The translations under genes and the position numbers were made by a program. A DNA stretch of 64,000 bases from a bacterium (GTDB lineage: Bacteria; Sysuimicrobiota; Sysuimicrobiia; Sysuimicrobiales; Segetimicrobiaceae), in assembly GCA_035691305.1 (NCBI GenBank), contig DASSJF010000038.1, forward strand, positions 3,312 to 67,311, written 5' to 3'. The notes under the pieces are model-generated. The model saw only the letters and a program-made list of their open reading frames with translations, was not told the origin of the DNA and ran no database searches. Of the stretch, positions 1-64,000 are shown in pieces (within the stretch, counting starts at the first letter, position 1; each line of letters opens with the position of its first letter).

Positions 1-62
1 TGAACGCTGACCAGCAGGCCGAGCGCGAGGCCGGCCAGGAGACCTACGATCGGCAGCCACAC
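1..62 (-). CDS. small basic membrane protein (Sbp/DUF1290-like), N-terminal fragment; gene runs off the window
   Basis: GTG at 62..60 with GGGAGGG 7 nt upstream. Reads VWLPIVGLLAGLALGLLVSV, the hydrophobic start typical of Sbp genes that follow DUF881 genes in division clusters. Truncated by the window edge. Confidence 0.5.
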   Translation of the reverse strand, partial: MWLPIVGLLAGLALGLLVSV

Positions 63-66
63 AGCG

Positions 67-822
67 CTACCCTCCCGTCCCGGCCGGCTTAGCGTAGCGG
101 TACACGAACCCGCCGCTGTACGCGGGCACCAACAGGTCGGTGCCCGGCGTCACGGTCACCGGGAACTCGAACGCCCGCAGTTGGTCCAGAATCCCGCCGC
201 GCGCCTGCGCGGCGACCATCATCGCGTCCGTGTTGCCGACGGCGACGATCCGGTACGGCGGGGCCATGCGCCGCGTGTTGCACAGGATTGTGGTCCCGAC
301 GCACGACAAACCGGTCGTCGCCATGATGCGCTCGTCGTTCACCGCGACGGCTTCGGCCCCCGCCGCCCACAGCATGTTGACCACGGCGCGAACGTCGGAG
401 TAGTGGATCAGCACCAGGTTCGGATCCTCGCCCGGCCGAAGCGGCCTCCGGCTGTCGGTGATCGTCACCGACACACCCGGCCCGCGCACCGCGGTCAGGG
501 CGGCCGCGGACCGCAACTTGGCGAGGTCTTCCGTCAGGGAAGCGGCGACGCGCCGATCGCCCGCGGCGCGCTGCTCGTCGTCCGCGATCTCGCGTCGGAG
601 ATCGGCGATCTCCGCGCGCATCGCCGCCTGGCGCCCTTCCTCCGCACGGTACCGGTAGGCCACCTCGTCGAGACGGCCCGAGCTGACCTGGAGGCCGGTT
701 TCAATCGACTGTTCTGTGCGTGACTGCACGGCAAAGACGAAGCCGACCGCAACCGCAACGGCGGTCAGCGCGACCTGCCACCGGCGGATGCCCGCACCCG
801 CGGCGCGCCCGCGGAACCTCAT
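67..822 (-). CDS. DUF881 family division/sporulation-associated membrane protein (YlxW/YlxX-like)
   Basis: ORF 67..903 trimmed to ATG 822 (ATGA overlap with the upstream stop at 819). Has an N-terminal TM helix, a coiled coil (RAEIADLRREIADDEQ) and a DUF881-type C-terminal domain (GPGVSVTITD...VNMLWAAGAEAVAVNDERI). Confidence 0.8.
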   Translation of the reverse strand: MRFRGRAAGAGIRRWQVALTAVAVAVGFVFAVQSRTEQSIETGLQVSSGRLDEVAYRYRAEEGRQAAMRAEIADLRREIADDEQRAAGDRRVAASLTEDLAKLRSAAALTAVRGPGVSVTITDSRRPLRPGEDPNLVLIHYSDVRAVVNMLWAAGAEAVAVNDERIMATTGLSCVGTTILCNTRRMAPPYRIVAVGNTDAMMVAAQARGGILDQLRAFEFPVTVTPGTDLLVPAYSGGFVYRYAKPAGTGG

Positions 823-1724
823 GCGGGCGCTCCCATCCGATCGAAGAGGCGGCCCGCTTCGCGGCCCCTCGGCGTCACCCGAAGCACGCCCCACTGGACG
901 CATTGGACCGCGCGCGCCGCGACATCCGGCGCCGCTACGACGAGCCGCCGTCCCACCGGGTCCACGTCGACGATTGTACCCATCGCCATGATGGTACCAC
1001 GGCGGGCGGCCAGCCCGACCAGCAGGTGTCGGAGCGCGTCCCGAGGGATGTCGGCAAGGACGCGGGACGGTGCGACCCGCCGTCCGCGATAGACGGCCGG
1101 GCGCTGCGGAATCACGTCGCGAAGATCGAGCACGAGTTCTGCGGCCCCGGCGAAGTAGGCGGCAAACCGCCCCTCGCGACGCGCGCGCCGTTCCGCGGCC
1201 GAGCGGCGCCTGACGGCGGGCGCGGGGCGCAGCCTGTGCACGACGGTGTCATGAGAAACGCGCGCGAGAATCGGCTCGGCTTCGCAGCCGCGCTGAATGG
1301 CCACGAGGTGCCGCGGGGCCAGCAGCCGGATCTTACGGACTTTCGCGGCGGCGCCCGCGCCTTCGATCCACCCCGTCGTATCGACGACCACGATCTCTGC
1401 CCCCTCGCGCCGGGCGCGCCGGGTCAGCTCGAGCGTTCCCTGGAGAAGGTACCGGTACACCCGCTGGGGGGTCGTGTCGCCGACGAACCAGAGCCCGGCC
1501 GGCGGAATGGCATCCATGCGGCGGACCGGCGTCCGCACCGGCCCCCAGCCGACGGCGGCCGGCGGCCCCAGATCAGACTGGCCCGTATCGGCGTCGACAA
1601 CCGCCGCCGCGACGCCCGCGCGCGCGGCCGCGGCGGCCAGATGCGTCGCGGTGGTCGTCTTGCCGACGTCCACCGCCCCGAGCATCATCACGGTTCCGGG
1701 CAAGGCCACGACGGCGGAAGCCAC
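819..1724 (-). CDS. Clp1/Grc3-like P-loop polynucleotide 5'-kinase family protein
   Basis: Walker A GAVDVGKTT, then VVDADTGQSDLGPP, FVGDTTPQ and VVVDTTGWIEG, the motif series of Clp1-type kinases. GTG start lies 29 nt after the atpD stop; the stop overlaps the DUF881 start. Confidence 0.65.
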   Translation of the reverse strand: MASAVVALPGTVMMLGAVDVGKTTTATHLAAAAARAGVAAAVVDADTGQSDLGPPAAVGWGPVRTPVRRMDAIPPAGLWFVGDTTPQRVYRYLLQGTLELTRRARREGAEIVVVDTTGWIEGAGAAAKVRKIRLLAPRHLVAIQRGCEAEPILARVSHDTVVHRLRPAPAVRRRSAAERRARREGRFAAYFAGAAELVLDLRDVIPQRPAVYRGRRVAPSRVLADIPRDALRHLLVGLAARRGTIMAMGTIVDVDPVGRRLVVAAPDVAARAVQCVQWGVLRVTPRGREAGRLFDRMGAPA

Positions 1725-1753
1725 CGTGTGCCAATCGCCACCGCCCGGGACGT

Positions 1754-2389
1754 TCAGTTCTTCGCGCTCTCCAGCTTCTGCTTGATTCGCTTCAGCCGGA
1801 AGACGTCTTCGCGGGCCCGCTGCTCCAGCACGTCGCGGATGTACCGGATCTCGCCGCGCACACGCGGGATCACGACCTGTTCCAGCGCGTTGACCCGGCG
1901 CGTCGTCTTCTTGATCTCTTCGCCGATCTTCCTCAACGTGATCTCAGTCCCGGCCACCTCGAGGAGCGCGTCCACGACGTCTTCGAACCGGTCGGCGCTC
2001 TCGATCGTGCGCGCCGACACGGACGCGGGATCGACGTTGCGCTCCAGCAGGGACCGCTTGACGCCGTTCGTCGCGATGCTGGGGATACGCGTGCCCCAGA
2101 CGTTCTTGGTGTCGATCCCGACCTCCAGGCGGCGGGGATCCGCCAGCGCGACGGCCTCGAGCGTCTCCCGGCCCTCGACGGCCTTGGTCAGCCCGAGCAG
2201 CGTGTAGGACTGCTCCGCGGACTGCGTGAGCTTCTCGCGCGCGGCCAGCGCCCGCCGCACGATATTGAAGAAGTCCGCCACAAGCGCGTCCCGCTTTTTC
2301 TTCAGGAGGTCGACACCCTGCTGCGCCAGCTTCACCTGGTTCTGGCGCTGCAGCAGGTTCATTCGGGTGGGGCTGATCGTCTCAGCCAT
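1754..2389 (-). CDS. atpD: V/A-type ATP synthase subunit D
   Basis: 211 aa, MAETISPTRMNLLQRQNQVKLAQQGVDLLKKKRDALV matches the V-type central-stalk D subunit. GAGGAG SD upstream. Last gene of the operon. Confidence 0.95.
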   Translation of the reverse strand: MAETISPTRMNLLQRQNQVKLAQQGVDLLKKKRDALVADFFNIVRRALAAREKLTQSAEQSYTLLGLTKAVEGRETLEAVALADPRRLEVGIDTKNVWGTRIPSIATNGVKRSLLERNVDPASVSARTIESADRFEDVVDALLEVAGTEITLRKIGEEIKKTTRRVNALEQVVIPRVRGEIRYIRDVLEQRAREDVFRLKRIKQKLESAKN

Positions 2390-2435
2390 AACGGCTTCTC
2401 CTCATGTTATCCGAGCGACGGAGGGGACCCCGCCC

Positions 2436-3851
2436 CTACCGCACCTCGCCGGGGCGGAACATCTTGTCGGCCTGCTCCCCGTAGTAGTACTTGTCTACGT
2501 GGTCGCGGCTGATGCGCGTCAGCGCGGTCTTCGGGAACACCGACAGCAGCTTCCAGCCGAGCGTCAGCGAGTCCTGAATGGAGCGGTCGCTGTTGCCTTG
2601 GTTGATGAACTCTTTCTCGAACGAGTCGGCGAACTTCAGGTACAGCCGGTCGTTCTCGGTGAGCGCCTCCTCACCGATGATCGCGACGAGTCGGCGGAGG
2701 TCGAGGCCCTGCGCGTACGCGGAGTAGAGCTGGTCGGCGACCTGCCGGTGGTCCTCGCGCGTGCGGCCCCGTCCGATGCCGTTGTTCATGAGCCGCGAGA
2801 GGCTCGGCAGCGGGTTGATCGGCGGGTAGATGCCCTGCCGGTGGAGCGGCCGCGCCAGCACGAGCTGGCCCTCCGTGATGTAGCCGGTAAGGTCGGCGAT
2901 CGGGTGCGTGATGTCGTCGTCCGGCATTGTGAGGATCGGGAATTGCGTGATCGTGCCCTTCTTGCCCTTGATGCGGCCGGCGCGCTCGTAGATGCTGGCG
3001 AGGTCGGTGTACATGTAGCCGGGGTAGCCGCGGCGCCCGGGGATCTCTTCGCGCGCCGCGCCGATCTCGCGCAGGGCCTCGCAGTAGTTCGTCATGTCGG
3101 TGAGGATGACGAGCACCTGCATGTCGAGCTCGTACGCGAGGTACTCCGCGACGGTGAGCGCGGTCCGCGGTGTCATCAGGCGCTCGATCGTCGGGTCGTC
3201 GGCCAGATTCATGAACACCACGCTGCGCGCGAGGGCCCCCGTCGTCTCGAACTCCTGGATGAAGAACGCGGCCTCGCGCTGAGTGATCCCCATCGCGCCG
3301 AACACGACCGAGAACTGCTCCGCCTCGCCGAGCACTTTCGACTGGCGCGCGATCTGCGCCGCGATCTCGTTCGCGGGCAGGCCGGCGCCGGAGAAGATCG
3401 GCAGCTTCTGGCCCCGGACCAGCGTGTTCATTACGTCGATCGTCGAGATGCCGGTTTGGATGAATTCCGCCGGCTTCTCCCGCGCCACCGGGTTGATCGG
3501 GGCGCCGAGGATCGGCAGGCGCTTCTCGGGGATGATCGGCGGCAGGCCGTCGATCGGATCGCCGAGACCGTTGAACCGCCGGCCGATCATCTCGCGGCTG
3601 ACGCCGATCCGCGCGACGTCCTCGCGCAGGCTGAGCGACGTTTTCGCGAGGTCCATGCCGCGCGTTTCTTCGAACACCTGGATGACCGCGTTTTTCTCCG
3701 AGACTTCGATGACCTGCCCGCCGCGCACGCTGCCGTCCTGCACGTGGATCTCGACGATCGCGCCGTAGGCGAGGTCCCGGGCGCCCTCGACAAACAGCAG
3801 CGGGCCCGAGATGTAGTTGATGCTCGTGTAGCGCTTGGTGGCGAGATCCAT
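2436..3851 (-). CDS. atpB: V/A-type ATP synthase subunit B
   Basis: ORF 2436..3902 trimmed to ATG 3851 (GGAGGAG SD, starts 1 nt after the atpA stop). [23 protein letters not shown] and the rest align with the non-catalytic B subunit. Confidence 0.95.
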
Positions 3852-3852
3852 G

Positions 3853-5679
3853 TCAGCTCCTCCGCCCGTCGCCCGACGCCGCGCCCGCCGACGCCTGCGC
3901 ATCCCGCGGGCTCGTCCCCGCGGCGGCCTCGCCGCCTGCCTTCGCGAACGTCTGCGCGAGCCCGTCCATGAACTCCTTGAGCGCCGCCGGAAACTTGTCG
4001 TTCGGCACTTCCTTGAACCGCGCGATCCGCTCGTTCTGCGGCAGGTTGAGGATCTCGTCGATCGTCATCCCCCGCTGCAGACCCTCGAGCGAGGCTTCGT
4101 AGAACGCCCGGATCCCTTGGATCATCCCGTAGGCCTTCTCGAGCGAGCACGACGCGTCGACGTCGCTGAACGCGCTCTGCTGCAGGTAGAATTCACGGAT
4201 CATGCGCCCGGCCTCGATCACCATGCGCTCCGCGTCCTGGAGCGCGTCGGGGCCGACCAGTTGGACGACCTCCTGCAGGCCCGCCTCGCGCGCGAGGATC
4301 GCGCTCAGCCACGTGCGCTGGTCGGCGAAATCCTCCGCCACCTGCTTCGCGTACCACGGCGCGAGCAGCGCCTCGTACAGGCTGTAGGACCGGTTCCAGT
4401 TGATCGCCGGGAAGTGGCGGCGGTAGGCAAGCTGCGCGTCGAGCGACCAGAACGTGCCGACGATGCGCAGCGTGCTCTGGGTGACCGGCTCGGACAGGTC
4501 GCCGCCCGGCGGCGAGACGGCGCCGACGACCGTGACGGCCCCGATGCGCTCGTCCTTGCCGAGGACGACGGCGCGTCCCGCCCGCTCGTAGAACGCGGAC
4601 AGGCGGCTCGCGAGGTACGGCGGGTAGCCTTCCTCCGCCGGCATCTCCTCCAGGCGGGACGAAATCTCGCGCAGCGCTTCCGCCCAGCGGCTCGTGCTGT
4701 CGGCCATCAGCGCGACGCGGTAGCCCATGTCGCGGAAGTACTCCGCCATCGTGACCCCGGTGTAGATGCTGGCCTCGCGCGCCGCGACCGGCATGTTCGA
4801 GGTGTTGGCGACGAGGATCGTCCGCTCCATGAGCGGCCGGCCGTTGCGCGGGTCTTCGAGCTCCGGAAACTCCGTCAGCACGTCGGTCATCTCGTTGCCG
4901 CGCTCGCCGCAGCCGACGTAGACGATGATGTCGGCGTTGGACCACTTCGAGAGCGTCTGCTGCACGACGGTCTTGCCGCTGCCGAAGGGGCCGGGGACCG
5001 ACGCGGTCCCGCCCATCGCCACCGGGAACAGCACGTCCAGGATCCGCTGGCCGGTGATGAACAGCTCCGTCGGGTCGAGCTTGCGGGCGGCGGGTCGCGG
5101 CACGCGCACGGGCCACGTCTGCATCATCCGCAGCTCGGCGCCGTTCGTGAGGCGGGCGACGACATCGGTCACCGTGAAGTCGCCGCTCTTGATCTCGGCG
5201 ATCTCACCGGCCGGGGCGTCCGGCGGCACCATGATCCGGTGGGCGTAGGAGTACTCCTGGACCTCCCCGAGCACGTCGCCCGGCCCGACCCGCTCACCGG
5301 CCTTCGCCGACGCCTTGAACGCCCACTTTTTCGCCCGATCCAGCGAGTCGACGACCACGCCGCGCGAGATGAAGTCGCCCTGCGCGTCGCGGATCTTGTC
5401 GAGCGGCCGCTGGATGCCGTCGTAGATGCTGCTCAGCATGCCCGGGCCGAGTTCGAGGGCGAGCGGGGCTTCGGTCGACTCGATCGGCTCCCCGACGTAC
5501 AGGCCCGACGTGTCCTCGTAGACCTGGACGAACGCCGTGTCGCCGTCGAGGCGGATGATCTCGCCGATCAGCTTCTCCTTGCCGACGCGGACGATGTCGT
5601 ACATCCGCGCGCCGGCCAGACCTTCGGCGATGACCGCGGGGCCCGAGATACGCGTGATCTTGCCGGTTGGTGCCGCCAT
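3853..5679 (-). CDS. atpA: V/A-type ATP synthase catalytic subunit A
   Basis: ORF trimmed to ATG 5679 (GGAGGAGAAGGG directly upstream). Walker [10 protein letters not shown]. Overall A-subunit sequence. Confidence 0.95.
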
Positions 5680-5696
5680 CCCTTCTCCTCCGTCTC

Positions 5697-6014
5697 TCAC
5701 CGCAGCTTGACGGCGAATCCGATGTGCTCCTTCACCAGCCTGGAAATGTACGCCTCTCCGGACTCAAGGTTCGCGCGCGCCGGGGGCAGCGGCACGATCA
5801 GCGGCAGGTCGCGGCCCCGCAGGAGCCGCGTCCGCGCGTCCTCGGTGCCGTGCAGCAGGTCTTCGTTCACCGCGAGCAGCCCGTAGCCGGCCGCGGTCAG
5901 CTCGCGGATCAGCTCGAGCGCCTGCTCGGGCGTGCCCGCCTCGCGGACCTCGACGCCCGCGAGACGGAACCCCGTCGCCGTCTCGGGATCGGTGATCACC
6001 GCGACCTTATACAT
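5697..6014 (-). CDS. atpF: V/A-type ATP synthase subunit F
   Basis: 105 aa, [23 protein letters not shown]. Sits between C and A as in V-type operons. Confidence 0.9.
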
Positions 6015-7032
6015 TCACGATCTCCTGGCGCGCGACGTCCGTCGCAAGCCCGAGCTGCCGCGCGTGCGCGATCACGCGCACGTTGGCGACTTCCGCCGCC
6101 TTGCGCGTGAGGTAGCCGACGACCACGTCGATGCCCAGCGGATCGCCGAGCAGCATCTGCGCGGCCATGCGCTGGACCCCGCGGTCGACGAACCGTTCCA
6201 TCTCGAGCAGGTCTTCCGTGCCCGTCAGATCCACGCCGAGGATCTTCGTGCCCTGGACGTCGGCGATGCTGGTCTGCGGATCGGCGAGTACGAGAAACCG
6301 CTCCCGCGAGATCGCACCGCCCAGCACGAAGAACTGGTCCCGCTCCTCGCGCGGGAGCTCCCGGATCCGCCGCAGACGCAGCGCGGTCTTGAAGTTCGTG
6401 GCGGTGACTTCCGCGCTGAGAAAGCGGCGGAAGCTCGTCTCGCCGTCCCCTTCGCCGTCGGCAACGCGGTAGCCGTACTGCGCGTACGCACGGTCGAGCG
6501 CGAGTTCGACGTCGAGCAGGCCGCCGCTCCGCTGCGCGGCATCCGCGCCTTCCCGCAGCGCCCGGCCCAGCGGATGCATCCAGGTCTGCAGCGTGTCCGC
6601 GATCGCGCGCAGGTCGGGCTGCTCGAGCAGCTCGCGCAGCCGGACCTCGCTGAGCGACCCGCCCGGGTAAAGGGTGGACAGGATGTCGTCGTCGGGCTTG
6701 TCCGTGTGCTTGCCGCGGACGATCGCGCGGATGTTCTGCAGATCATAGCGCAGCAGGACGACCTCGATCTGGCGCCGCTCCGCCCCGTCGGCAAAGCTCA
6801 GAATGCGGCGGGTCGCGTGGTAGAAGTTCTGCGCCAGCGCCTCGTCGATCGCCCGCACGCCGCCGAACCGGCTGAGGGCCTCCTGCAGCTCGGCGTTGTA
6901 CGGGGTGTCGACGAGCGCCTGAATAATCGCGGGGACATCCGGCGCCGCAAGCAGCTCCTCCAGACGCGACGGCGGAAGGAGCTGGGATTTCATGACCTTG
7001 ACCCGCGCGTTTATGTAGGAAAAATCACCCAC
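6007..7032 (-). CDS. atpC: V/A-type ATP synthase subunit C (eukaryotic d homolog)
   Basis: 341 aa, MGDFSYINARVKVMKSQLL start and all-helical sequence typical of subunit C. 8-nt overlap with atpF. Confidence 0.9.
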   Translation of the reverse strand: MGDFSYINARVKVMKSQLLPPSRLEELLAAPDVPAIIQALVDTPYNAELQEALSRFGGVRAIDEALAQNFYHATRRILSFADGAERRQIEVVLLRYDLQNIRAIVRGKHTDKPDDDILSTLYPGGSLSEVRLRELLEQPDLRAIADTLQTWMHPLGRALREGADAAQRSGGLLDVELALDRAYAQYGYRVADGEGDGETSFRRFLSAEVTATNFKTALRLRRIRELPREERDQFFVLGGAISRERFLVLADPQTSIADVQGTKILGVDLTGTEDLLEMERFVDRGVQRMAAQMLLGDPLGIDVVVGYLTRKAAEVANVRVIAHARQLGLATDVARQEIVNV

Positions 7033-7035
7033 GCC

Positions 7036-7623
7036 TCACCGGCTCCACAACGTCTCGGCGACCCGGGATACCATCTCCCGCCGGGCGTGGCTCAGGCGGC
7101 TACCGATCGTGTTCTCCACGACCACGCGGCCGTCCGGCGAGGCGACGCGGACACCGTCGGCGACGTCCCGCGCCTCGCGCACCTCGGCGTCGAGTCCGAG
7201 TTCGCGGCACGCGTCGCGAACCGTCTGGACGTCCGCGGGTGCCGTCTCCACCGTGAGGCGGCCGGAGAGGCCCCGCGCCGCCTCGCGCAGCAGCCCGCGG
7301 AGCACCGCGCCGCGCCGCTGCGAGTTGGCCCCGGCCGCGCCGGTGCGCAACTCGGCTTCCGCCTGCTCGAACACTTTGCGGATCGCCTCGTCTTTCGCGG
7401 CCAGCACGAGCGCGGCCGCGCGCAGGCTCGCGGTGCTGGTCGCCCGCGCCCGGGCCTGGGCCTGCTCCGCCTCCACGCGCCGGCGGGCCTCAGCCTCGAT
7501 CTCCTCGGCCTCCCGCGCCGCCGCCGCGGCGACCTCCTCGGCTTTGGCCTGCGCCTCGTTCAGCGCCTGGTCTTTCTCGACCCGCGCTTCCTGCTCGAGG
7601 AGCTGCATCAGCTGCGTTCCCAC
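7036..7623 (-). CDS. atpE: V/A-type ATP synthase subunit E (peripheral stalk)
   Basis: 195 aa with a charged coiled-coil N-terminus (EQEARVEKDQALNEAQAKAEE) and a globular C-terminus. Sits between K and C. GTG start with a GGAG SD. Confidence 0.85.
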   Translation of the reverse strand: MGTQLMQLLEQEARVEKDQALNEAQAKAEEVAAAAAREAEEIEAEARRRVEAEQAQARARATSTASLRAAALVLAAKDEAIRKVFEQAEAELRTGAAGANSQRRGAVLRGLLREAARGLSGRLTVETAPADVQTVRDACRELGLDAEVREARDVADGVRVASPDGRVVVENTIGSRLSHARREMVSRVAETLWSR

Positions 7624-7641
7624 GCGACCGCTCCGCCCGCC

Positions 7642-7965
7642 CTAGATCTTGCCGTACAGAAAGAACGCGATGACGAATCCGAAGATGACCAGCGTCTCGG
7701 GGATCACGAGCAGGATCAGCATCGTGCCGAACATCTCCGGCCGCTCGGCGATGACGCCCGCCGCCGCTCCGCCGATACGCGACTGCGCGATGCCGGTGCC
7801 GACCGCGCCGAGGCCGATCGCGAGGCCCGCGCCCACGCCCAAGAGGCCCGCCCCCGTGCCGGCCCCCGCCGCCTGCGCGGCCTGCTGCGCGCCCGCTCCC
7901 ATTGCCAAGAGCATCAGCCCGACGGCCGTCAGGCCGAGAACCGTCCACACTTTCCGAGACTTCAC
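7642..7965 (-). CDS. atpK: V/A-type ATP synthase proteolipid subunit K
   Basis: GTG 7965 (GTGA overlap with the atpI stop). Gly/Ala-rich helical hairpin with the carboxylate in LLVIPETLVIFGF. ORF-track entry 7642..8382 is an over-extension into atpI. Confidence 0.85.
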   Translation of the reverse strand: MKSRKVWTVLGLTAVGLMLLAMGAGAQQAAQAAGAGTGAGLLGVGAGLAIGLGAVGTGIAQSRIGGAAAGVIAERPEMFGTMLILLVIPETLVIFGFVIAFFLYGKI

Positions 7966-9917
7966 GCTCCACCCCCGCTGCGTTGAAATGGCCGGTACGG
8001 TCGACCGGTGTCCTGGTAGTATTTGAACTTGGAGAAAAACTCGACCCAGTTGAGCCGGGCGGGCTGCAGGATGTGCCCGATGATCGTCAGGCCGAAGAAC
8101 ATGATGTGCGCGACGGCGCCGACGAAAATGCCGATGATCAGCGCGGGCGCCTTCCCGCCGATGGTGTTCGCCACGATGGCGAGGGCGAGCGACGCGACGC
8201 CGACCGCGAAGATTCGGGCGTACGAGATGATCGCGCCGAACGTCGAGATCGATTCCATGATCCACATCGCGCTGCCGAAGCTGGCCGAGAACAGCAGCGA
8301 GAGGAGGAACAGCACCGCGCACCCCAGCATGACGGGGCTGAAGAACGACGACGGCAGCACGTGCACCTGCGTCGCGAGCCACAGGAACACCGTCGTCCCG
8401 CCGAAGAGAAGCGCCGCCGCCTCGAGAAATTCCGTCCGCTCACGGTGCCGGACGGCCTTCACCATCTCCATGAAGAGCCCGAGGTAGACCTGGGCGAGGC
8501 CGAAGCCCACCGACAGATAGAGGTAGGTATTGATCCCCTCGAGCCGGTCGAAAATCGGATGGAAGCCCGGGAACAGCCGCTGCGGAAGATCGCCGAAGAA
8601 CTCGCCGAAGACGATCCCGAAGAGGAACGTGAACGAGGTCATCCACGTGAGCAGCGCGACGACGCGCCGCATCACGACCGGCGTCAGCGTGAACCCGAAG
8701 TCCATGCCGGCCAGAACGACGCGCCACGGCTTCCCCGTCCGCGCCTTGCCCGCGAGCCACAGCGTGATTCCCAGCAGGAACAGGCCGTATCCGACGTCCC
8801 CGATGATGAGACCGACCCAGAGCGGCATCGAAATCGCGAACCAGATCGTCGGATCGAGCGTTCCGTACTTCGGCGGGTCGAAGATCGCGAGGAACATCTC
8901 GAACGGCTTGAGCCATCCGGGGTTGTCGAGCAGCACCGGCACGGCTTCCGCGTGGTGCACGGGGGCCGGCTCGTCGAAGACCATGACGCCGTCCGCGAAT
9001 CGCTTCTTGAGGCCCTCGCGCACCGCGGCGACGCGGGCGCTGGGCACCCAGCCGTATAGCACGAACGCGTACCGCGACTGCGGCGTCTGCGCCATCAGCT
9101 CGTAGCGGTGCACCGCGTCCCGCGCCACCACGGCGATCGCCGTCACTTCGGGCCGGTGCCGCCGGCTGAGCTCGATCAGCTGCCGCCGGCAATCCTCGAT
9201 CTCGCCCGGCAGCACGCGCGCCCGCTCCTGGAGGTGGGTCACGGCCTGCGGCAGCGGCATCCCGCGGACGCCGGCGGGCAGGCGGAGTTCGCTCGCCCCG
9301 GCACGGGTCAGCACGGGTCGCACCGCGTCCGCGTCGCGGCGGGCGTACGCCGCCACGACGGCGAGCCGGTGCGCGTCGAGCGCGCGGTTCACCACCTCGA
9401 CCCTGCCCTGCGTCGCCGCGGCCAGTTCGCCGCGCAGCGCCTCGAGCGCGCCCGGCTTCGCGTCGATGAGGAACCCGGCGGCCTCCAGCGTGCGGCTGCC
9501 CTGCAGCGGAGCCAGCAGGGGCGCGAGGATCTCGATCGCGCGCCCGTAGGCCTGGAGGATCTCCTGCTCCTCTTCCGCGTCCAAGAGGCGCCGCGTAAGA
9601 TCCTTGGCCTGCGTCTCCACGGCGTCGAGCCGCGCCCGCAGCGCCTCGGGCGACTGCGTTTCGTACGGTTCGGTGGACACGGGCGGAATCTCGAGGGCCG
9701 GGAGGAGCGCGAGAATCGCCTCGGCGCGGGTGCGCACCGCGTCGATCGTTTCGCGCGCCGCCTGGTCGCGTGCGTCGAGCGGCCGCGGGCCGATGCCGTC
9801 CTCGATCGGCCGGACGTGGTCGACATGCAGGCTGCCGAGGCCCTGAATCGCGCCGGCAACGTCCGCCTGCAGCCGCCGGGGCCCGAGCACGGTCACCCGG
9901 CTCATCGATACGATCAT
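7962..9917 (-). CDS. atpI: V/A-type ATP synthase subunit I (a-type stator/proton channel)
   Basis: 651 aa with a soluble N-terminal half followed by multiple TM helices, including the conserved-Arg helix ISYARIFAVGVASLAL. ATGA overlap with the upstream gene. Confidence 0.9.
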   Translation of the reverse strand: MIVSMSRVTVLGPRRLQADVAGAIQGLGSLHVDHVRPIEDGIGPRPLDARDQAARETIDAVRTRAEAILALLPALEIPPVSTEPYETQSPEALRARLDAVETQAKDLTRRLLDAEEEQEILQAYGRAIEILAPLLAPLQGSRTLEAAGFLIDAKPGALEALRGELAAATQGRVEVVNRALDAHRLAVVAAYARRDADAVRPVLTRAGASELRLPAGVRGMPLPQAVTHLQERARVLPGEIEDCRRQLIELSRRHRPEVTAIAVVARDAVHRYELMAQTPQSRYAFVLYGWVPSARVAAVREGLKKRFADGVMVFDEPAPVHHAEAVPVLLDNPGWLKPFEMFLAIFDPPKYGTLDPTIWFAISMPLWVGLIIGDVGYGLFLLGITLWLAGKARTGKPWRVVLAGMDFGFTLTPVVMRRVVALLTWMTSFTFLFGIVFGEFFGDLPQRLFPGFHPIFDRLEGINTYLYLSVGFGLAQVYLGLFMEMVKAVRHRERTEFLEAAALLFGGTTVFLWLATQVHVLPSSFFSPVMLGCAVLFLLSLLFSASFGSAMWIMESISTFGAIISYARIFAVGVASLALAIVANTIGGKAPALIIGIFVGAVAHIMFFGLTIIGHILQPARLNWVEFFSKFKYYQDTGRPYRPFQRSGGGA

Positions 9918-10264
9918 GCCTGGCTCCCGAGAACCTCGCGGACGACGAGCTCGACCGCCTTGGCGCGCCGCTCCTCCGCCTGCTTGCGGATGGCCGCGGC
10001 TTCCGCCTCGGCGCGCGCCACGATTTCCTTCCCGATGCGCTCGGCCTCGCGTGACGCCTCCGCGGAGGCGCCGGACGCGATGTCGCGGGCGCGGTCGCGG
10101 GCCCGCGCGCGCAGTTCCTCGCCCTGCCGCTGTGCCTGTTCCACGCGCCGGGTAGCCTCGGCGCGAGCGTCGGCGACCTGGCGCTGCAGCTCCTGTTCGC
10201 GCTGCGCGATCTCGCGGAGCAGGGCTTCACCCGATTGACTGCCGGGGGAATCGTGTGCGGTCAT
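9914..10264 (-). CDS. V/A-type ATP synthase small stalk subunit (G/H-like)
   Basis: ORF 9914..10405 trimmed to ATG 10264 (AGGAG about 9 nt upstream). 116 aa Ala/Glu/Arg coiled coil. First gene of the operon, as atpG is in the Thermus arrangement. Confidence 0.6.
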   Translation of the reverse strand: MTAHDSPGSQSGEALLREIAQREQELQRQVADARAEATRRVEQAQRQGEELRARARDRARDIASGASAEASREAERIGKEIVARAEAEAAAIRKQAEERRAKAVELVVREVLGSQA

Positions 10265-10286
10265 CTCGCATGCTCCTGCGTGGAAC

Positions 10287-10310
10287 AAAAAAATACCGTC
10301 CGTAGACCGT
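10287..10310 (-). terminator. candidate leader hairpin plus U7 tract in the V-ATPase 5' UTR
   Basis: RNA reads ACGGUC-UACG-GACGGU (one G.G mismatch, UACG tetraloop) followed by A-UUUUUUU. It lies between the predicted promoter and the SD. A 7-U run is rare in this GC-rich sequence. Confidence 0.3.
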
Positions 10311-10360
10311 GGTTGAGCCGCCTGCCGGCCCGCGGACGTTGGCGCTCCACTGCGGCCAAC

Positions 10361-10389
10361 ATCGTAACAACCCCCCAAAATGGTGTCAA
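10361..10389 (-). promoter_or_regulatory. sigma-70-type promoter for the V-ATPase operon
   Basis: Minus strand reads TTGACA (10389..10384), a 17-nt spacer ending in TGT, then TACGAT (10366..10361). Confidence 0.5.
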
Positions 10390-10410
10390 GAAAGAAGCCA
10401 AACAACGGTT

Positions 10411-10500
10411 CGACGACGCCGTCGCATACCGACGGCTAGTCCCGCACCGGGGCGACGCCGTCGCATGCCGACGCCTAGTCCCGCGCCGGGGCGACGCCGG
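10411..10500. repeat. tandem direct repeat, 39-bp unit x 2.2
   Basis: Units at 10415..10453 and 10454..10492 are 36/39 identical (gacgccgtcgcatRccgacgSctagtcccgcRccggggc), plus a partial third copy. Each unit carries a short inverted repeat (CGUCG-N5-CGACG). Confidence 0.8.
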
Positions 10501-10503
10501 TGT

Positions 10504-11985
10504 CTAGATCTTCAACAGCAGTGATGCCGCCTGGGCGAAGCGGATGAGCGCATCCGGGAAGAACCCCGGCACGAGCGCGCCCGCGGCCGTCACGGCCAGC
10601 ACGCCCCGCAACAGCGGCGTCTCGACCGGCCCGCCGAGCGGCTCGCCGGCCGGAGGTGCCGCCGGTTCGCCGCCGGCGGCGGGCATCTGCCACATCGCCC
10701 GGATGACGCCCACGTAGTAGTAGAGCGACACCACGCTGTTGATGATGCCGACCACGGCCAGCCAGAGGAACCCGGACTGAATCGCGGCGCTGAAGAGAAA
10801 CACTTTTCCCCAGAACAACGCGGTCGGCGGAATGCCTGTGAGGGCGAGCATGAACGCGGCCATCAGCGTCGCCGAAAACGGCGATCGCTGGCCGAGCCCG
10901 GCGTAGCCCGCGATCGCGTCCGTGCCGCTCGCCCGGGCTACGGCGATGGCGACGGTGAAGGCGCCGATGTTGGTGAAGAGGTAGCCCATCAGGTAGAACA
11001 GCAGCGCCGAGACCCCGGAGCCGAGCACCCCCGGCCCGGCGGAGAGCGCCACGACGCCGATCAGCATGTACCCGGCGTGCGCAATCGAGCTGTACGCGAG
11101 CATCCGCTTGATGTTCGACTGCGACAGCGCGAGCAGATTGCCGAACGACATGGAGAGCACGGAGATCGCGGCGACGATGCCGACCCACGCCCCCGGCGGC
11201 AGCGCCACGTAGAGCATCCGCAGCAGGGCGGCGAAACCTGCGGCCTTGCTGGCCACCGACAGAAAGGCGACGATCGGCGTCGGGGCGCCTTCGTACACGT
11301 CCGGCGTCCACTGGTGGAACGGCACCGCGGAGATCTTGAACCCGAACCCGGCGAGGATCAGCACGACCGCGACCACGAGGAACCCCGGCTGGGCGGCTCC
11401 GAGCCGCGAGGCCAGCGCGTAGATGTTCGTCGTGCCGGTTGCCCCGTACAGGTACGTGAAGCCGTACAGCATCACGGCCGACGCCGCGGCGCCGTAGAAG
11501 AAGTACTTCACACCGGCCTCGCTGCTCTTCCGGTTCGCCTTCAGGGCGCCGGCGAGCACATACGAGATCAGCGACACCCACTCGATCGCGAGGAACAGCA
11601 CGATCAGATCGGCCGCCGCCGCCATCGCGAACAGGCCGAGCACCATGAACACGATGAGTACGTAGATGTCGCCCTCGTGCGCCGTCGGGTGGTCCCGGAA
11701 AAAGTCCATCGCCGCGGCGATGACGAGAATCGCGCTCAGGATCGCGACCACCTTGAAGAAGCCGGCGAACGGGTCGACCGCGTAGGTGTCGAACACCACG
11801 AGGTACCGCGGGCCGCCGATCAGCACCGCGGAGGGGCCGAGCGTGAACGCCAGGCCGATGATCGCCGTCCACCCCACGAGGCGGCGGTCTTCCGGCGCGA
11901 CGATCAAGTCGATCACGAGCAGGCCGAGGGCCAGGATCCCGACCGTGATCTCGGGCAGCAGGGGCCGGAGGTCGATTCCCGTCAC
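10504..11985 (-). CDS. nuoN: NADH-quinone oxidoreductase subunit N
   Basis: 493 aa polytopic antiporter-like protein, MTGIDLRPLLPEITVGILALGLLVIDL. Last gene of the nuo cluster. Confidence 0.95.
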   Translation of the reverse strand: MTGIDLRPLLPEITVGILALGLLVIDLIVAPEDRRLVGWTAIIGLAFTLGPSAVLIGGPRYLVVFDTYAVDPFAGFFKVVAILSAILVIAAAMDFFRDHPTAHEGDIYVLIVFMVLGLFAMAAAADLIVLFLAIEWVSLISYVLAGALKANRKSSEAGVKYFFYGAAASAVMLYGFTYLYGATGTTNIYALASRLGAAQPGFLVVAVVLILAGFGFKISAVPFHQWTPDVYEGAPTPIVAFLSVASKAAGFAALLRMLYVALPPGAWVGIVAAISVLSMSFGNLLALSQSNIKRMLAYSSIAHAGYMLIGVVALSAGPGVLGSGVSALLFYLMGYLFTNIGAFTVAIAVARASGTDAIAGYAGLGQRSPFSATLMAAFMLALTGIPPTALFWGKVFLFSAAIQSGFLWLAVVGIINSVVSLYYYVGVIRAMWQMPAAGGEPAAPPAGEPLGGPVETPLLRGVLAVTAAGALVPGFFPDALIRFAQAASLLLKI

Positions 11986-11995
11986 CGGCCGGCCC

Positions 11996-13504
11996 TCATC
12001 GCACGAGGTTGAGGATGCCCAGCATTGCCGCGTTGATCGTGTTGACGACCGGCGCGGGATAGAGCCCGACGGCGATCATCAACGCGGCCAGCGGCGCGAG
12101 CGTCCACGCCTCACGACCGTCCAGATCGGGGAGTCCGGCCCACTTCGCGTTCAGCGGCCCCCAGAAGATGCGGTAGATCGTCCAGAGGAAGAACGCGACC
12201 GTGATCACGACGCCGACGAGCGACACGACGGTCAGCGCCGGATAGACCTGGTAGGCGCCGAGGAAAATCGAGAACTCCGCCACGAACCCCATCAGCCCCG
12301 GCAGACCGAGCGACGCCAGCATCGCCAGCATCGTGAGTCCCGTGTACACCGGGAGGCGCTCCCACAGGCCGCCGAAATCGTTCACGCCGCGGGTGTGCGC
12401 CCGGTAGTCGTAGATCACGCCGACGAGGAAGAACAGCGCCCCGGTGATCACGCCGTGCGCCAGCATCTGCATCGTCGCGCCGTTCAGGGCGATCGCCGCG
12501 GCGTTGCGCAGCGCCGGCTGCCCTTCCGCGGCGGCCGCCGCGGCGACGCCGAGCATCACGTAGCCCATGTGGTTGACGCTCGAATAGGCGACGAGCTTCT
12601 TCAGATCCGTCTGCGCCATCGCCACCAGCGCGCCGTAGACGGCCGCGATCGCGGCGAGAACCGCCACCATGCCCGCCATGAGGTGGAAGGCGCCCGGCAG
12701 CAGCGGCAGCAGGATACGCACGAAGCCGTAGGTGCCGAGCTTCAGGAGGATCGCGGCCAGCAGAACGCTGCCGGCGGTCGGCGCCTCGACGTGCGCGTCC
12801 GGAAGCCAGGTGTGGAACGGGAACATCGGCACCTTGATGGCGAAGCCGAGGAAAAAGCCCCAGAACGCCAGGGTGGCGAGGTGCAGGTCCCCCGCCAGCG
12901 GCTTCTGCTGGAAGAGCGCCACTATGTCGAACGTCCGCGGCGAGGAGTGGAAGTACACGATCAGGATCGCCAGCAGCATCGCCAGCGAGCCGACCAGCGT
13001 GTACAGGAAAAACTTGACCGCGGCGTAGACCCGGCGCGGCCCGCCCCAGACGCCGATGATGAAGTACATCGGGATGAGGCTGACCTCCCAGAACACGTAG
13101 AACAGAAAGAAGTCAAGCGCCAAGAACACGCCGAGCATCCCGGTCTCGAGCAGCAGAAACAGCATCATGTACTCTTTCGGCCGGAGATCCACGCGCCACG
13201 AGTACACGACGCACAGGAGCGTGAGCAGCGTCGTCAGCACCACGAGCGGCAGGCTGAGGCCGTCGACGGCCAGATGGTACGTCGCGCCGAGGGACGGAAT
13301 CCAGCGCGCCTGCTCGGTCAGCTGCAGAGTCCCCGCGCGGCCGAAGTCGAACGCGGCCGCCGCCCACACCGAGGCGAGGAAGTCCGCGATCGCCGCGGCG
13401 AGGGCGACGAGACGGATCGTGCGTACCTGCCCGCGCGGCACGGCGAGCAGCGCGGCGGCGCCGGCGGCGGGGATCCAGAGGACGAGGCTCAGCACGCCGT
13501 TCAC
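11996..13504 (-). CDS. nuoM: NADH-quinone oxidoreductase subunit M
   Basis: ORF 11996..15184 is a run-on. The true start is GTG 13504 (GTGA overlap with the nuoL stop). VNGVLSLVLWIPAAGAAALL... is an antiporter-like subunit of 502 aa. Confidence 0.95.
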   Translation of the reverse strand: MNGVLSLVLWIPAAGAAALLAVPRGQVRTIRLVALAAAIADFLASVWAAAAFDFGRAGTLQLTEQARWIPSLGATYHLAVDGLSLPLVVLTTLLTLLCVVYSWRVDLRPKEYMMLFLLLETGMLGVFLALDFFLFYVFWEVSLIPMYFIIGVWGGPRRVYAAVKFFLYTLVGSLAMLLAILIVYFHSSPRTFDIVALFQQKPLAGDLHLATLAFWGFFLGFAIKVPMFPFHTWLPDAHVEAPTAGSVLLAAILLKLGTYGFVRILLPLLPGAFHLMAGMVAVLAAIAAVYGALVAMAQTDLKKLVAYSSVNHMGYVMLGVAAAAAAEGQPALRNAAAIALNGATMQMLAHGVITGALFFLVGVIYDYRAHTRGVNDFGGLWERLPVYTGLTMLAMLASLGLPGLMGFVAEFSIFLGAYQVYPALTVVSLVGVVITVAFFLWTIYRIFWGPLNAKWAGLPDLDGREAWTLAPLAALMIAVGLYPAPVVNTINAAMLGILNLVR

Positions 13505-15372
13505 CACACCAGCCTGACGACGACGATGAGGACGACGCCGAGGAACACGATCAGCAGATAGGTCTCTTCGCGCCCGGTCTGCAGATAGCGCAGGCCGAGC
13601 CCGAACCACCGGGCCAGCCAGCCGATCAGGTTCACGAGGCCGTCGACGACGTGGCGGTCGAACAACCCGGCGAGCCGCATCACGACGCCGCCGATTCCGA
13701 GGAAGACCCAGGCATAGAGGTCGTCGACGAAGTAGCGCCGCGCGAGCAGCGTATACAGCCACGGCAGCGCCTGCCGCAGCGACTCGGACGGCACGACGCG
13801 CCAGACATAGATCGCCGCGGCCGCGACCCAACCGGCGACGGCGATCGCGATCGACCCGAGGAGCAGGCCGAAGTTCGGCGGCGCCGGCTCGACGCCGGGG
13901 AAGTTGATGAACTTCTCGAACGGGTTGCCGAGCGACTCGGCGCCGATCCAGCCGAGAAACACCGCGAAGACGGCGAGAATCACGAGGGGCGCGACCATCA
14001 CGGCGGGGCTCTCGTGCGGACCGCCGTGCCCGTGCGCGGCCGCCGCGTGGGGATCGCCGCCGCGGTACGTGCCGGCAAACGTGTACCAGAGGAGGCGGCC
14101 CATGTACAGCGACGTGAGGAACGCCCCCGCCGCACCGACCGCCCACAACGCCCGGTTGTGCGCAAACGCCGCGGCCAGGATCTGATCCTTGCTGAAGAAT
14201 CCGGCGAACGGTGGAATGCCGGTCAGCGCGAGCGTCGCGGCGACGAACGTCCAGGTGGTCCACGGCAGGTACCGGGCCAATCCGCCCATCTGCTTCATGT
14301 CGTTGGTCGCGACGGCGTGGATCACGCTCCCGGCGCCGAGGAAGAGCAGCGCCTTGAAGAAGGCGTGCGTGATGAGGTGGAACATGCCGGCGGTGTAGCC
14401 GAGAACGCCGAGGCCGAGCATCATGTAGCCGAGCTGGCTCATGGTCGAGTACGCCAGCACGCGTTTGATGTCGTTCTCGACCACCCCCATCGTCGCCGCG
14501 GCCAGCGCGGTGACCCCGCCGATCCAGGCGACGACGGTCAGTCCCGCCTGGCCCGTCGTGAACAGGAAGAGCGGATAGGTGCGGGCGACGAGGTAGACTC
14601 CGGCGGCGACCATCGTCGCAGCGTGGATCAGCGCGCTGACCGGTGTCGGGCCCTCCATCGCGTCGGGCAGCCAGACGTGCAGCGGGACCTGGGCCGACTT
14701 GCCGACCGCGCCGCCGAAGACCAAGATGGCCGCGGCGGTCAGGAGCGGCCCGGCGAGCGAGCCGGTGTGGATGCCCTTGAACACTTCGTCGAACCGCAAC
14801 GAGCCCGTGTGGAGGAAGATGATCAGGATGCCGATCATCATCGAGAAGTCGCCGACGCGGGTCGTGATGAACGCCTTGAGCGCCGCCTTCGCCGCGGCCG
14901 GCCGTTCGAACCAGAACCCGATCAGCAGGTAGGAGCACAGGCCGACGAGCTCCCAGCCGGCGTAGATGAACAGAAAGTTGTCGGCCAGGACCAGGAACAG
15001 CATCGAGAACTGGAACAGCGACAGGTACGCGAAGAACCGCGGGTAGTGCTCGTCGCCGGCCATGTAGCCGACCGAATAGATCGTGATGAGTGACGAGACC
15101 ACGCCGACCATCGCCAGCATGATCGCGCTCAGCGGATCGACGACGAAGCCGACCGTGATCGGCCGGCCGCCGAGCACCGCCCACGTATAGGTGATATCGG
15201 CACGCGCCCCGCCGGCCACCTCGCCGAGCACGACCAGGCCGCCGAGCCCCGCCAGCACGATGCCGGCGATCGAGACGTAGGCGCCGCGGCCCCGGAGGCG
15301 CGGCCCGACGGCCGTGATCGTCGCGAACGCCGCGAGCGGCAGCAGCGGGATGATCCAGGCGATGTGGGTCAC
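13501..15372 (-). CDS. nuoL: NADH-quinone oxidoreductase subunit L
   Basis: 623 aa, MTHIAWIIPLLPLAAFATITAV. Antiporter-like core plus a C-terminal extension typical of NuoL. Confidence 0.95.
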   Translation of the reverse strand: MTHIAWIIPLLPLAAFATITAVGPRLRGRGAYVSIAGIVLAGLGGLVVLGEVAGGARADITYTWAVLGGRPITVGFVVDPLSAIMLAMVGVVSSLITIYSVGYMAGDEHYPRFFAYLSLFQFSMLFLVLADNFLFIYAGWELVGLCSYLLIGFWFERPAAAKAALKAFITTRVGDFSMMIGILIIFLHTGSLRFDEVFKGIHTGSLAGPLLTAAAILVFGGAVGKSAQVPLHVWLPDAMEGPTPVSALIHAATMVAAGVYLVARTYPLFLFTTGQAGLTVVAWIGGVTALAAATMGVVENDIKRVLAYSTMSQLGYMMLGLGVLGYTAGMFHLITHAFFKALLFLGAGSVIHAVATNDMKQMGGLARYLPWTTWTFVAATLALTGIPPFAGFFSKDQILAAAFAHNRALWAVGAAGAFLTSLYMGRLLWYTFAGTYRGGDPHAAAAHGHGGPHESPAVMVAPLVILAVFAVFLGWIGAESLGNPFEKFINFPGVEPAPPNFGLLLGSIAIAVAGWVAAAAIYVWRVVPSESLRQALPWLYTLLARRYFVDDLYAWVFLGIGGVVMRLAGLFDRHVVDGLVNLIGWLARWFGLGLRYLQTGREETYLLIVFLGVVLIVVVRLVW

Positions 15373-15379
15373 CGCGCGG

Positions 15380-15691
15380 TCACCACTTCATCAGGTTGAT
15401 CTCGTCGACGTAGACCGTCTCGAGGGTCCGGTACGCGGCCAGCACGAGCGCCAGGCCGACCGCGGCTTCGCACGCCGCGAGTGTGATCACGATCAGCGCG
15501 AAGATCTGGCCCTGCATCGCCCCCGGCGCGGCGTACTTGTTGAAGGCGACCAGGTTGATGTTGGCGGCGTTCAGCATCAATTCGACGCCCATCAGGATCG
15601 TCACGGCGTTGCGGCGCGTGACCACCGCGAACAGCCCGAGCGCGAAGAGCAGCGCGCTCACGACGAGGTAGTGCGCGAGGCCCGGCATCAA
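15380..15691 (-). CDS. nuoK: NADH-quinone oxidoreductase subunit K
   Basis: 103 aa, 3 TM, LMGVELMLNAANINLVAF motif. Confidence 0.95.
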   Translation of the reverse strand: MMPGLAHYLVVSALLFALGLFAVVTRRNAVTILMGVELMLNAANINLVAFNKYAAPGAMQGQIFALIVITLAACEAAVGLALVLAAYRTLETVYVDEINLMKW

Positions 15692-16182
15692 TCTTCCCGC
15701 CGCGCGATCATGATCGCGCCCATCAGCGAGATCAGCAGGACGATCGACGTACCTTCGAAGACCAGAATGTTCTGACGGAGAAAGCTCTGCCCGATCGCCC
15801 CGGGCGTGTACGGCGGCAGCGCGCCGGCGCCCGCGGGCCAGCCGGTGCGCGTCGAGACGGCGATCAGCAGCGCGGCCATCGCTGCGGCGACCGCGGTGCC
15901 GATCGCAGCCTGCTCGTTGCGCTGCCGGCCCCCGAGCCCCGTGCCGCCTTCGGTCAGCATGATCGCGAAGAGGATCAGCACGGTGATCGCGCCGGCGTAG
16001 ATCAGGACCTGGATGCCGGCCACGAACTCGGCGTTCAGCAGAATGTACAGGCCGGTGACGCCGAGGAACGCTGGCACGAGGGCCGCGGCGCTGTGCACGA
16101 TGTTGCGGCTGGCGACCACCACCACGCCGGCGCCCAGCGTGACGGCGGCCAGCACGTAGAAGGCGATCGCCTCGCCGGTCAC
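15688..16182 (-). CDS. nuoJ: NADH-quinone oxidoreductase subunit J
   Basis: ORF 15688..16755 trimmed to GTG 16182 (GTGA overlap with the nuoH stop). VTGEAIAFYVLAAVTLGAGVVVVASRNIVHSA is a typical NuoJ N-terminus. Confidence 0.9.
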   Translation of the reverse strand: MTGEAIAFYVLAAVTLGAGVVVVASRNIVHSAAALVPAFLGVTGLYILLNAEFVAGIQVLIYAGAITVLILFAIMLTEGGTGLGGRQRNEQAAIGTAVAAAMAALLIAVSTRTGWPAGAGALPPYTPGAIGQSFLRQNILVFEGTSIVLLISLMGAIMIARRED

Positions 16183-17159
16183 GGGTGTCCCACCACCACG
16201 ACGAACGCGGTCACGACGAGGTTGAGCACGGACACCGGGATCAGGACCTTCCAGGAAAAGTTCAGCATCTGGTCGATCCGGAAGCGCGGATACGTCCACC
16301 GCACCCACATGAAGACGAAGATCAACGCGTACAGCTTGATGACGAACCACAGCACCGGCGGCAGCACCGGCCCACGCCAGCCGCCGAGGAACAGCGTAAC
16401 CGCCATCGCCGCCATCGCGAACATCTCGCCGTATTCGCCGAGCTGAAACAGCGCGAACCGCATCCCGCTGTATTCGGAGAAGTAGCCGGCGACCAGCTCG
16501 CTCTCCGCCTCGACCAGGTCGAACGGCACGCGGTTCACCTCGGCGATCGCCGCGATGAGGAAGATCAGAAAGGCCACGGGCTGGGCCACGATGTACCACA
16601 GACGCGCCTGGCCGTTGACGATCGTTACGGTCGACAGCGACCCCGCCATCAACGCGACCGTCACGAGCGCGAGCCCGATGGGGATCTCGTAGGTGACCAT
16701 CTGCGCGGCCGATCGCATGCCGCCGAGCAGGGCGTATTTGTTGTTCGATCCCCATCCCGCCATCAGGATGCCGATCACGACCAGCGACGAGGTCGCCGCG
16801 AAGTACAGCACGCCGATGTTCAGATCGCGGAAGATCAGCGGCCCGGACCGCGTGGTGCCGAACGGAATGACGACGTAGTCGAGCAGCGCCGCCAGCGGCA
16901 CGACGACGACCGCGCTCGCGAAGATGAGGCGGTCGGCGCGGTTCGGGACGATGTGTTCCTTCTGCAGAAGTTTAACCGTGTCGGCCACGGTCTGCAGCAG
17001 GCCCTGCGGCCCGACGTGCTTCGGCCCGAGGCGGCTCTGCATCCACGCGCTGATCTTGCGTTCGAGCAGCACGCCGAACATGACCGCGATGAACGCCACC
17101 GCGGAAAAGATGATGATCGTGCCGACGAACGCGCGGAGGATCTCCCAGAGCCAGTCCAT
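16179..17159 (-). CDS. nuoH: NADH-quinone oxidoreductase subunit H
   Basis: 326 aa, ...VLLERKISAWMQSRLGPKHVGPQGLLQ... is the NuoH/ND1 signature. Confidence 0.95.
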   Translation of the reverse strand: MDWLWEILRAFVGTIIIFSAVAFIAVMFGVLLERKISAWMQSRLGPKHVGPQGLLQTVADTVKLLQKEHIVPNRADRLIFASAVVVVPLAALLDYVVIPFGTTRSGPLIFRDLNIGVLYFAATSSLVVIGILMAGWGSNNKYALLGGMRSAAQMVTYEIPIGLALVTVALMAGSLSTVTIVNGQARLWYIVAQPVAFLIFLIAAIAEVNRVPFDLVEAESELVAGYFSEYSGMRFALFQLGEYGEMFAMAAMAVTLFLGGWRGPVLPPVLWFVIKLYALIFVFMWVRWTYPRFRIDQMLNFSWKVLIPVSVLNLVVTAFVVVVGHP

Positions 17160-17165
17160 CGCCGC

Positions 17166-17522
17166 CTAAGTCCACTCCAGGGCGCCGCGGCGCCACGCGT
17201 AGGCGAGGCCGAGCACCAGGATCACAAGAAACACCAACATCTCCCAGAACGCGAGCGGGCCGAGGCTGCGCGCGACCACCGCCCAGGGGTACAGGTAGAT
17301 GATCTCGACGTCAAACACGACGAAGACGAGCGAGAACAGGTAGTAGCGAACGTGAAACTGCGACCACGCCTGGCCGATCGTAGGCACGCCCGACTCGTAG
17401 GTCTCGAACTTCTGCGGGTAGTCGCTGCGCGGCGAGATCAGCCAGATGATGAGCAGAGGGAGCGAGACCATCCCCGCGCCGACGAGCGCGAAGATGGCGA
17501 CGTAGCCCCAATCGAGCAGCAT
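17166..17522 (-). CDS. nuoA: NADH-quinone oxidoreductase subunit A
   Basis: 118 aa, ...YESGVPTIGQAWSQFHVRYYLFSLVFVVFDVEIIYLYPWA is the NuoA/ND3 signature. AAGGAGG SD. Confidence 0.95.
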   Translation of the reverse strand: MLLDWGYVAIFALVGAGMVSLPLLIIWLISPRSDYPQKFETYESGVPTIGQAWSQFHVRYYLFSLVFVVFDVEIIYLYPWAVVARSLGPLAFWEMLVFLVILVLGLAYAWRRGALEWT

Positions 17523-17630
17523 CGTCGTCCCTCCTTAGAACGTGTTGCGGCGCGGACGCGTGGCGCGAACCCGGTTCTCAGATCAGTTGGTCGCCGGCTC
17601 TGCGAAGTTTTTGGCGATGAACCGCGGCTG

Positions 17631-17660
17631 ATGGTAGTATCCGTCGCCGAAGCGTGTCAA
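17631..17660 (-). promoter_or_regulatory. candidate promoter for the nuo cluster
   Basis: Minus strand reads TTGACA (17660..17655), an 18-nt spacer, then TACCAT (17636..17631). Starts 23 nt after the yvcK stop. Confidence 0.4.
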
Positions 17661-17682
17661 CCCTGCCGGGGCGGCGCCGAGT

Positions 17683-19116
17683 TTACAGCGGCGCGACGTT
17701 CGCGCCGCCTTCCGCCGCCCGCTCCCCCAGAGGCCCCCGCGGGGCCGAGCCGCCGAACTCGGCTGAGGCCGTGCGGCGGAGCTCCGGCGACACCGTCGAC
17801 AGCAGGCGCAGCAGCACGGCCGTCACCTTCCGCGCGTCGTGCCGGACCAGCCCGTCCTCGCTCAACAGATCCTCGGCAACGCAGCGCACGCCCAGCGATT
17901 CGACCGCGGCGACGTCGGCCTCCACCGGCTCCGCGTGCTCCTGCGCGTACCGCGCGAGCAATTCGGGGCTGCGCGGCCGGCTCGTGTTGATCAGCGCGTA
18001 GTCGAAGAGGCCGCCCCCGCCCTGCTCGAGCAGCACGCGGACGTGGTCGGACGCCGTGAACCCGCGGGTTTCGCCGTGCTGCGTCATCACATTGCAGACG
18101 TAGACCTTCATCGCCGGCGACCGGCGAATCGCCTCCACCACGCCCTCCACGAGCAGGTTGGGCAGCAGGCTGGTGTAAAGGCTGCCGGGGCCGATCACGA
18201 CCATGTCCGCGTCCGCGATCGCTTCGAGAACGTCCGCGAGCGGCGGCACCGACGACGGGTTGAGGTAGACGCGGCGGACGGAGCGGCCGGCCCCTGTGAT
18301 CGCCGACTCACCCTCTACGACGCCGCCGTCCTCGAACTCCGCGCACAGCGTGACGTCGTGGAGGGTCGTCGGCAGCACGCGGCCCCGGATGGCGAGCACC
18401 TTGCCGCTCTCCTTGACCGCGGTCTCGAGATCGCCCGCGACCTGCGACATGCTGGCGATGAAGAGATTGCCGAAGCTGTGCCCGTCGAGCTCGCCGCCTT
18501 TGAAGCGATATTCGAAGAGTTGGGTCATCAGCGGTTCCGCCTCCGCGAGCGCGACGAGGCAGTTGCGGATGTCGCCGGGCGGCAGGATGCCCTGCTCGCG
18601 CCGCAGCCGGCCCGAGGAGCCGCCGTCGTCGAACACCGTGACGACCGCCGTGATGTTGGTCGACACTCTCTTCAGGCCGCGCAGCAGCGTGCCGAGACCC
18701 GTCCCGCCGCCGAGCGCGACGATCTTCGGCCCCCGTTGGAGGGCGCGCTGCTGCACGAGCAGCTCAACCAGGCGGGGATCGCCGCGCGGCAAGAACACGT
18801 CGACGATCGACCGGATCGTGGCGCGCAGCCCGTAGGCGATGAGCCCGAGACCGCCGAGCAGCAGCGCGACGCCGCCCAACATCGGCGACAGCACATGCCC
18901 GGTCACCGCGTAGGCGACGCCCACCGCGCGGATGATGGCGAGCTCGAGAACGCCGAGCAGCTTGACGTCCACGATCAGGGCCACGCCGGTGCTGACCAGC
19001 AGCACCCCGACGGCGATGAGAAGGATGTAGCGCTTGACGCCGAGCCCCGGCTCGAACCACCGGATCCAGTGCCGCACCGCGCTGCGCGCGCGGCCGGCGC
19101 CGCCGTTGAGGCTCAT
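17683..19116 (-). CDS. yvcK: YvcK/CofD-like gluconeogenesis-morphogenesis factor with an N-terminal membrane anchor
   Basis: Run-on ORF trimmed to ATG 19116 (ATGA overlap with the rapZ stop). About 100 aa with predicted TM helices, then KIVALGGGTGLGTLLRGLK...VVTVFDDGGSSGRLR...IGPGSLYTSLLPNLL (UPF0052/CofD fold). Confidence 0.9.
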   Translation of the reverse strand: MSLNGGAGRARSAVRHWIRWFEPGLGVKRYILLIAVGVLLVSTGVALIVDVKLLGVLELAIIRAVGVAYAVTGHVLSPMLGGVALLLGGLGLIAYGLRATIRSIVDVFLPRGDPRLVELLVQQRALQRGPKIVALGGGTGLGTLLRGLKRVSTNITAVVTVFDDGGSSGRLRREQGILPPGDIRNCLVALAEAEPLMTQLFEYRFKGGELDGHSFGNLFIASMSQVAGDLETAVKESGKVLAIRGRVLPTTLHDVTLCAEFEDGGVVEGESAITGAGRSVRRVYLNPSSVPPLADVLEAIADADMVVIGPGSLYTSLLPNLLVEGVVEAIRRSPAMKVYVCNVMTQHGETRGFTASDHVRVLLEQGGGGLFDYALINTSRPRSPELLARYAQEHAEPVEADVAAVESLGVRCVAEDLLSEDGLVRHDARKVTAVLLRLLSTVSPELRRTASAEFGGSAPRGPLGERAAEGGANVAPL

Positions 19117-20057
19117 TCTTTGCGGACGTCCCGGTGTTTCAGGCGCACCGTGTAGCCGAGCGAGCGGATGAAGCGGGCGAGATCCTCGCCGATCACCACC
19201 GACCGGTGCTTGCCGCCGGTACATCCGATCGCGACGGTCAGGTGCGACTTGCCCTCGGCGGTGTACCGCGGCAGGAGGTAGCCCAGCAGATCGTGGAGGC
19301 GCCGCTGGAACTCGCGCGTGTCGTCCGAGCGCAGCACGTACTCGCGGACCTCCGGGCTGTTGCCCGGCAGCGCGCGGAGCGTCTCGACGTAGTGCGGGTT
19401 CGGCAGAAACCGCACGTCGAACACGAGGTCGGCGTCGAGCGGGATGCCGTACTTGTACCCAAACGACGTGACCCCGACGGTGAGCGTCCGCTGCGCGTCC
19501 GCCCGGACGAACGCCTCCGCCAGCTCCTCGCGCAGCTCGCGCGCGGTCAGCGTGGTCGTGTCGATGACCTTGTTGGCCCGTTCCTTGAGCGGCTGCAGGC
19601 GCCGGCGCTCGCTGCGAATCCCGTCGAGGATGCTGCTCCCGAGCGGGTGCTTGCGCCGGGTCTCCTCGAACCGCCGCACCAGCACCTCGTCGGACGCGTC
19701 CAGGAACACGATCTGAGCGCGGATGCCCATCCCCGCGAGCGCCTGGAGGGCCGCGTCGAGCGAGTCGAAGAACTCGCCGCCGCGCACGTCCATGACGAGG
19801 GCGACGCGCCGGATCCTGCCCTGCGACTCGCGGACGATCTCCGCGAACTTCGTCACGAGCGCGGGCGGCAGGTTGTCGACGCAGAAGAAGCCGAGATCCT
19901 CGAGCGCGTGCATGGCCTGGGACTTGCCGGCGCCGCTCAGTCCCGTGACGATGAGACACTCGATGTCGTCCGTGGCGGTCCGCGGAGCGACCCGGTCCGG
20001 CGCAGGGCCGCCGGCCGGGTCCCGGCCCTCCGCGGGCGCCGGCCGCAGCGATTTCAT
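19113..20057 (-). CDS. rapZ: RNase adapter / nucleotide-binding protein RapZ (YvcJ)
   Basis: ORF trimmed to ATG 20057 (ATGA overlap). Walker A GLSGAGKS, FCVDNLP, C-terminal GCTGGKHRSV motif. Confidence 0.9.
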   Translation of the reverse strand: MKSLRPAPAEGRDPAGGPAPDRVAPRTATDDIECLIVTGLSGAGKSQAMHALEDLGFFCVDNLPPALVTKFAEIVRESQGRIRRVALVMDVRGGEFFDSLDAALQALAGMGIRAQIVFLDASDEVLVRRFEETRRKHPLGSSILDGIRSERRRLQPLKERANKVIDTTTLTARELREELAEAFVRADAQRTLTVGVTSFGYKYGIPLDADLVFDVRFLPNPHYVETLRALPGNSPEVREYVLRSDDTREFQRRLHDLLGYLLPRYTAEGKSHLTVAIGCTGGKHRSVVIGEDLARFIRSLGYTVRLKHRDVRKE

Positions 20058-20395
20058 ACGTCCGCCACGAGGCGCGACAGAACGAAGCTGATCACGCTTA
20101 GAACGATGGCGCCGACGAAGGCCGCGAGCGCGCTCGTCAGGACGAGTTGATGCGTCGTGACCGCGACGATCCAGAGCATGAAGGCGTTGACGACGAAGGT
20201 GAAGAGGCCGAGCGTCAGAATGTTGAGCGGCAGCGTCAGCAGCAGGACGATCGGCCGCAGCACCGCGTTGACGACACCGAGCACCAGCGCGGCCAGCACG
20301 GTCCCGCCGAAACTGGTGACCTCGACGCCGGGCACGACCCGCGTCGTCAGGTAGAGCGCCACGGCGTTGATCAGCCAGCGGATCAGAAATCCCAT
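20054..20395 (-). CDS. DUF360 / holin superfamily IV-like small membrane protein (YvlD-like)
   Basis: 113 aa, 4 predicted TM helices, MGFLIRWLINAVALYLTTRVVPGVEV N-terminus characteristic of PF04020-type proteins. Confidence 0.75.
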   Translation of the reverse strand: MGFLIRWLINAVALYLTTRVVPGVEVTSFGGTVLAALVLGVVNAVLRPIVLLLTLPLNILTLGLFTFVVNAFMLWIVAVTTHQLVLTSALAAFVGAIVLSVISFVLSRLVADV

Positions 20396-20404
20396 ATTCC
20401 ATCC

Positions 20405-20413
20405 ATTATAACA
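20405..20413 (-). promoter_or_regulatory. extended -10 promoter element (TGTTATAAT) for the DUF360-rapZ-yvcK unit
   Basis: Minus strand reads TGT-TATAAT ending 9 nt before ATG 20395, which implies a near-leaderless mRNA. The same 9-mer precedes the tRNA-Arg gene. Confidence 0.4.
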
Positions 20414-20432
20414 GGCCCCGGCACCCTGCCCT

Positions 20433-20455
20433 CACGGCCCCGTTACGGGGCCGTG
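20433..20455 (-). terminator. GC-rich hairpin downstream of sucD
   Basis: Perfect 10-bp stem CACGGCCCCG-TTA-CGGGGCCGTG, 46 nt after the sucD stop. No U tract. Confidence 0.4.
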
Positions 20456-20500
20456 GCCGGAACCCGCGCGATGCACCGCCGGGCGGGCGCCGGCGCCAGG

Positions 20501-21367
20501 CTAGAGGCGGGCACGCACCAACGCGGGAACCTGGCTCACCAACTGCGCGACCCCCACACCGGCGGCTTCGAGCGCCGCGACCTTGTGCTGCGCGGTGCCC
20601 TCGGTGCCGGAGATGACCGCGCCGGCGTGCCCCATCCGCTTGCCCGGCGGAGCCGTGCGGCCGGCGATGTACGAGACGACGGGTTTCTTCAGCGACCGCG
20701 CGATGTAGCGCGCCGCGTCTTCCTCCGCGCTGCCCCCGATCTCACCGATCAGCACGACCGCCTTGGTCTCGGGATCGGCGCCGAACCACTCCAGCGCCTC
20801 GACGAACGACGTCCCGGCGACGGGATCACCGCCGAGCCCGACCGCCGTCGTTTGCCCGAGGCCGGCGCGCGTCAGGCCGGCGACGACCTCGTAGGTCAGC
20901 GTGCCGCTGCGCGAGACGACCCCTACGGGCCCCGGCGTAAACAGGTGCCACGGCATGATGCCGACCCGGCACTGACCGGCGGTCGTGACGCCCGGCCCGT
21001 TGGGCCCGAGGACGCGCACCCCCTGGCGGCGCGCGTAGGCAACGACGTCGATCGCGTCGTGCACCGGGAGGCCTTCGGTGATCGTAACGACGGGGTCGAG
21101 GCGCGACGCGATCGCCTCCAGCGCCGCCTCCCTCGCGAACCGCGCCGGCACGAAGATCACGCAGGCGTTGGCCCCGGTCTCCCGCACCGCTTCGTCGATC
21201 GTGTCGAAGACCGGGACGTCGTGGACCCGCTGCCCGCCCTTGCCGGGGGTGACACCGGCGACGACGGCCGTCCCCGCGTCGAGGCTCTGCTTGGCGTGGA
21301 ACGCGCCTTGGTACCCGGTGATCCCCTGGACGAGCAGCCGGGTCTCCCGGCCGACGAGGACGGCCAT
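20501..21367 (-). CDS. sucD: succinyl-CoA ligase [ADP-forming] alpha subunit
   Basis: Run-on ORF trimmed to ATG 21367 (TGATG junction with sucC). [24 protein letters not shown]...[10 protein letters not shown] (catalytic His loop). Confidence 0.95.
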
Positions 21368-22497
21368 CAGCCGCGGCCCGCCGCGCCGGAGGTCCCGCCG
21401 CGCGCCAGCGCCACCGCGGCGCGCGCGCCTTCTTCCGGATCGATGCCGACCGTGATGCCCGCCGCCTTGAGAATTTCGCGGGCCTCCACCTCGTTCGTGC
21501 CGGTGAGCCGGATGCTCGCCGGCACGCGCGGCGGCCGCGTCACGATGCCGCGTGCGATGTCGTCGCAGCGCGTGATCCCGCCGAAGATGTTGATGAACAG
21601 CGCGCGGACGCCGGGCTTGCGCTGCACGAGCTCGATCGCGGCCTGCATGCCCTCCTCGCTCGCGCCGCCGCCGACGTCGAGGAAGTTGGCCGCCCGGCCG
21701 CCGAAATGCGCCAGGAGATCGAGCGTGCTCATGACGAGGCCGGCGCCGTTCCCGATCACCGCGATGTCGCCGTCCAGTTCGACGTAGGAGAGGCCGTGCT
21801 CGCGCGCCTCGCGCTCGAGGGCCGTCATCTCCTCCGACGGCGGCCGGTCGTTGTGCCGGTAGGCCGCGTTGTCGTCGAGGACGAGTTTGGCATCCACGCA
21901 CAGCAGGTGGCCGCCGACGCGCGCGAGGGGATTGATCTCCGCGAGGTCCGCGTCTTCGTCCCGGTACAGCCGGTACAGCGTGGCCGCGATCCCGGTGAAC
22001 TCCTCGAGCAGCGGGCCGGTGAAGCCGAGCCGCCGCCCCAACCCCCGCGCGGCGAAGGCGGGCACGCCCAGGCACGGGTCCACGTCCAGGCGCGCGATCC
22101 TTTCCGGGGTCTCGCGCGCGACGGTCTCGATCTCGACGCCGCCCGACGCAGAGGCGATGCCCGCGGCCCGGCGCGGGCCGCGGTCGGTCACGAACGCGAG
22201 ATAGTACTCGGCCTCGATCTCCGCCGCCGGCACCACGAGGACGCGGCCGACGCGCTCGCCTTTGATGTCCATGCCGAGGATCGCCCGGGCGTGCGTCTCC
22301 GCCTCCGCGGGAACCTTGGCCAGCTTCACCCCGCCGGCCTTGCCCCGGCCGCCGACCAGCACCTGGGCCTTCACGACCACCGGGTATTGAATGGAGAGGC
22401 CGCGCACCGCCTCCGGCCGGTCGACGACGGTGCCCGTCTGGACGGGCAGACCGTAGCGCGCGAACACCTCTTTGGCCTGATACTCGTGCAGCTTCAT
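21367..22497 (-). CDS. sucC: succinyl-CoA ligase [ADP-forming] beta subunit
   Basis: 376 aa, [22 protein letters not shown]-grasp fold sequence. Confidence 0.95.
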
Positions 22498-22516
22498 GAA
22501 ACGGCCGCCGGTCGGG

Positions 22517-23455
22517 CTACAGCTTCAGCAGGGCGACGTTCTCACGGATGCCGGCGACCGCGGCGTCGAACGCCTTCCGCTCGTCGGGCGCAAGCGGCGC
22601 CTCAAAGATCCGCTCGACGCCGCCGGCGCCCAGGACGACCGGCGTCCCCACGTAGAGATCGCGAACACCGTACTGGCCGGTGAGATGCGCGGAAACCGGC
22701 AGCACGCGCTTTCGGTCGAACAGGATCGCCTCGACCATCTGCGTGATGGCGGCGCCGGGCGCGAAGAACGCGCTGCCCGTCTTGAGCAGATTCACGATCT
22801 CCGCGCCGCCCTTGCGGGTCCTCTCCACGACCGCGGCGATCCGGTCGGGAGGCAGCCACTTTGCGAGCGGCAGGCCGCCGATCGTCGCCAGGCTGGCGAG
22901 CGGCACCATGTGGGTGTCGCTGTGCGCGCCCACGACCATCGCCGAAACATCCAGCACGGACACCCCGGCGGCTTCGGCGATGAACGTCCGGAACCGTGTG
23001 CTGTCCAGCGCGCCGCTCTGGCCGATGACGCGCTCCGGCGGGAAGCCGCTGACCTTGTAGGCAAGGTAGACCATCGCGTCGAGCGGGTTCGTGACGACGA
23101 TCAGGCACGCATCCGGGGACCGCTTCGTCAATTCCTGCGTGACGCCGCGGACGATGCCCGCGTTGACGTTGAGCAAATCCTCCCGGCTCATGCCCGGCTT
23201 GCGCGCGACGCCGGCGACAAGCACCATGACGTCGGAGCCCTCGGTCTCGTCGTACTTGTTGGTCCCGACGAGACGGAGGTCGAAGCCCTCGATCGGCCCG
23301 GCCTCGCTCAGGTCGAGCGCCTTGCCCTGCGGCATGCCCTCGATGACGTCGACGAGCACCACGTCGGCGAGGCGGCGCGAGACGATCCACTGGGCCGCGG
23401 AGTGCCCGACGTTGCCGGCGCCGACGATCGAGACTTTCGCGCGGGTGCGTGCCAC
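22517..23455 (-). CDS. mdh: malate dehydrogenase (LDH-like family)
   Basis: Run-on ORF trimmed to GTG 23455 (AAGGGGAG about 9 nt upstream). KVSIVGAGNVGHSAA Rossmann motif, ...VVTNPLDAM..., GAHSDTHMVP. Confidence 0.95.
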   Translation of the reverse strand: MARTRAKVSIVGAGNVGHSAAQWIVSRRLADVVLVDVIEGMPQGKALDLSEAGPIEGFDLRLVGTNKYDETEGSDVMVLVAGVARKPGMSREDLLNVNAGIVRGVTQELTKRSPDACLIVVTNPLDAMVYLAYKVSGFPPERVIGQSGALDSTRFRTFIAEAAGVSVLDVSAMVVGAHSDTHMVPLASLATIGGLPLAKWLPPDRIAAVVERTRKGGAEIVNLLKTGSAFFAPGAAITQMVEAILFDRKRVLPVSAHLTGQYGVRDLYVGTPVVLGAGGVERIFEAPLAPDERKAFDAAVAGIRENVALLKL

Positions 23456-23472
23456 CGTTGAAACTCCCCTTT

Positions 23473-24231
23473 CTACGTGCCGCGGGGCTCCTTGCGGCCG
23501 CCGAAGGCCCGGAGCAGGGCGCGCCACGGGTCGAAGTGATCGTCCGCGGTGCGCTCCTTCAGCGGGATGATCGCGTTGTCCGTGATGTGGATGCTTTCCG
23601 GGCAGACCTCTTCGCAGCACTTCGTGATGTTGCAGTACCCGATGCCGCCCTTGCCCGCGAGCAGGTCGGTCCGGGTCAGCGTGTCTTTCGGATGCATCTC
23701 GAGGGCGGCGATGCGCACCATGAACCGCGGGCCGTAGTAGCGATCCGTGCCGTGATGCTCGCGCAGGACGTGACAGACGTCCTGGCACAGGAAGCACTCG
23801 ATGCACTTCCGGAACTCGAACAGCCGCTCCACGTCGAGCGGCGTCATGCGCCACTCCTTCGAACGCGCGTCCTCGGCCGAAGGCGTGAACGGCGGGATCT
23901 CCTTGTTCACGCGGTAGTTCCACGAGACGTCGGTGACGAGGTCCTTGAGGAGCGGAAACACCTTGATCGGCCGCACCGTGATCGGCGCGCCGTGAAAGTC
24001 GTCCACGCGGGTCTTGCACATGAGCCGCGGCTTGCCGTTGATCTCGGCGCTGCAGGAGCCGCATTTGGCCGCCTTGCAGTTCCACCGGCAGGCCAACGTC
24101 GAGTCGAAATGCGCCTGAATGTGATGCATCGCGTCGAGGACGACCATGCCCTCCATCGGCGGCACGGCGTACTCCTTGAGGTCGCCGCCTTTCGCGTCGC
24201 CCCGGAAGACGTGGAAGATCTGATCGGCCAT
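23473..24231 (-). CDS. sdhB: succinate dehydrogenase/fumarate reductase iron-sulfur subunit
   Basis: Trimmed to ATG 24231. Cys clusters CRWNCKAAKCGSC, CIECFLCQDVC and CNITKCCEEVCP. Confidence 0.95.
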   Translation of the reverse strand: MADQIFHVFRGDAKGGDLKEYAVPPMEGMVVLDAMHHIQAHFDSTLACRWNCKAAKCGSCSAEINGKPRLMCKTRVDDFHGAPITVRPIKVFPLLKDLVTDVSWNYRVNKEIPPFTPSAEDARSKEWRMTPLDVERLFEFRKCIECFLCQDVCHVLREHHGTDRYYGPRFMVRIAALEMHPKDTLTRTDLLAGKGGIGYCNITKCCEEVCPESIHITDNAIIPLKERTADDHFDPWRALLRAFGGRKEPRGT

Positions 24232-24245
24232 CGCGCTTCGCTCTC

Positions 24246-25985
24246 CTACCGCACAGACTTGACGACGGTCTGGCCCTGCACGAGCTTCGCGAGCTCGGGC
24301 GGCATCTGCGGCACCGGCCGCGTTCGTACCGCCATCCGGCCGTTCTCCTTGACGGCGATCATGTTCTTCTGGCCCCAGTCCGCGTTCTGGTCGGGAAAGT
24401 CGAGCCGCCAATGCGAGCCGCGGCTCTCCCGGCGTTCGATCGCGCAGCGGAAGATCGCCTCCGCGAGCGTCAGCATGAACCGGACGTCGCGGCATTCGTG
24501 CCAGCCGGGGTTGAACAGCATCGACCCGCCGACGTGCAGCCGCTCCGCGCGCGCCTGGAGCGCGAGCAGCTTGTCGAGCCCCTGTTGCAGCCCCTCGCCC
24601 GTCCGCGCGATGCCGGCGTGTTCCGCCATGATCGCCTGGAGGCCCTCGTGAACGGCGTACGGGTTCTCGCTGCCGTCGCCCTCGAACGGCCGGCGGAGCA
24701 GGGTCCGCTCCTCGTCCGCCTGCGCGTCGTCGACGCGCGGCATCCCGGACACGCCTTTCACGTACTGCGCGGCGTGCTCGCCGGCGCGCTTGCCGAAGAC
24801 GATCAGATCGCTCAGGGAGTTGCCGCCGAGCCGGTTCGCACCGTGGAGGCCCGCCGCGACCTCGCCGGCCGCGAAGAGCCCGGGAACCGTCGACTGGCCG
24901 GTGCCCGCCTCGACCCGCACGCCGCCCATCACGTAATGGATGGTGGGCGCCACTTCCATCGGCGACTTTGTGATGTCGATGTCGGCCAGCTTGTGGAACT
25001 GCTCCCACATGCTCGGCAGCTTCCGTTTGATGGCCTCCGCGTCGAGGTGCGTGATCTCGAGCCAGGCACCGCCGTGCGGCGTCCCGCGGCCCGCCTGGAC
25101 CTCCTTGTAGATCGACCGCGCAACCACGTCGCGGCTGCTGAGGTCCTTCTTCACGGGATCGTAGCGCTCCATGAAGCGCTCGCCCTCGGAGTTGCGGAGG
25201 ATCCCGCCCTCGCCGCGCACCGCCTCCGTGACCAGAATCCCTTTCACCCCGGGCGGCCACACCATCCCGGTCGGGTGGAACTGGACCATCTCCATGTCCA
25301 TGAGCTCGGCGCCGGCCTCGTAGGCCATCGCGCAGCCGTCGCCGGTGCACTCCCAGGAGTTGCTGGTCACCTTGTACAGCTTGCCCCAACCGCCGGTCGC
25401 GAGCACGACCGCCTTCGCGCGGAACACGACGAACCGTCCGGTCTCGCGGACGTACCCGAACGCCCCGGCGATGCGGTCGCCGTCCTTGAGGAGGCGGGTG
25501 AGCGTCACTTCCATGTGCACGTCGATGCCGCAGTGGATCGCCTTATCCTGGAGCGTGCGGATCATCTCCAGGCCGGTCCGGTCGCCTACGTGGCACAAGC
25601 GGCGGTAGGTGTGGGCACCGAACGGCCGCTGAAGAATGCGGCCGTCCGGCGTGCGGTCGAAGAGACCGCCCCAGTGCTCCAACTCGTAGACGCGCTCGGG
25701 CGCCTCTTTGGCGAAAAACTCCACCATGCGATAGTCGTTGATCATCTGCCCGCCGCGCATGGTGTCGCCGAAGTGCACTTCCCAGTTGTCCTGTGAGTCG
25801 ACGTTGCCGAGCGCCGCCGCGATGCCGCCTTCGGCCATGACCGTGTGGGCTTTTCCGAGGAGCGACTTGCACACGAGTCCGACCGACACGCCGCCATCGG
25901 CGGCCGCGATCGCGGCGCGCAGGCCGGCGCCGCCCGCACCGACGATCAGAACGTCGTACTGGCGCTCGTCGTACCAATCAGCCAC
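24246..25985 (-). CDS. sdhA: succinate dehydrogenase/fumarate reductase flavoprotein subunit
   Basis: Trimmed to GTG 25985 (GAGGGGAG 8 nt upstream). YDVLIVGAGGAGLRAA FAD motif, HTVMAEGG covalent-FAD His region. 579 aa. Confidence 0.95.
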   Translation of the reverse strand: MADWYDERQYDVLIVGAGGAGLRAAIAAADGGVSVGLVCKSLLGKAHTVMAEGGIAAALGNVDSQDNWEVHFGDTMRGGQMINDYRMVEFFAKEAPERVYELEHWGGLFDRTPDGRILQRPFGAHTYRRLCHVGDRTGLEMIRTLQDKAIHCGIDVHMEVTLTRLLKDGDRIAGAFGYVRETGRFVVFRAKAVVLATGGWGKLYKVTSNSWECTGDGCAMAYEAGAELMDMEMVQFHPTGMVWPPGVKGILVTEAVRGEGGILRNSEGERFMERYDPVKKDLSSRDVVARSIYKEVQAGRGTPHGGAWLEITHLDAEAIKRKLPSMWEQFHKLADIDITKSPMEVAPTIHYVMGGVRVEAGTGQSTVPGLFAAGEVAAGLHGANRLGGNSLSDLIVFGKRAGEHAAQYVKGVSGMPRVDDAQADEERTLLRRPFEGDGSENPYAVHEGLQAIMAEHAGIARTGEGLQQGLDKLLALQARAERLHVGGSMLFNPGWHECRDVRFMLTLAEAIFRCAIERRESRGSHWRLDFPDQNADWGQKNMIAVKENGRMAVRTRPVPQMPPELAKLVQGQTVVKSVR

Positions 25986-26035
25986 GAGACCGTCTCCCCT
26001 CACGCCCGCCTGCGGGCGCTCGACCCGCCGGTTTC

Positions 26036-26773
26036 CTAGAACAGCTTCGGGTCGCCGATTATCCCCGCGCCCAACAACCTGATGAACACGTCCGCGAGTC
26101 CGACGGAGAACAGGCTCAGCCAGGCCCACGCGGCGTGGTGGACCGTGAGCCGGCTGACCCCCTGCCGCAGGCGCGCCCGGAGCAGGCCGCCCCGCGCGCA
26201 GGAGAAGCAGTCGAGATTCCCGCCGACAAGGTGCCGGCACGCGTGGCACCCGAACGTATAGCCGGAGAGCAGAATCACGTTCACGAGGAACAACAGCGAG
26301 CCGAAGTGGACCGTGAACACGCCGTTTTGGAAGAACGTATCGATCGCGTCCTTCCAGAGAAAGAGCAGCACGATGATCGCCGCGTAGAGAAAGTACCGGT
26401 GGAAGTTGCTGAGGACGAACGGGAACCGCGTCTCGCCCGTGTAGCCGCCGCGCCGCTCCGGGATCATGCACGAGACCGGGTCCATGAAGTACGAGCGGTA
26501 GTACGCCTTGCGGTAGTAGTAGCACGTCGCGCGGAATCCGAGCGGCGCCCACAGCACCCAAAACGCGGGTGAGATCGGAATCCCGTTGATCCGCACCGGC
26601 GGCGAGTAGAACGGCGACAGGTAGGGAGCGACGTAGCCGTGTCCCTGCAGCGCGACCCAGATCGAATAGACGCCGAAGGCCGTCAGCACGGTGACGGTCG
26701 CCGCCGGCTGCAACCACCACGGAATCGCGGGAGCAGACGAACCGTGCGGATTGCGGAGTGCCTGATCGCTCAT
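26036..26773 (-). CDS. sdhC: succinate dehydrogenase membrane anchor / cytochrome b subunit (single large subunit type)
   Basis: 245 aa, about 5 TM helices with conserved His residues. First gene directly upstream of sdhA-sdhB. Call rests on position and topology. Confidence 0.75.
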   Translation of the reverse strand: MSDQALRNPHGSSAPAIPWWLQPAATVTVLTAFGVYSIWVALQGHGYVAPYLSPFYSPPVRINGIPISPAFWVLWAPLGFRATCYYYRKAYYRSYFMDPVSCMIPERRGGYTGETRFPFVLSNFHRYFLYAAIIVLLFLWKDAIDTFFQNGVFTVHFGSLLFLVNVILLSGYTFGCHACRHLVGGNLDCFSCARGGLLRARLRQGVSRLTVHHAAWAWLSLFSVGLADVFIRLLGAGIIGDPKLF

Positions 26774-26904
26774 GGGAACCTTCCGGTTTGGTCGACTGGG
26801 CGATTCAAGGGACGCTGCTCGACTTTTCGGGTCACACGAAGGGGTTTCCTCCCCCGCGGCATACTATACGCGCGGGCCCGCTCGTCTTAGCGTGGAGGAC
26901 GACT

Positions 26905-27756
26905 TTGAACTTCAGCGACATCCTCTGGATCCTGTTCGCCATCTCGTTCATTCAGCCGATCCTCCAGCGCCAGTGGCAGCAGGTCGCGCGCATCCGCGCG
27001 CTGCAGGGCCTCGAGCGATCGCGCGGGACCCGCGCGATCGCGCTGATCCACCGGCAGGAAACGATCAGCCTCCTCGGCATCCCGCTCGCCCGCTACATCG
27101 ACATTCAGGACTCCGAGGACGTGCTGCGCGCGATCCGCCTCACGCCGCCGGACCTGCCGATCGACGTGATCATGCACACGCCCGGCGGCCTGGTGCTGGC
27201 GGCGGAGCAGATCGCCCGCGCGCTGCGCAGCCACGAAGGCCGCGTCACCGTCTTCGTGCCGCACTACGCGATGTCCGGTGGGACACTGATCGCGCTGGCC
27301 GCGGACGAGATCGTCATGGACGCGCACGCGGTGCTGGGCCCGGTCGATCCGCAGCTCGGCCAGTACCCGGCCGCGTCGATCGTCGGCGTCGTGGAGCGCA
27401 AGCCGATCGAGCGGGTGGACGACGACACGCTCATTCTCGCGGACGTCGCGAAGAAGGCGCTGCGCCAGGTCCACGCCGCGGTCGTGGAGCTCGCGGCGCG
27501 GCGCCTCTCGCCCGAGCAGGCGAACGCCCTGGCGGACCAGCTCGCGACCGGCCAGTGGACGCACGACTACCCGATCACGGTCGACGAAGCGCGGGGGCTC
27601 GGCTTCACCGTTTCCACGGAGATGCCGCGCGGCGTGTACGAACTGATGGAGCTGTACCCGCAGGCCGGCAACCGGCGGCCGTCCGTACAGTACGTGCCGC
27701 TGCCGTACCGTGGCCCCGCCGCCCCGCCGCTGCCGCGAGGCGGCGAGCGCAAGTAG
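26905..27756 (+). CDS. SDH-family ClpP-fold serine protease (PF01972-like, membrane anchored)
   Basis: TTG 26905 with GGAGG 6 nt upstream. N-terminal helix [24 protein letters not shown], then [19 protein letters not shown]...[18 protein letters not shown] (Ser nucleophile context). Confidence 0.75.
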
Positions 27757-27775
27757 CGGAGGCACAGGAGAACCG

Positions 27776-28990
27776 ATGGCCAGGATCAAGGTGAAAAATC
27801 CGATCGTGGAGATGGACGGCGACGAGATGACGCGGATCATGTGGCACTGGATCCGCGAGCGGCTCATCCTGCCCTACCTCGACCTCGACCTAAAGTACTA
27901 CGATCTCTCGATCCAGAAACGCGACGAGACCGAGGACCGCATCACGGTCGACGCCGCGAACGCGGTGCGCGAGTACGGCGTCGGCGTAAAGTGCGCCACG
28001 ATCACCCCGGACGAGGCGCGCGTCAAAGAGTTCACGCTCAAACAGATGTGGCGCAGCCCGAACGGCACCATCCGCAACATCCTCGACGGCACGATCTTCC
28101 GCGAGCCGATCATCTGCCGCAACGTGCCGCGAATCGTCCCGCAGTGGGACAAGCCGGTCGTGGTGGCCCGCCACGGCTTCGGCGACCAGTACCGGGCGCA
28201 AGATTTCCGGTTTCCGGGTCCGGGCACGCTCACGGTGTCGTGGACGCCCGCGGCCGGCGCGGCGCCGATCGCACGCGAGATCATCAAAGCCGACGGGCCC
28301 GGCGTCGTGCTCGGCATGTTCAACCTCGACAGCTCGATCCGCGGCTTCGCGCACGCGTGCTTCAACTACGCGCTCGACCGCGGGTACCCGGTGTATCTCT
28401 CGACCAAGAACACGATCCTCAAGGCGTACGACGGCCGGTTCAAGGACATCTTCCAGGAGGTCTTCGACGCGGAGTTCCGCGCAAGATTCGAGGCCGCGGG
28501 GCTCACCTACGAGCACCGGCTCATCGACGACATGGTCGCCGCGAGCCTCAAGTGGACCGGCGGGTACCTGTGGGCATGCAAGAACTACGACGGCGACGTG
28601 CAGTCGGACACGGTGGCACAAGGCTACGGTTCGCTTGGGCTGATGACGTCGGTCCTCACCTCGCCGGACGGCAAGGCCGTGGAAGCGGAAGCGGCCCACG
28701 GCACGGTCACGCGACACTACCGGTTGCACCAGCAGGGCAAGCCGACGTCGACGAACCCGATCGCGTCGATCTACGCGTGGACCCGCGGGCTGCAGTACCG
28801 CGGCCGGATGGACGAGACGCCGGCCGTAATGGACTTCGCGCTGTCGCTGGAACGCGTGTGCGTCGAAACGGTCGAGAGCGGCAAGATGACGAAAGATCTG
28901 GCGATCCTGATCGGCCCGAACGAGCCGTTTCTGACAACCGAGGCCTTCATGGACGAAATCGACAAGGGGCTCAAGCGCCGCGTCGTCTGA
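27776..28990 (+). CDS. icd: NADP-dependent isocitrate dehydrogenase (eukaryote-like IDH1/2 type)
   Basis: Trimmed to ATG 27776 (AGGAG SD). [23 protein letters not shown]...[10 protein letters not shown]...NYDGDVQSD. 404 aa. Confidence 0.95.
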
Positions 28991-29800
28991 TCACCCCTCG
29001 AGCAGAGAGCGCAGGCGGGGAAGTTCCCGGCGCACCGCGTCGGGGTCGGTCCCGTGATATTCGAAGGTGACGGCCGCCGGCTGGGCCGCGTCGAGCACCG
29101 TTCGCAGCAGCCGGTCGTCCTCGGCGCTCAAGGGCTCGTGTTCATCGAGCAGCACGCCGTCGCGCATCCGCGGCCCGCTGACGTGTACGGCGCGGACCCG
29201 CCCGAGCGGCAGCCGCGCCAGGTACTCATCGATGGGCAATGACAGCCGGGCGGCGGCGACGCGGGCGTGCGCGAGGTCGAGCAGAAACCCCGTGCCGGCC
29301 GCCTCGAGTACGTCCGTGATGAACCCGGGTTCGGATATGTATTCGTAGGCGCCCGAGGGCCAGTAATCCAGGTTCTCGAACAAGAGCGGGACCGGCAGGG
29401 CGGCCGCGAGCGCCCGGGCGTTCCGGGCGATCGCGGCCTGCGCGGCCTCTCGCGGGAGCACAGGGGAGCGCGGCACCATCATCGGCCCGTCCGCGGCGAC
29501 CCGCGTCGACGCGAACCCGAGATGCACGCTGAGCCACGGCGCCGCGGTCCGGTCGAGAATTTCACGGGTCGCGGACAACACGCCCGGCTCGTCAAGCGCG
29601 CGCGGATGCGCGAGCGACCAATTCCATACCGCGTTGTGCACGAACAGCCGCGCCCCCGAACCCGCGGCGGTGGCCGCCCGCGGGCCGCCGGTCTCGAGAA
29701 AGTCCACGCGGACAGCCGCGCCGGCGATCAACCGCCGTGCGAGATCGGTATCGCCGAGACCCAGCAGCGTGGGCACCGTACCTACCGTGTTTGCCGCCAC
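28991..29800 (-). CDS. DUF692-like (UPF0276-related) TIM-barrel protein, divergent
   Basis: Segment series WLSVHLGF, LFENLDYWP, GFLLDLAHARV, RVRAVHVSGP and LDEHEPL parallels DUF692 blocks (SeHL, ENxxxY, LLDxNN, IHLAGH, DTHxxP). Recognised by eye only. Confidence 0.5.
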   Translation of the reverse strand: MAANTVGTVPTLLGLGDTDLARRLIAGAAVRVDFLETGGPRAATAAGSGARLFVHNAVWNWSLAHPRALDEPGVLSATREILDRTAAPWLSVHLGFASTRVAADGPMMVPRSPVLPREAAQAAIARNARALAAALPVPLLFENLDYWPSGAYEYISEPGFITDVLEAAGTGFLLDLAHARVAAARLSLPIDEYLARLPLGRVRAVHVSGPRMRDGVLLDEHEPLSAEDDRLLRTVLDAAQPAAVTFEYHGTDPDAVRRELPRLRSLLEG

Positions 29801-30342
29801 TCCACGTCGGGACGTCCGGCGGCCTGGTTCGCCGCGCGCGCAAGGACGAACAGCAGGTCGGACACGCGGTTCACGAACTTGAGGAGCTCGGGGTTCAGCG
29901 GCTCGTGCGCGGCGAGCGTCACAATCGCTCGCTCCGCGCGCCGCGCCACGGTCCGGGCGTGGTGCAGCGCCGCGGCCGTCGGCGTTCCGCCCGGCAGGAT
30001 GAACGCCCGGAGCGGCGGCAGCGCGTCCTCCAGCCGGTCGATCTCGCGCTCCAGCGCGTCGACCCAGGCGCCGGTGACACGGCTCGCGTGCGCGGCCGTT
30101 GCGGTCGCGGCCTCGGACGGGGTCGCCAGCTCCGACCCGACGTCGAACAAGTAGTGCTGCAGCTTCTCGATCACGGGCGCAATGGACGCGGGCGGATCCG
30201 TCGCACGCGCCACCCCGAGCACCGCGTTGAGCTCGTCGATTGCGCCGTACGCGGCCACCCGCGGATGGCTCTTGGGGACGCGCCGGCCGCCGAACAGGGC
30301 GGTGTCGCCCGCGTCGCCGGTCTTCGTGTAGATCCGCGTCAC
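29782..30342 (-). CDS. ATP:cob(I)alamin adenosyltransferase, PduO type
   Basis: Trimmed to GTG 30342 (GTGA overlap with the peptidase stop). VTRIYTKTGDAGDTALFGG...AYGAIDELNA...RAFILPGG signature. Confidence 0.9.
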   Translation of the reverse strand: MTRIYTKTGDAGDTALFGGRRVPKSHPRVAAYGAIDELNAVLGVARATDPPASIAPVIEKLQHYLFDVGSELATPSEAATATAAHASRVTGAWVDALEREIDRLEDALPPLRAFILPGGTPTAAALHHARTVARRAERAIVTLAAHEPLNPELLKFVNRVSDLLFVLARAANQAAGRPDVEWRQTR

Positions 30343-32402
30343 TCGTCCGCCCGCGCGGCGGCGCGCCCGGTACCCGCCGCCTGCCCCGCCGCCTCGCCGC
30401 CGCCGGATACGAGGTACTGCCGAAACCACGCGGTGATGTGGCGCAGCCGTTCGAGACGGTGGCGCGGCTGTCCGTTTCTGGAGAGGTCGTGGCTCTCGTT
30501 CGGGAAGCGCACGAACAGAGTCGGTACCCCCTGCTTCTTGAGCGCGACGAAGAGCTGTTCGCCCTGCTCGATCGGACAGCGGTGGTCCTGCTCGCTGTGC
30601 AGGATCAAGAGCGGCGTGCGCATCTCGCGCACGTACGTAATCGGCGAGCGCTCGAGGTAGAATTGCGGCGCCTCCCACGGATCGCCCGGGTACTCCCACA
30701 TGCCTTTCATGTAGGCGAGGTCGGAGGTCCCCCACTGGCTGTAGGCGTTGCTGATGCTGCGCATCGTCGCCCCGGCCCGGAACCGCCGCGTGTGCCCAAC
30801 GATCCAGTTGGTCATGAAGCCGCCGTAGCTGCCGCCGGCGACGCCAAGCCGCTCGCGGTCGATCCACGGATGTTCGGCCAGGGCGCGGTCGAGCCCGCGC
30901 ATCAAATCCTCGTAGTCCTTGCCGCCCCAGTCGTGGCGCGTCGCCGCGGTGAACCGCTCCCCGTACCCTTGGCTGCCGCGGGGGTTGAGGTAGACGACGC
31001 CGTACCCCTCCGCCGCCAGCACTTGGAATTCGTGGAAGAACGCGTTGCCGTAGGCGGCATGCGGCCCGCCGTGAATCTCCAGTACGGCCGGCGCCTTCGC
31101 GCCGTACACCGGGTTGGTCGGGCGCATCACCCACCCTTCCACCGTCCACCCGTCCAGGCTCTCGAATTCGAAGCGTTCGGGCCGCGCGAGCGCGATCGGA
31201 CCCAGCGCCGGGCCGGTGAGGTCGGTCAGGCGGCGCAGCGGACTCCCGAGGTCGAATACGGCGATCTCACCCGGCGTGGCCGGGTCGCTCTCGATACAGA
31301 CCGCGCGCCGCGCCGCGGCATCGAGCGAGCAGCCGATCAGCTCGTGGTCGCCGCGCGTCTCGAGCCGGATCGCCCGTCGGGGCGCCGCGCCGGCACCCTC
31401 GCCGGGCGTGGGCGGCGACGCGGCCATCGACGCGATTTGTGTATTGCCGCCGTCGGAGACCATGAAGATGAGACGCGTACCGTCGCGGCTCCACGTCAGA
31501 CCGCCCGTCGGCGGGTGGACCCGCGAGTCGGTCGCGATGTGGTGACCGACGTTCCGGTCTTCGTGCGCGGTGAGGCAGACCGGCTCACCGCCGCCCGCGG
31601 GCACCGTCCACACCCCCCAGTTCGTGGCGGCCCAGCAGGCATTGTCGTGCCCGACGTAGGCGATGGTCCGCCCGTCCGGCGACCACGCGGGCACGGACGC
31701 CGGACCGCGGCTGTTGGTAAGGCACCGCGGCGATCCCCCGTCGATCGAGAGCACCCAAATATCCGACGTGTTGCTAAGATCGGCGTCGGGCGAGGCGTTG
31801 CCGGCGTACGCGAGCATCGTGCCCTCGGGCGACCACGCGGGCGTCAGGTGATCGTAGTCCCCCGTCGTGATCTGCCGCGCGCGTCCCCCCGCGGCGGCCA
31901 CGACGAAAATCTGTTTCCAGCGGCCGTCCCAGAAGCCTTCACCGTCCTGCTTGTAGCGCAGGCGCGAGATGACTTTGACGTCGCTCTCTTCGCGCGGGCG
32001 GGCGGCCTCCGGCTTCCCGACGAAGGCGATCCAGCGGCCGTCCGGCGACCAGACGGGATCCGCCGGCGACACCTTGCCGGAGGTGATCGCGCGGGCTTCG
32101 CCCCCGCCGACCGAGATGACCCAGAGCTGCTTGTCGCCGTTCCGGTCGGAGACGAAGACGAGGCGCGTTCCATCCGGCGACCATCGCGGAGAGGTTTCCT
32201 TGGCGGCCGCCGTCGTGAGCTGGCGCGGGTCTCCTCCCGCGGCCGGCACGAGCCACAGATTGATGCGGTAGGTGTTGGCGGCGCGGTCCGCCCGCGTCAC
32301 GGTGAAGGCGACCTGCTCGCCGCCGGGCGACAACTGCGGGTCGTTGAGCACCGGGATGGCGACGAGGTGGTCGATCGTCATGCGGTGTGGAGCCCGGATC
32401 AC
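30339..32402 (-). CDS. S9 family serine peptidase (acylaminoacyl/prolyl oligopeptidase type) with an N-terminal beta-propeller
   Basis: Start at GTG 32402 (GGAGGG 6 nt upstream) or ATG 32381. TolB-like repeats (SPDG...AF), nucleophile GGSYGG, C-terminal ...NESHDLSR. Confidence 0.9.
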   Translation of the reverse strand: MIRAPHRMTIDHLVAIPVLNDPQLSPGGEQVAFTVTRADRAANTYRINLWLVPAAGGDPRQLTTAAAKETSPRWSPDGTRLVFVSDRNGDKQLWVISVGGGEARAITSGKVSPADPVWSPDGRWIAFVGKPEAARPREESDVKVISRLRYKQDGEGFWDGRWKQIFVVAAAGGRARQITTGDYDHLTPAWSPEGTMLAYAGNASPDADLSNTSDIWVLSIDGGSPRCLTNSRGPASVPAWSPDGRTIAYVGHDNACWAATNWGVWTVPAGGGEPVCLTAHEDRNVGHHIATDSRVHPPTGGLTWSRDGTRLIFMVSDGGNTQIASMAASPPTPGEGAGAAPRRAIRLETRGDHELIGCSLDAAARRAVCIESDPATPGEIAVFDLGSPLRRLTDLTGPALGPIALARPERFEFESLDGWTVEGWVMRPTNPVYGAKAPAVLEIHGGPHAAYGNAFFHEFQVLAAEGYGVVYLNPRGSQGYGERFTAATRHDWGGKDYEDLMRGLDRALAEHPWIDRERLGVAGGSYGGFMTNWIVGHTRRFRAGATMRSISNAYSQWGTSDLAYMKGMWEYPGDPWEAPQFYLERSPITYVREMRTPLLILHSEQDHRCPIEQGEQLFVALKKQGVPTLFVRFPNESHDLSRNGQPRHRLERLRHITAWFRQYLVSGGGEAAGQAAGTGRAAARADE

Positions 32403-32445
32403 GCGTGTCCCTCCGGCGCGAAGTGCGTTCGGCGCGTTTCGCTTC

Positions 32446-32477
32446 GGCGGTGCGGAAAGCGCTCCCTCCGCACCGCC
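32446..32477 (-). terminator. GC hairpin just after the phosphoesterase gene
   Basis: 11-bp perfect stem GGCGGTGCGGA / TCCGCACCGCC with a 10-nt loop, 5 nt downstream of the stop at 32482. No U tract. Confidence 0.35.
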
Positions 32478-32481
32478 ATCC

Positions 32482-33216
32482 CTAGACACCCGCCGCGAGG
32501 CGGCGCGACAAGAGCGTCGGCAGGCCGCGCCGTGCCATCTTCGCCTGCGTCGCGGCGATCGGATAGGCGACGCGGTGGAGCACGGCCTGAAGCCTCGCAT
32601 CGTCGAACACGAGATAGGCGGCGCGGGGATCGCCGTCACGCGGCTGGCCGACGCTGCCGGGATTGATGATGTAGCGGGAGGCGGCGGCGAGATCGAAGGG
32701 CGCCTCGGGAGGCAGCGCCTCGGTCCTGAGGTGCCCGTTCGGATGCCGGGCAAAGACCCCCGCGACGTGCGTGTGCCCGGCGAGACACACGCGGAAGTCG
32801 GCCTCGGCGAATACCGCGAGGGCGGTGGGCAGGTCCAGAATGTACTCCTCGACAGGACGCCGCGGACTGCCGTGCACCGCGACGAATGCCGGGGTGTCGC
32901 AACGCTCGGGCAGCGCCGCGAGGTAGGCGCGGTTGTCCTCGGTCAGCTCCTGCGCGGTCCATTCAATCGCCGCCCGTGCGAGCGGTGAGAACGCCGCGGC
33001 CGCGAGCTGGCCGACCGCGCCGCGATCGTGGTTGCCCGCGATCACCGCTCCCCCGAGGCGGCGCACCCGCTCGACGCAGGCGTTGGGGTCCGGGCCGTAG
33101 CCCACGACGTCGCCGAGGCACAGATATCCGTCCGGCGAACGCGGCGCCGCGTCGGCGAGCACGGCCTGCAGGGCCTCCATGTTCGCGTGGATATCCGAAA
33201 TGACCGCGTAGCGCAC
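32482..33216 (-). CDS. metallophosphoesterase (calcineurin-like, YfcE/MJ0936-type)
   Basis: MRYAVISDIHAN, LGDVVGYG, GNHD, GHTH and VAVHGSP motifs in the canonical order. Confidence 0.85.
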   Translation of the reverse strand: MRYAVISDIHANMEALQAVLADAAPRSPDGYLCLGDVVGYGPDPNACVERVRRLGGAVIAGNHDRGAVGQLAAAAFSPLARAAIEWTAQELTEDNRAYLAALPERCDTPAFVAVHGSPRRPVEEYILDLPTALAVFAEADFRVCLAGHTHVAGVFARHPNGHLRTEALPPEAPFDLAAASRYIINPGSVGQPRDGDPRAAYLVFDDARLQAVLHRVAYPIAATQAKMARRGLPTLLSRRLAAGV

Positions 33217-33228
33217 CGCGCTCGGTTC

Positions 33229-33888
33229 TCAGCGCCTCCGCCGGGCCAGCTCTGTGAAGATTTCGGTCGGGCTGATGCCTTGGTGCACGAGCAGGACGAG
33301 CGAGTGGAACCAGAGGTCGGCGGTCTCTTCCACAAGACGGCGGGAAGTCTCCTTGCGCGCCGCCCGCGCGACTTCCGCGGCTTCTTCCATCACCTTCTCG
33401 TTGAGCCGTGCCACGCCTGCGGTGAACAATCCGGCGGTGTATGAGCCCGCGGCGGGCGCTCGCCGGCGCTCGGCGAGCACGGCGGCCAACTCTGTGAGGA
33501 TCTCGGGCCCGGCCGTCCGCGGGGTCTCCGCGACCGCCCCCGCCGGACCGCCGGCCAGACGGCCGTCGGGCGCGACCGAGCGGAAGAAGCACGAGCGGTG
33601 TCCCGTATGGCAGGCCGGCCCCGTTTGCTCCACCTTCAATAAAATCGCGTCGCCGTCGCAGTCGCCCCGTACTTCCACGACGCGCTGGGTGTGGCCGGAG
33701 GTCTCGCCCTTCCGCCACAACTGCCGCCGGCTGCGGCTCCAGTACCATGCCTGACCGGTGGCGAGAGTGCGCTCGAGGGCCTCTCGCGTCATGTGCGCGA
33801 CCATCAGCACCTCTCCGGTCGCGGCATCCTGCGCCACCACCGTCACCAGTCCGGAAGCGTCGTAGATCACCCGATCGGCGTCGTTCAT
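33229..33888 (-). CDS. hisI: bifunctional phosphoribosyl-AMP cyclohydrolase / phosphoribosyl-ATP pyrophosphatase
   Basis: Trimmed to ATG 33888 (ATGA overlap with the hisF stop). ...[17 protein letters not shown]...[10 protein letters not shown]...CHTG plus a C-terminal HisE helix bundle. Confidence 0.95.
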
Positions 33889-34700
33889 ACGTGCCCACCT
33901 CCGGCCGCGGGGCGTCCTGCCGGCCGGACGAGGATCCCCGCGGCCGCCATCGCGGCTTTCACCGCCGCGATGCTGTGCGTCCGGTAATGAAACACAGACG
34001 CGGCCAGGACCGCGTCGGCGTCGGCGGCCGTGACCGCCTCTACGAAGTGCCGGGGCGCGCCAGCCCCGCCCGACGCGATCACCGGGATCCGGACGGCCCT
34101 CGTCACGGCCCGCACCAGGTCGAGATCGAACCCGTCCTCGCGACCGTCCTGGTCCATGCTGGTCAGGAGGATCTCCCCGGCCCCCAGCGCCGCGGCGCGC
34201 GCCGCCCACTCGACCGCATCCAATCCGGTCGCGCGGCGGCCCCCGTGCGTGAAGACGTCCCATCGCGGCGACGCGGTGCGGGCGCCGGGTCCGGGGCCGG
34301 CGCGCTGCGCATCGATCGCCACCACGATACACTGGCTGCCGAACTGCTCGGCGCCCTCGCGGATCAACTCGGGGCGCCGGACCGCCGCGGTATTGATGCC
34401 GACTTTGTCCGCGCCGGCGCGCAGCATGCGGCGGAGGTCCTCGACGGCCGCCAGCCCGCCGCCCACGGTGAAGGGAATCGTCAGCACCTCCGCGGTCCGC
34501 CGGACGATCGTTTCCATGATCCCGCGGCCCTCATGGCTCGCGGTAATGTCGAGCAAGACCACCTCATCGGCCCCCTCGCGATCATAGACCGTAGCGAGTT
34601 CCACCGGGTCGCCGGCGTCGCGCAGATCGACGAAGCGCGTCCCTTTGACGACGCGGCCGTCCTTCACGTCGAGGCACGCGACGACGCGGCGCGCGAGCAT
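33885..34700 (-). CDS. hisF: imidazole glycerol phosphate synthase cyclase subunit
   Basis: [20 protein letters not shown]...VIASGGAG. Confidence 0.95.
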
Positions 34701-34728
34701 CAGCGCCCCGCCGCGGGCATTCGCGCGA

Positions 34729-35469
34729 TCATGCCGGCCCCCGATCGCCGGCCGCCGCGGCGAGAAGGTCCTGCAGCCGCACGCTGCCTTCGTACAGCGC
34801 GCGCCCCACGACCGCCCCTTCCAGCCCCGCGGGCTCGAGCCGGCGGAGGCGTCGCAGATCGCCGGCGGACGTCACGCCGCCTGCGACGATCACGGGGACC
34901 GCGGCCGCCGCCAGGAAGGGCTCGAGCGACGCCACGTCGGGGCCGCCGAGCATGCCGTCGCGGCGCGTGTCCGTGTAGACGATGCGCCGCGCGCCGGCCC
35001 CGACGACCCGGGCCGCGGCCTCCGCCACCGTGAGCGGTGTCGCGGCCGTCCACCCTTCGGTGACAACGCGGCCGTCGCGCGCGTCGATCGCCGCCGCGAT
35101 CCGCCCGCCGAAACGCGCGCAGGCCGCGCGGAGCAGCTCGGGCGCGCTCACCGCGGCCGTCCCGAGGATCACGCGGGCCGCGCCGGCGTCGAGCAGCCGC
35201 TCGATCGTCGCGAGGTCGCGCACACCTCCGCCGACCTCGACCGGGACGCCGGCCTCGGCCAGAATGCGGCCGACGGCGTCGGGGTTGCCGGGGCTCCCGG
35301 CGAACGCGCCGTCGAGGTCCACCACGTGCAGCCAGCGCGCGCCGGCCGACGTCCAGCGGCGGGCGGCCGCCACCGGATCATCGTCGTACACGCGCTCGCG
35401 GCGCCGCTCGCCCTGAATCAGCCGCACGGCCTTGCCGCCGCGGATGTCAACCGCCGGCAGCACCAACAC
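34729..35469 (-). CDS. hisA: ProFAR isomerase (HisA)
   Basis: [17 protein letters not shown]...VVDLDGA...VIVAGGV. GTG/TTG start region overlaps the hisH end. Confidence 0.95.
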
Positions 35470-36073
35470 CGGCGGCCCACCGCGCGAAGTTGTTCAGGAT
35501 CCGTTCGCCGACCTCGCCCGACTTCTCCGGGTGGAACTGCGTCGCCCAGAGATTGCCGCGGCCGGCCACCGCGGCGATGTCGGCCCCGTACGAGCAGGTC
35601 GCAGCCACGAGCGTGGGATCCGAGGGCGCGCAGTAGTACGAGTGCACGAAATAGACGTAGTCCCCCGAAGCAACACCGTCGAGCAGCGGGCACGTCCGCT
35701 CCACCCGCAGCTGATTCCAACCCATGTGCGGCACCTTCACGGAATCCGGCAGCCGGACGACCCGGCCCGGCAGGACGCCGAGCCCCCGGGTCACGCCGGC
35801 TTCGACGCTCTCATCGAAGAGGAGCTGCATCCCGAGGCAGATGCCGAGGAAGGGCCGCCCGGACCGGACGTACGCGCGAATCCGCTCCGCGAACCCCGCG
35901 TCGGTCAGCCGGGCCATCGCCGGCCCGAACGCGCCGTCGCCGGGCACGACGAGCGCCGCGGCCGCATCCAGATCCCCAGGATCGTCGGTCACCCGGACGT
36001 CCAGGCCGCGCCGGCGCAGCCCCATCCCGATGCTGTGGAGGTTGCCGGCGCCGTAGTCGGCGACCACGATCAC
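35447..36073 (-). CDS. hisH: imidazole glycerol phosphate synthase glutaminase subunit
   Basis: MIVVADYGAGNLHSI...GICLGMQLL...QFHPEKS (Cys-His-Glu triad context). Confidence 0.95.
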   Translation of the reverse strand: MIVVADYGAGNLHSIGMGLRRRGLDVRVTDDPGDLDAAAALVVPGDGAFGPAMARLTDAGFAERIRAYVRSGRPFLGICLGMQLLFDESVEAGVTRGLGVLPGRVVRLPDSVKVPHMGWNQLRVERTCPLLDGVASGDYVYFVHSYYCAPSDPTLVAATCSYGADIAAVAGRGNLWATQFHPEKSGEVGERILNNFARWAAGVGAAGG

Positions 36074-36699
36074 TCGAGCGTTCCCTTCGTCGACGGCACG
36101 CCGGCGACGCGCGGATCGCGTCCCGTCGCGCGGTCCAGTGCGAGCGCGACGGCCTTGAACGCCGCTTCGATGATGTGATGGGCGTTCCGGCCGTGGAGGA
36201 GCATGAGGTGCAGCGTGATCCCCGCGTTCACGGCGAAAGCGCGGAAGAACTCTTCCGTGAGATCCGTGTCGTAGGCGCCGAGGCGCTGGCGCGCGAGAGG
36301 CACCGCGTAACGGAGGAACGGCCGGCCGCTCACGTCCACCACCGCGAGGACCAGCGCCTCGTCGAGCGGCGCGTGCGCGTCCGCGTACCGGAAGATGCCG
36401 GCGCCGCCGCTGATCGCGTCCTTGAACGCCCGGCCCAGCGCGATCCCGACGTCCTCGACCGTGTGGTGCGCGTCGACCTCGAGGTCGCCGGACGCCGCGA
36501 CGACCAGATCAAACCGCCCGTGGCGCGCGATCTGCTCCAGCATGTGATCGAGAAAGGGCACGCCCGTCGCGATCTCCGCATCGCCCGTCCCGTCGAGGTT
36601 CCAGCGGACGTCCACCTTGGTCTCGCCGGTCGCGCGCGACGCGCGGCCGACACGCGCCGCGGCCTCCTCGGCCGCGCCGTCCCGCTGGACGGGGCTCAC
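36070..36699 (-). CDS. hisB: imidazoleglycerol-phosphate dehydratase
   Basis: ...TGVPFLDHMLEQIARHG...DAHHTVEDVGIALG...NAHHIIEAAFKA. Confidence 0.95.
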   Translation of the reverse strand: MSPVQRDGAAEEAAARVGRASRATGETKVDVRWNLDGTGDAEIATGVPFLDHMLEQIARHGRFDLVVAASGDLEVDAHHTVEDVGIALGRAFKDAISGGAGIFRYADAHAPLDEALVLAVVDVSGRPFLRYAVPLARQRLGAYDTDLTEEFFRAFAVNAGITLHLMLLHGRNAHHIIEAAFKAVALALDRATGRDPRVAGVPSTKGTLE

Positions 36700-38024
36700 T
36701 CGTCCACCCCGCGGGCGGTCACCGCGAGGACGTGCGCCGGAAAGTCCTCATACCGCCCGAGCCGCTCGACGACCGGACGGACCGCGGCCAGCCCGCGCGC
36801 GTCCAGGGCGGCCACCGAAGTCGCCTTGAGGTAGCTCATCACGGTCACCCCCGAAGCGACCCGGGCGAACCCGGACGTGGGCAGCGCGGCGGGGACGCCG
36901 ATGGCGTAGTTGCCGGCCGAGAACGGCGTGTCTTGTCCGAGCAGCACTTCGCCGGCGTGCCGGATGGTGCCCAGGGTCCCGAGCGGATCGCGCGTCGCGA
37001 TCTGCAGATGCTCGGGCGCGTACAGATTGACGAACGCGATCGCTTCTTCCATCGACCGGGCCAGAATCGCGCCGCCGTAGCCGCGCAGCGCCGCCTCCGC
37101 GAAGGCGCGGCGGCGCGCCGGAATCCGCGCGAGATACCGCGGCAGACGCTCCTGGACATCGTCGATCAGCGCTTCGGAGACCGTCACGAGAACGGCCGCG
37201 GAGTCCGTGCCGTGTTCCGCTTCGTTCAAGAGGTCGAGCGCGAGCCGGTCCGCGTCCGCCGTCTCGTCGGCGAGGATCATCGACTCGGTCGGCCCGAGCA
37301 CCGACAGGAGGCGGACGCCTCGGGACTGCACGGCGATCTGCGCGGCGGTCACGTAGGGGTTGCCGGGACCGCCGAGGACCCGGACGCGCGGCAGGGTGGC
37401 GGTGCCCGACGCCAGCCCCGCGATGCCGGCCACGCCGTTGCACCGGTAGACCCGCGGAACGCCGAGCATGTCCGCGGCGACCAAGATCGCCGGGTCGACG
37501 CTGCCGTCGGGCCGCGGCGGGACGACGACGGCGATCTCCTCCACCCCGGCGACGACCGCCGGCGTGACGAGGGTCACGAGCGTCGAGGGAAACGTGCCCT
37601 TCCCGCTCGGAACGTACACGCCCGCGGCGTCGATCGGCGTCCACTTCACGCCGGCCGTGATGCCCGGCTCCAACTCGTCGAGCGTGAGACCGGCGGGACG
37701 CAGGCGTTCGTTGTAGCGCCGCGCGCGCGCGATCGACGCGGCGAGCGCGGTGCGCAGCCCGTCGTCGATCTCATCGTACGCCTTCCGCACCTCCGTCCGC
37801 GCCACGGCGAGGCGCTCCGGCGTGAGGGTGACCTTGTCGTACTGCGCGGTGTAGTCCACGATCGCCGCGTCCCCGCGCCGCTCGACGTCGGCGATGATGC
37901 CGGCGACGTGCGCGACGCGCGCCGGGTCGAAGATCTCGGCGCTCGACCGCCGCAAAATTTGCTGCAGGCGGTCGGGCGGCGCATCGGCGAGACGGACGAC
38001 GTCCACGGCGCTCCCTCCGTTCAC
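36696..38024 (-). CDS. hisD: histidinol dehydrogenase
   Basis: Run-on ORF trimmed to GTG 38024 (GTGA overlap with the hisG stop). An alternative GTG 38006 has GGAGGGAG 5 nt upstream. ...LLNEAEHGTDSAAVLVT...YAPEHLQI... Confidence 0.95.
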   Translation of the reverse strand: MNGGSAVDVVRLADAPPDRLQQILRRSSAEIFDPARVAHVAGIIADVERRGDAAIVDYTAQYDKVTLTPERLAVARTEVRKAYDEIDDGLRTALAASIARARRYNERLRPAGLTLDELEPGITAGVKWTPIDAAGVYVPSGKGTFPSTLVTLVTPAVVAGVEEIAVVVPPRPDGSVDPAILVAADMLGVPRVYRCNGVAGIAGLASGTATLPRVRVLGGPGNPYVTAAQIAVQSRGVRLLSVLGPTESMILADETADADRLALDLLNEAEHGTDSAAVLVTVSEALIDDVQERLPRYLARIPARRRAFAEAALRGYGGAILARSMEEAIAFVNLYAPEHLQIATRDPLGTLGTIRHAGEVLLGQDTPFSAGNYAIGVPAALPTSGFARVASGVTVMSYLKATSVAALDARGLAAVRPVVERLGRYEDFPAHVLAVTARGVDE

Positions 38025-38695
38025 ACGATCGGCGGCGCGGCCACGGCCGACCGCACCCGCTCGATCACCGCGGCCACGGCCTCGGCGCGGCTGCGCAGGC
38101 TGATGCGGTTCACGACGAGCCGCGCGGTCGACTGAAACAGCTCCTCGACCTCGACGAGACCGTTCTCGCGCAGCGTCCGCCCGCTCATCACGAGATCCAT
38201 GATCCCGTCGGCCAGCCCGACGAGCGGTGCCAGCTCCACGGTGCCGTTCATCGGAATGATCTCCACCGGACGGCCCTGCGTCCAGAAGCGGCGCTCCGTC
38301 ACGCGCGGATACTTCGTCGCGATGCGCAGCGGCGACAGCCGCTCCCAGGTCGCGGCGAGCCGCCGCGGAAACGCCAGCACGCCGCGGCAGGTTCCGAACC
38401 CGAGGTCGACGAGCTCGTAGACGTCCCGGCCCTGCTCGAGCAGCACGTCCTTGCCGGCAATGCCGAGGTCGGCGGCGCCGTGCTCGACGTACGTCAGCAG
38501 GTCGACGGGCTTGGCGATCAGGCAGCGCAGGCCGGCCTCCGCCCCCTCCACGATCAGCCGCCGGCTGTCCCGCCAGGCCGCGCCGTCGAGGTAGCCCGCG
38601 GCGTCGAGGATGCGCATCGCCCCGTCCAACAGCCGGCCCGACGGCACGGCGACCGTCACGAGCGGCGCGTCGCCCGGCGTACGCCCGCGCGTCAC
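38021..38695 (-). CDS. hisG: ATP phosphoribosyltransferase, short form (HisZ-dependent)
   Basis: Trimmed to GTG 38695 (GTGA overlap with the hisZ stop). ...VAVPSGRLLDGA...YVEHGAADLGIAGKDVL.... About 224 aa with no C-terminal regulatory domain. Confidence 0.9.
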   Translation of the reverse strand: MTRGRTPGDAPLVTVAVPSGRLLDGAMRILDAAGYLDGAAWRDSRRLIVEGAEAGLRCLIAKPVDLLTYVEHGAADLGIAGKDVLLEQGRDVYELVDLGFGTCRGVLAFPRRLAATWERLSPLRIATKYPRVTERRFWTQGRPVEIIPMNGTVELAPLVGLADGIMDLVMSGRTLRENGLVEVEELFQSTARLVVNRISLRSRAEAVAAVIERVRSAVAAPPIV

Positions 38696-39987
38696 GGCGC
38701 GGTTCCCCGCGCGGCGGCGCCGGGGTCCGCCACCACCTCGGCCGCCGGAACGACGTGCTCCGACGCGGCGCCCTCCCGGACGCGCGCGGTACCGCGCCCG
38801 ACGAGGACCGCGCGCGCGATCCCGCGGCGCGCCGCCTCCGCCGCAACCTGGTCCCACGGGCGTCCGAGCACTTCCAGCGCGACGGCGAACCCACGCGCGC
38901 GAAGCGCGCGCGCACACGCCGCCGCCTCGGCCGCGCACCCGGGCTCCGCGGCCAAGACGACATCCGGCAGCCACGCCTGGCCCGTTCCGCCGGGCGCATC
39001 GCCGTCTTCCGCGGCCAGCACGCGTTCGAGGCGGATCGCAAATCCCGTCGCCGGAAGCGGCACTCCGAACCGCTCCAGCAGCCGGTCGTAACGGCCGCCG
39101 CCCAGGAGCGGCGCGCCGAGCGAGACGGTGTGGCCCTCGAAGACGATGCCGGTGTAGTAGTCGAAGTCGCGGATGATGCTGAGGTCAAACGTCACGGCGT
39201 CCGCCACGCCGTGCGCGGCGAGCGCTTCGCCGAGACGCTCCAGGTCGCGCACGACGTCGCGGCCTTCGGGCGTGTGTACCAGGCGGCGCGCCTCCTCCAA
39301 GGCGCCCGCGCCGCGCAGCGCCGGCAGCGCCATGAGCGCGTCGAGCCGCGCCGCGGGCGCGCGGCGGCGCTCGAGCAGGTTGCGCAGGCCGACGAAGTCT
39401 TTCTGGTACAGGAGCTCCCGCACGCCGCCCGCGTCGTCGCCCGCGAGGTCGAGCCCCGCGAGCACGCCCTGCAGAAAACCGACGTGACCGAGACTCAGCG
39501 AGAAGTCGGACGCGCCCGCGGCGCGCAGCGCGCCGACCGCCAGCGCGACGATCTCCGCGTCCGCCTCCACGCTCTGGGAGCCGATCAGCTCGCACCCGGC
39601 CTGCGGAAACTCGCGCAGCCGCGCGGCGCCGGTTTCGCGTCCGCGGAACACCCAGCCGGCGTAGGCGGCGCGCAGCGGCGCCGGCTCGTCCCGCAGGCGG
39701 GTCGCGACGAGCCGCGCGACCGGCGTCGTCATCTCCGGACGCAGCGCCAGCAGCTCGCCGCCGCGGTCGACCAGCTTGAACAGCCGGTCCGCGGCGTCGG
39801 CGCCCTCGCCCCGCACCAGGACGTCAAGGTACTCGAGCGTCGGCGTGACGACCTCACGGTACCCCCAGCGGGCGGCCTCCGCGAGCACGCCGGCCGTCGC
39901 CGCCCGAAGACGCGCGGCCTGCCGCGGCAGCCAGTCGCGGGTGCCGGAGGGGATCAGCTGCCAGCGCTCTCGCGGATCGCGGTGCAA
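38692..39987 (-). CDS. hisZ: ATP phosphoribosyltransferase regulatory subunit (HisRS paralog)
   Basis: 431 aa, ...PSGTRDWLP...FKLVDRGGELLALRPEMTTPVAR... class II aaRS-like core. TTG start with a GAGGTAAAG SD. First gene of the his operon. Confidence 0.9.
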   Translation of the reverse strand: MHRDPRERWQLIPSGTRDWLPRQAARLRAATAGVLAEAARWGYREVVTPTLEYLDVLVRGEGADAADRLFKLVDRGGELLALRPEMTTPVARLVATRLRDEPAPLRAAYAGWVFRGRETGAARLREFPQAGCELIGSQSVEADAEIVALAVGALRAAGASDFSLSLGHVGFLQGVLAGLDLAGDDAGGVRELLYQKDFVGLRNLLERRRAPAARLDALMALPALRGAGALEEARRLVHTPEGRDVVRDLERLGEALAAHGVADAVTFDLSIIRDFDYYTGIVFEGHTVSLGAPLLGGGRYDRLLERFGVPLPATGFAIRLERVLAAEDGDAPGGTGQAWLPDVVLAAEPGCAAEAAACARALRARGFAVALEVLGRPWDQVAAEAARRGIARAVLVGRGTARVREGAASEHVVPAAEVVADPGAAARGTAP

Positions 39988-40034
39988 CGGGTACTTTACC
40001 TCGATAAAGTGATAGAGTGTTGAAGCACCCGGCT

Positions 40035-40063
40035 ATCCTACCATGGGCGCCGGGGACCGTCAA
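40035..40063 (-). promoter_or_regulatory. candidate his operon promoter
   Basis: Minus strand reads TTGACG (40063..40058), a 17-nt spacer, then TAGGAT (40040..40035). About 45 nt upstream of the hisZ start. Confidence 0.5.
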
Positions 40064-40069
40064 CGGCGG

Positions 40070-40642
40070 CTAGAACCGGTCGCGGGCCTCCAACTCGCGG
40101 GCCAGGCGGGCGCGGTCGGCCGCGTCCGCGCCGGCCGGCTCGTCCCCCGCGGGAAGGGCGGGCGGCGCTGGCACGGCGGCCCGGGTGCCGGAGCGCGGCG
40201 CGCCCGCTCGGGCCGTCCAGCGACGGATAAGGAGCAGCGCGAGCCCCAACCCGCCGGCGAGCCCGGCGGCCGGACCCGCGTAGAGCAGCAGCGAGAACCC
40301 GCGCCGCGGCGGCTCGGCGAGCACGCTCTCCCCAAACTGGCCCACGAAAAAGCTCAATATCTGGGCCGGGGTCTCGCCGGCCTGAAGCTTGGCGCGGATG
40401 ACGTCGCGCATCTCCCGCGCGACCGCGGAATCGCTCTCTGCGACGGTCTGCCCCACGCAGACAGGACACATCAGCTGGCGCGCGACGGCGTAGACGCGGT
40501 CGTCGAGGGTGTCGGCGCGCGCGGCGGCCGGACGCCACGACGCCGCGGTCGCGGCCGCGAGCAGCACGAACGCGGCGGCAATTACATGGCGGCCGGCCGC
40601 GGGCCGGCCGGCACGAATCGCTCCCGCCTTACGCGCCGTCAC
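40070..40642 (-). CDS. ccmH: cytochrome c-type biogenesis protein CcmH/NrfF family
   Basis: Signal/TM helix, then RQLMCPVCVGQTVAESDS (CXXC heme-handling motif), a second TM helix and a Pro/Ala-rich tail. Confidence 0.8.
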   Translation of the reverse strand: MTARKAGAIRAGRPAAGRHVIAAAFVLLAAATAASWRPAAARADTLDDRVYAVARQLMCPVCVGQTVAESDSAVAREMRDVIRAKLQAGETPAQILSFFVGQFGESVLAEPPRRGFSLLLYAGPAAGLAGGLGLALLLIRRWTARAGAPRSGTRAAVPAPPALPAGDEPAGADAADRARLARELEARDRF

Positions 40643-40961
40643 GAGCGGTGCGGGGCCGCCGCCGAAGCCGGTCGAGGACGAGGGCGTATCCGTCCGCCCC
40701 GTAGGTCAGGAACCGCCGAACGCGGCTGATCGTCGCCGACGACGCCCCGGTGCGCTCCGCGATCTGCTGGTAGGTCCGTCCATCGGCCAGCATCCGCGCC
40801 ACCGCGAAGCGCTGGGCGAGCGCCTTCAATTCGCCGATCGTGCAGAGGTCCTCAAAGAACCGGTAGCATTCGTCGACGCTGCGCAGCCGCAGCACCGCGC
40901 GGAAGAGCGCGTCGGTCTCCGGCTCCCGCAGTTTCGGATTGACCACGGCGCGGCTGTTCAC
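40629..40961 (-). CDS. YerC/YecD-type TrpR-like DNA-binding protein
   Basis: 110 aa, ...ECYRFFEDLCTIGELKALAQRFAVARML..GRTYQQIAERTGASSATISRV.... GTG start with a GGGAGGA SD. Confidence 0.85.
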   Translation of the reverse strand: MNSRAVVNPKLREPETDALFRAVLRLRSVDECYRFFEDLCTIGELKALAQRFAVARMLADGRTYQQIAERTGASSATISRVRRFLTYGADGYALVLDRLRRRPRTARDGA

Positions 40962-41018
40962 GGCGGCGGTCCTCCCATTCTCTGCTACGCTGACGCGTGA
41001 AACCGCCGCGCAGTTCGG

Positions 41019-41939
41019 TCAGAGCCAGCGCTCCACCTCCTCCGCCTCGCCCTCGAGCCCCAGATCGCGCAGTGCCGCCGACGCGGCGGCCACGTCGTCG
41101 ACCGCCTCCGGGCGCCCGACCGCGAGGGCCGCGCGCGCGCGCGCTTTGGCGATCCGGGCGGCAAGATAGCGGTTCTCGGGGGGCGCCGCGCGCTCGGCCT
41201 GCCGGAGCAGCTCCTCCGCCCGGTCGACCGCGGACGATCGTGGATGCGCGCCCTCGACGAGCGCCGTCGCGACGTCGGCCCGGAACGCCGCGAGGCCCTC
41301 CGCGTCGCCCGCCGGCCAGCCGGCCAGGGCCGCCGCGGCGAGACGGTCCGCCTCCCGCAGCAGCCCGCGCGCTTCCGCCGCCGCGGAGGCGGAGCGGACG
41401 CCGTCCCCCGAGGGCCGCGTCCGCAGCGCGGCGAGCCGTCGAAGCAGGAGCGATTTTGTCGCCCGCGCGTGCGCCACCGCGTCGCCGGCGTGGAAGCGCT
41501 TCGCGAGCGCGAGGGTACGGTCGCACGCCGCGATCCCGTCCTCCGCGGCGCGCCCGGCCTCGGCGCCCGTCGTCAGGTCGGCCAGGTCGCGGTACGCGTC
41601 CTCGAGATAGGCGCGCAGCGGAACCGCGGCCGCTTCACCGGATTCCCGGCGCACGACGTTGAGCAGTTCCTGCGCCAGCACGACCGCGCGGCGCGCGTCC
41701 TCGGGGCGGCGGCGGAGACGTAGCGCGAGCGACAAGCCGATCAGTACGCCTTCGACGTCCGCGGCGCCGGTCTCCCCGCCGGGGCCGGCGGTCTCCGGAT
41801 CCGCGCGGCGCAGCAGGCGCTCGGCCTCCTCGAACGCGGCGACCGCCTCGGACAGATGCCGCGCGCCCTCCGCGAAAAAGGCGCGGAGCGCGCGCCAGCC
41901 CTCCGCGGCGCGCGTGCGTCCCGTGGGCCGCGCGTCCAC
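41019..41939 (-). CDS. hypothetical Ala/Arg/Glu/Leu-rich helical protein
   Basis: The only plausible frame in this interval, since the other frames are Arg/Pro shadow ORFs. Start is uncertain: GTG 41939 lies 12 nt after the upstream stop with no clear SD, and there are no Met codons. No family recognised. Confidence 0.4.
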   Translation of the reverse strand: MDARPTGRTRAAEGWRALRAFFAEGARHLSEAVAAFEEAERLLRRADPETAGPGGETGAADVEGVLIGLSLALRLRRRPEDARRAVVLAQELLNVVRRESGEAAAVPLRAYLEDAYRDLADLTTGAEAGRAAEDGIAACDRTLALAKRFHAGDAVAHARATKSLLLRRLAALRTRPSGDGVRSASAAAEARGLLREADRLAAAALAGWPAGDAEGLAAFRADVATALVEGAHPRSSAVDRAEELLRQAERAAPPENRYLAARIAKARARAALAVGRPEAVDDVAAASAALRDLGLEGEAEEVERWL

Positions 41940-41950
41940 GAGCGGGGCCG

Positions 41951-42664
41951 TCAGGCCGCGGACGGGAGCGCCGCGTCGCCGGCAGGGCGCCGCCGGTCGA
42001 GAATCAACACGCCGACGACCAGCGCCGCGGCGGCGGTCAGCTCCAGCGCGGTCCATACGACGTTCGAGTAGAGCCGAAGCGCGTACAGCAGCCCGAAGGC
42101 GAGAAAGACGCTCTGAAACAAGATGGCTGCGACGAGGTACGCGCCGCCCCGCCCGCGCGCCGCCCCCAGCGCGGCGAGCGCCGTTGACGCGGTGTTGGCG
42201 GCGACGAACGCGAGTTGCTGGAGCAGCGACACACCGAAGGCCGACGCGGAGCTGATCGGCAGGGCGCGGGCCATCAGCGCCAGGTGGATGACTTGATACG
42301 CGCCGACCACCGCGAACCCGGCGCCGGCCGCGGCCCCGAACGCGTACGGCGCCCCGCCGCGCGACAGTCGCCACGCAAGCAGCGCCGCCGCAAGCGTGAA
42401 TACCTCGTTCACGGTCGCGGTCACGACCGCACCTGCGAGCCCCGGACCGAGCGTCATCGCGATCGCGTCGGGTCCCCAGCCGAACAGGGACGCCAATAGG
42501 AGCTGAATCGAGAAAACCAGGAAGACCGTCAGGGGGAAAGCGATACTGCCGGCCGCGAACGCGACAAGAAGCCAAGGCCGCAAGGACCTGGACCCGCCCA
42601 TCACGGCGACCGCCGCCGCCAGCCCGTACCCGAGCGCGAGCCCGGCGGCCGCGGGCATCACCAA
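41951..42664 (-). CDS. polytopic membrane protein, family not recognised
   Basis: 237 aa, about 7 hydrophobic helices. Start cluster TTG-GTG-ATG at 42664..42656. A promoter-like element lies upstream. Confidence 0.6.
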   Translation of the reverse strand: MVMPAAAGLALGYGLAAAVAVMGGSRSLRPWLLVAFAAGSIAFPLTVFLVFSIQLLLASLFGWGPDAIAMTLGPGLAGAVVTATVNEVFTLAAALLAWRLSRGGAPYAFGAAAGAGFAVVGAYQVIHLALMARALPISSASAFGVSLLQQLAFVAANTASTALAALGAARGRGGAYLVAAILFQSVFLAFGLLYALRLYSNVVWTALELTAAAALVVGVLILDRRRPAGDAALPSAA

Positions 42665-42693
42665 TGCGCGCTGTCTGAACGCACGACAGGGTT

Positions 42694-42723
42694 ATTGTAG
42701 GCTCGGCACGCGCGCAAATGCAA
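42694..42723 (-). promoter_or_regulatory. candidate promoter for the 42664 membrane-protein gene
   Basis: Minus strand reads TTGCAT (42723..42718), an 18-nt spacer, then TACAAT (42699..42694). The short leader contains a CTGTC...GACAG hairpin. Confidence 0.45.
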
Positions 42724-42813
42724 GCAAGACGACGCGATCGTCACCCGGACGAGAGCGCCGGCGGTCGTACGGCGGGTTCCCCTACACGGCCCGGGGCCGC
42801 GGTCGGGTTTTGA

Positions 42814-43071
42814 TTACGCGGTTGCCGGCGCGCGGCCGCAGCGCTCGGGCTTGAGCACGCGCACCGTCGAGGCGGGATGCCGGGCCAACGCGGCCGCGGG
42901 CCGGATCGGGCGCGGAACGAGGCCGCCGCCGCAGTTCGGACACCGGCCGCGGAGAATCCTCTCCGCGCAGCCGCGGCAGAAGGTGCACTCGAAGGAACAG
43001 ATCATCGCGTCCGCCGCATCCGGCGGGAGATCTCGGTCGCAGCACTCGCAGTTGGGACGAATCTCCAACAT
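42814..43071 (-). CDS. DUF1272 zinc-ribbon protein
   Basis: 85 aa, MLEIRPNCECCDRDLPPDAADAMICSFECTFCRGCAERILRGRCPNCGGGLVPRPIRP is the DUF1272 Cys pattern. Starts 14 nt after the leuB stop. Confidence 0.85.
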   Translation of the reverse strand: MLEIRPNCECCDRDLPPDAADAMICSFECTFCRGCAERILRGRCPNCGGGLVPRPIRPAAALARHPASTVRVLKPERCGRAPATA

Positions 43072-43085
43072 CGCCCGCCTCGCCC

Positions 43086-44165
43086 TCAGGACAGCCGGGC
43101 CAGCACCGCGTCGGCCATCGCCGCGGTCCCGAGCGCCGGCCCGTTTCCGGCCATGTCGGCCGTGCGACAGCCGTCCGCGAGCGCCTGGACGACGGCGATC
43201 TCGATCGCCGACGCCGCGGCTTCGTGCTCGGCGCCGTAGCGCAGCAGCAGCGCGCCCGTCAGAATCGCCGCGAGCGGATTCGCGATCCCGCGGCCGGCGA
43301 TGTCCGGCGCCGTGCCGTGCACCGGCTCGAACAGGCCGGGCGCCGCATCGCCGAGGCTGGCCGACGGCATCAACCCGAGCGTGCCCATCACACCCGCGGC
43401 CTCATCGCTCAGGATGTCGCCGAACATGTTGTCCGTCACGATCACGTCGAACTGCTTCGGGTCGCGCACGAGCTGCATCGCGCAGTTGTCCACCAGCATA
43501 TGCTCGAGTGTCACGTCTGCGAACTCGCGCCCGACCTCCGCGGCCACTTCGCGCCACAACCGGGAGGTCTCGAGCACGTTGGCTTTGTCGACCGACGTGA
43601 CCTTGCGCCGCGGGCGTGTACGCGCGAACCGGCACGCCGCGCGGACGACCCGGCGCACCTCTCCCGCCGAATACGGCAGGGTGTCCTGCGCGGTGGCCGC
43701 CTCGCCTTCCCCGGTGCGCGACTGCGGCCCGAAGTAGAGGCCGCCGGTGAGCTCGCGCACGATCAGCATGTCCACGCCCTCGGCCAGCTCGCGCCGCAGA
43801 GGCGACGCGCCGACGAGCGGCCCGCGCACGACCGCGGGGCGGAGGTTGGCGTAGAGCCCGAACCGCCGGCGCAGCGTGAACAACGCCTGCTCCGGCCGAA
43901 GGTGCCGCGGCCCCTTGTCCCACTTTGGGCCGCCGCACGCGCCGAGGAGAATCGCGTTCGAGCGGGCGCACAGATTGACCGTTTCGTCCGGAATCGGATC
44001 GCCGGTCGCGTCGATCGCGGCGCCGCCGGCGATGCCCTGTTCGAACGAGAGCGAGATCTCGAACCGCCGCCCGGCCTCACGGAGGACCCGCACCGCCTGC
44101 GTGACCACCTCGGGGCCGATCCCGTCGCCGGGAACGACCGCGATCTGCATGGCGCGCCCGCTCAC
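43086..44165 (-). CDS. leuB: 3-isopropylmalate dehydrogenase
   Basis: ...IAVVPGDGIGPEV...NLRP...DIVRELTGG-like blocks...NMFGDILSDEA. GTG 44165 (GTGA overlap) or ATG 44150. Confidence 0.95.
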   Translation of the reverse strand: MSGRAMQIAVVPGDGIGPEVVTQAVRVLREAGRRFEISLSFEQGIAGGAAIDATGDPIPDETVNLCARSNAILLGACGGPKWDKGPRHLRPEQALFTLRRRFGLYANLRPAVVRGPLVGASPLRRELAEGVDMLIVRELTGGLYFGPQSRTGEGEAATAQDTLPYSAGEVRRVVRAACRFARTRPRRKVTSVDKANVLETSRLWREVAAEVGREFADVTLEHMLVDNCAMQLVRDPKQFDVIVTDNMFGDILSDEAAGVMGTLGLMPSASLGDAAPGLFEPVHGTAPDIAGRGIANPLAAILTGALLLRYGAEHEAAASAIEIAVVQALADGCRTADMAGNGPALGTAAMADAVLARLS

Positions 44166-45790
44166 GGGCGGACGCCCGGGCGCCCTGCCCCGGCCCCGGC
44201 GGGGACCGCGCGGCCTGCGACCTCCGCGCGCAGGAGCACGTACTCGAGGCTGTCGGCCAGCGCCTGCCAGGACGCTTCTACCACGTTTTCGGAGACGCCG
44301 ACGGTGCCCCAGGTGTTCGTCCCGTCGGTGGACTGGATCAGCACGCGCACGCGTGCGGCGGTCGCCGCGTCCGCGTTGAGCACGCGCACCTTGTAGTCAG
44401 TCAGGCGCACGCGCTGGATCGCCGGGTAGAAGCGCCCGAGCGCCTTCCGCAGCGCGCGGTCGAGCGCGTTCACCGGACCGTCGCCCTCCGCGGCGGTGTG
44501 CTCTTCCTGGCCCTCGACCGCGACCTTGATCGTGGCCTCCGCCGCGCTTGCGCCGCCGCCCCGCTTCTCGACCGTCACCCGCAGGCCGAGCAGGGTGAAC
44601 GAGGGCCGGTGCTGACCGAGGATCCGCCGCATGAGCAGCTCGAACGAGGCCTCCGCGGCCTCGAACTGGTATCCTTCGTGCTCCAGCCGCTTGAGCTCCG
44701 CCAGGATCCGGCGGACCTCCGGCCGGTCGCGCGAGAGGTCGATGCCCATCTCCTGCGCTTTGTACATGACGTTGGCGCGCCCCGAGAGATCGCTCACCAC
44801 GACGCGACGCGCGTTGCCCACCGCCTCCGGCGCGATGTGCTCGTAGGTCGGCGGGTGGGCCATCACGGCGCTGACGTGCACGCCGCCCTTGTGCGCGAAC
44901 GCGTTCTGTCCGACGAACGGCTGGTACTCGTCCGGGGTGAGGTTGGCCAGCTCGGCGACGTAGCGCGACACCTCGCCGAGCCGCACGAGGTGCTCCCCCG
45001 GCAGGCAGCGGTAGCCCATCTTCAGCTGGAGGTTCGGAATAATGGAGACGAGGTTCGCGTTGCCGCAGCGCTCGCCGATCCCGTTGATCGTGCCTTGGAC
45101 GTGCACGCAGCCGGCCTCGACCGCGACCAGCGTGTTCGCCACGCCGAGCTCACCGTCGTTGTGCGTGTGGATGCCGAGCGGCCCCGCGACCGTCCCGCGC
45201 GCCGCCTCGACGCCCTTGCGGATTTCGTGCGGGAGGCAGCCGCCGTTCGTGTCGCAGAGCGCGACGACCGATGCGCCGGCGCGCTCCGCCGCGCGGAGGG
45301 TGGCGAGCGCGTAGTCCGGGTTGGCCTTCCAGCCGTCGAAGAAGTGCTCGGCGTCGTAGACGACCTCGAGGCCGCGCGACCGCAGGTAGCGGACCGAATC
45401 CTCGATCATGGCCAGGTTCTCGTCGAGGGTCGTGTGAAGCGCTTCGCGCACGTGCAGATCCCAGGATTTGCCGAAGAGCGCCGCGGCCGGTGTGGCCGCG
45501 GCGAGGATCAGGTTGAGGTTCTCGTCGTCTTGGGCCGGGATCCCGGGCCGCCGGGTGCTGCCGAACGCGGTGAGACGGGCGTGACGCCACGTCCGGCCGC
45601 GGGCCCGCTCGAAGAACTCCATGTCCTTCGGATTGCTGCCGGGCCAGCCCCCTTCAACATAGTCGAGGCCGAACGCGTCGAGGTACTCCGCGATCCGCAA
45701 CTTGTCGTCGGCGGACAACGTGATGCCCGCCCCCTGGGTGCCGTCCCGGAGGGTCGTGTCGTAGAGCGCGATGCGCCCGCCGTTCGGCAT
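44162..45790 (-). CDS. cimA: (R)-citramalate synthase
   Basis: 542 aa, IALYDTTLRDGTQGAGITLSADDKLRIAEYLDAFGLDYVEGGWPGSNPKD is a CimA-type N-terminus, plus a C-terminal LeuA-dimer regulatory domain. Confidence 0.9.
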   Translation of the reverse strand: MPNGGRIALYDTTLRDGTQGAGITLSADDKLRIAEYLDAFGLDYVEGGWPGSNPKDMEFFERARGRTWRHARLTAFGSTRRPGIPAQDDENLNLILAAATPAAALFGKSWDLHVREALHTTLDENLAMIEDSVRYLRSRGLEVVYDAEHFFDGWKANPDYALATLRAAERAGASVVALCDTNGGCLPHEIRKGVEAARGTVAGPLGIHTHNDGELGVANTLVAVEAGCVHVQGTINGIGERCGNANLVSIIPNLQLKMGYRCLPGEHLVRLGEVSRYVAELANLTPDEYQPFVGQNAFAHKGGVHVSAVMAHPPTYEHIAPEAVGNARRVVVSDLSGRANVMYKAQEMGIDLSRDRPEVRRILAELKRLEHEGYQFEAAEASFELLMRRILGQHRPSFTLLGLRVTVEKRGGGASAAEATIKVAVEGQEEHTAAEGDGPVNALDRALRKALGRFYPAIQRVRLTDYKVRVLNADAATAARVRVLIQSTDGTNTWGTVGVSENVVEASWQALADSLEYVLLRAEVAGRAVPAGAGAGRPGVRP

Positions 45791-45794
45791 TCGT

Positions 45795-47330
45795 CTAGCC
45801 GCCGTAGGTGTTGCTCATCCAGTGCTCGCGCTCGTAGATGAGCTTGTTGACCGCGGTGAGGTAGGCCTTCGCGCTCGCCTCCAGCACGTCGGTGCTGGTT
45901 CCGCGGCCGACGAACAGGCCGTCGCCGTCCCGCACCTTCACCGTGGCTTCGCCGAGCGCGTCGGTGCCGACGGTCACGGCCTTGATCGCGTAGTCGGCCA
46001 GGGTCGGGGAGAGGCCGGTGATCTTGTTGACGGCGTTGTAGATCGCGTCGACCGGGCCGTCGCCGCTCGCCTCCTCCGTGAACAGCTCGCGGCCGCGCGC
46101 GAGGGTGACGGACGCCATCGGCGGGAGCGTGCTGCTCGTCGAGACGTGGAAGGCACGGAGGGCGTAGGTCTGCGGCCCCTGCCCCTCGCTCTCGACGAGC
46201 GAGAGGATGTCCTCGACCGAGACCTGCTTCTTCTTGTCGCAGAGCACCTTGAACTCGACGAACGCCCGCTCGACTTCGGCGTCGCTCAGCTTGAGGCCGT
46301 TTTCCTCGAGCAGGTTCTTGAAGGCGTGGCGGCCGGAGTGCTTCCCGAGCACGAGCTTGTTGCTCGGGATACCGATCGTCTGCGGCGTCATGATCTCGTA
46401 GGTCTCGCGGTTCATGAGGACGCCGTGCTGGTGAATCCCGGCTTCGTGCGCGAACGCGTTGTCGCCGACGATCGCCTTGTTCGGCTGAACGGGCACGCCG
46501 GCGATCGCGCTGATCAGCCGGCTGGTGCGGTAGATCTTCGTCGTGTCGATCCCGGTCTCGCAGCCGTAGTAGCCGCGGCGCGTGTGCAGCGCCATGACGA
46601 TCTCTTCCAGCGCGGCGTTGCCGGCCCGCTCGCCGATGCCGTTGATCGTGCCTTCGATCTGACGCACGCCGACGCGCAGCGCGGCGAGCGAGTTGGCGAC
46701 GGCCAGCCCGAGGTCGTCATGACAGTGCACACTCCAGACGACCTTGTCGCCGCCCCGGGTGTGCTCGATGCAGAACTTGAGCAGCGCCGCGTATTCCTCC
46801 GGCGTCGCGTAACCGGTCGTGTCCGGGACATTGATCGTCGTCGCACCCGCCGCGATCGCGCCGTCGAACACGCGCACCAGGAACGCGGGATCCGACCGGC
46901 TCGCGTCCTCCGCCGAGAACTCGACGTCTTCCACCGACCGCCGCGCGAGCCGCACGGCCGCGACCGAGGCCTCGTAGACCTGGTCCGGCGTCATGCGCAG
47001 CTTATGCTCCATGTGGATCGGGGACGTGGCGATGAAGGTGTGGATGCGCGGGCGCTCCGCCTCGCGCACGCCCTCGATCGCCGCCTCGACGTCGCCGCGA
47101 TTCGCGCGGGCGAGGCCGGCGATCACGGGCCCGCGCACCTCGCGGGCGATCAGCTGCACGCCTTCGAGATCGCCGGGCGAACTCGCCGGGAAGCCGGCTT
47201 CGATGATGTCGACCCGCAGCGCGGCGAGCGCGCGGGCAACCTCGAGCTTCTCCTGCGTGTTCATGGTGAAGCCCGGCGACTGCTCGCCGTCCCGCAGCGT
47301 GGTATCGAAGATCCGGATCATCTCGCCCAT
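45795..47330 (-). CDS. leuA: 2-isopropylmalate synthase
   Basis: Trimmed to ATG 47330 (GGAGGAGAAGGG SD). [16 protein letters not shown]...[16 protein letters not shown]... Confidence 0.95.
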
Positions 47331-47435
47331 CCCTTCTCCTCCCCCTCCGGCCTCGCGAATGCGGGGCCGTGATCCGCGCGCGGCCCGCCGCGTCCCTCGC
47401 GGGGACAAGCCGGCGGAATGCGCCGGCGCGGCCGC

Positions 47436-48506
47436 CTACCGCTTGGCACGCGCCTCGGTTTTCCGAGACCCGGCCTTCGCTCCCGCGCCGTCCTGCCCGG
47501 GCACGGAGATGTCCCGCTTCAGCCACGGCATCATCGCGCGCAGCTGCCGCCCGATCTCCTCGATCGGATGATCGGCTTCCTGACGGTAGCGCGCGTTGAA
47601 CACCGGGCGCCCCGCCTCGTTCTCGAGGATCCACTCCTTGGCGAACGCACCGCTCTGGATCTCCGCCAGGATGCGGCGCATCTCGGCCCGCGTCTCGTCG
47701 GTGATGATCCGGCGGCCCCGTGTGAAGTCGCCGAACTTCGCGGTGTTGCTGACGGAATAGCGCATCAGGCCCAGGCCGCCCTCGTAGATGAGGTCGACGA
47801 TGAGCTTCATCTCGTGCAGGCACTCGAAGTACGCGATCTCCGGAGCGTAGCCGGCGGCGACGAGCGTCTCGTACCCCGCCTTGATCAGCTCGGAGATGCC
47901 GCCGCACAGCACGGTCTGCTCGCCGAAGAGGTCGCTCTCGGTCTCCTCGCGGAACGTGGTCTCGATGACCCCGGCGCGCAGGCTGCCGATGCCGTGCGCG
48001 TACGCGAGCGCGGTCGTGCGGGCCTTGCCCGTATGGTCCTGGTGGACCGCGAGCAGCGACGGTACGCCCTTCCCCTCGACGTACATCCGGCGCAGCAGGT
48101 GGCCGGGGCTCTTCGGCGCGATCATGAACACGTCCGCGTCCGCCGGCGGCACGATCTGATGGAAGTGGATGCTGAACCCGTGGGAGAGGCCGAGCGCCTT
48201 GCCGGCCGTGAGGTGCGGCGCGATCTCCTCGCGGTACACCCGGGCCTGAATCTCGTCCGGAATCAGAATCTGAATGATGTCGCACTGAGCGGCGGCCTGG
48301 GAGACCGTCGCGACCTCGAGGCCGTCCGCCTGGGCCTGCTCCCAAGACCGGCTGCCCCTATACAGCCCAACCACGACGGAGACGCCGCTGTCGTGCAGGT
48401 TTTGGGCCTGGGCGTGCCCCTGGCTGCCGTAGCCGATCACCGCGACCCGGCGGCCGCGGAGCACGTTCAGGTTGGCGTCCTGTTCGTAATAGACCTTGGC
48501 CGGCAT
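47436..48506 (-). CDS. ilvC: ketol-acid reductoisomerase (class I)
   Basis: [37 protein letters not shown]... Confidence 0.95.
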
Positions 48507-48541
48507 CGCTGCGCCGCCTCCCTTGGGGCTCGCCCCGAAGA

Positions 48542-49090
48542 TTACGTAGGTTGGGTGCCGCGCACGAGGGTCACCTGACCCGTCCGGACCATCTCGCGCA
48601 CGCCGTACTTCGAAAGCAGTTGGAGAATCGCGTCGATCTTGTCGGACCGGCCCGTGACCTCGAGCGTCATCGTCTTTTCCGTCAGGTCGACGACGCTCGC
48701 GCGGAATACGTTGCTGATCTCCATGATCTCCATCCGCGTCTGCGGGGTCGCGTTGAGCTTGATCAGCGCGAGCTCGCGGTCGACGGTGTTGAAACCGGTG
48801 ACGTCGTTGACCTTGATCGTCTCGATCACCTTGTTGAGCTGCTTGATGATCTGCTCGAGAATCTCCGGCTCGCCCTCGACGACGATGATCATCCGCGACA
48901 CGGTGGGCTGCTCGGTCACGCCGACAGCCAGGCTGTGGATGTTGTAGCCGCGGCGGCGGAACAGGCCGGCAACCTTCATCAGCACGCCCGGCGCGTTGTC
49001 CACCAGCACGGAGATGGTGTGCTTCATCGGGCGCTGCGTCCGCGGCGCGGTCTCGTTGAGGGCCTCAGTCGCGGATGCGATCATCTTCAA
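48542..49090 (-). CDS. ilvN: acetolactate synthase small (regulatory) subunit
   Basis: TTG 49090 (AAGGAG 7 nt upstream) or ATG 49084. [34 protein letters not shown] is the ACT domain. Overlaps the ilvB end. Confidence 0.9.
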
Positions 49091-50807
49091 CGATCATCTC
49101 CTTGATCGACTGGCCCGACGGGATCATCGGGTAGCAGTTCTCGTCCGGATCGCAGAAGATGTCGACCACGCACGGCCGGTCCGTGACCTCGAGCGAGCGG
49201 CGCACCGCGGGCCCGACCTCGTCCGGCCGCCGGACGCTGATGCCCACCGCCCCGAACGCATCCGCCACCTTGGCGAAGTCCGGGTTTTTGAGGAAGACGT
49301 GCGAGTACCGCTCCCGATAGAACAGTTGCTGCCACTGCCGGACCATGCCGAGCGACCCGTTGTTGATGATGTAGACCTTGATCGGCAGGCCCCACTCCAC
49401 GGCCGTCGCGAGGTCCTGCATCGTCATCTGGTAGCCGCCGTCGCCGACGATCGCGCACACCAGCGCGTTCGGCCTGCCGATCTGGGCGCCGAGCGCCGCC
49501 GGGAAGCCGAAGCCCATCGTCCCGAGACCGCCGGAGCTGACCCAGGTACGCGGCTCCGTCGTGAGGTAGAACTGCGCCGCCCACATCTGGTGCTGGCCGA
49601 CGTCGGTCGCGACGATCGCCTTCCCCTCGGTGATCTTGTAGATCTCCGCGATCGCGAACTGCGGCTTGATCCCGTCGCCGTTCTGCCGGTAGCGCAGCGG
49701 GAAACGCGCCTTCCACTCCGCGAGCTGCGCGTGCCAGGGCTCGCACGCCGGCGCCGTAACCTGCGCCGCCAGCACCCGCAGCGACTCGCGGGCGTCACCG
49801 ACGATCGGCACCGCCGCCGGTTTGATCTTGCCGATCTCCGCCGGGTCGACGTCGACGTGGATGAACTTGGCGTGCGGCGCGAAGTCCTTCACGCGCCCGG
49901 TCACGCGGTCGTCGAAGCGCACGCCGACGGCGAGGACGACGTCCGCCGTGTTGATCGCGTGGTTCGCGTACGCCGTGCCGTGCATGCCGAGCATGCCGAG
50001 CGACAGCGGGTCCGTCTCGGGAAAGCCGCCCTTGCCCATCAGCGTCGTCGTGACCGGGATGCGCGTCTGGCGCGCGAGCGTGGTCAGCTCCGCGGCTCCG
50101 TTCGCGGTGATGACGCCGCCGCCGGCGTAGATGAGGGGACGTGAGGCGCCGGAGAGCAGCGCGGCCGCCGCCGCGATCTGGTTCGGGCTCGGCACGGCCG
50201 GCGGGATCTTCCCGCTGCGCAGCGTCACCTGTTCAGGAAATTCGAAGTCGTGCTCCGCCGCGGCGATGTCGCGCGGGATGTCGACAAGGACCGGACCCGG
50301 CCGGCCGCTGCCGGCGATCAGGAACGCCTGCAGCACGAGGCGCGGAAGCTCGTCCGGCTTCTGCACGATGCAGTTGTGCTTGGTGACCGGCATCGTGATG
50401 CCCGTCACGTCGGCTTCCTGGAACGCGTCGCGGCCGATCGCGAGCGTGCTGACTTGGCCGGTAATCGCGACGATCCCGGCGGAGTCCATCATCGCGTCGG
50501 TGATGCCGGTGATCAGGTTCGTCGCGCCCGGGCCCGACGTCGCCATGCACACGCCGACTTTGCCGGTGACGCGGTGGTACCCGGTCGCCGCGTGCGCCGC
50601 CACCTGCTCGTGGCGGACGAGGACATGGCGGATGCCCCGCGCGTCGTACAGCGCGTCGTAGAGCGGGAGCGCGGCGCCGCCCGGATGGCCGAAGATGACC
50701 TCGACGCCGGCCCGGTGCAGGCATTCGATCAGCGCCTGCGATCCCAGCATGCGTTTCACCGTGGTCGCCGGCCCCGGCTTCACCGTAGACGTCGTCTGAC
50801 GCGTCAT
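49065..50807 (-). CDS. ilvB: acetolactate synthase large subunit
   Basis: Trimmed to ATG 50807 (GGGAGGAA SD). ...[24 protein letters not shown]...[15 protein letters not shown]...IVGDGGYQM (ThDP motif). Confidence 0.95.
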
Positions 50808-50841
50808 CTCACTGTTCCTCCCTCGAATAACGCTGCCGGCC

Positions 50842-50889
50842 AAAAACAAAAACCGCGGGATGCCATCTAAGGACGGGGCTTCCCGCGGT
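50842..50889 (-). terminator. T-box leader intrinsic terminator
   Basis: RNA reads ACCGCGGGA-(20 nt)-UCCCGCGGU followed by UUUUUGUUUUU. The 5' arm overlaps the T-box sequence, as expected for terminator/antiterminator switching. Confidence 0.8.
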
Positions 50890-51123
50890 ACCACCTTAGT
50901 TCCATCCGGCCGGAGGCGGCTCGAACGGCACTCTGCCCGGTTACGGCGGGGGCCGGCGGATGCTACTCGGCTGTCGCCCTTGCGGGGACTGGCCGGCGGG
51001 ATACGGCCGGCGTCGCCTTTGGTTCCGCAGCTCGGAGGTGAGCGGTCACGGTTCCGGATGCTGGCTCACACCTGACCCAGCTCTCTCGGAATCCGGGCTA
51101 CCGCGGCCCGGCCTCCTCATCGC
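50842..51123 (-). promoter_or_regulatory. T-box riboswitch leader of the ilvBNC-leuA-cimA-leuB operon, probable Leu (CUC) specifier
   Basis: Stem I base GCGAUGAGG...CCUCCGAGC (K-turn), distal AGAGAG...GGUGUGAG, and the T-box AACUAAGGUGGUACCGCGGGA (50901..50881). CUC-A (51042..51039) sits directly 5' of the helix closing onto the K-turn. Confidence 0.85.
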
Positions 51124-51246
51124 CTGTATGCGAGAACTTGTCAAGTGACTCTATCAAACCACCGGTACCCTGTCAAGGAACCGGCCTGGCTCCGCCGAAC
51201 GTGCCCTCCCACCGGGCCGCCGACCGGCCCGGCCGGGGGTCGGCGC

Positions 51247-53586
51247 ATGGCCCGCGCGCACCACGTGGTTCCCAACAACCTGTCCGCCTCATTAACGAGT
51301 TTTGTCGGCCGCGAGCGCGAGATCAGTGAAGTGCGGCGGCTCCTCTCCGGCACGCGCCTCCTTACCCTAACCGGAGCAGGAGGATGCGGCAAGTCACGAC
51401 TGGCCTATGAGGTCGCACGGACTCAGCTCGAGGACTTTCGCGACGGCGTATGGCTCGTCGAATTGGCCGGCCTTTCCGAAGCGGCCCTGGTCCCCCATGC
51501 AGCGGCGTCGGCGCTCGGGGTGACCGAGCGCGTCACCCAGGCGGTTACGGATGTGATCGCCCGGGCGCTTCGAGACAAATTGCTGCTGCTGGTTCTCGAC
51601 AATTGCGAACATGTGTTGAGTGCGTGTACCGACCTCTCGGCGGCGTTGCTGCGAGAATGTTCCCGGCTGCGCATCCTCGCCACGAGCCGCGAGCCGGTCG
51701 GGGTACCGGGTGAAACCGTTTGGCGCGTACCCTCGCTCGCGGTTCCGGACCCGCTTCACTTGCCGTCTGCGGATGACCTCATACGGTTCGAGGCGGTGCG
51801 GCTCTTCGTGGAGCGCGCCGCGGCGGTTCGGCCCGGCTTCGGTGTCATGGACGACAACGCCCGCGCGCTCGCGCAGATCTGTCATCGTTTGGACGGGATT
51901 CCGTTGGCGATCGAACTAGCGGCTGCGCGGGTGCGGGCACTCTCGGCTGAGCAGATCGCGGCCCGCCTCGACGATCGGTTCAGTCTGCTGACGAGCGGCA
52001 GCCGGACGGCGCTTCCGAGGCACCGTACCCTGCGCGCCGCGATGGACTGGAGCTACGACCTTCTGACCGAGCGGGAACGGGCGCTGCTCGGCCGGCTGTC
52101 GGTGTTCGCCGGCGGATGGACGCTCGAGGCCGCTGAGGCGGTGTGCGCCGACGACGGGATCCAGCCGGCGGAGATCCTGGATCTGTTGGCCTCTCTGGTC
52201 GATAAATCGCTTGTGCTCGCGGACATCCAAAGCGGCGCGGCGCGTTACGCCCTGCTTGAAACGGTACGGCAGTATGCCGGCGAACGCTTGGACGATACGG
52301 ACTCCGCGGAACCCATCCGGCGACGCCACCGCGATTGGTGTCTCACGACGGCCGAGCAGGGCAGCGTGGAGCTGGACGGAGCGCAGCACACGGCATGGCT
52401 GGACCGCAGCGACGCCGAGTACGACAACATGCGGGCCGCCCTCGAATGGAGCCGTGGGCGCGCCGCAGAAGTGGAGCGCGGTTTGCAGCTGGCGGTGCAC
52501 CTCCAGCGCTACTGGGAGCTGCGCGCCTATTACGCCGAAGCGCGGGCGTGGCTGGAGAGCATGATCGCGGCCGGGGAGAGCGCGACGCCGCGGGTGCGGG
52601 CCCGGGCCCTCAATACCGCCGGCATCCTGGCCTATCGTCAGGGGGACTATGCGCGCACCACGACCCTCTGCTCGACCGCCCTGTCGCTTGCGAAGCAGCA
52701 CGACGACGCATATGCAGCCGCCCAGTCCCTTCATTTCCTTGCGCACGTTCGTCAGAGCGCCGGCGATTACGATGAAGCGGCTCGGATGATGCAACGCAGC
52801 GTGGCGCTGTATGAAGAGGTCCACCATCGCGGCGGGTTGGCCAACTCCATCGACTGCCTCGGCGAGATCGCGCGCAGCAGGGGGGAGTACGACCACGCCG
52901 AGGTTTTGACGCGGCGTGCGATGGCGCTCTACGACGAAATCGGCGACCACCGCGGTCATGCGCATCTCCTCCACAACCTCGGGCACATCAGGCTCCATCA
53001 GGGCAGGATCACCGAGGCGCGCGACCTTCTGCGTGAAAGCCTGTTGAGCGCGAAGAACCTGAGGAGTCCTCGAGACGTTATCATGGCCGTTGCCGGGCTC
53101 GCGGCGGTGTCGCGAGACGCGCAGGCCGGACGATCGGCGCGGCTCACAGGCGCGGTGAGCAGCCTACTCGACGCCGCCGGCCTCTACCTCGAGCCGGCAG
53201 AACGTGCGGAGTTCGAGGAGACGACGGCATCGCTACGCGCCCGCCTCGGGGATCACGCCTTCACCGCCGCGCGCGACGCCGGACGGGCCATGACCGCCGA
53301 CGAAGCCGTCGCGGAAGCGTTCGCCATGTCCGCGACGCCGGTCGGGCGGAGCGAGAGCGCCCGCCGGCGAGATGTCTCCGGGCTCCCGCTGAGCGCCCGC
53401 GAGCGCGAAGTCGCGGCGCTTGTTGCCCGAGGCCTGCCCAACCGACAGATCGCATCGCGCCTCGTGATCGCCGAACGCACCGCCGAAGGCCACGTGCAGA
53501 GCATCCTCAATAAGCTGGGCTTCAGCTCACGCGCCCAGATCGCCGCGTGGGCGGTTGAGCACGGGCTCCGGATCCCGTCGGGCTGA
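51247..53586 (+). CDS. large ATP-binding LuxR-family regulator (AAA/NB-ARC-like STAND ATPase + TPR + LuxR HTH)
   Basis: ATG 51247. FVGREREI...LLTLTGAGGCGKSRLA (Walker A), LLVLDNCEH (Walker B), TPR-like repeats, C-terminal LSAREREVAALVARGLPNRQIASRLVIAERTAEGHVQSILNKLG. Confidence 0.85.
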   Translation: MARAHHVVPNNLSASLTSFVGREREISEVRRLLSGTRLLTLTGAGGCGKSRLAYEVARTQLEDFRDGVWLVELAGLSEAALVPHAAASALGVTERVTQAVTDVIARALRDKLLLLVLDNCEHVLSACTDLSAALLRECSRLRILATSREPVGVPGETVWRVPSLAVPDPLHLPSADDLIRFEAVRLFVERAAAVRPGFGVMDDNARALAQICHRLDGIPLAIELAAARVRALSAEQIAARLDDRFSLLTSGSRTALPRHRTLRAAMDWSYDLLTERERALLGRLSVFAGGWTLEAAEAVCADDGIQPAEILDLLASLVDKSLVLADIQSGAARYALLETVRQYAGERLDDTDSAEPIRRRHRDWCLTTAEQGSVELDGAQHTAWLDRSDAEYDNMRAALEWSRGRAAEVERGLQLAVHLQRYWELRAYYAEARAWLESMIAAGESATPRVRARALNTAGILAYRQGDYARTTTLCSTALSLAKQHDDAYAAAQSLHFLAHVRQSAGDYDEAARMMQRSVALYEEVHHRGGLANSIDCLGEIARSRGEYDHAEVLTRRAMALYDEIGDHRGHAHLLHNLGHIRLHQGRITEARDLLRESLLSAKNLRSPRDVIMAVAGLAAVSRDAQAGRSARLTGAVSSLLDAAGLYLEPAERAEFEETTASLRARLGDHAFTAARDAGRAMTADEAVAEAFAMSATPVGRSESARRRDVSGLPLSAREREVAALVARGLPNRQIASRLVIAERTAEGHVQSILNKLGFSSRAQIAAWAVEHGLRIPSG

Positions 53587-53875
53587 CCGCCGCAGACCTC
53601 CGGACGGTACCCGCGCGCAAAGGACAGGTACCGGCACGACCTCAAACAGGTATTTCTCCCGGTGACCTAACCCCCGGCGCCGCGCTATCCTGAACCCGCC
53701 CCAACGAGGCAATCCGCGACGCGGAGGGAGGGGATTGACGCCGGGCGGCCGAGCGCCCACCGTGCAAGGGCCGGGGCTCGGCGGCCGCGAACCGTCGATG
53801 ACCGGCCGAAAGCAGGAACGCCGGTTCGTCCAGATTTCCTGTACGATAGACATCAAGCATACGGAGGTGCTGAAG

Positions 53876-54535
53876 ATGACGCTTCGGCTTGGCGATACGG
53901 CCCCCGATTTCGAGGCCGAGACGACTGAGGGCCGGATTCGGTTTCACGACTGGATCGGCGGCGGGTGGGCGGTGCTGTTCTCCCACCCGAAGGACTTTAC
54001 GCCGGTCTGCACCACCGAACTCGGTTACATGGCCAAGATCAAGCCGGAATTCGACCGGCGCAACACCAAGATCATCGGACTCAGCGTCGATCCCGTGGGC
54101 AACCACTCCAAGTGGGCCAACGATATCAGAGAGACGCAGGGGCACGCGCCGAACTATCCGATGATCGGGGACACCGAGCTCAAGGTCTCTAAACTATACG
54201 AGATGCTGCCGGCCGACCTCGAAGGGTCGTGCGACGGCCGCACCGCCGCCGACAACCAGACCGTGCGCACAGTCTACGTGATCGGGCCGGACAAGAAGAT
54301 CAAGCTGACGATCGCGTACCCGATGAGCACCGGCCGGAACTTCGACGAGGTACTGCGGGTGATCGATTCGCTCCAGCTCACGGCGAAGCACAAAGTTTCG
54401 ACGCCGGTCAATTGGAAACGCGGCGACGACGTGATCATCTCCGGATCCGTCTCGGACGACGAGGCCAAGAAGACCTATCCCAACGGTTGGAAGGCGCCGC
54501 GACCCTACATCCGGATCGTCCCGCAGCCCGAATGA
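53876..54535 (+). CDS. peroxiredoxin, 1-Cys (Prx6) type
   Basis: Trimmed to ATG 53876 (GGAGG SD). MTLRLGDTAPDFEAETTEG...WAVLFSHPKDFTPVCTTEL... Confidence 0.95.
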   Translation: MTLRLGDTAPDFEAETTEGRIRFHDWIGGGWAVLFSHPKDFTPVCTTELGYMAKIKPEFDRRNTKIIGLSVDPVGNHSKWANDIRETQGHAPNYPMIGDTELKVSKLYEMLPADLEGSCDGRTAADNQTVRTVYVIGPDKKIKLTIAYPMSTGRNFDEVLRVIDSLQLTAKHKVSTPVNWKRGDDVIISGSVSDDEAKKTYPNGWKAPRPYIRIVPQPE

Positions 54536-55965
54536 TCCTCAAACAGTATTATCTCGGCTGCCTCGCGCACGCGTCCTACCTCGTGGCCGACGAGGAAAGC
54601 CGCGCCGCGGCGGTGATCGATCCGCAGCGAGATATCGATCAATATCTCGAGGACGCCGGGCGGCTTGGGCTCGCGATCCGGCACGTCGTGCTGACGCACT
54701 TCCACGCCGACTTTCTTGCCGGGCACCTCGAGCTGCGGGACCGGACCGGCGCCGCGATCTATCTGGGCCGGCGGGCCAAGGCCGAATACACCTTCACGCC
54801 GCTCGGCGACGGCGACACCGTCTCGCTTGGGGGGGCGCGCCTCTCGGCGCTCGAGACGCCCGGGCACTCGCCCGAATCGATCTGCCTCCTTGTGTTCGAC
54901 CTCAAGAAGGACGCCGTGCGGCCGCAGGCGGTGCTGACGGGCGACACGCTGTTCATCGGCGAGGTCGGGCGGCCGGACCTGCGCGCCGCGCTCGGCTGGT
55001 CGGCGGAGGAGCTCGCCGGCATGCTCTACGACTCGCTGCACACGAAGCTTCTCCCGCTGCCGGACGACACGCTCGTATACCCGACACACGGCGCCGGCTC
55101 GCTCTGCGGCCGCAATATCAGCAAGGACACCGTCTCAACCATCGGCACGCAGCGTCGATACAACTACGCGCTGCAGCCAATGAACCGGGAAGACTTCATC
55201 AAGATCATCACCGCCGATCAGCCCGATGCGCCCGCGTATTTCACCTACGACGCCGTCCTCAACACGAAGGAACGGCCGATTCTGGACCAATCGCTGTCGC
55301 GGGGGCTCCGGCCGCTGACGCTGGGCTCGCTGTTGACACTCTGCGGCGAGGGCGGCCAGCTGCTCGACGCCCGCGAGCCGACCGATTACTGGGGCGCCCA
55401 CCTCTCCGACAGCATCAACATCCCGCTCGGCGGGCAGTACGCGACCTGGGCCGGCACTCTGCTCGACCGCCAGCGCCCGATCGCGATCGTCGCGCCGCGG
55501 GAACGGGAGCGGGAGGCGGCGATACGCCTCGGGCGGATCGGGTTCGACCACGTCGCCGGCTATCTCGAGAACGGCATGGAGGCCGTCGCGGCGCGGGATG
55601 ATCTCGTCCGCACCCGGCCCCGGATGACGGCACAGGCCCTGGCCGAGTTGTTGGCCTCTCCGACCCCACCCGTCGTCCTCGACGTGCGCGCGGACGCGGA
55701 GCGGAGACAAGGCCGCATCGCCGGCAGCATGCACATCCCGCTCCAGCATCTCCTGGAGCGGCTGGACGAGGTGCCGCTCGGTCCGCGCACCGTCGTCGTC
55801 CACTGTGCGAGCGCCTACCGCTCCTCGATCGCCGCCAGCATCTTGGAGCAGCACGGGGTTCAGGAAGTCGCTGACCTCGCCGGCGGCTTCACCGCGTGGA
55901 TCGCCTCGGGCCTTCCCACGGTCTCCGGCGACGCACCCGCGGAGTCGCAGCCGTCTCCGAGCTAG
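54532..55965 (+). CDS. MBL-fold persulfide dioxygenase-like hydrolase fused to two rhodanese domains
   Basis: ATG 54532 (ATGA overlap with the prx stop). THFHADFLAGH metal motif. The first rhodanese domain lacks the Cys; the second has the active loop HCASAYRS. Confidence 0.85.
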   Translation: MILKQYYLGCLAHASYLVADEESRAAAVIDPQRDIDQYLEDAGRLGLAIRHVVLTHFHADFLAGHLELRDRTGAAIYLGRRAKAEYTFTPLGDGDTVSLGGARLSALETPGHSPESICLLVFDLKKDAVRPQAVLTGDTLFIGEVGRPDLRAALGWSAEELAGMLYDSLHTKLLPLPDDTLVYPTHGAGSLCGRNISKDTVSTIGTQRRYNYALQPMNREDFIKIITADQPDAPAYFTYDAVLNTKERPILDQSLSRGLRPLTLGSLLTLCGEGGQLLDAREPTDYWGAHLSDSINIPLGGQYATWAGTLLDRQRPIAIVAPREREREAAIRLGRIGFDHVAGYLENGMEAVAARDDLVRTRPRMTAQALAELLASPTPPVVLDVRADAERRQGRIAGSMHIPLQHLLERLDEVPLGPRTVVVHCASAYRSSIAASILEQHGVQEVADLAGGFTAWIASGLPTVSGDAPAESQPSPS

Positions 55966-55978
55966 ACGCCATACCCTG

Positions 55979-56722
55979 ATGAAGGGCTGGCGCCGGGACC
56001 CCGAGCATGCGGAGGTTCGCGTCCTGCGGCGCCGGGTGCGGCTCGATGACGCGCGCGTCCTGGACGTGGGGTGCGGCGACGGACGGCTGACGCGCCGCGT
56101 CGCCGGCGCGGCGCGGACCGTCGTAGGCATCGACCCAAACGGCGCGGCCCTCGACCGAGCCCGCGCGCTGACTCCCCGACGGTTGAGCCGAAAGATTGAA
56201 TACCGCCTGGGGACGGCCGAGCATCCGGGGATCTCACGCCGCCGCTTCGATGTCGCGATCTTTTCCGGATCGTTGTGATGAGTGCCCCGCGAGGGCATGG
56301 TTCATGCCCTGACGGCTGCCCGGCGCCTGCTCCGGCCGCACGGCATGCTGGTCGATCTGCGCAGCGATCGGTTCGCGCACGTCCGGGCGCGGCACGACCA
56401 AGTCTACTGCCTGGCGGGTAGACGGCGCTTCCACGCGGGTCCGCTGAAGATCAACCGGCCTCTCGCGGATTTCCGCGCCGCCGACCGGGCGATCAGGGAA
56501 GTCGTGCGCCGCGGCTTATTCCGGCACACGGCCTCCGACTTCTTCGAAATCCGCTCCTACGCCGCCGGCCCCGCGGAGCTAGAGCGATACGCGATCACGA
56601 ATCCGTATGCGACCGTGGATGCGACGACGCTCCGGCGGCTGCGCAACCTGCTTCGGCGCCACCCCGGCGCCCGAATTCTCGTGGTCACCCTATCGCGGTT
56701 GACCGTCTTGGAGAAAGCCTGA
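55979..56722 (+). pseudogene. class I SAM-dependent methyltransferase interrupted by tandem in-frame TGA-TGA
   Basis: ATG 55979, motif I VLDVGCGDG, motif II FDVAIFSGSL, then TGA TGA (56276..56281). The same frame continues with GTG 56282: VPREGMVHALTAARRLLRPHGMLVDL (the post-II loop of the same fold). Confidence 0.6.
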
Positions 56723-56725
56723 GGA

Positions 56726-57133
56726 CTACCGTCCGAGCATGCCGGTCATGTACGCCCGGCCGACCAAGCTCCCGAGAAAGAGGACGAGCAGCACCATCCA
56801 GCGCGACTCGCGGTAGGTCCGCTCGTTCAACGATGCGCGCAGCGCGCCGCCCGGCCTCAGCACGAACAACGCCAGCAGCGTCAGCACGATCAGCGCGTCG
56901 TACATGAGATGGTACGGCGTGCGTGGCCGCGCCCCGCCGGCGAAGAGCGCCATGCCCGCGAGCGCCATAATCGCGAGGGGCACCTGCGCCAGCCAGAGAA
57001 TCCACCAGAACAGTTGCGGCATCCGGAATCGCCCCGTCAGATCGCCGAAGAACGCGAACAGAAAGCACAGGGCGTCTCCGGCCAGTGTGAGACTCAGGAG
57101 CAACGTCGACCCGTGCCACGCGGCTATTGTCAT
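56726..57133 (-). CDS. small hypothetical membrane protein (4 predicted TM helices)
   Basis: ORF trimmed to ATG 57133. MTIAAWHGSTLLLSLTLAGDALCFLFAFF... No family recognised. Confidence 0.5.
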   Translation of the reverse strand: MTIAAWHGSTLLLSLTLAGDALCFLFAFFGDLTGRFRMPQLFWWILWLAQVPLAIMALAGMALFAGGARPRTPYHLMYDALIVLTLLALFVLRPGGALRASLNERTYRESRWMVLLVLFLGSLVGRAYMTGMLGR

Positions 57134-57204
57134 GGGCCGGTGATTCGCGCGGCGGCGACGCGCTCCTCCCCCACCTGCCGACGTGGGAGAGAGCCGCCGG
57201 AGGG

Positions 57205-57990
57205 ATGCGTGTGTGCAACGAAACCGACGCGAAGAAGGCCGTGCAGTCACAATTCGGGCGCCAGGCTGAATGGTACACGGTCAGCCGGCGTCACGAGCAG
57301 TCGCCGGGGCTCGACATCCTGAAGCGCCTCGCCGCGCCCTCTCCCGCCGACCGGGTCTTGGACGTCGCGACGGGGACCGGGTTCACGGCGTTCGCGATGG
57401 CCGAACGCTCCCGGAGCGTCGTGGCCCTCGACTTCACGGCGGGCATGGTGCGCGAGGCACGGAGCCTGCGCGACCAACGAGGCCTGACCAACGTGACATT
57501 CTGCCTCGGTGACGCAGAGGCGATGCCGTTTCGGAGCGGCGCCTTCGACCTGGTCGTGTGCCGTTACGCGTCCCACCACTTCCCCGACGCGGCCCGCGCA
57601 ATCGCCGAGATGGTTCGGGTCGCCCGGACGGGCGGCCGCGTGGTCGTCGAGGACACGTGCGCGCCCGAGGACCCGGCGCTCGACGATTTGATGAACCGCT
57701 GGGAAGTAACGCGCGACAACTCTCATGTGCGCAATATCCCGCCGAGCCGGCTGCGCGCGCTCCTCGAGGCGGCCGGGCTCGACGTCCGCGCCGCCGAGCG
57801 GACGGCGATCCCCCAGCACTTCAACGAGTGGGCGCGACGCGGCGGCATGAGCGAGGCGGGCGCCGCGGCGCTGCGGACCGAGTTCGTGAACGCGGGCCCG
57901 AAGGCCCGCGCGGAGTTTCAGATACGGCCCGAGGACGGCGACCTCGCGTTTTCGTGGGGCGAGGCCGTCGTCCTCGGGGTCAAGCGTTAA
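57205..57990 (+). CDS. class I SAM-dependent methyltransferase (UbiE/Methyltransf_11-like)
   Basis: ATG 57205 or GTG 57211 (GGAGGG upstream). VLDVATGTGFTA, FDLVVCRYASHHFPD, ARTGGRVVVED. Confidence 0.85.
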   Translation: MRVCNETDAKKAVQSQFGRQAEWYTVSRRHEQSPGLDILKRLAAPSPADRVLDVATGTGFTAFAMAERSRSVVALDFTAGMVREARSLRDQRGLTNVTFCLGDAEAMPFRSGAFDLVVCRYASHHFPDAARAIAEMVRVARTGGRVVVEDTCAPEDPALDDLMNRWEVTRDNSHVRNIPPSRLRALLEAAGLDVRAAERTAIPQHFNEWARRGGMSEAGAAALRTEFVNAGPKARAEFQIRPEDGDLAFSWGEAVVLGVKR

Positions 57991-58000
57991 TTCCATGGCG

Positions 58001-58017
58001 GCCGGCCGCGGGCCGGC
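58001..58017. terminator. GC hairpin between convergent genes
   Basis: GCCGGCC-GCG-GGCCGGC lies between the methyltransferase stop (57990) and the stop of the minus-strand gene (58039). Confidence 0.35.
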
Positions 58018-58038
58018 GGCACTGACCGCGCCGGGGCG

Positions 58039-58683
58039 TTACCGCCGCGCCGTCAGCACCATGATCGTCGTCGCGGAGAACGAGCCGTCCGCGTTGAGCG
58101 TCCCCATCGCCGCCACGTGCGCGCCCGCGGCAAGGCTGGCCACCGGCACGGCGGTCAGTTTGGAGATCCGCGCCGACGCCGGGACCGCGACCGTCGTCGC
58201 CGCGCCGGCGCTCGATGCGACGGAGAGCGACGAGCCGGTCGCGCCCGCCACCAACCCCGCCACGAAGACGCGGCCCGAGCCAGAGTCGCGGACGCCGCCG
58301 CGGCCCGGCCCCGCGGAGCCGAGACCGGCCGGCGCAGCCCGCACGGCCTCCGCGGTCAGCGAGCCGTCCGCGGACTTCTGCGCGACGACGCGAACCATAT
58401 CGCCCGCTTTGATCTCGGTGATACGGGCCGCGGCCTGCGTGAGCACCTTCGTCGCCGTCGTGGTCTTCACGGTGTACGACGTACCGTCGCGGCCCGTCAC
58501 GACCAACGAGCCGGTCGAGACCGACTGGATCGTGCCGAACACGCGACTGCCGCGGTGCTGCCCGCCCTGCGCGGGCGGTTGGGTCTGCGCGGACGCGTGC
58601 CGCTTGACGGATACGAACGTGAAGCCCGCCGCCAGAACCGCGATCAGCGCGATAACGATTGGGTAGAACCGAGCCTTCTGCAC
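58039..58683 (-). CDS. membrane-anchored/secreted protein with two DUF5666-like repeats
   Basis: GTG 58683 (GGGAGGAAGG SD). Signal anchor FYPIVIALIAVLAAGFTFV, then two GxIxSVSxGSLxV...DG..A..V type modules. Confidence 0.6.
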   Translation of the reverse strand: MQKARFYPIVIALIAVLAAGFTFVSVKRHASAQTQPPAQGGQHRGSRVFGTIQSVSTGSLVVTGRDGTSYTVKTTTATKVLTQAAARITEIKAGDMVRVVAQKSADGSLTAEAVRAAPAGLGSAGPGRGGVRDSGSGRVFVAGLVAGATGSSLSVASSAGAATTVAVPASARISKLTAVPVASLAAGAHVAAMGTLNADGSFSATTIMVLTARR

Positions 58684-58813
58684 TCCGCCTTCCTCCCGTG
58701 TTCTTGGTGTCTTCACCGGCTGTAATCGAGTCTAAATCGCAGGCGGGGGCGGAAAGGTTCCGCTACGTTTATGAAAATTTGTTCGGAGATGTGAAGGGCC
58801 GGGTCCCGATCCG

Positions 58814-59425
58814 TTAGACCCGCTCGACCAGCTGCGCCGCACCGAAGCCGGCGATAACGGCGCCCGAAAGCCGGCTCACCCAGGCAAGCACGCGGGCGCC
58901 CGCCGCCTGCCGCAGCGCGCCGACTCCGGCGCTTAGGATCAGCCACCACGCCGCGGATCCGAGGAACACGCCCGCCACCGTGAGGGCGGCGGAGCCAAAG
59001 TTCAGGCCGCCCGCCGGCGCGATTACCGCGAAGACCGCGGCGAAGCTGATGATCGTCATCGGGTTGGTGATCGTCAGGAACAACGTGGACGCGTACGCTG
59101 GGAGGAGCGCGGGACCCCGTGCGTCCGTACCCGCGGAGGCCGCGAGATCGCGCCGCGCGAGCATTGTGCGAATCCCGATCGCCAGCAGCAAGGCGCCGCC
59201 GGCGAGATGGAGCGGCCGGGCGTTCTGCACGAAGAAGCGGAACAACACAGTCAGTCCGAAGGCCGCGACGGCGCCGTACAACGCGTCTGCCGTGGCGGCC
59301 CCGAGGCCCGACACGAAACCGACCCGGCGACCAAACACGAGCGTCCGCCGGATGCACAAAACGCCGATGGGCCCGACCGGCGCCGCGATCGACAGCCCGA
59401 TGACAAATGCCTTCAAGAACAACAT
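58814..59425 (-). CDS. LysE/RhtB family amino-acid exporter
   Basis: Trimmed to ATG 59425. MLFLKAFVIGLSIAAPVGPIGVLCIRRTL... with the NPMTIISF motif. 6 TM helices. Confidence 0.85.
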   Translation of the reverse strand: MLFLKAFVIGLSIAAPVGPIGVLCIRRTLVFGRRVGFVSGLGAATADALYGAVAAFGLTVLFRFFVQNARPLHLAGGALLLAIGIRTMLARRDLAASAGTDARGPALLPAYASTLFLTITNPMTIISFAAVFAVIAPAGGLNFGSAALTVAGVFLGSAAWWLILSAGVGALRQAAGARVLAWVSRLSGAVIAGFGAAQLVERV

Positions 59426-59522
59426 ACAGGGATTATACAGGCCTGTGACCGGGATCATATCGGCGCCTGCCCGCACCGCCTATGCTCGACAGCGGACCGG
59501 GCGCATATGCCCCAAGGAGCCG

Positions 59523-59717
59523 ATGATGACGACCCCCCTCGGATCCGGACTGACATGGCAGCAGGTCCTGGCGCTGGGCCTGGTCGCCGCCTTTGTCGGC
59601 GCGGCGAGGATCCTGGACCACCTTCACCAGTCCGCCGTCGTGCCCCCGTCCGAGGCAAGATCAGGCTCTGATCCGATGCGCGCCGAGCGGCCGCGTGGTA
59701 CGCGTAGCCTGGAGTAG
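59523..59717 (+). CDS. possible small single-TM protein upstream of nirK
   Basis: AAGGAG 3-6 nt before the ATGATG at 59523. MMTTPLGSGLTWQQVLALGLVAAFVGAARIL... 64 aa. Listed only as the tail of a shadow ORF in the track. Confidence 0.35.
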   Translation: MMTTPLGSGLTWQQVLALGLVAAFVGAARILDHLHQSAVVPPSEARSGSDPMRAERPRGTRSLE

Positions 59718-59759
59718 TGTAGGTTCGCACTCCACCCTACTCCAGGGGGGGGCGTTTGT

Positions 59760-60824
59760 ATGAGCAACGGATCAGCCGCGATGAATCGCCGCGCATTCTT
59801 CCGCGCCTTCGGAGGCGTCGCCGCCGGCTCCGCGGCGGGCCTGCCGCTGGCGGCGCAGTTGAGCGCGCAGGCTGCTCCACCACAGATGCCGCTGGTGAAA
59901 CGTGTTGCCGCAAACCCGGCCGCCGTCCCGGCGCCAATCCGCCGGTCGCAGGCCGCGCATCATACCCTCACGCTCACGGCCCGAGAGGTTGTGGCTGAGA
60001 TCGAGCCGGGTCTCAAGTTCCTCTACATGACGTTCGACGGTCAAGTGCCGGGCCCGCTGCTCCGCATCAGGGTGGGCGATACCGTCCAGCTCACGTTCAG
60101 AAATCCGCGCGAAAACCTCATGCCGCATACCGTCGACTTCCACGCGGTCTACGGACCGGGCGGCGGCATGGAAGCGCTGCTGGCCAAACCCGGACAGGAA
60201 AAGGGCCTCTACTTCAAGGCGCTCTATCCCGGCAGCTTCGTGTACCACTGCGCGGTCGCCGACCTCGACTATCACATCGCCAGCGGCATGTACGGGATGA
60301 TCGTCGTGGAACCGGAACAGGGCCTGCCTCCGGTATCGCGGGAATTCTACCTCGGCCAGAACGAGATGTACGTGGGCCAGTCCGCGGGCCCGGACGGCTA
60401 CCGCACCTTCGATTTCGACGCCCTGCTGCGGGAGAATCCAACGCACGTGCTCTTGAACGGACAAAAGAAGGCGGTGACCCCGGACGGCTACGGGGCGCTG
60501 AAAGCCAAGGTCGGAGAGACCATACGGATCTTTTTCGTCAACGGCGGACCGAACTTGACGAGCAGTTTCCACCCGATTGGCAACATCTGGACGAGGGTGT
60601 GGGGCAACGGATCGTTCAGAACCGCGGCGGACGCGTACATGCAGACGGTCACGGTCGGCCCGGGCAGCACGCTGGTGGGCGACCTCGCCCTGCCGGTGCC
60701 CGGATCCGTCAGGCTGGTCGATCATGCGATCACCCGCGTCGTCAGGAAGGGCATGCTCGCGGTGATCGACGTCGCCGGACCCGCTCAGCCGCAGATCTTC
60801 AAGCCATTGACGCCCGGCGTATGA
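59760..60824 (+). CDS. nirK: copper-containing nitrite reductase
   Basis: Tat-type signal NRRAFFRAFGG. Cu ligands in HTVDFHAVYG, YHCAVADLDYHIASGMYGM, FHPIGN and LVDHAI. Confidence 0.9.
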   Translation: MSNGSAAMNRRAFFRAFGGVAAGSAAGLPLAAQLSAQAAPPQMPLVKRVAANPAAVPAPIRRSQAAHHTLTLTAREVVAEIEPGLKFLYMTFDGQVPGPLLRIRVGDTVQLTFRNPRENLMPHTVDFHAVYGPGGGMEALLAKPGQEKGLYFKALYPGSFVYHCAVADLDYHIASGMYGMIVVEPEQGLPPVSREFYLGQNEMYVGQSAGPDGYRTFDFDALLRENPTHVLLNGQKKAVTPDGYGALKAKVGETIRIFFVNGGPNLTSSFHPIGNIWTRVWGNGSFRTAADAYMQTVTVGPGSTLVGDLALPVPGSVRLVDHAITRVVRKGMLAVIDVAGPAQPQIFKPLTPGV

Positions 60825-60841
60825 AAACGGGCGGGACCGCG

Positions 60842-60874
60842 GGCTCCGCGCCCGGCCGCGGCCGGCGCGGAGCC
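60842..60874. terminator. strong GC hairpin shared by convergent nirK and the minus-strand small-gene unit
   Basis: 11-bp perfect stem GGCTCCGCGCC / GGCGCGGAGCC, 18 nt after the nirK stop and about 50 nt after the minus-strand TAA at 60927. Confidence 0.5.
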
Positions 60875-60926
60875 TGTGCTCGCGCCTCCGAAGTCGGAGG
60901 GAAACGACGCTACCGGCCCGCTCGAA

Positions 60927-61199
60927 TTACCGTTGCGGTGGCAGCAATTTCTCGTCTACGAGCACGATCGAAGTGACGGCGTGCCGGCAGACCAGCTCCG
61001 GACCGGCCGGCGTCTCGACGAGGAGGGCATTCAGATCGGCGGCGCGGACGATCACCTGGGAGAGTTCGTAGCCGTCGGCGCACCGCAGATGAACAGGGAC
61101 ACGGCGCGCAACGAGCGCGTCGACAAACGCGCCCGCGTGTGAAAGGTACCCGAGACCGCCGACCGCGACGCCGCACCCGTGGCGTCCGGCGCCGTCCAG
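60927..61199 (-). other. 90-codon open frame with no usable start, continuing in frame past the TGA of the upstream ORF
   Basis: Reads LDGAGRHGCGVAVGGLGYLSHAGAFVDALVARRVPVHLRCADGYELSQVIVRAADLNALLVETPAGPELVCRHAVTSIVLVDEKLLPPQR, then TAA. The first ATG/GTG/TTG comes only at codon 48. Confidence 0.35.
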
Positions 61200-61403
61200 T
61201 CAGCCGGTAATGGCGGGCTGTGTAACAGCCTCCAGTTCGTTCAACCGGCGATCCAGCTCGAGCATGCGGCGCCGGTAGTCCAGTTCGGTGACTACGGCGT
61301 CATGGACGTAGCTTAACACGGGGTCTTCGGCGGCATGCGCAATCTTCTGCTCTTGTTGCCAAATCAGGTCTGCGAGCTCACGCACTACGTCCTTGAGGTG
61401 CAT
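61200..61403 (-). CDS. hypothetical small helical protein (67 aa) ending at the TGA at 61200-61202
   Basis: ATG 61403. MHLKDVVRELADLIWQQEQKIAHAAEDPVLSYVHDAVVTELDYRRRMLELDRRLNELEAVTQPAITG. No family recognised. Confidence 0.45.
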   Translation of the reverse strand: MHLKDVVRELADLIWQQEQKIAHAAEDPVLSYVHDAVVTELDYRRRMLELDRRLNELEAVTQPAITG

Positions 61404-61604
61404 CCTCACGCCCCCCAATTGGTTCCGGCAGCGCCGAACCGAACTCGATAACTCGTAATTCTGTGCGTCGCAGAGATTTCCTGGAATGTTGCGTTATCTC
61501 GTGGTAAGAATTTGGTGAGGTTTTTCGGTCGCCGGCGCAGGCATGACGCACCGCGGCAAGAAATCTTATCGAAACGCGGCGGCAATCAATACGGGAGGCA
61601 GACG

Positions 61605-61937
61605 TTGTCGCATCTCGGCAGTGATTTTTGGCACGACTTCGAAGGGACACGCACCGATCAAGACGTCGCGCTCATCCAGACGATGCGCACTGTGCGCGCA
61701 ATTCGCGGCGCCGACCGTCCGCGCGCCGGCGTTCCGGAGGAGATCCGCGCGGCCCTCGCGCATCTTTGCGCCGCGATGGAGGGCCTGGTCGACTGGATGG
61801 AGCAGGAAGGCGGGACCGACTCCAACGCGATGCAGCTGCTGCAAGACCTTCACCGGGTCGGAGACGGCGTCGTGCGATGCCTCTCCGCGTGTCCCGTCCA
61901 GATAATTCTAGAGAAAGCCGACGAAGACGCCGGATAG
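61605..61937 (+). CDS. hypothetical small protein (110 aa)
   Basis: TTG 61605 with GGGAGG 6 nt upstream. SHLGSDFWHDFEGTRTDQDVALIQTMRTV... Divergent from the 61403 gene. No family recognised. Confidence 0.4.
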   Translation: MSHLGSDFWHDFEGTRTDQDVALIQTMRTVRAIRGADRPRAGVPEEIRAALAHLCAAMEGLVDWMEQEGGTDSNAMQLLQDLHRVGDGVVRCLSACPVQIILEKADEDAG

Positions 61938-61944
61938 CAGAAGA

Positions 61945-62020
61945 TGGCGCGCCCGGAGGGATTTGAACCCCCGACCTACGGCTCCGGAGGCCGGCGCTCT
62001 ATCCGCTGAGCTACGGGCGC
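61945..62020 (-). tRNA. tRNA-Arg (anticodon CCG), CCA encoded
   Basis: 76 nt: GCGCCCG-UA-GCUC-AGCGGAUA-GAGC-G-CCGGC-CUCCGGA-GCCGU-AGGUC-GGGGG-UUCAAAU-CCCUC-CGGGCGC-G-CCA. The cloverleaf folds with one 27:43 mismatch. Confidence 0.95.
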
Positions 62021-62033
62021 GCGCGTCCCTACT

Positions 62034-62042
62034 ATTATAACA
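62034..62042 (-). promoter_or_regulatory. extended -10 element (TGTTATAAT) upstream of tRNA-Arg
   Basis: Minus strand reads TGT-TATAAT ending 13 nt before the mature tRNA 5' end. Confidence 0.4.
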
Positions 62043-62064
62043 AAGACGTAGGGCCGAGACTCCG

Positions 62065-63096
62065 CTACACCGCCGGAGCCGCGGGCGCAGGCGGCGGAAC
62101 CGTCGGCGCGGGCGGGACCGGTCCGTGCCGCCGCCGCTCAACGATGGCCATGATCACACCGCCCGTACCCCAGGTCACCGCGGCGAAACCGGCCAACCAC
62201 CCAAGGTGTGGAATCGCAAAGGCGATCGCCAGCAGCAGCCCGCCGATCAGCGCTTCAAACGCGATCCGGCCCGGATGGACGCGGTGTCCCACGAGCACCG
62301 CGACGGCGCTGAACCCCAGTTGGATCGCGATCAGCAGAGCCGCCAGTAGCACCAGCACAAGGAGAATGCCCGCGACGCTCAGCACGAGCAGCACCACGGC
62401 GGGCCCGAGCAGCAGCCACACGAGAACGCCCGCGAGCACCGAGCCCGCGGGGCTTCGTTCGAGGGCCTGCACTACCGCCGCGGTGACGCCGGGGAAGAAC
62501 GCGGCGGTGATCCATGCCGTCCCGACGACGGTCGCCGCCCAGAGCAGAAACAGCAGCCCCGCGACAATCTTCCACGCCGCGATGATGCCGAAGATCGCCG
62601 GCGGCATCCACGGCGGCAAGCCGGGAGAGAGCCACGGCGGCGACGACGGCGGAGCCGCGGGCGGCGGAAACGGCATCGGCGGCACCGACGGGACCTGGGG
62701 GTTCGGCGGCGCCGGGTGTCCGGGCGGCGCCTTTCGGATCACCGCACCCGGCGCGATGCGCACGCTGCCGCCGGTGGCCTGCACCGTCCCGTCGACGACG
62801 GCCGTAGAGTCGAGGATGACATTGCCGCCGGTCGCGCGCACGTCGCCGCCCACGTGCCCGCCGACGTGCACCGAACCCGCGGTCGCAGACGCGTTGCCGG
62901 TCACGGTTCCGCCGACGTCGAGTGTGCCGCCGATTACGATGGCGTCCCCGTACACGATCGTGCCCGGCGGCACCGTCGCGTCCCCGATGCGGAGCAGCGT
63001 TTCCCCGGCCTGCGCCGCGGTGCCCGCAAGCGCCGCGGCCGCGACAACGGCGGCGGCAGTGGCGCAAGCCCGCGAGAGTACGCGCCGGATCATCAT
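62065..63096 (-). CDS. secreted beta-helix (bactofilin/DUF583-like repeat) domain + Pro-rich linker + polytopic membrane domain protein
   Basis: Signal peptide, then GDAIVIGGTLDVGGTVTGNASATAGSVHVGGHVGGDVRATGGNVILD... repeats, a PPxP-rich linker, then about 6 TM helices. ATGA overlap with the comB stop. Confidence 0.7.
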   Translation of the reverse strand: MMIRRVLSRACATAAAVVAAAALAGTAAQAGETLLRIGDATVPPGTIVYGDAIVIGGTLDVGGTVTGNASATAGSVHVGGHVGGDVRATGGNVILDSTAVVDGTVQATGGSVRIAPGAVIRKAPPGHPAPPNPQVPSVPPMPFPPPAAPPSSPPWLSPGLPPWMPPAIFGIIAAWKIVAGLLFLLWAATVVGTAWITAAFFPGVTAAVVQALERSPAGSVLAGVLVWLLLGPAVVLLVLSVAGILLVLVLLAALLIAIQLGFSAVAVLVGHRVHPGRIAFEALIGGLLLAIAFAIPHLGWLAGFAAVTWGTGGVIMAIVERRRHGPVPPAPTVPPPAPAAPAV

Positions 63097-63821
63097 CCCA
63101 GCAGCGTGAGCCGGTCTCCGACCCGCGGCACGAACTCCGAGCCGTCCCGGACGGCGCAGTAGTCAAGATCCTTTTCGAGGCCGATGGCCAGCACGTTCCG
63201 GCCGCCGGCCGTCTGCCGGAACACCTCGATCGGATCGGGCCACGCACGATACAGCGTGCGCGCGGCCAGGACGGCATCGGTTGCGCGGTAGTCGGCGCGC
63301 CCCGCGAAATACTCGACGAGCGCGTCGGCCACACCGCCGGCCGCGTACGCGTCGTCCAGGCTGAACCGGCCCTCCCGGCCGGCACAGACCACGGTGAGAT
63401 CGAGGCCGCCGTCCCGCGCCGCCGCGGCGGCGGCGCGGGCCGCCGCCGCCCGGTTGCGCAGGCACGCCGCGAAAACGACCGGCGCCAGCCGAACGGCGTG
63501 AAGCGCCCGCGTCCCGTTCGTGGTCGCGATGACTACCCTGCTTCCCGCGACGTCCGCGCGCGCGAAGGCGGACGGGCTGTTGCCGAACTCGAACCCCGCG
63601 GGCGGCAGGCCGCCCTCTTCCCCGGCGGTGCGCACCCGCAGCGCCGATCCCGCCGCGTAGCCTCGGGCGCTCTCCACGTCCGGCGCCGCGATCACTTCGG
63701 CGCAGCCGCGTTCCAAAAGGGTCAGAATCGATGTCGTGGCGCGAAGCACATCAATCACCACGGCGACGCGGCGGCGCACGTCGCCCGCCTCCTGCGGCAG
63801 GAACGCGACGTGAATTTCCAC
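63093..63821 (-). CDS. comB: 2-phosphosulfolactate phosphatase family protein
   Basis: GTG 63821. VAVVIDVLRATTSI...GEEGG..P.GFEFGNSP...ATTNGT is the ComB family block order. Confidence 0.85.
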   Translation of the reverse strand: MEIHVAFLPQEAGDVRRRVAVVIDVLRATTSILTLLERGCAEVIAAPDVESARGYAAGSALRVRTAGEEGGLPPAGFEFGNSPSAFARADVAGSRVVIATTNGTRALHAVRLAPVVFAACLRNRAAAARAAAAAARDGGLDLTVVCAGREGRFSLDDAYAAGGVADALVEYFAGRADYRATDAVLAARTLYRAWPDPIEVFRQTAGGRNVLAIGLEKDLDYCAVRDGSEFVPRVGDRLTLLG

Positions 63822-64000
63822 TCAGAACTTCCGGACGTAGGGCGCCGCCGAGATCACACGCGCGAGCCTGGCGCGCATCTCCTCCGCCATCGCCTGCGCG
63901 GAGGTCTGCGCGAATGCCGCGTCTTGGGGCGTAACCTCGAACAGCGGCATCTCCCCGCCCACCACGTTCCAGGTGCCCCCGGCCGCGACCGCGCGAACGT
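63822..64000 (-). CDS. C-terminal fragment of an unidentified protein (gene starts beyond the window)
   Basis: The frame ending at TGA 63824..63822 reads ...GTWNVVGGEMPLFEVTPQDAAFAQTSAQAMAEEMRARLARVISAAPYVRKF. High GC3. Abuts the comB start. Confidence 0.45.
   Translation of the reverse strand, partial: VRAVAAGGTWNVVGGEMPLFEVTPQDAAFAQTSAQAMAEEMRARLARVISAAPYVRKF

Follow-up and report, generated by a model that had tools for sequence, protein, structure and literature searches.

A conserved in-frame UGA codon between a two-helix domain and a divergent Hfq-like domain in Ca. Sysuimicrobiota: a candidate for programmed read-through in a bacterial chromosomal gene

Genetic organization of the locus

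The stretch of DNA analyzed here, referred to as the window, comprises 64,000 nucleotides of contig DASSJF010000038.1 from a member of the Segetimicrobiaceae (Sysuimicrobiota). On its minus strand, convergent to the nirK gene, an open reading frame of 67 codons starts with the ATG at position 61403 and ends with the TGA at 61202..61200, and the same frame then stays open for another 90 codons up to the TAA at 60929..60927. Both parts of this layout had been stated in a preliminary description of the DNA and were borne out by the sequence, as was the start-less stretch of the extension, with the trivial difference that the first ATG, GTG or TTG is codon 49 (GTG 61055..61053) and not codon 48. 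The features of the locus, numbered by window position, are the following:

61203..61403, minus strand: N-ORF with 67 sense codons (ATG 61403..61401; by translation), encoding a predicted two-helix protein, the N domain
61200..61202, minus strand: in-frame UGA, the proposed read-through site, with C as the next nucleotide (61199) and an NGY codon, GGC in the window, just before it
61131..61199, minus strand: linker of 23 codons from the UGA to the alpha1 helix of the Hfq-like domain, without ATG, GTG or TTG
61163..61194, minus strand: post-stop RNA element, conserved in the alignment of orthologues
60960..61130, minus strand: Hfq-like domain (Sm fold), residues 24-80 of the extension
60927..60959, minus strand: C-terminal tail and final TAA (60929..60927) of the extended frame
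61053..61055, minus strand: GTG, codon 49 of the extension, the sole canonical in-frame start after the UGA, located within beta strand 2
60876..61142, plus strand: antisense 'shadow' ORF of 88 amino acids, not a gene
60830..60886, no strand assigned: inverted repeat between the convergent nirK gene and the Hfq frame, probably a bidirectional terminator

The inverted repeat 60830..60886 separates the end of the extended frame from the nirK stop at 60824, consists of 23-nt arms that are 83% complementary and lies 41 nt from the TAA; it corresponds to the hairpin near the frame end that had been described as common to the frame and the convergent nirK gene. The TGA codon itself was confirmed by independent data, since four independent assemblies of the window's species agree on it, and is therefore not a sequencing error. 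A reassigned genetic code was rejected, because UGA is an ordinary stop in the window: TGA ends 17 of 29 coding-like ORFs and is the commonest stop codon, and nirK ends at a TGA with full coverage of its model. Nine other same-frame coding segments in the window are split by one stop; they look like ordinary adjacent genes, and neither TGA-C nor a likeness to the N/Hfq locus was found among them.

The downstream frame encodes a domain with a predicted Hfq fold

An exhaustive phmmer search with the extension resulted in 32 matches, and the family profile matched Hfq of the PDB over the full length (E = 3e-4). The AlphaFold2 model of the Hfq part comprises one helix (residues 19-32) and five beta strands (35-40, 45-54, 58-63, 66-71 and 75-80) with pLDDT values above 90, and Hfq accounted for all of the top 50 structures in a Foldseek comparison with the PDB, with an rmsd of about 1.2 A over about 62 residues. 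Accordingly, the model shares with Hfq and other Sm-like chaperones the alpha1 helix followed by five beta strands (rmsd about 1.2 A to Hfq of E. coli, Pseudomonas and Aquifex) as well as the Sm2-like ...(K/R)HA(I/V)xSI motif. In contrast to these proteins, the sequence scores below the cut-offs of the curated Hfq models, with 13.8 bits for Pfam Hfq (cut-off 27) and 13.9 bits for the NCBIfam model TIGR02383 (cut-off 61.7), and in the present lineage longer proteins normally carry the domain at their C-terminal end. As judged by sequence and predicted fold, the Hfq part is a divergent Hfq homologue and not a model-level member of the family, and both RNA binding and assembly into a hexameric ring are putative properties of this domain.

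The pN/pS ratio of the Hfq part is 0.52 with a bootstrap interval of 0.40-0.64, a value of 1 being never reached in 1000 bootstraps, and the substitutions display a codon periodicity of 0.32/0.26/0.46. The downstream frame encodes a real domain under purifying selection. A pN/pS ratio of 0.52 is fairly relaxed, and the loci L068, L070 and L051 deviate at some positions that do not vary in the wider family.

According to the preliminary description, the plus-strand ORF 60876..61142 might turn out to be the conserved one. The minus-strand frame would then be open only by chance in GC-rich DNA. This ORF of 88 amino acids is annotated as a gene in L074-L077, which are public assemblies of the window's species, and its GC3 value of 0.79 is compatible with coding. 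It has no matches in Pfam or NCBIfam, however, whereas 32 homologues and a confidently predicted Hfq fold speak for the minus-strand frame; moreover, the substitutions peak at the third codon position of the minus-strand frame, and in most relatives the plus-strand reading frame is not preserved. The idea is refuted by the lack of homologues and by the substitution pattern, and the probability that this ORF is the real gene is negligible.

The N domain and its arrangement in related bacteria

Homologues of the N domain fall into about 27 clusters of 57-100% identity, nearly all of them with a length of exactly 67 amino acids, and the pN/pS ratio of the N-ORF is 0.27. The AlphaFold2 model predicts two helices (residues 3-23 and 28-61) with a mean pLDDT of 83. 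No fold match to the N domain was detected in the PDB by Foldseek, and the comparison with Pfam and NCBIfam yielded only sub-threshold matches (SlyX, E = 0.068). The standalone N orthologues stop at the same position as the UGA, by means of TAA, TAG or TGA.

Related bacteria contain both fused and two-gene arrangements of these domains. Single ORFs encoding N'-linker-Hfq proteins were found in P0014, P0015, P0019, P0021, P0061 and L056, and in four loci (L056, L057, L078 and L079/80) such an N'-linker-Hfq gene is located directly behind a standalone N-ORF. When the N-ORF ends with TAA or TAG, as in L057, L079 and L060, the Hfq part is out of frame, encoded by a separate gene or absent. Additionally, the wider family includes standalone Hfq-like proteins without the N domain (P0013, P0018 and P0010). 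The fused relatives have an unrelated Pro/Ala-rich linker at the position aligned to the UGA, and a search for sense-codon variants of the UGA clade brought up, among the matches listed, only P0061, which belongs to the N'-Hfq type. An Hfq-profile scan of a genome collection that excluded the window's own species detected 47 loci with other architectures of the family, and the N domain was absent at all 47. A protein search with the fused frame returned one match and missed the identical 67-amino-acid protein, so its negative outcome carries no weight.

The occurrence of N-domain and Hfq in a single ORF in relatives, along with the conservation of the UGA, the frame and the hairpin described below, shows by sequence comparison that N and Hfq are one evolutionary unit. 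The earlier suggestion that the two halves belong together was thereby upheld, and its counterpart, two unrelated pieces that happen to lie side by side, was refuted.

Conservation of the UGA codon, the reading frame and the linker

The UGA stop is conserved in at least 13 related soil lineages. Carriers of the gene include the NCBI metagenome-assembled genome with locus tag VFL28_07115, GCA_036704725.1 and the JGI contigs Ga0556628_000881 and Ga0070731_10009887, and soils in which the window's species is abundant are represented, for instance, by the ENA entries ERZ1761208, ERZ1762425 and ERZ1823576. Each of the 13 lineages of the TGA clade for which DNA sequences were obtained has TGA at this codon with C as the next nucleotide, a count that does not represent 13 independent events, since the lineages are related. 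All 12 complete sequences carry the Hfq part in frame 0 without a second stop, and the layout of a stop with an intact downstream frame is seen across N-ORF divergence to about 64% identity. A recent nonsense mutation, which had been offered as an explanation of the TGA, is refuted, because the stop occurs in about 27 protein clusters with identities as low as 57% and because selection acts on the downstream domain.

The distance from the UGA to the Hfq part is 69 nt in 11 of the 12 complete orthologues and 48 nt in the remaining one, and accordingly a single indel of 21 nt was found in the linker. By comparison, the upstream non-coding flank of the same sequences shows 31 gap runs in 139 nt, 21 of which are not multiples of three, and the downstream non-coding flank shows 21 gap runs in 119 nt, 16 of which are not multiples of three. 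The alignment indicates that the frame and length of the linker are under selection. The amino acid sequence behaves differently: the linker has a pN/pS ratio of 0.94, its distal half is substituted at about the neutral rate, and residues 1-19 of the extension are predicted to be disordered (pLDDT below 50). This neutral evolution at the protein level is a counterpoint, and the conservation of the frame equally fits an initiation right after the stop. The length of the C-terminal tail also differs between orthologues.

In-frame ATG, GTG and TTG codons are absent from the UGA to codon 14 of the Hfq part in the window as well as in L054, L066/67, L068/69, L070/71 and L072/73, and the linkers of L068/69 and L072/73 are moreover devoid of CTG and ATH codons. 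A start at the GTG 61055..61053 would remove alpha1, beta1 and half of beta2 and is therefore implausible for a folded Sm domain. Two further routes to the Hfq part were considered: frameshifting was rejected as unnecessary, because the domain is already in frame, and bypassing of the T4 gene 60 type was rejected because the take-off codon is not conserved.

It is very improbable that the Hfq part is merely the untranslated relic of an ancestral N'-Hfq gene inactivated by a deletion or nonsense mutation, with only the N domain remaining functional. The relaxed pN/pS of 0.52 in comparison with 0.27 for the N-ORF, the substitution of a few positions invariant in the wider family (L051, L068, L070) and the fact that gene callers do not call the region would fit such a decaying remnant. 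On the other hand, the ratio of the Hfq part is significantly below 1, the bootstrap maximum included, and the adjacent linker reaches 0.94; the codon periodicity is clear; the 12 diverged sequences contain neither stops nor frameshifts, whereas their non-coding flanks are rich in indels; and the layout has persisted over the N-ORF divergence given above.

The hairpin downstream of the UGA codon

The preliminary description had also noted a perfect hairpin, GACGCC-ACGGGTGC-GGCGTC, at 61186..61167, which was found as described and is separated from the UGA by 13 nt (61199..61187). Its upper stem pairs 61186..61181 with 61172..61167 around a variable 8-nt loop, and a possible lower stem pairs 61194..61191 with 61166..61163. 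The stem is kept in 12 of 12 complete orthologous sequences, with 92% pairing in the upper stem, where three pairs are invariant and one pair varies between A-U, G-U and G-C; double compensatory changes were not found in the upper stem across the 12 orthologues. The caution that GC-rich DNA forms such stems by chance proved justified, since the folding energy of the region (-40.7 kcal/mol) does not differ significantly from that of shuffled sequences (-37.8 +/- 3.1 kcal/mol; z = -0.94). The hairpin alone is thus no better than chance, and its significance comes only from the comparison between orthologues.

In this comparison, the conservation of the 42 nt immediately 3' of the UGA showed no codon periodicity (0.29/0.31/0.29), and synonymous substitutions in linker codons 1-14 had a rate of 0.30, about half of the 0.56 obtained for the flanking coding regions. 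Searches of Rfam gave nothing relevant, either with gathering thresholds in the whole window or with E <= 10 in the region 60700..61700, and a promoter and terminator scan detected no terminator-like site at the hairpin. A covariance model of the UGA element matched orthologous sites only, with the match in the window at 61149..61220, and no further copies of the element were detected in 0.79 Mb. A C next to the stop and a hairpin behind it are likewise seen in outgroups with separate N and N'-Hfq genes. Accordingly, these two features may be ancestral and need not be read-through signals.

Expression of the Hfq-like domain

The hairpin had been interpreted as a SECIS-like element. SelB and tRNA-Sec would then decode the UGA with the hairpin acting as bSECIS, yielding an N-Sec-linker-Hfq protein with termination as the default, and inefficient insertion would likewise lead to two products. 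To our knowledge, no bacterial mechanism other than SECIS uses a hairpin directly 3' of a UGA to bring about its decoding. The locus resembles bacterial selenoprotein genes in its in-frame UGA and its small, stable in-frame hairpin with the loop within 16-37 nt; the bSECIS model further specifies an apical loop of 3-9 nt, an upper stem of 4-16 bp and a minimum free energy of at most -7.5 kcal/mol (PMC13188914). With a loop of 8 nt, a stem of 5-6 bp, a UGA-to-loop distance of 19 nt and local folds of -14.6 to -26.8 kcal/mol, the element lies within these limits, its energy being well below the threshold, and the conservation of the stem in all 12 orthologues and a G-U dinucleotide in 6 of the 11 loops tabulated point in the same direction. 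The model is permissive, however, and GC-rich DNA satisfies its criteria easily.

Cys homologues at the Sec position are available for nearly all selenoproteins (PMC13188914), whereas neither Cys nor any sense codon is found at the UGA position in the homologues among the matches listed. The UGA rather falls where standalone N proteins, whose ORFs stop with TAA or TAG, have their natural C-terminus, and it is flanked by a helical hairpin on one side and by a disordered linker that evolves neutrally on the other, and not by a redox or catalytic site. The loop varies freely even in close relatives (ACGGGUGC versus AGCCCACU) and the stem is fixed, which is the reverse of the prediction for SelB recognition. 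A G is expected among the first two nucleotides of the loop. In the 6-bp register, 7 of 11 sequences conform to this expectation; the loop of the window begins with AC in this register and conforms only with an extra inner C-G pair that leaves a GGGU loop. The covariance model provided no second copy of the element in the 0.79 Mb searched, and a scan of the window and 46 loci for tRNA-Sec detected none, a weak argument because these are small samples of the genomes. The geometry and the conservation of the hairpin have thus stood, but the differences from selenoprotein genes (no Cys homologue among the matches listed, no structured or redox site, an ancestral stop and an unconserved loop) indicate that selenocysteine at the UGA is unlikely, and only a small probability is assigned to this mechanism.

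Alternatively, the N-ORF and the Hfq part might be two cistrons, the first ending at the UGA and the second being translated into a protein of roughly 90 amino acids by reinitiation or from a non-canonical start near the post-stop codon, mostly CUG. A CTG follows the TGA directly in 9 of 12 sequences, initiation at this codon would also account for the conservation of the frame and the linker length, standalone Hfq-like proteins without N do exist (P0013, P0018 and P0010, as above), and in the outgroups N and the Hfq-containing protein are separate cistrons with the hairpin in between. Against this stand the post-stop codons of L053 and L068 (CTA) and of L072 (CCC), the linkers of L068/69 and L072/73 without any canonical or near-cognate start, and the lack of a conserved Shine-Dalgarno-like motif ahead of any candidate start. 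Translation as two cistrons would moreover leave the invariant TGA of the clade unexplained, given that outgroup N-ORFs use TGA, TAA and TAG, and in this subfamily Hfq otherwise invariably follows an N-type domain within the same protein. We regard this arrangement as fairly unlikely.

Programmed read-through of the UGA, yielding N and N-linker-Hfq from one gene, appears reasonably probable from the sequence comparisons. A conserved UGA combined with a selected, start-less, in-frame Hfq domain suggests that the latter probably originates from occasional read-through, and this option, which was among those raised at the outset, fits the conservation of the UGA, the frame and the selected domain better than selenocysteine insertion. 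A single mRNA would carry, in one frame, the N-ORF of 67 codons, the UGA, the 23-codon linker and the Hfq-like domain. Most ribosomes would stop at the UGA and release N, whereas a minority would decode the codon, probably via a near-cognate tRNA such as tRNA-Trp, and continue through the disordered linker to give an N-linker-Hfq fusion of 158 amino acids with the predicted junction peptide LNELEAVTQPAITG-X-LDGAGR (...AITG-X-LDGAGR). In E. coli, UGA decoding is enabled by a tRNA-Trp whose anticodon stem has 4 bp (PMC13092985). The ratio of N to the fusion would be set by the read-through efficiency, and the conserved GC-rich hairpin 13 nt 3' of the UGA may aid the process. The two products would be the same as those of the adjacent genes in sister lineages (N, then N'-linker-Hfq). 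We infer from these comparisons not only the read-through itself but also its efficiency, the inserted residue and the role of the hairpin and the codon context. It is conceivable, though somewhat doubtful, that the clade swapped a two-gene operon (N, N'-Hfq) for one gene with hairpin-aided read-through of the UGA at a set frequency and without selenocysteine.

Comparison with known read-through systems

Phages, eukaryotic viruses and animals provide well-established cases of programmed stop-codon read-through. The A1 protein of phage Qbeta is produced when the UGA of a short ORF is sometimes decoded, so that a major short and a minor extended product are made, both of which are needed. The present locus resembles this case in that a UGA follows a short ORF and the minor product would carry an extra C-terminal domain. 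It differs in that the gene is chromosomal, belongs to uncultured soil bacteria and is known from sequence alone, and in that the extension is an Hfq-like domain and the stop is followed by a conserved hairpin.

Signals in eukaryotic viruses and animals include UGA-CUAG, UGA-C with a 3' stem-loop and the pseudoknot of MuLV, and they act on 80S ribosomes with eRF1. Likewise, CUG or CUA follows the UGA in the present clade (exactly UGA-CUA-G in L053), and a stable structure is located shortly downstream of the stop. In contrast to these signals, however, the C after the stop is also found in outgroups that do not need read-through. We know of no equivalent of the eukaryotic signals shown for bacterial RF2, nor of any hairpin-stimulated, non-selenocysteine read-through in bacteria. 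A recent preprint describes a common CUAG motif after the UGA of validated human read-through targets (bioRxiv 10.64898/2026.07.14.738498).

Read-through of UGA by near-cognate tRNAs occurs in bacteria, with programmed read-through being rare in chromosomal genes (PMC5373646), and in-frame stops can persist under purifying selection (PMC7918605). The nudL and pheL genes of E. coli K-12 represent UGA read-through in bacterial chromosomal genes, as is proposed here, but theirs results from a weak RF2 allele and has no known function, whereas the present case concerns a whole conserved domain without another expression route throughout a clade.

Significance of the locus

The locus is a clean candidate in that its UGA is conserved, its extension amounts to a whole domain without another route of expression, and sister lineages show a two-gene 'before' state for the same two products. 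The read-through that probably generates the Hfq-like domain, as deduced from these sequences, is of a kind rarely documented for bacterial chromosomal genes. If the hairpin does assist it, the locus would be a natural case of programmed read-through aided by RNA structure on a bacterial chromosome; documented examples of this mechanism have so far come from viruses and eukaryotes. The short element 61230..61125 is suited to asking whether a 3' hairpin modulates termination by RF2. Moreover, the comparison uncovered a divergent Hfq-like family of Ca. Sysuimicrobiota and related metagenome-assembled genomes that is missed by standard annotation, to the extent that public assemblies of the window's species annotate the antisense shadow ORF at the place where the Hfq-like domain lies.

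Reading frame and genomic surroundings

The N-ORF, a minus-strand ORF coding for the small two-helix protein N, is followed in the same frame by an open extension that comprises a 23-codon linker, an Hfq-like domain of the Sm fold and a tail. The preliminary description of a 67-codon ORF, a TGA and 90 further open codons up to a TAA was confirmed in the sequence, as was that of a perfect hairpin 13 nt past the UGA. The absence of an early start codon from the extension also stood, the first one being codon 49 rather than codon 48.

Features of the N-ORF region in the window
61403 (ATG) to stop 61202..61200, minus strand: N-ORF, 67 codons, translation MHLKDVVRELADLIWQQEQKIAHAAEDPVLSYVHDAVVTELDYRRRMLELDRRLNELEAVTQPAITG
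61202..61200, minus strand: in-frame TGA, end of the N-ORF
61186..61167, minus strand: hairpin GACGCC/ACGGGTGC/GGCGTC, 13 nt between UGA and hairpin
61055..61053, minus strand: GTG, first in-frame ATG/GTG/TTG past the UGA, extension codon 49 (V49)
60929..60927, minus strand: TAA stop of the extended frame, 90 codons past the UGA
60876..61142, plus strand: ORF of 88 aa, antisense to the extension
60830..60886: inverted repeat with 23-nt arms, between the nirK stop and the end of the extended frame
59760..60824, plus strand: nirK, convergent (TIGR02376, E = 4e-102)

Four independent assemblies of the window's species agree on the TGA, which rules out a sequencing error. A reassigned genetic code is likewise ruled out, since TGA serves as an ordinary stop more often than any other codon in the window and ends 17 of the 29 coding-like ORFs; only 4 of these 17 have C after the stop. 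On each strand near 33 kb, long same-frame coding-like segments are separated by a single TGA-G, at positions close to each other (33229..33231, minus strand; 32986..32988, plus strand); they probably represent adjacent genes plus a shadow frame.

According to the gene order, nirK looks like a lineage-specific insertion with one edge at the inverted repeat 60830..60886, because LysE, DUF5666 and a methyltransferase come straight after the N/Hfq gene in the relatives L064, L066, L070 and L072; they are separated from it by nirK and a 63-aa ORF in L002 and the window's species. On the other side of the N-ORF, a tRNA-Arg(CCG) gene (61945..62020, minus strand) is syntenic in L066, L070 and L074-L076, and a conserved, divergently oriented 110-aa ORF without family assignment lies between this gene and the N-ORF. 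The clade-wide motifs TTCC(A)AGGAAAC and (C)GCACAGAAT, located in indel-rich non-coding DNA roughly 60-110 nt 5' of the N-ORF start codon (about 61480..61500, minus strand, in the window), may represent a promoter or operator.

The Hfq-like domain and its fusion partner

Searching both halves of the frame for homologues, as had been proposed, revealed an Hfq-like domain downstream and the conserved small protein N upstream. Pfam and NCBIfam yielded weak Hfq matches to extension residues 25-80, and 32 matches to residues ~24-80 came from an exhaustive phmmer run against 1.8 billion representatives. The domain profile matched solved Hfq structures at full length (E = 3e-4). AlphaFold2, applied to a 20-sequence alignment, predicted one helix (residues 19-32) followed by five strands, with pLDDT > 90 at residues ~25-80 and < 50 at residues 1-19, and the best 50 Foldseek matches in the PDB were all Hfq, with an rmsd of about 1.1-1.4 Å across ~61-63 residues. 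V49, the sole canonical internal start in the window, falls within beta2 of the model, so that translation from this codon would lose alpha1, beta1 and half of beta2. Homology was needed to choose the coding strand, because the codon-position GC content of the minus frame is indistinguishable from that of the plus-strand ORF 60876..61142. The latter had no Pfam or NCBIfam match, and its candidacy as the conserved gene was rejected on the selection and homology data. Judged by homology and predicted fold, the extension encodes a genuine minus-strand protein domain of the Hfq-like type.

Divergent domains of this type, scoring under the Pfam and NCBIfam Hfq cut-offs, are widespread in Candidatus Sysuimicrobiota (formerly CSP1-3) and in MAGs labelled Armatimonadota (for instance L003-L049; P0008, P0011, P0017, P0020, P0022, P0024), and all named carriers bear one of these two labels, which would point to the phylum of the window's species. 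The domain usually forms the C-terminus of ~400-aa proteins starting with MPxEVFAEDIERFL. The window's species itself, represented by a soil MAG, was found repeatedly in many farmland soil metagenomes. Public gene calls across the domain show an antisense shadow ORF of 88 or 67 aa, or are blank (window 60876..61142, plus strand; L074 5881-6147, L075 5944-6210, L076 6546-6812, L077 832-1098; L070 and L072 4379-4582); annotation of these MAGs and metagenomes thus systematically overlooks or misassigns the domain.

Homologues of N form about 27 clusters with 57-100% identity, almost all exactly 67 aa long. The model of N is a two-helix hairpin, for which no structural neighbour was found in the PDB. 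Several relatives are encoded by one ORF: P0014, P0015, P0019, P0021 and P0061 combine an N-type domain (N'), a variable Pro/Ala/Gly-rich linker and an Hfq-like domain. The suggestion of two unrelated pieces was therefore abandoned, and the sequence relationships indicate that the two halves belong together. The UGA aligns to the variable linker, in a column without a conserved residue. The N domain takes varied partners, since L058 (5001-5609) carries a hydrophobic, membrane-like C-terminal region of ~135 aa in place of Hfq.

Conservation of stop, frame and linker

For the UGA clade, DNA was collected from 13 lineages (window, L001, L002, L050, L051/52, L053, L054, L062/63, L064/65, L066/67, L068/69, L070/71 and L072/73), from which 12 complete unique sequences were aligned, with L051 and L052 counted apart and the partial contigs L001 and L050 left out. 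In all 13 lineages the N-ORF ends in TGA followed by C; the preceding codon is NGY throughout, and the following one is CTG in nine of the 12 complete sequences, CTA in two and CCC in one. All 12 sequences keep the Hfq domain in frame 0 without a second stop, at a distance of 69 nt from the stop in 11 and of 48 nt in L054, whose 21-nt (7-codon) deletion is the only linker indel. The same sequences contain 31 gap runs in 139 nt of upstream non-coding DNA (21 not multiples of 3) and 21 in 119 nt of downstream DNA (16 not multiples of 3).

The pN/pS ratio was 0.27 for the N-ORF (95% bootstrap interval 0.18-0.37), 0.52 for the Hfq domain (0.40-0.64) and 0.94 for the linker (0.75-1.21), which demonstrates purifying selection on the Hfq domain at the sequence level. 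A pseudogene or relic was rejected on these and the homology data. The recent nonsense mutation considered previously is rejected as well, with TGA present in 13/13 lineages and the Hfq domain selected.

Between the UGA and Hfq codon 14, in-frame ATG, GTG and TTG are absent from the window, L054, L066/67, L068/69, L070/71 and L072/73, and the position of such a start is not conserved in the lineages that have one; the linkers of L068/69 and L072/73 likewise lack CTG, ATT, ATC and ATA. Reinitiation or non-canonical initiation just past the stop would also keep the frame, but it is unlikely in view of the post-stop codon CTA or CCC in some lineages, the two lineages without any near-cognate codon and the exclusive use of TGA in the clade.

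The RNA element after the stop codon

Taken alone, the hairpin of the window is unremarkable: its region folds with -40.7 kcal/mol versus -37.8 +/- 3.1 for shuffles (z = -0.94), and Rfam gave no match there. Across the clade, the first 14 codons past the UGA are conserved to an equal degree at the three codon positions (0.29/0.31/0.29), with a synonymous divergence of 0.30 versus 0.56 in the flanking coding regions, and divergence in the remainder of the linker is close to neutral. The stem G(A/G)CGC(C)...(G)GCG(U/C)C, the conserved core of the hairpin noticed initially, forms in 12/12 sequences and is 92% paired, versus at most 61% with the 3' partners slid. Invariance is seen in three pairs, another alternates between A-U, G-U and G-C, and the 8-nt loop is freely variable. 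With a possible 4-bp lower stem added, the structure would begin 5 nt past the stop. In 0.79 Mb searched with a covariance model of the element, only the orthologous sites matched. Since no stem pair shows a double compensatory change among the 12 sequences, an RNA structure is suggested by the alignment but not proven.

Selenocysteine insertion, with the hairpin serving as a bacterial SECIS element (bSECIS), appears quite improbable. The geometry of the hairpin agrees with the permissive bSECIS consensus (PMC13188914), but the loop is unconserved whereas the stem sequence is conserved, none of the homologues detected has Cys at the UGA position, and the UGA is an ancestral stop within a disordered, neutrally evolving linker.

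Tandem-gene sister lineages

The loci L056, L057, L078 and L079/80 contain a standalone N-ORF (64-67 aa), ending in TGA, TAA, TGA and TAG, respectively, and a separate N'-linker-Hfq gene 29-140 nt downstream that starts at its own ATG or GTG, in frame 0 relative to the N-ORF in L056 and in frame +2 in the other three. On the basis of these loci, N and the N-Hfq fusion would normally be produced from two genes, which is taken as the state before the window's arrangement. Members of the UGA clade lack the second N domain along with its start codon; their Hfq domain lies in frame past the N-ORF stop, and this stop coincides exactly with the natural C-terminus of N. In L056 (5001-5810), the N-ORF ends in TGA-CCG and no stop separates it from the same-frame N'-linker-Hfq gene, a possible evolutionary intermediate. 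The N-ORF of L060/61 ends in TAG, with no Hfq domain nearby.

The tandem-gene outgroups also have C after the N-ORF stop. A different hairpin, GGCGG...CCGCC, is located 6-7 nt past the stop and just 5' of the N'-Hfq start in L056 (5202-5260), L057 (5202-5250) and L078 (2266-2297); it may serve intercistronic regulation and be the ancestor of the window's hairpin. Both the C and a hairpin after the stop may go back to the ancestral 3' end of N-ORFs, where an intercistronic attenuator is one conceivable role, and may have been recruited for read-through instead of arising for that purpose.

Proposed programmed read-through of the UGA codon

The conserved stop, frame and linker length, the missing start, the Hfq fold under purifying selection and the fused and tandem relatives make programmed UGA read-through the best-supported reading of the locus. 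The majority of ribosomes would stop at the UGA and release N, whereas a fraction, whose level we can only infer, would decode it and produce an N-linker-Hfq protein of 158 aa. The recoding proposed in the preliminary description is thereby retained, probably without selenocysteine (no Cys homologue, variable loop) and without a nonsense mutation. The hairpin or the UGA-C context may play a part, UGA-C being the weakest four-base stop signal in E. coli. The fourth base of the stop signal affects termination, and near-cognate Trp and Cys tRNAs are known UGA decoders in E. coli (PMC5373646); by analogy, they are candidates for supplying the inserted residue.

Belinky et al. (PMC7918605) described purifying selection on in-frame stops as a widespread phenomenon among bacterial genes, and adventitious UGA read-through was described in E. 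coli K-12 (Baggett et al., PMC5373646). The sequence context of the clade is similar to that of eukaryotic UGA-CUAG read-through as presented in bioRxiv 10.64898/2026.07.14.738498. A literature search found no report of the gene family, of Hfq produced through read-through or of a bacterial chromosomal site where non-Sec read-through is associated with a structure. The A1 protein of phage Qbeta is a minor extended product accompanying a short major one, and the output proposed from the sequence of the window's gene would follow the same logic.
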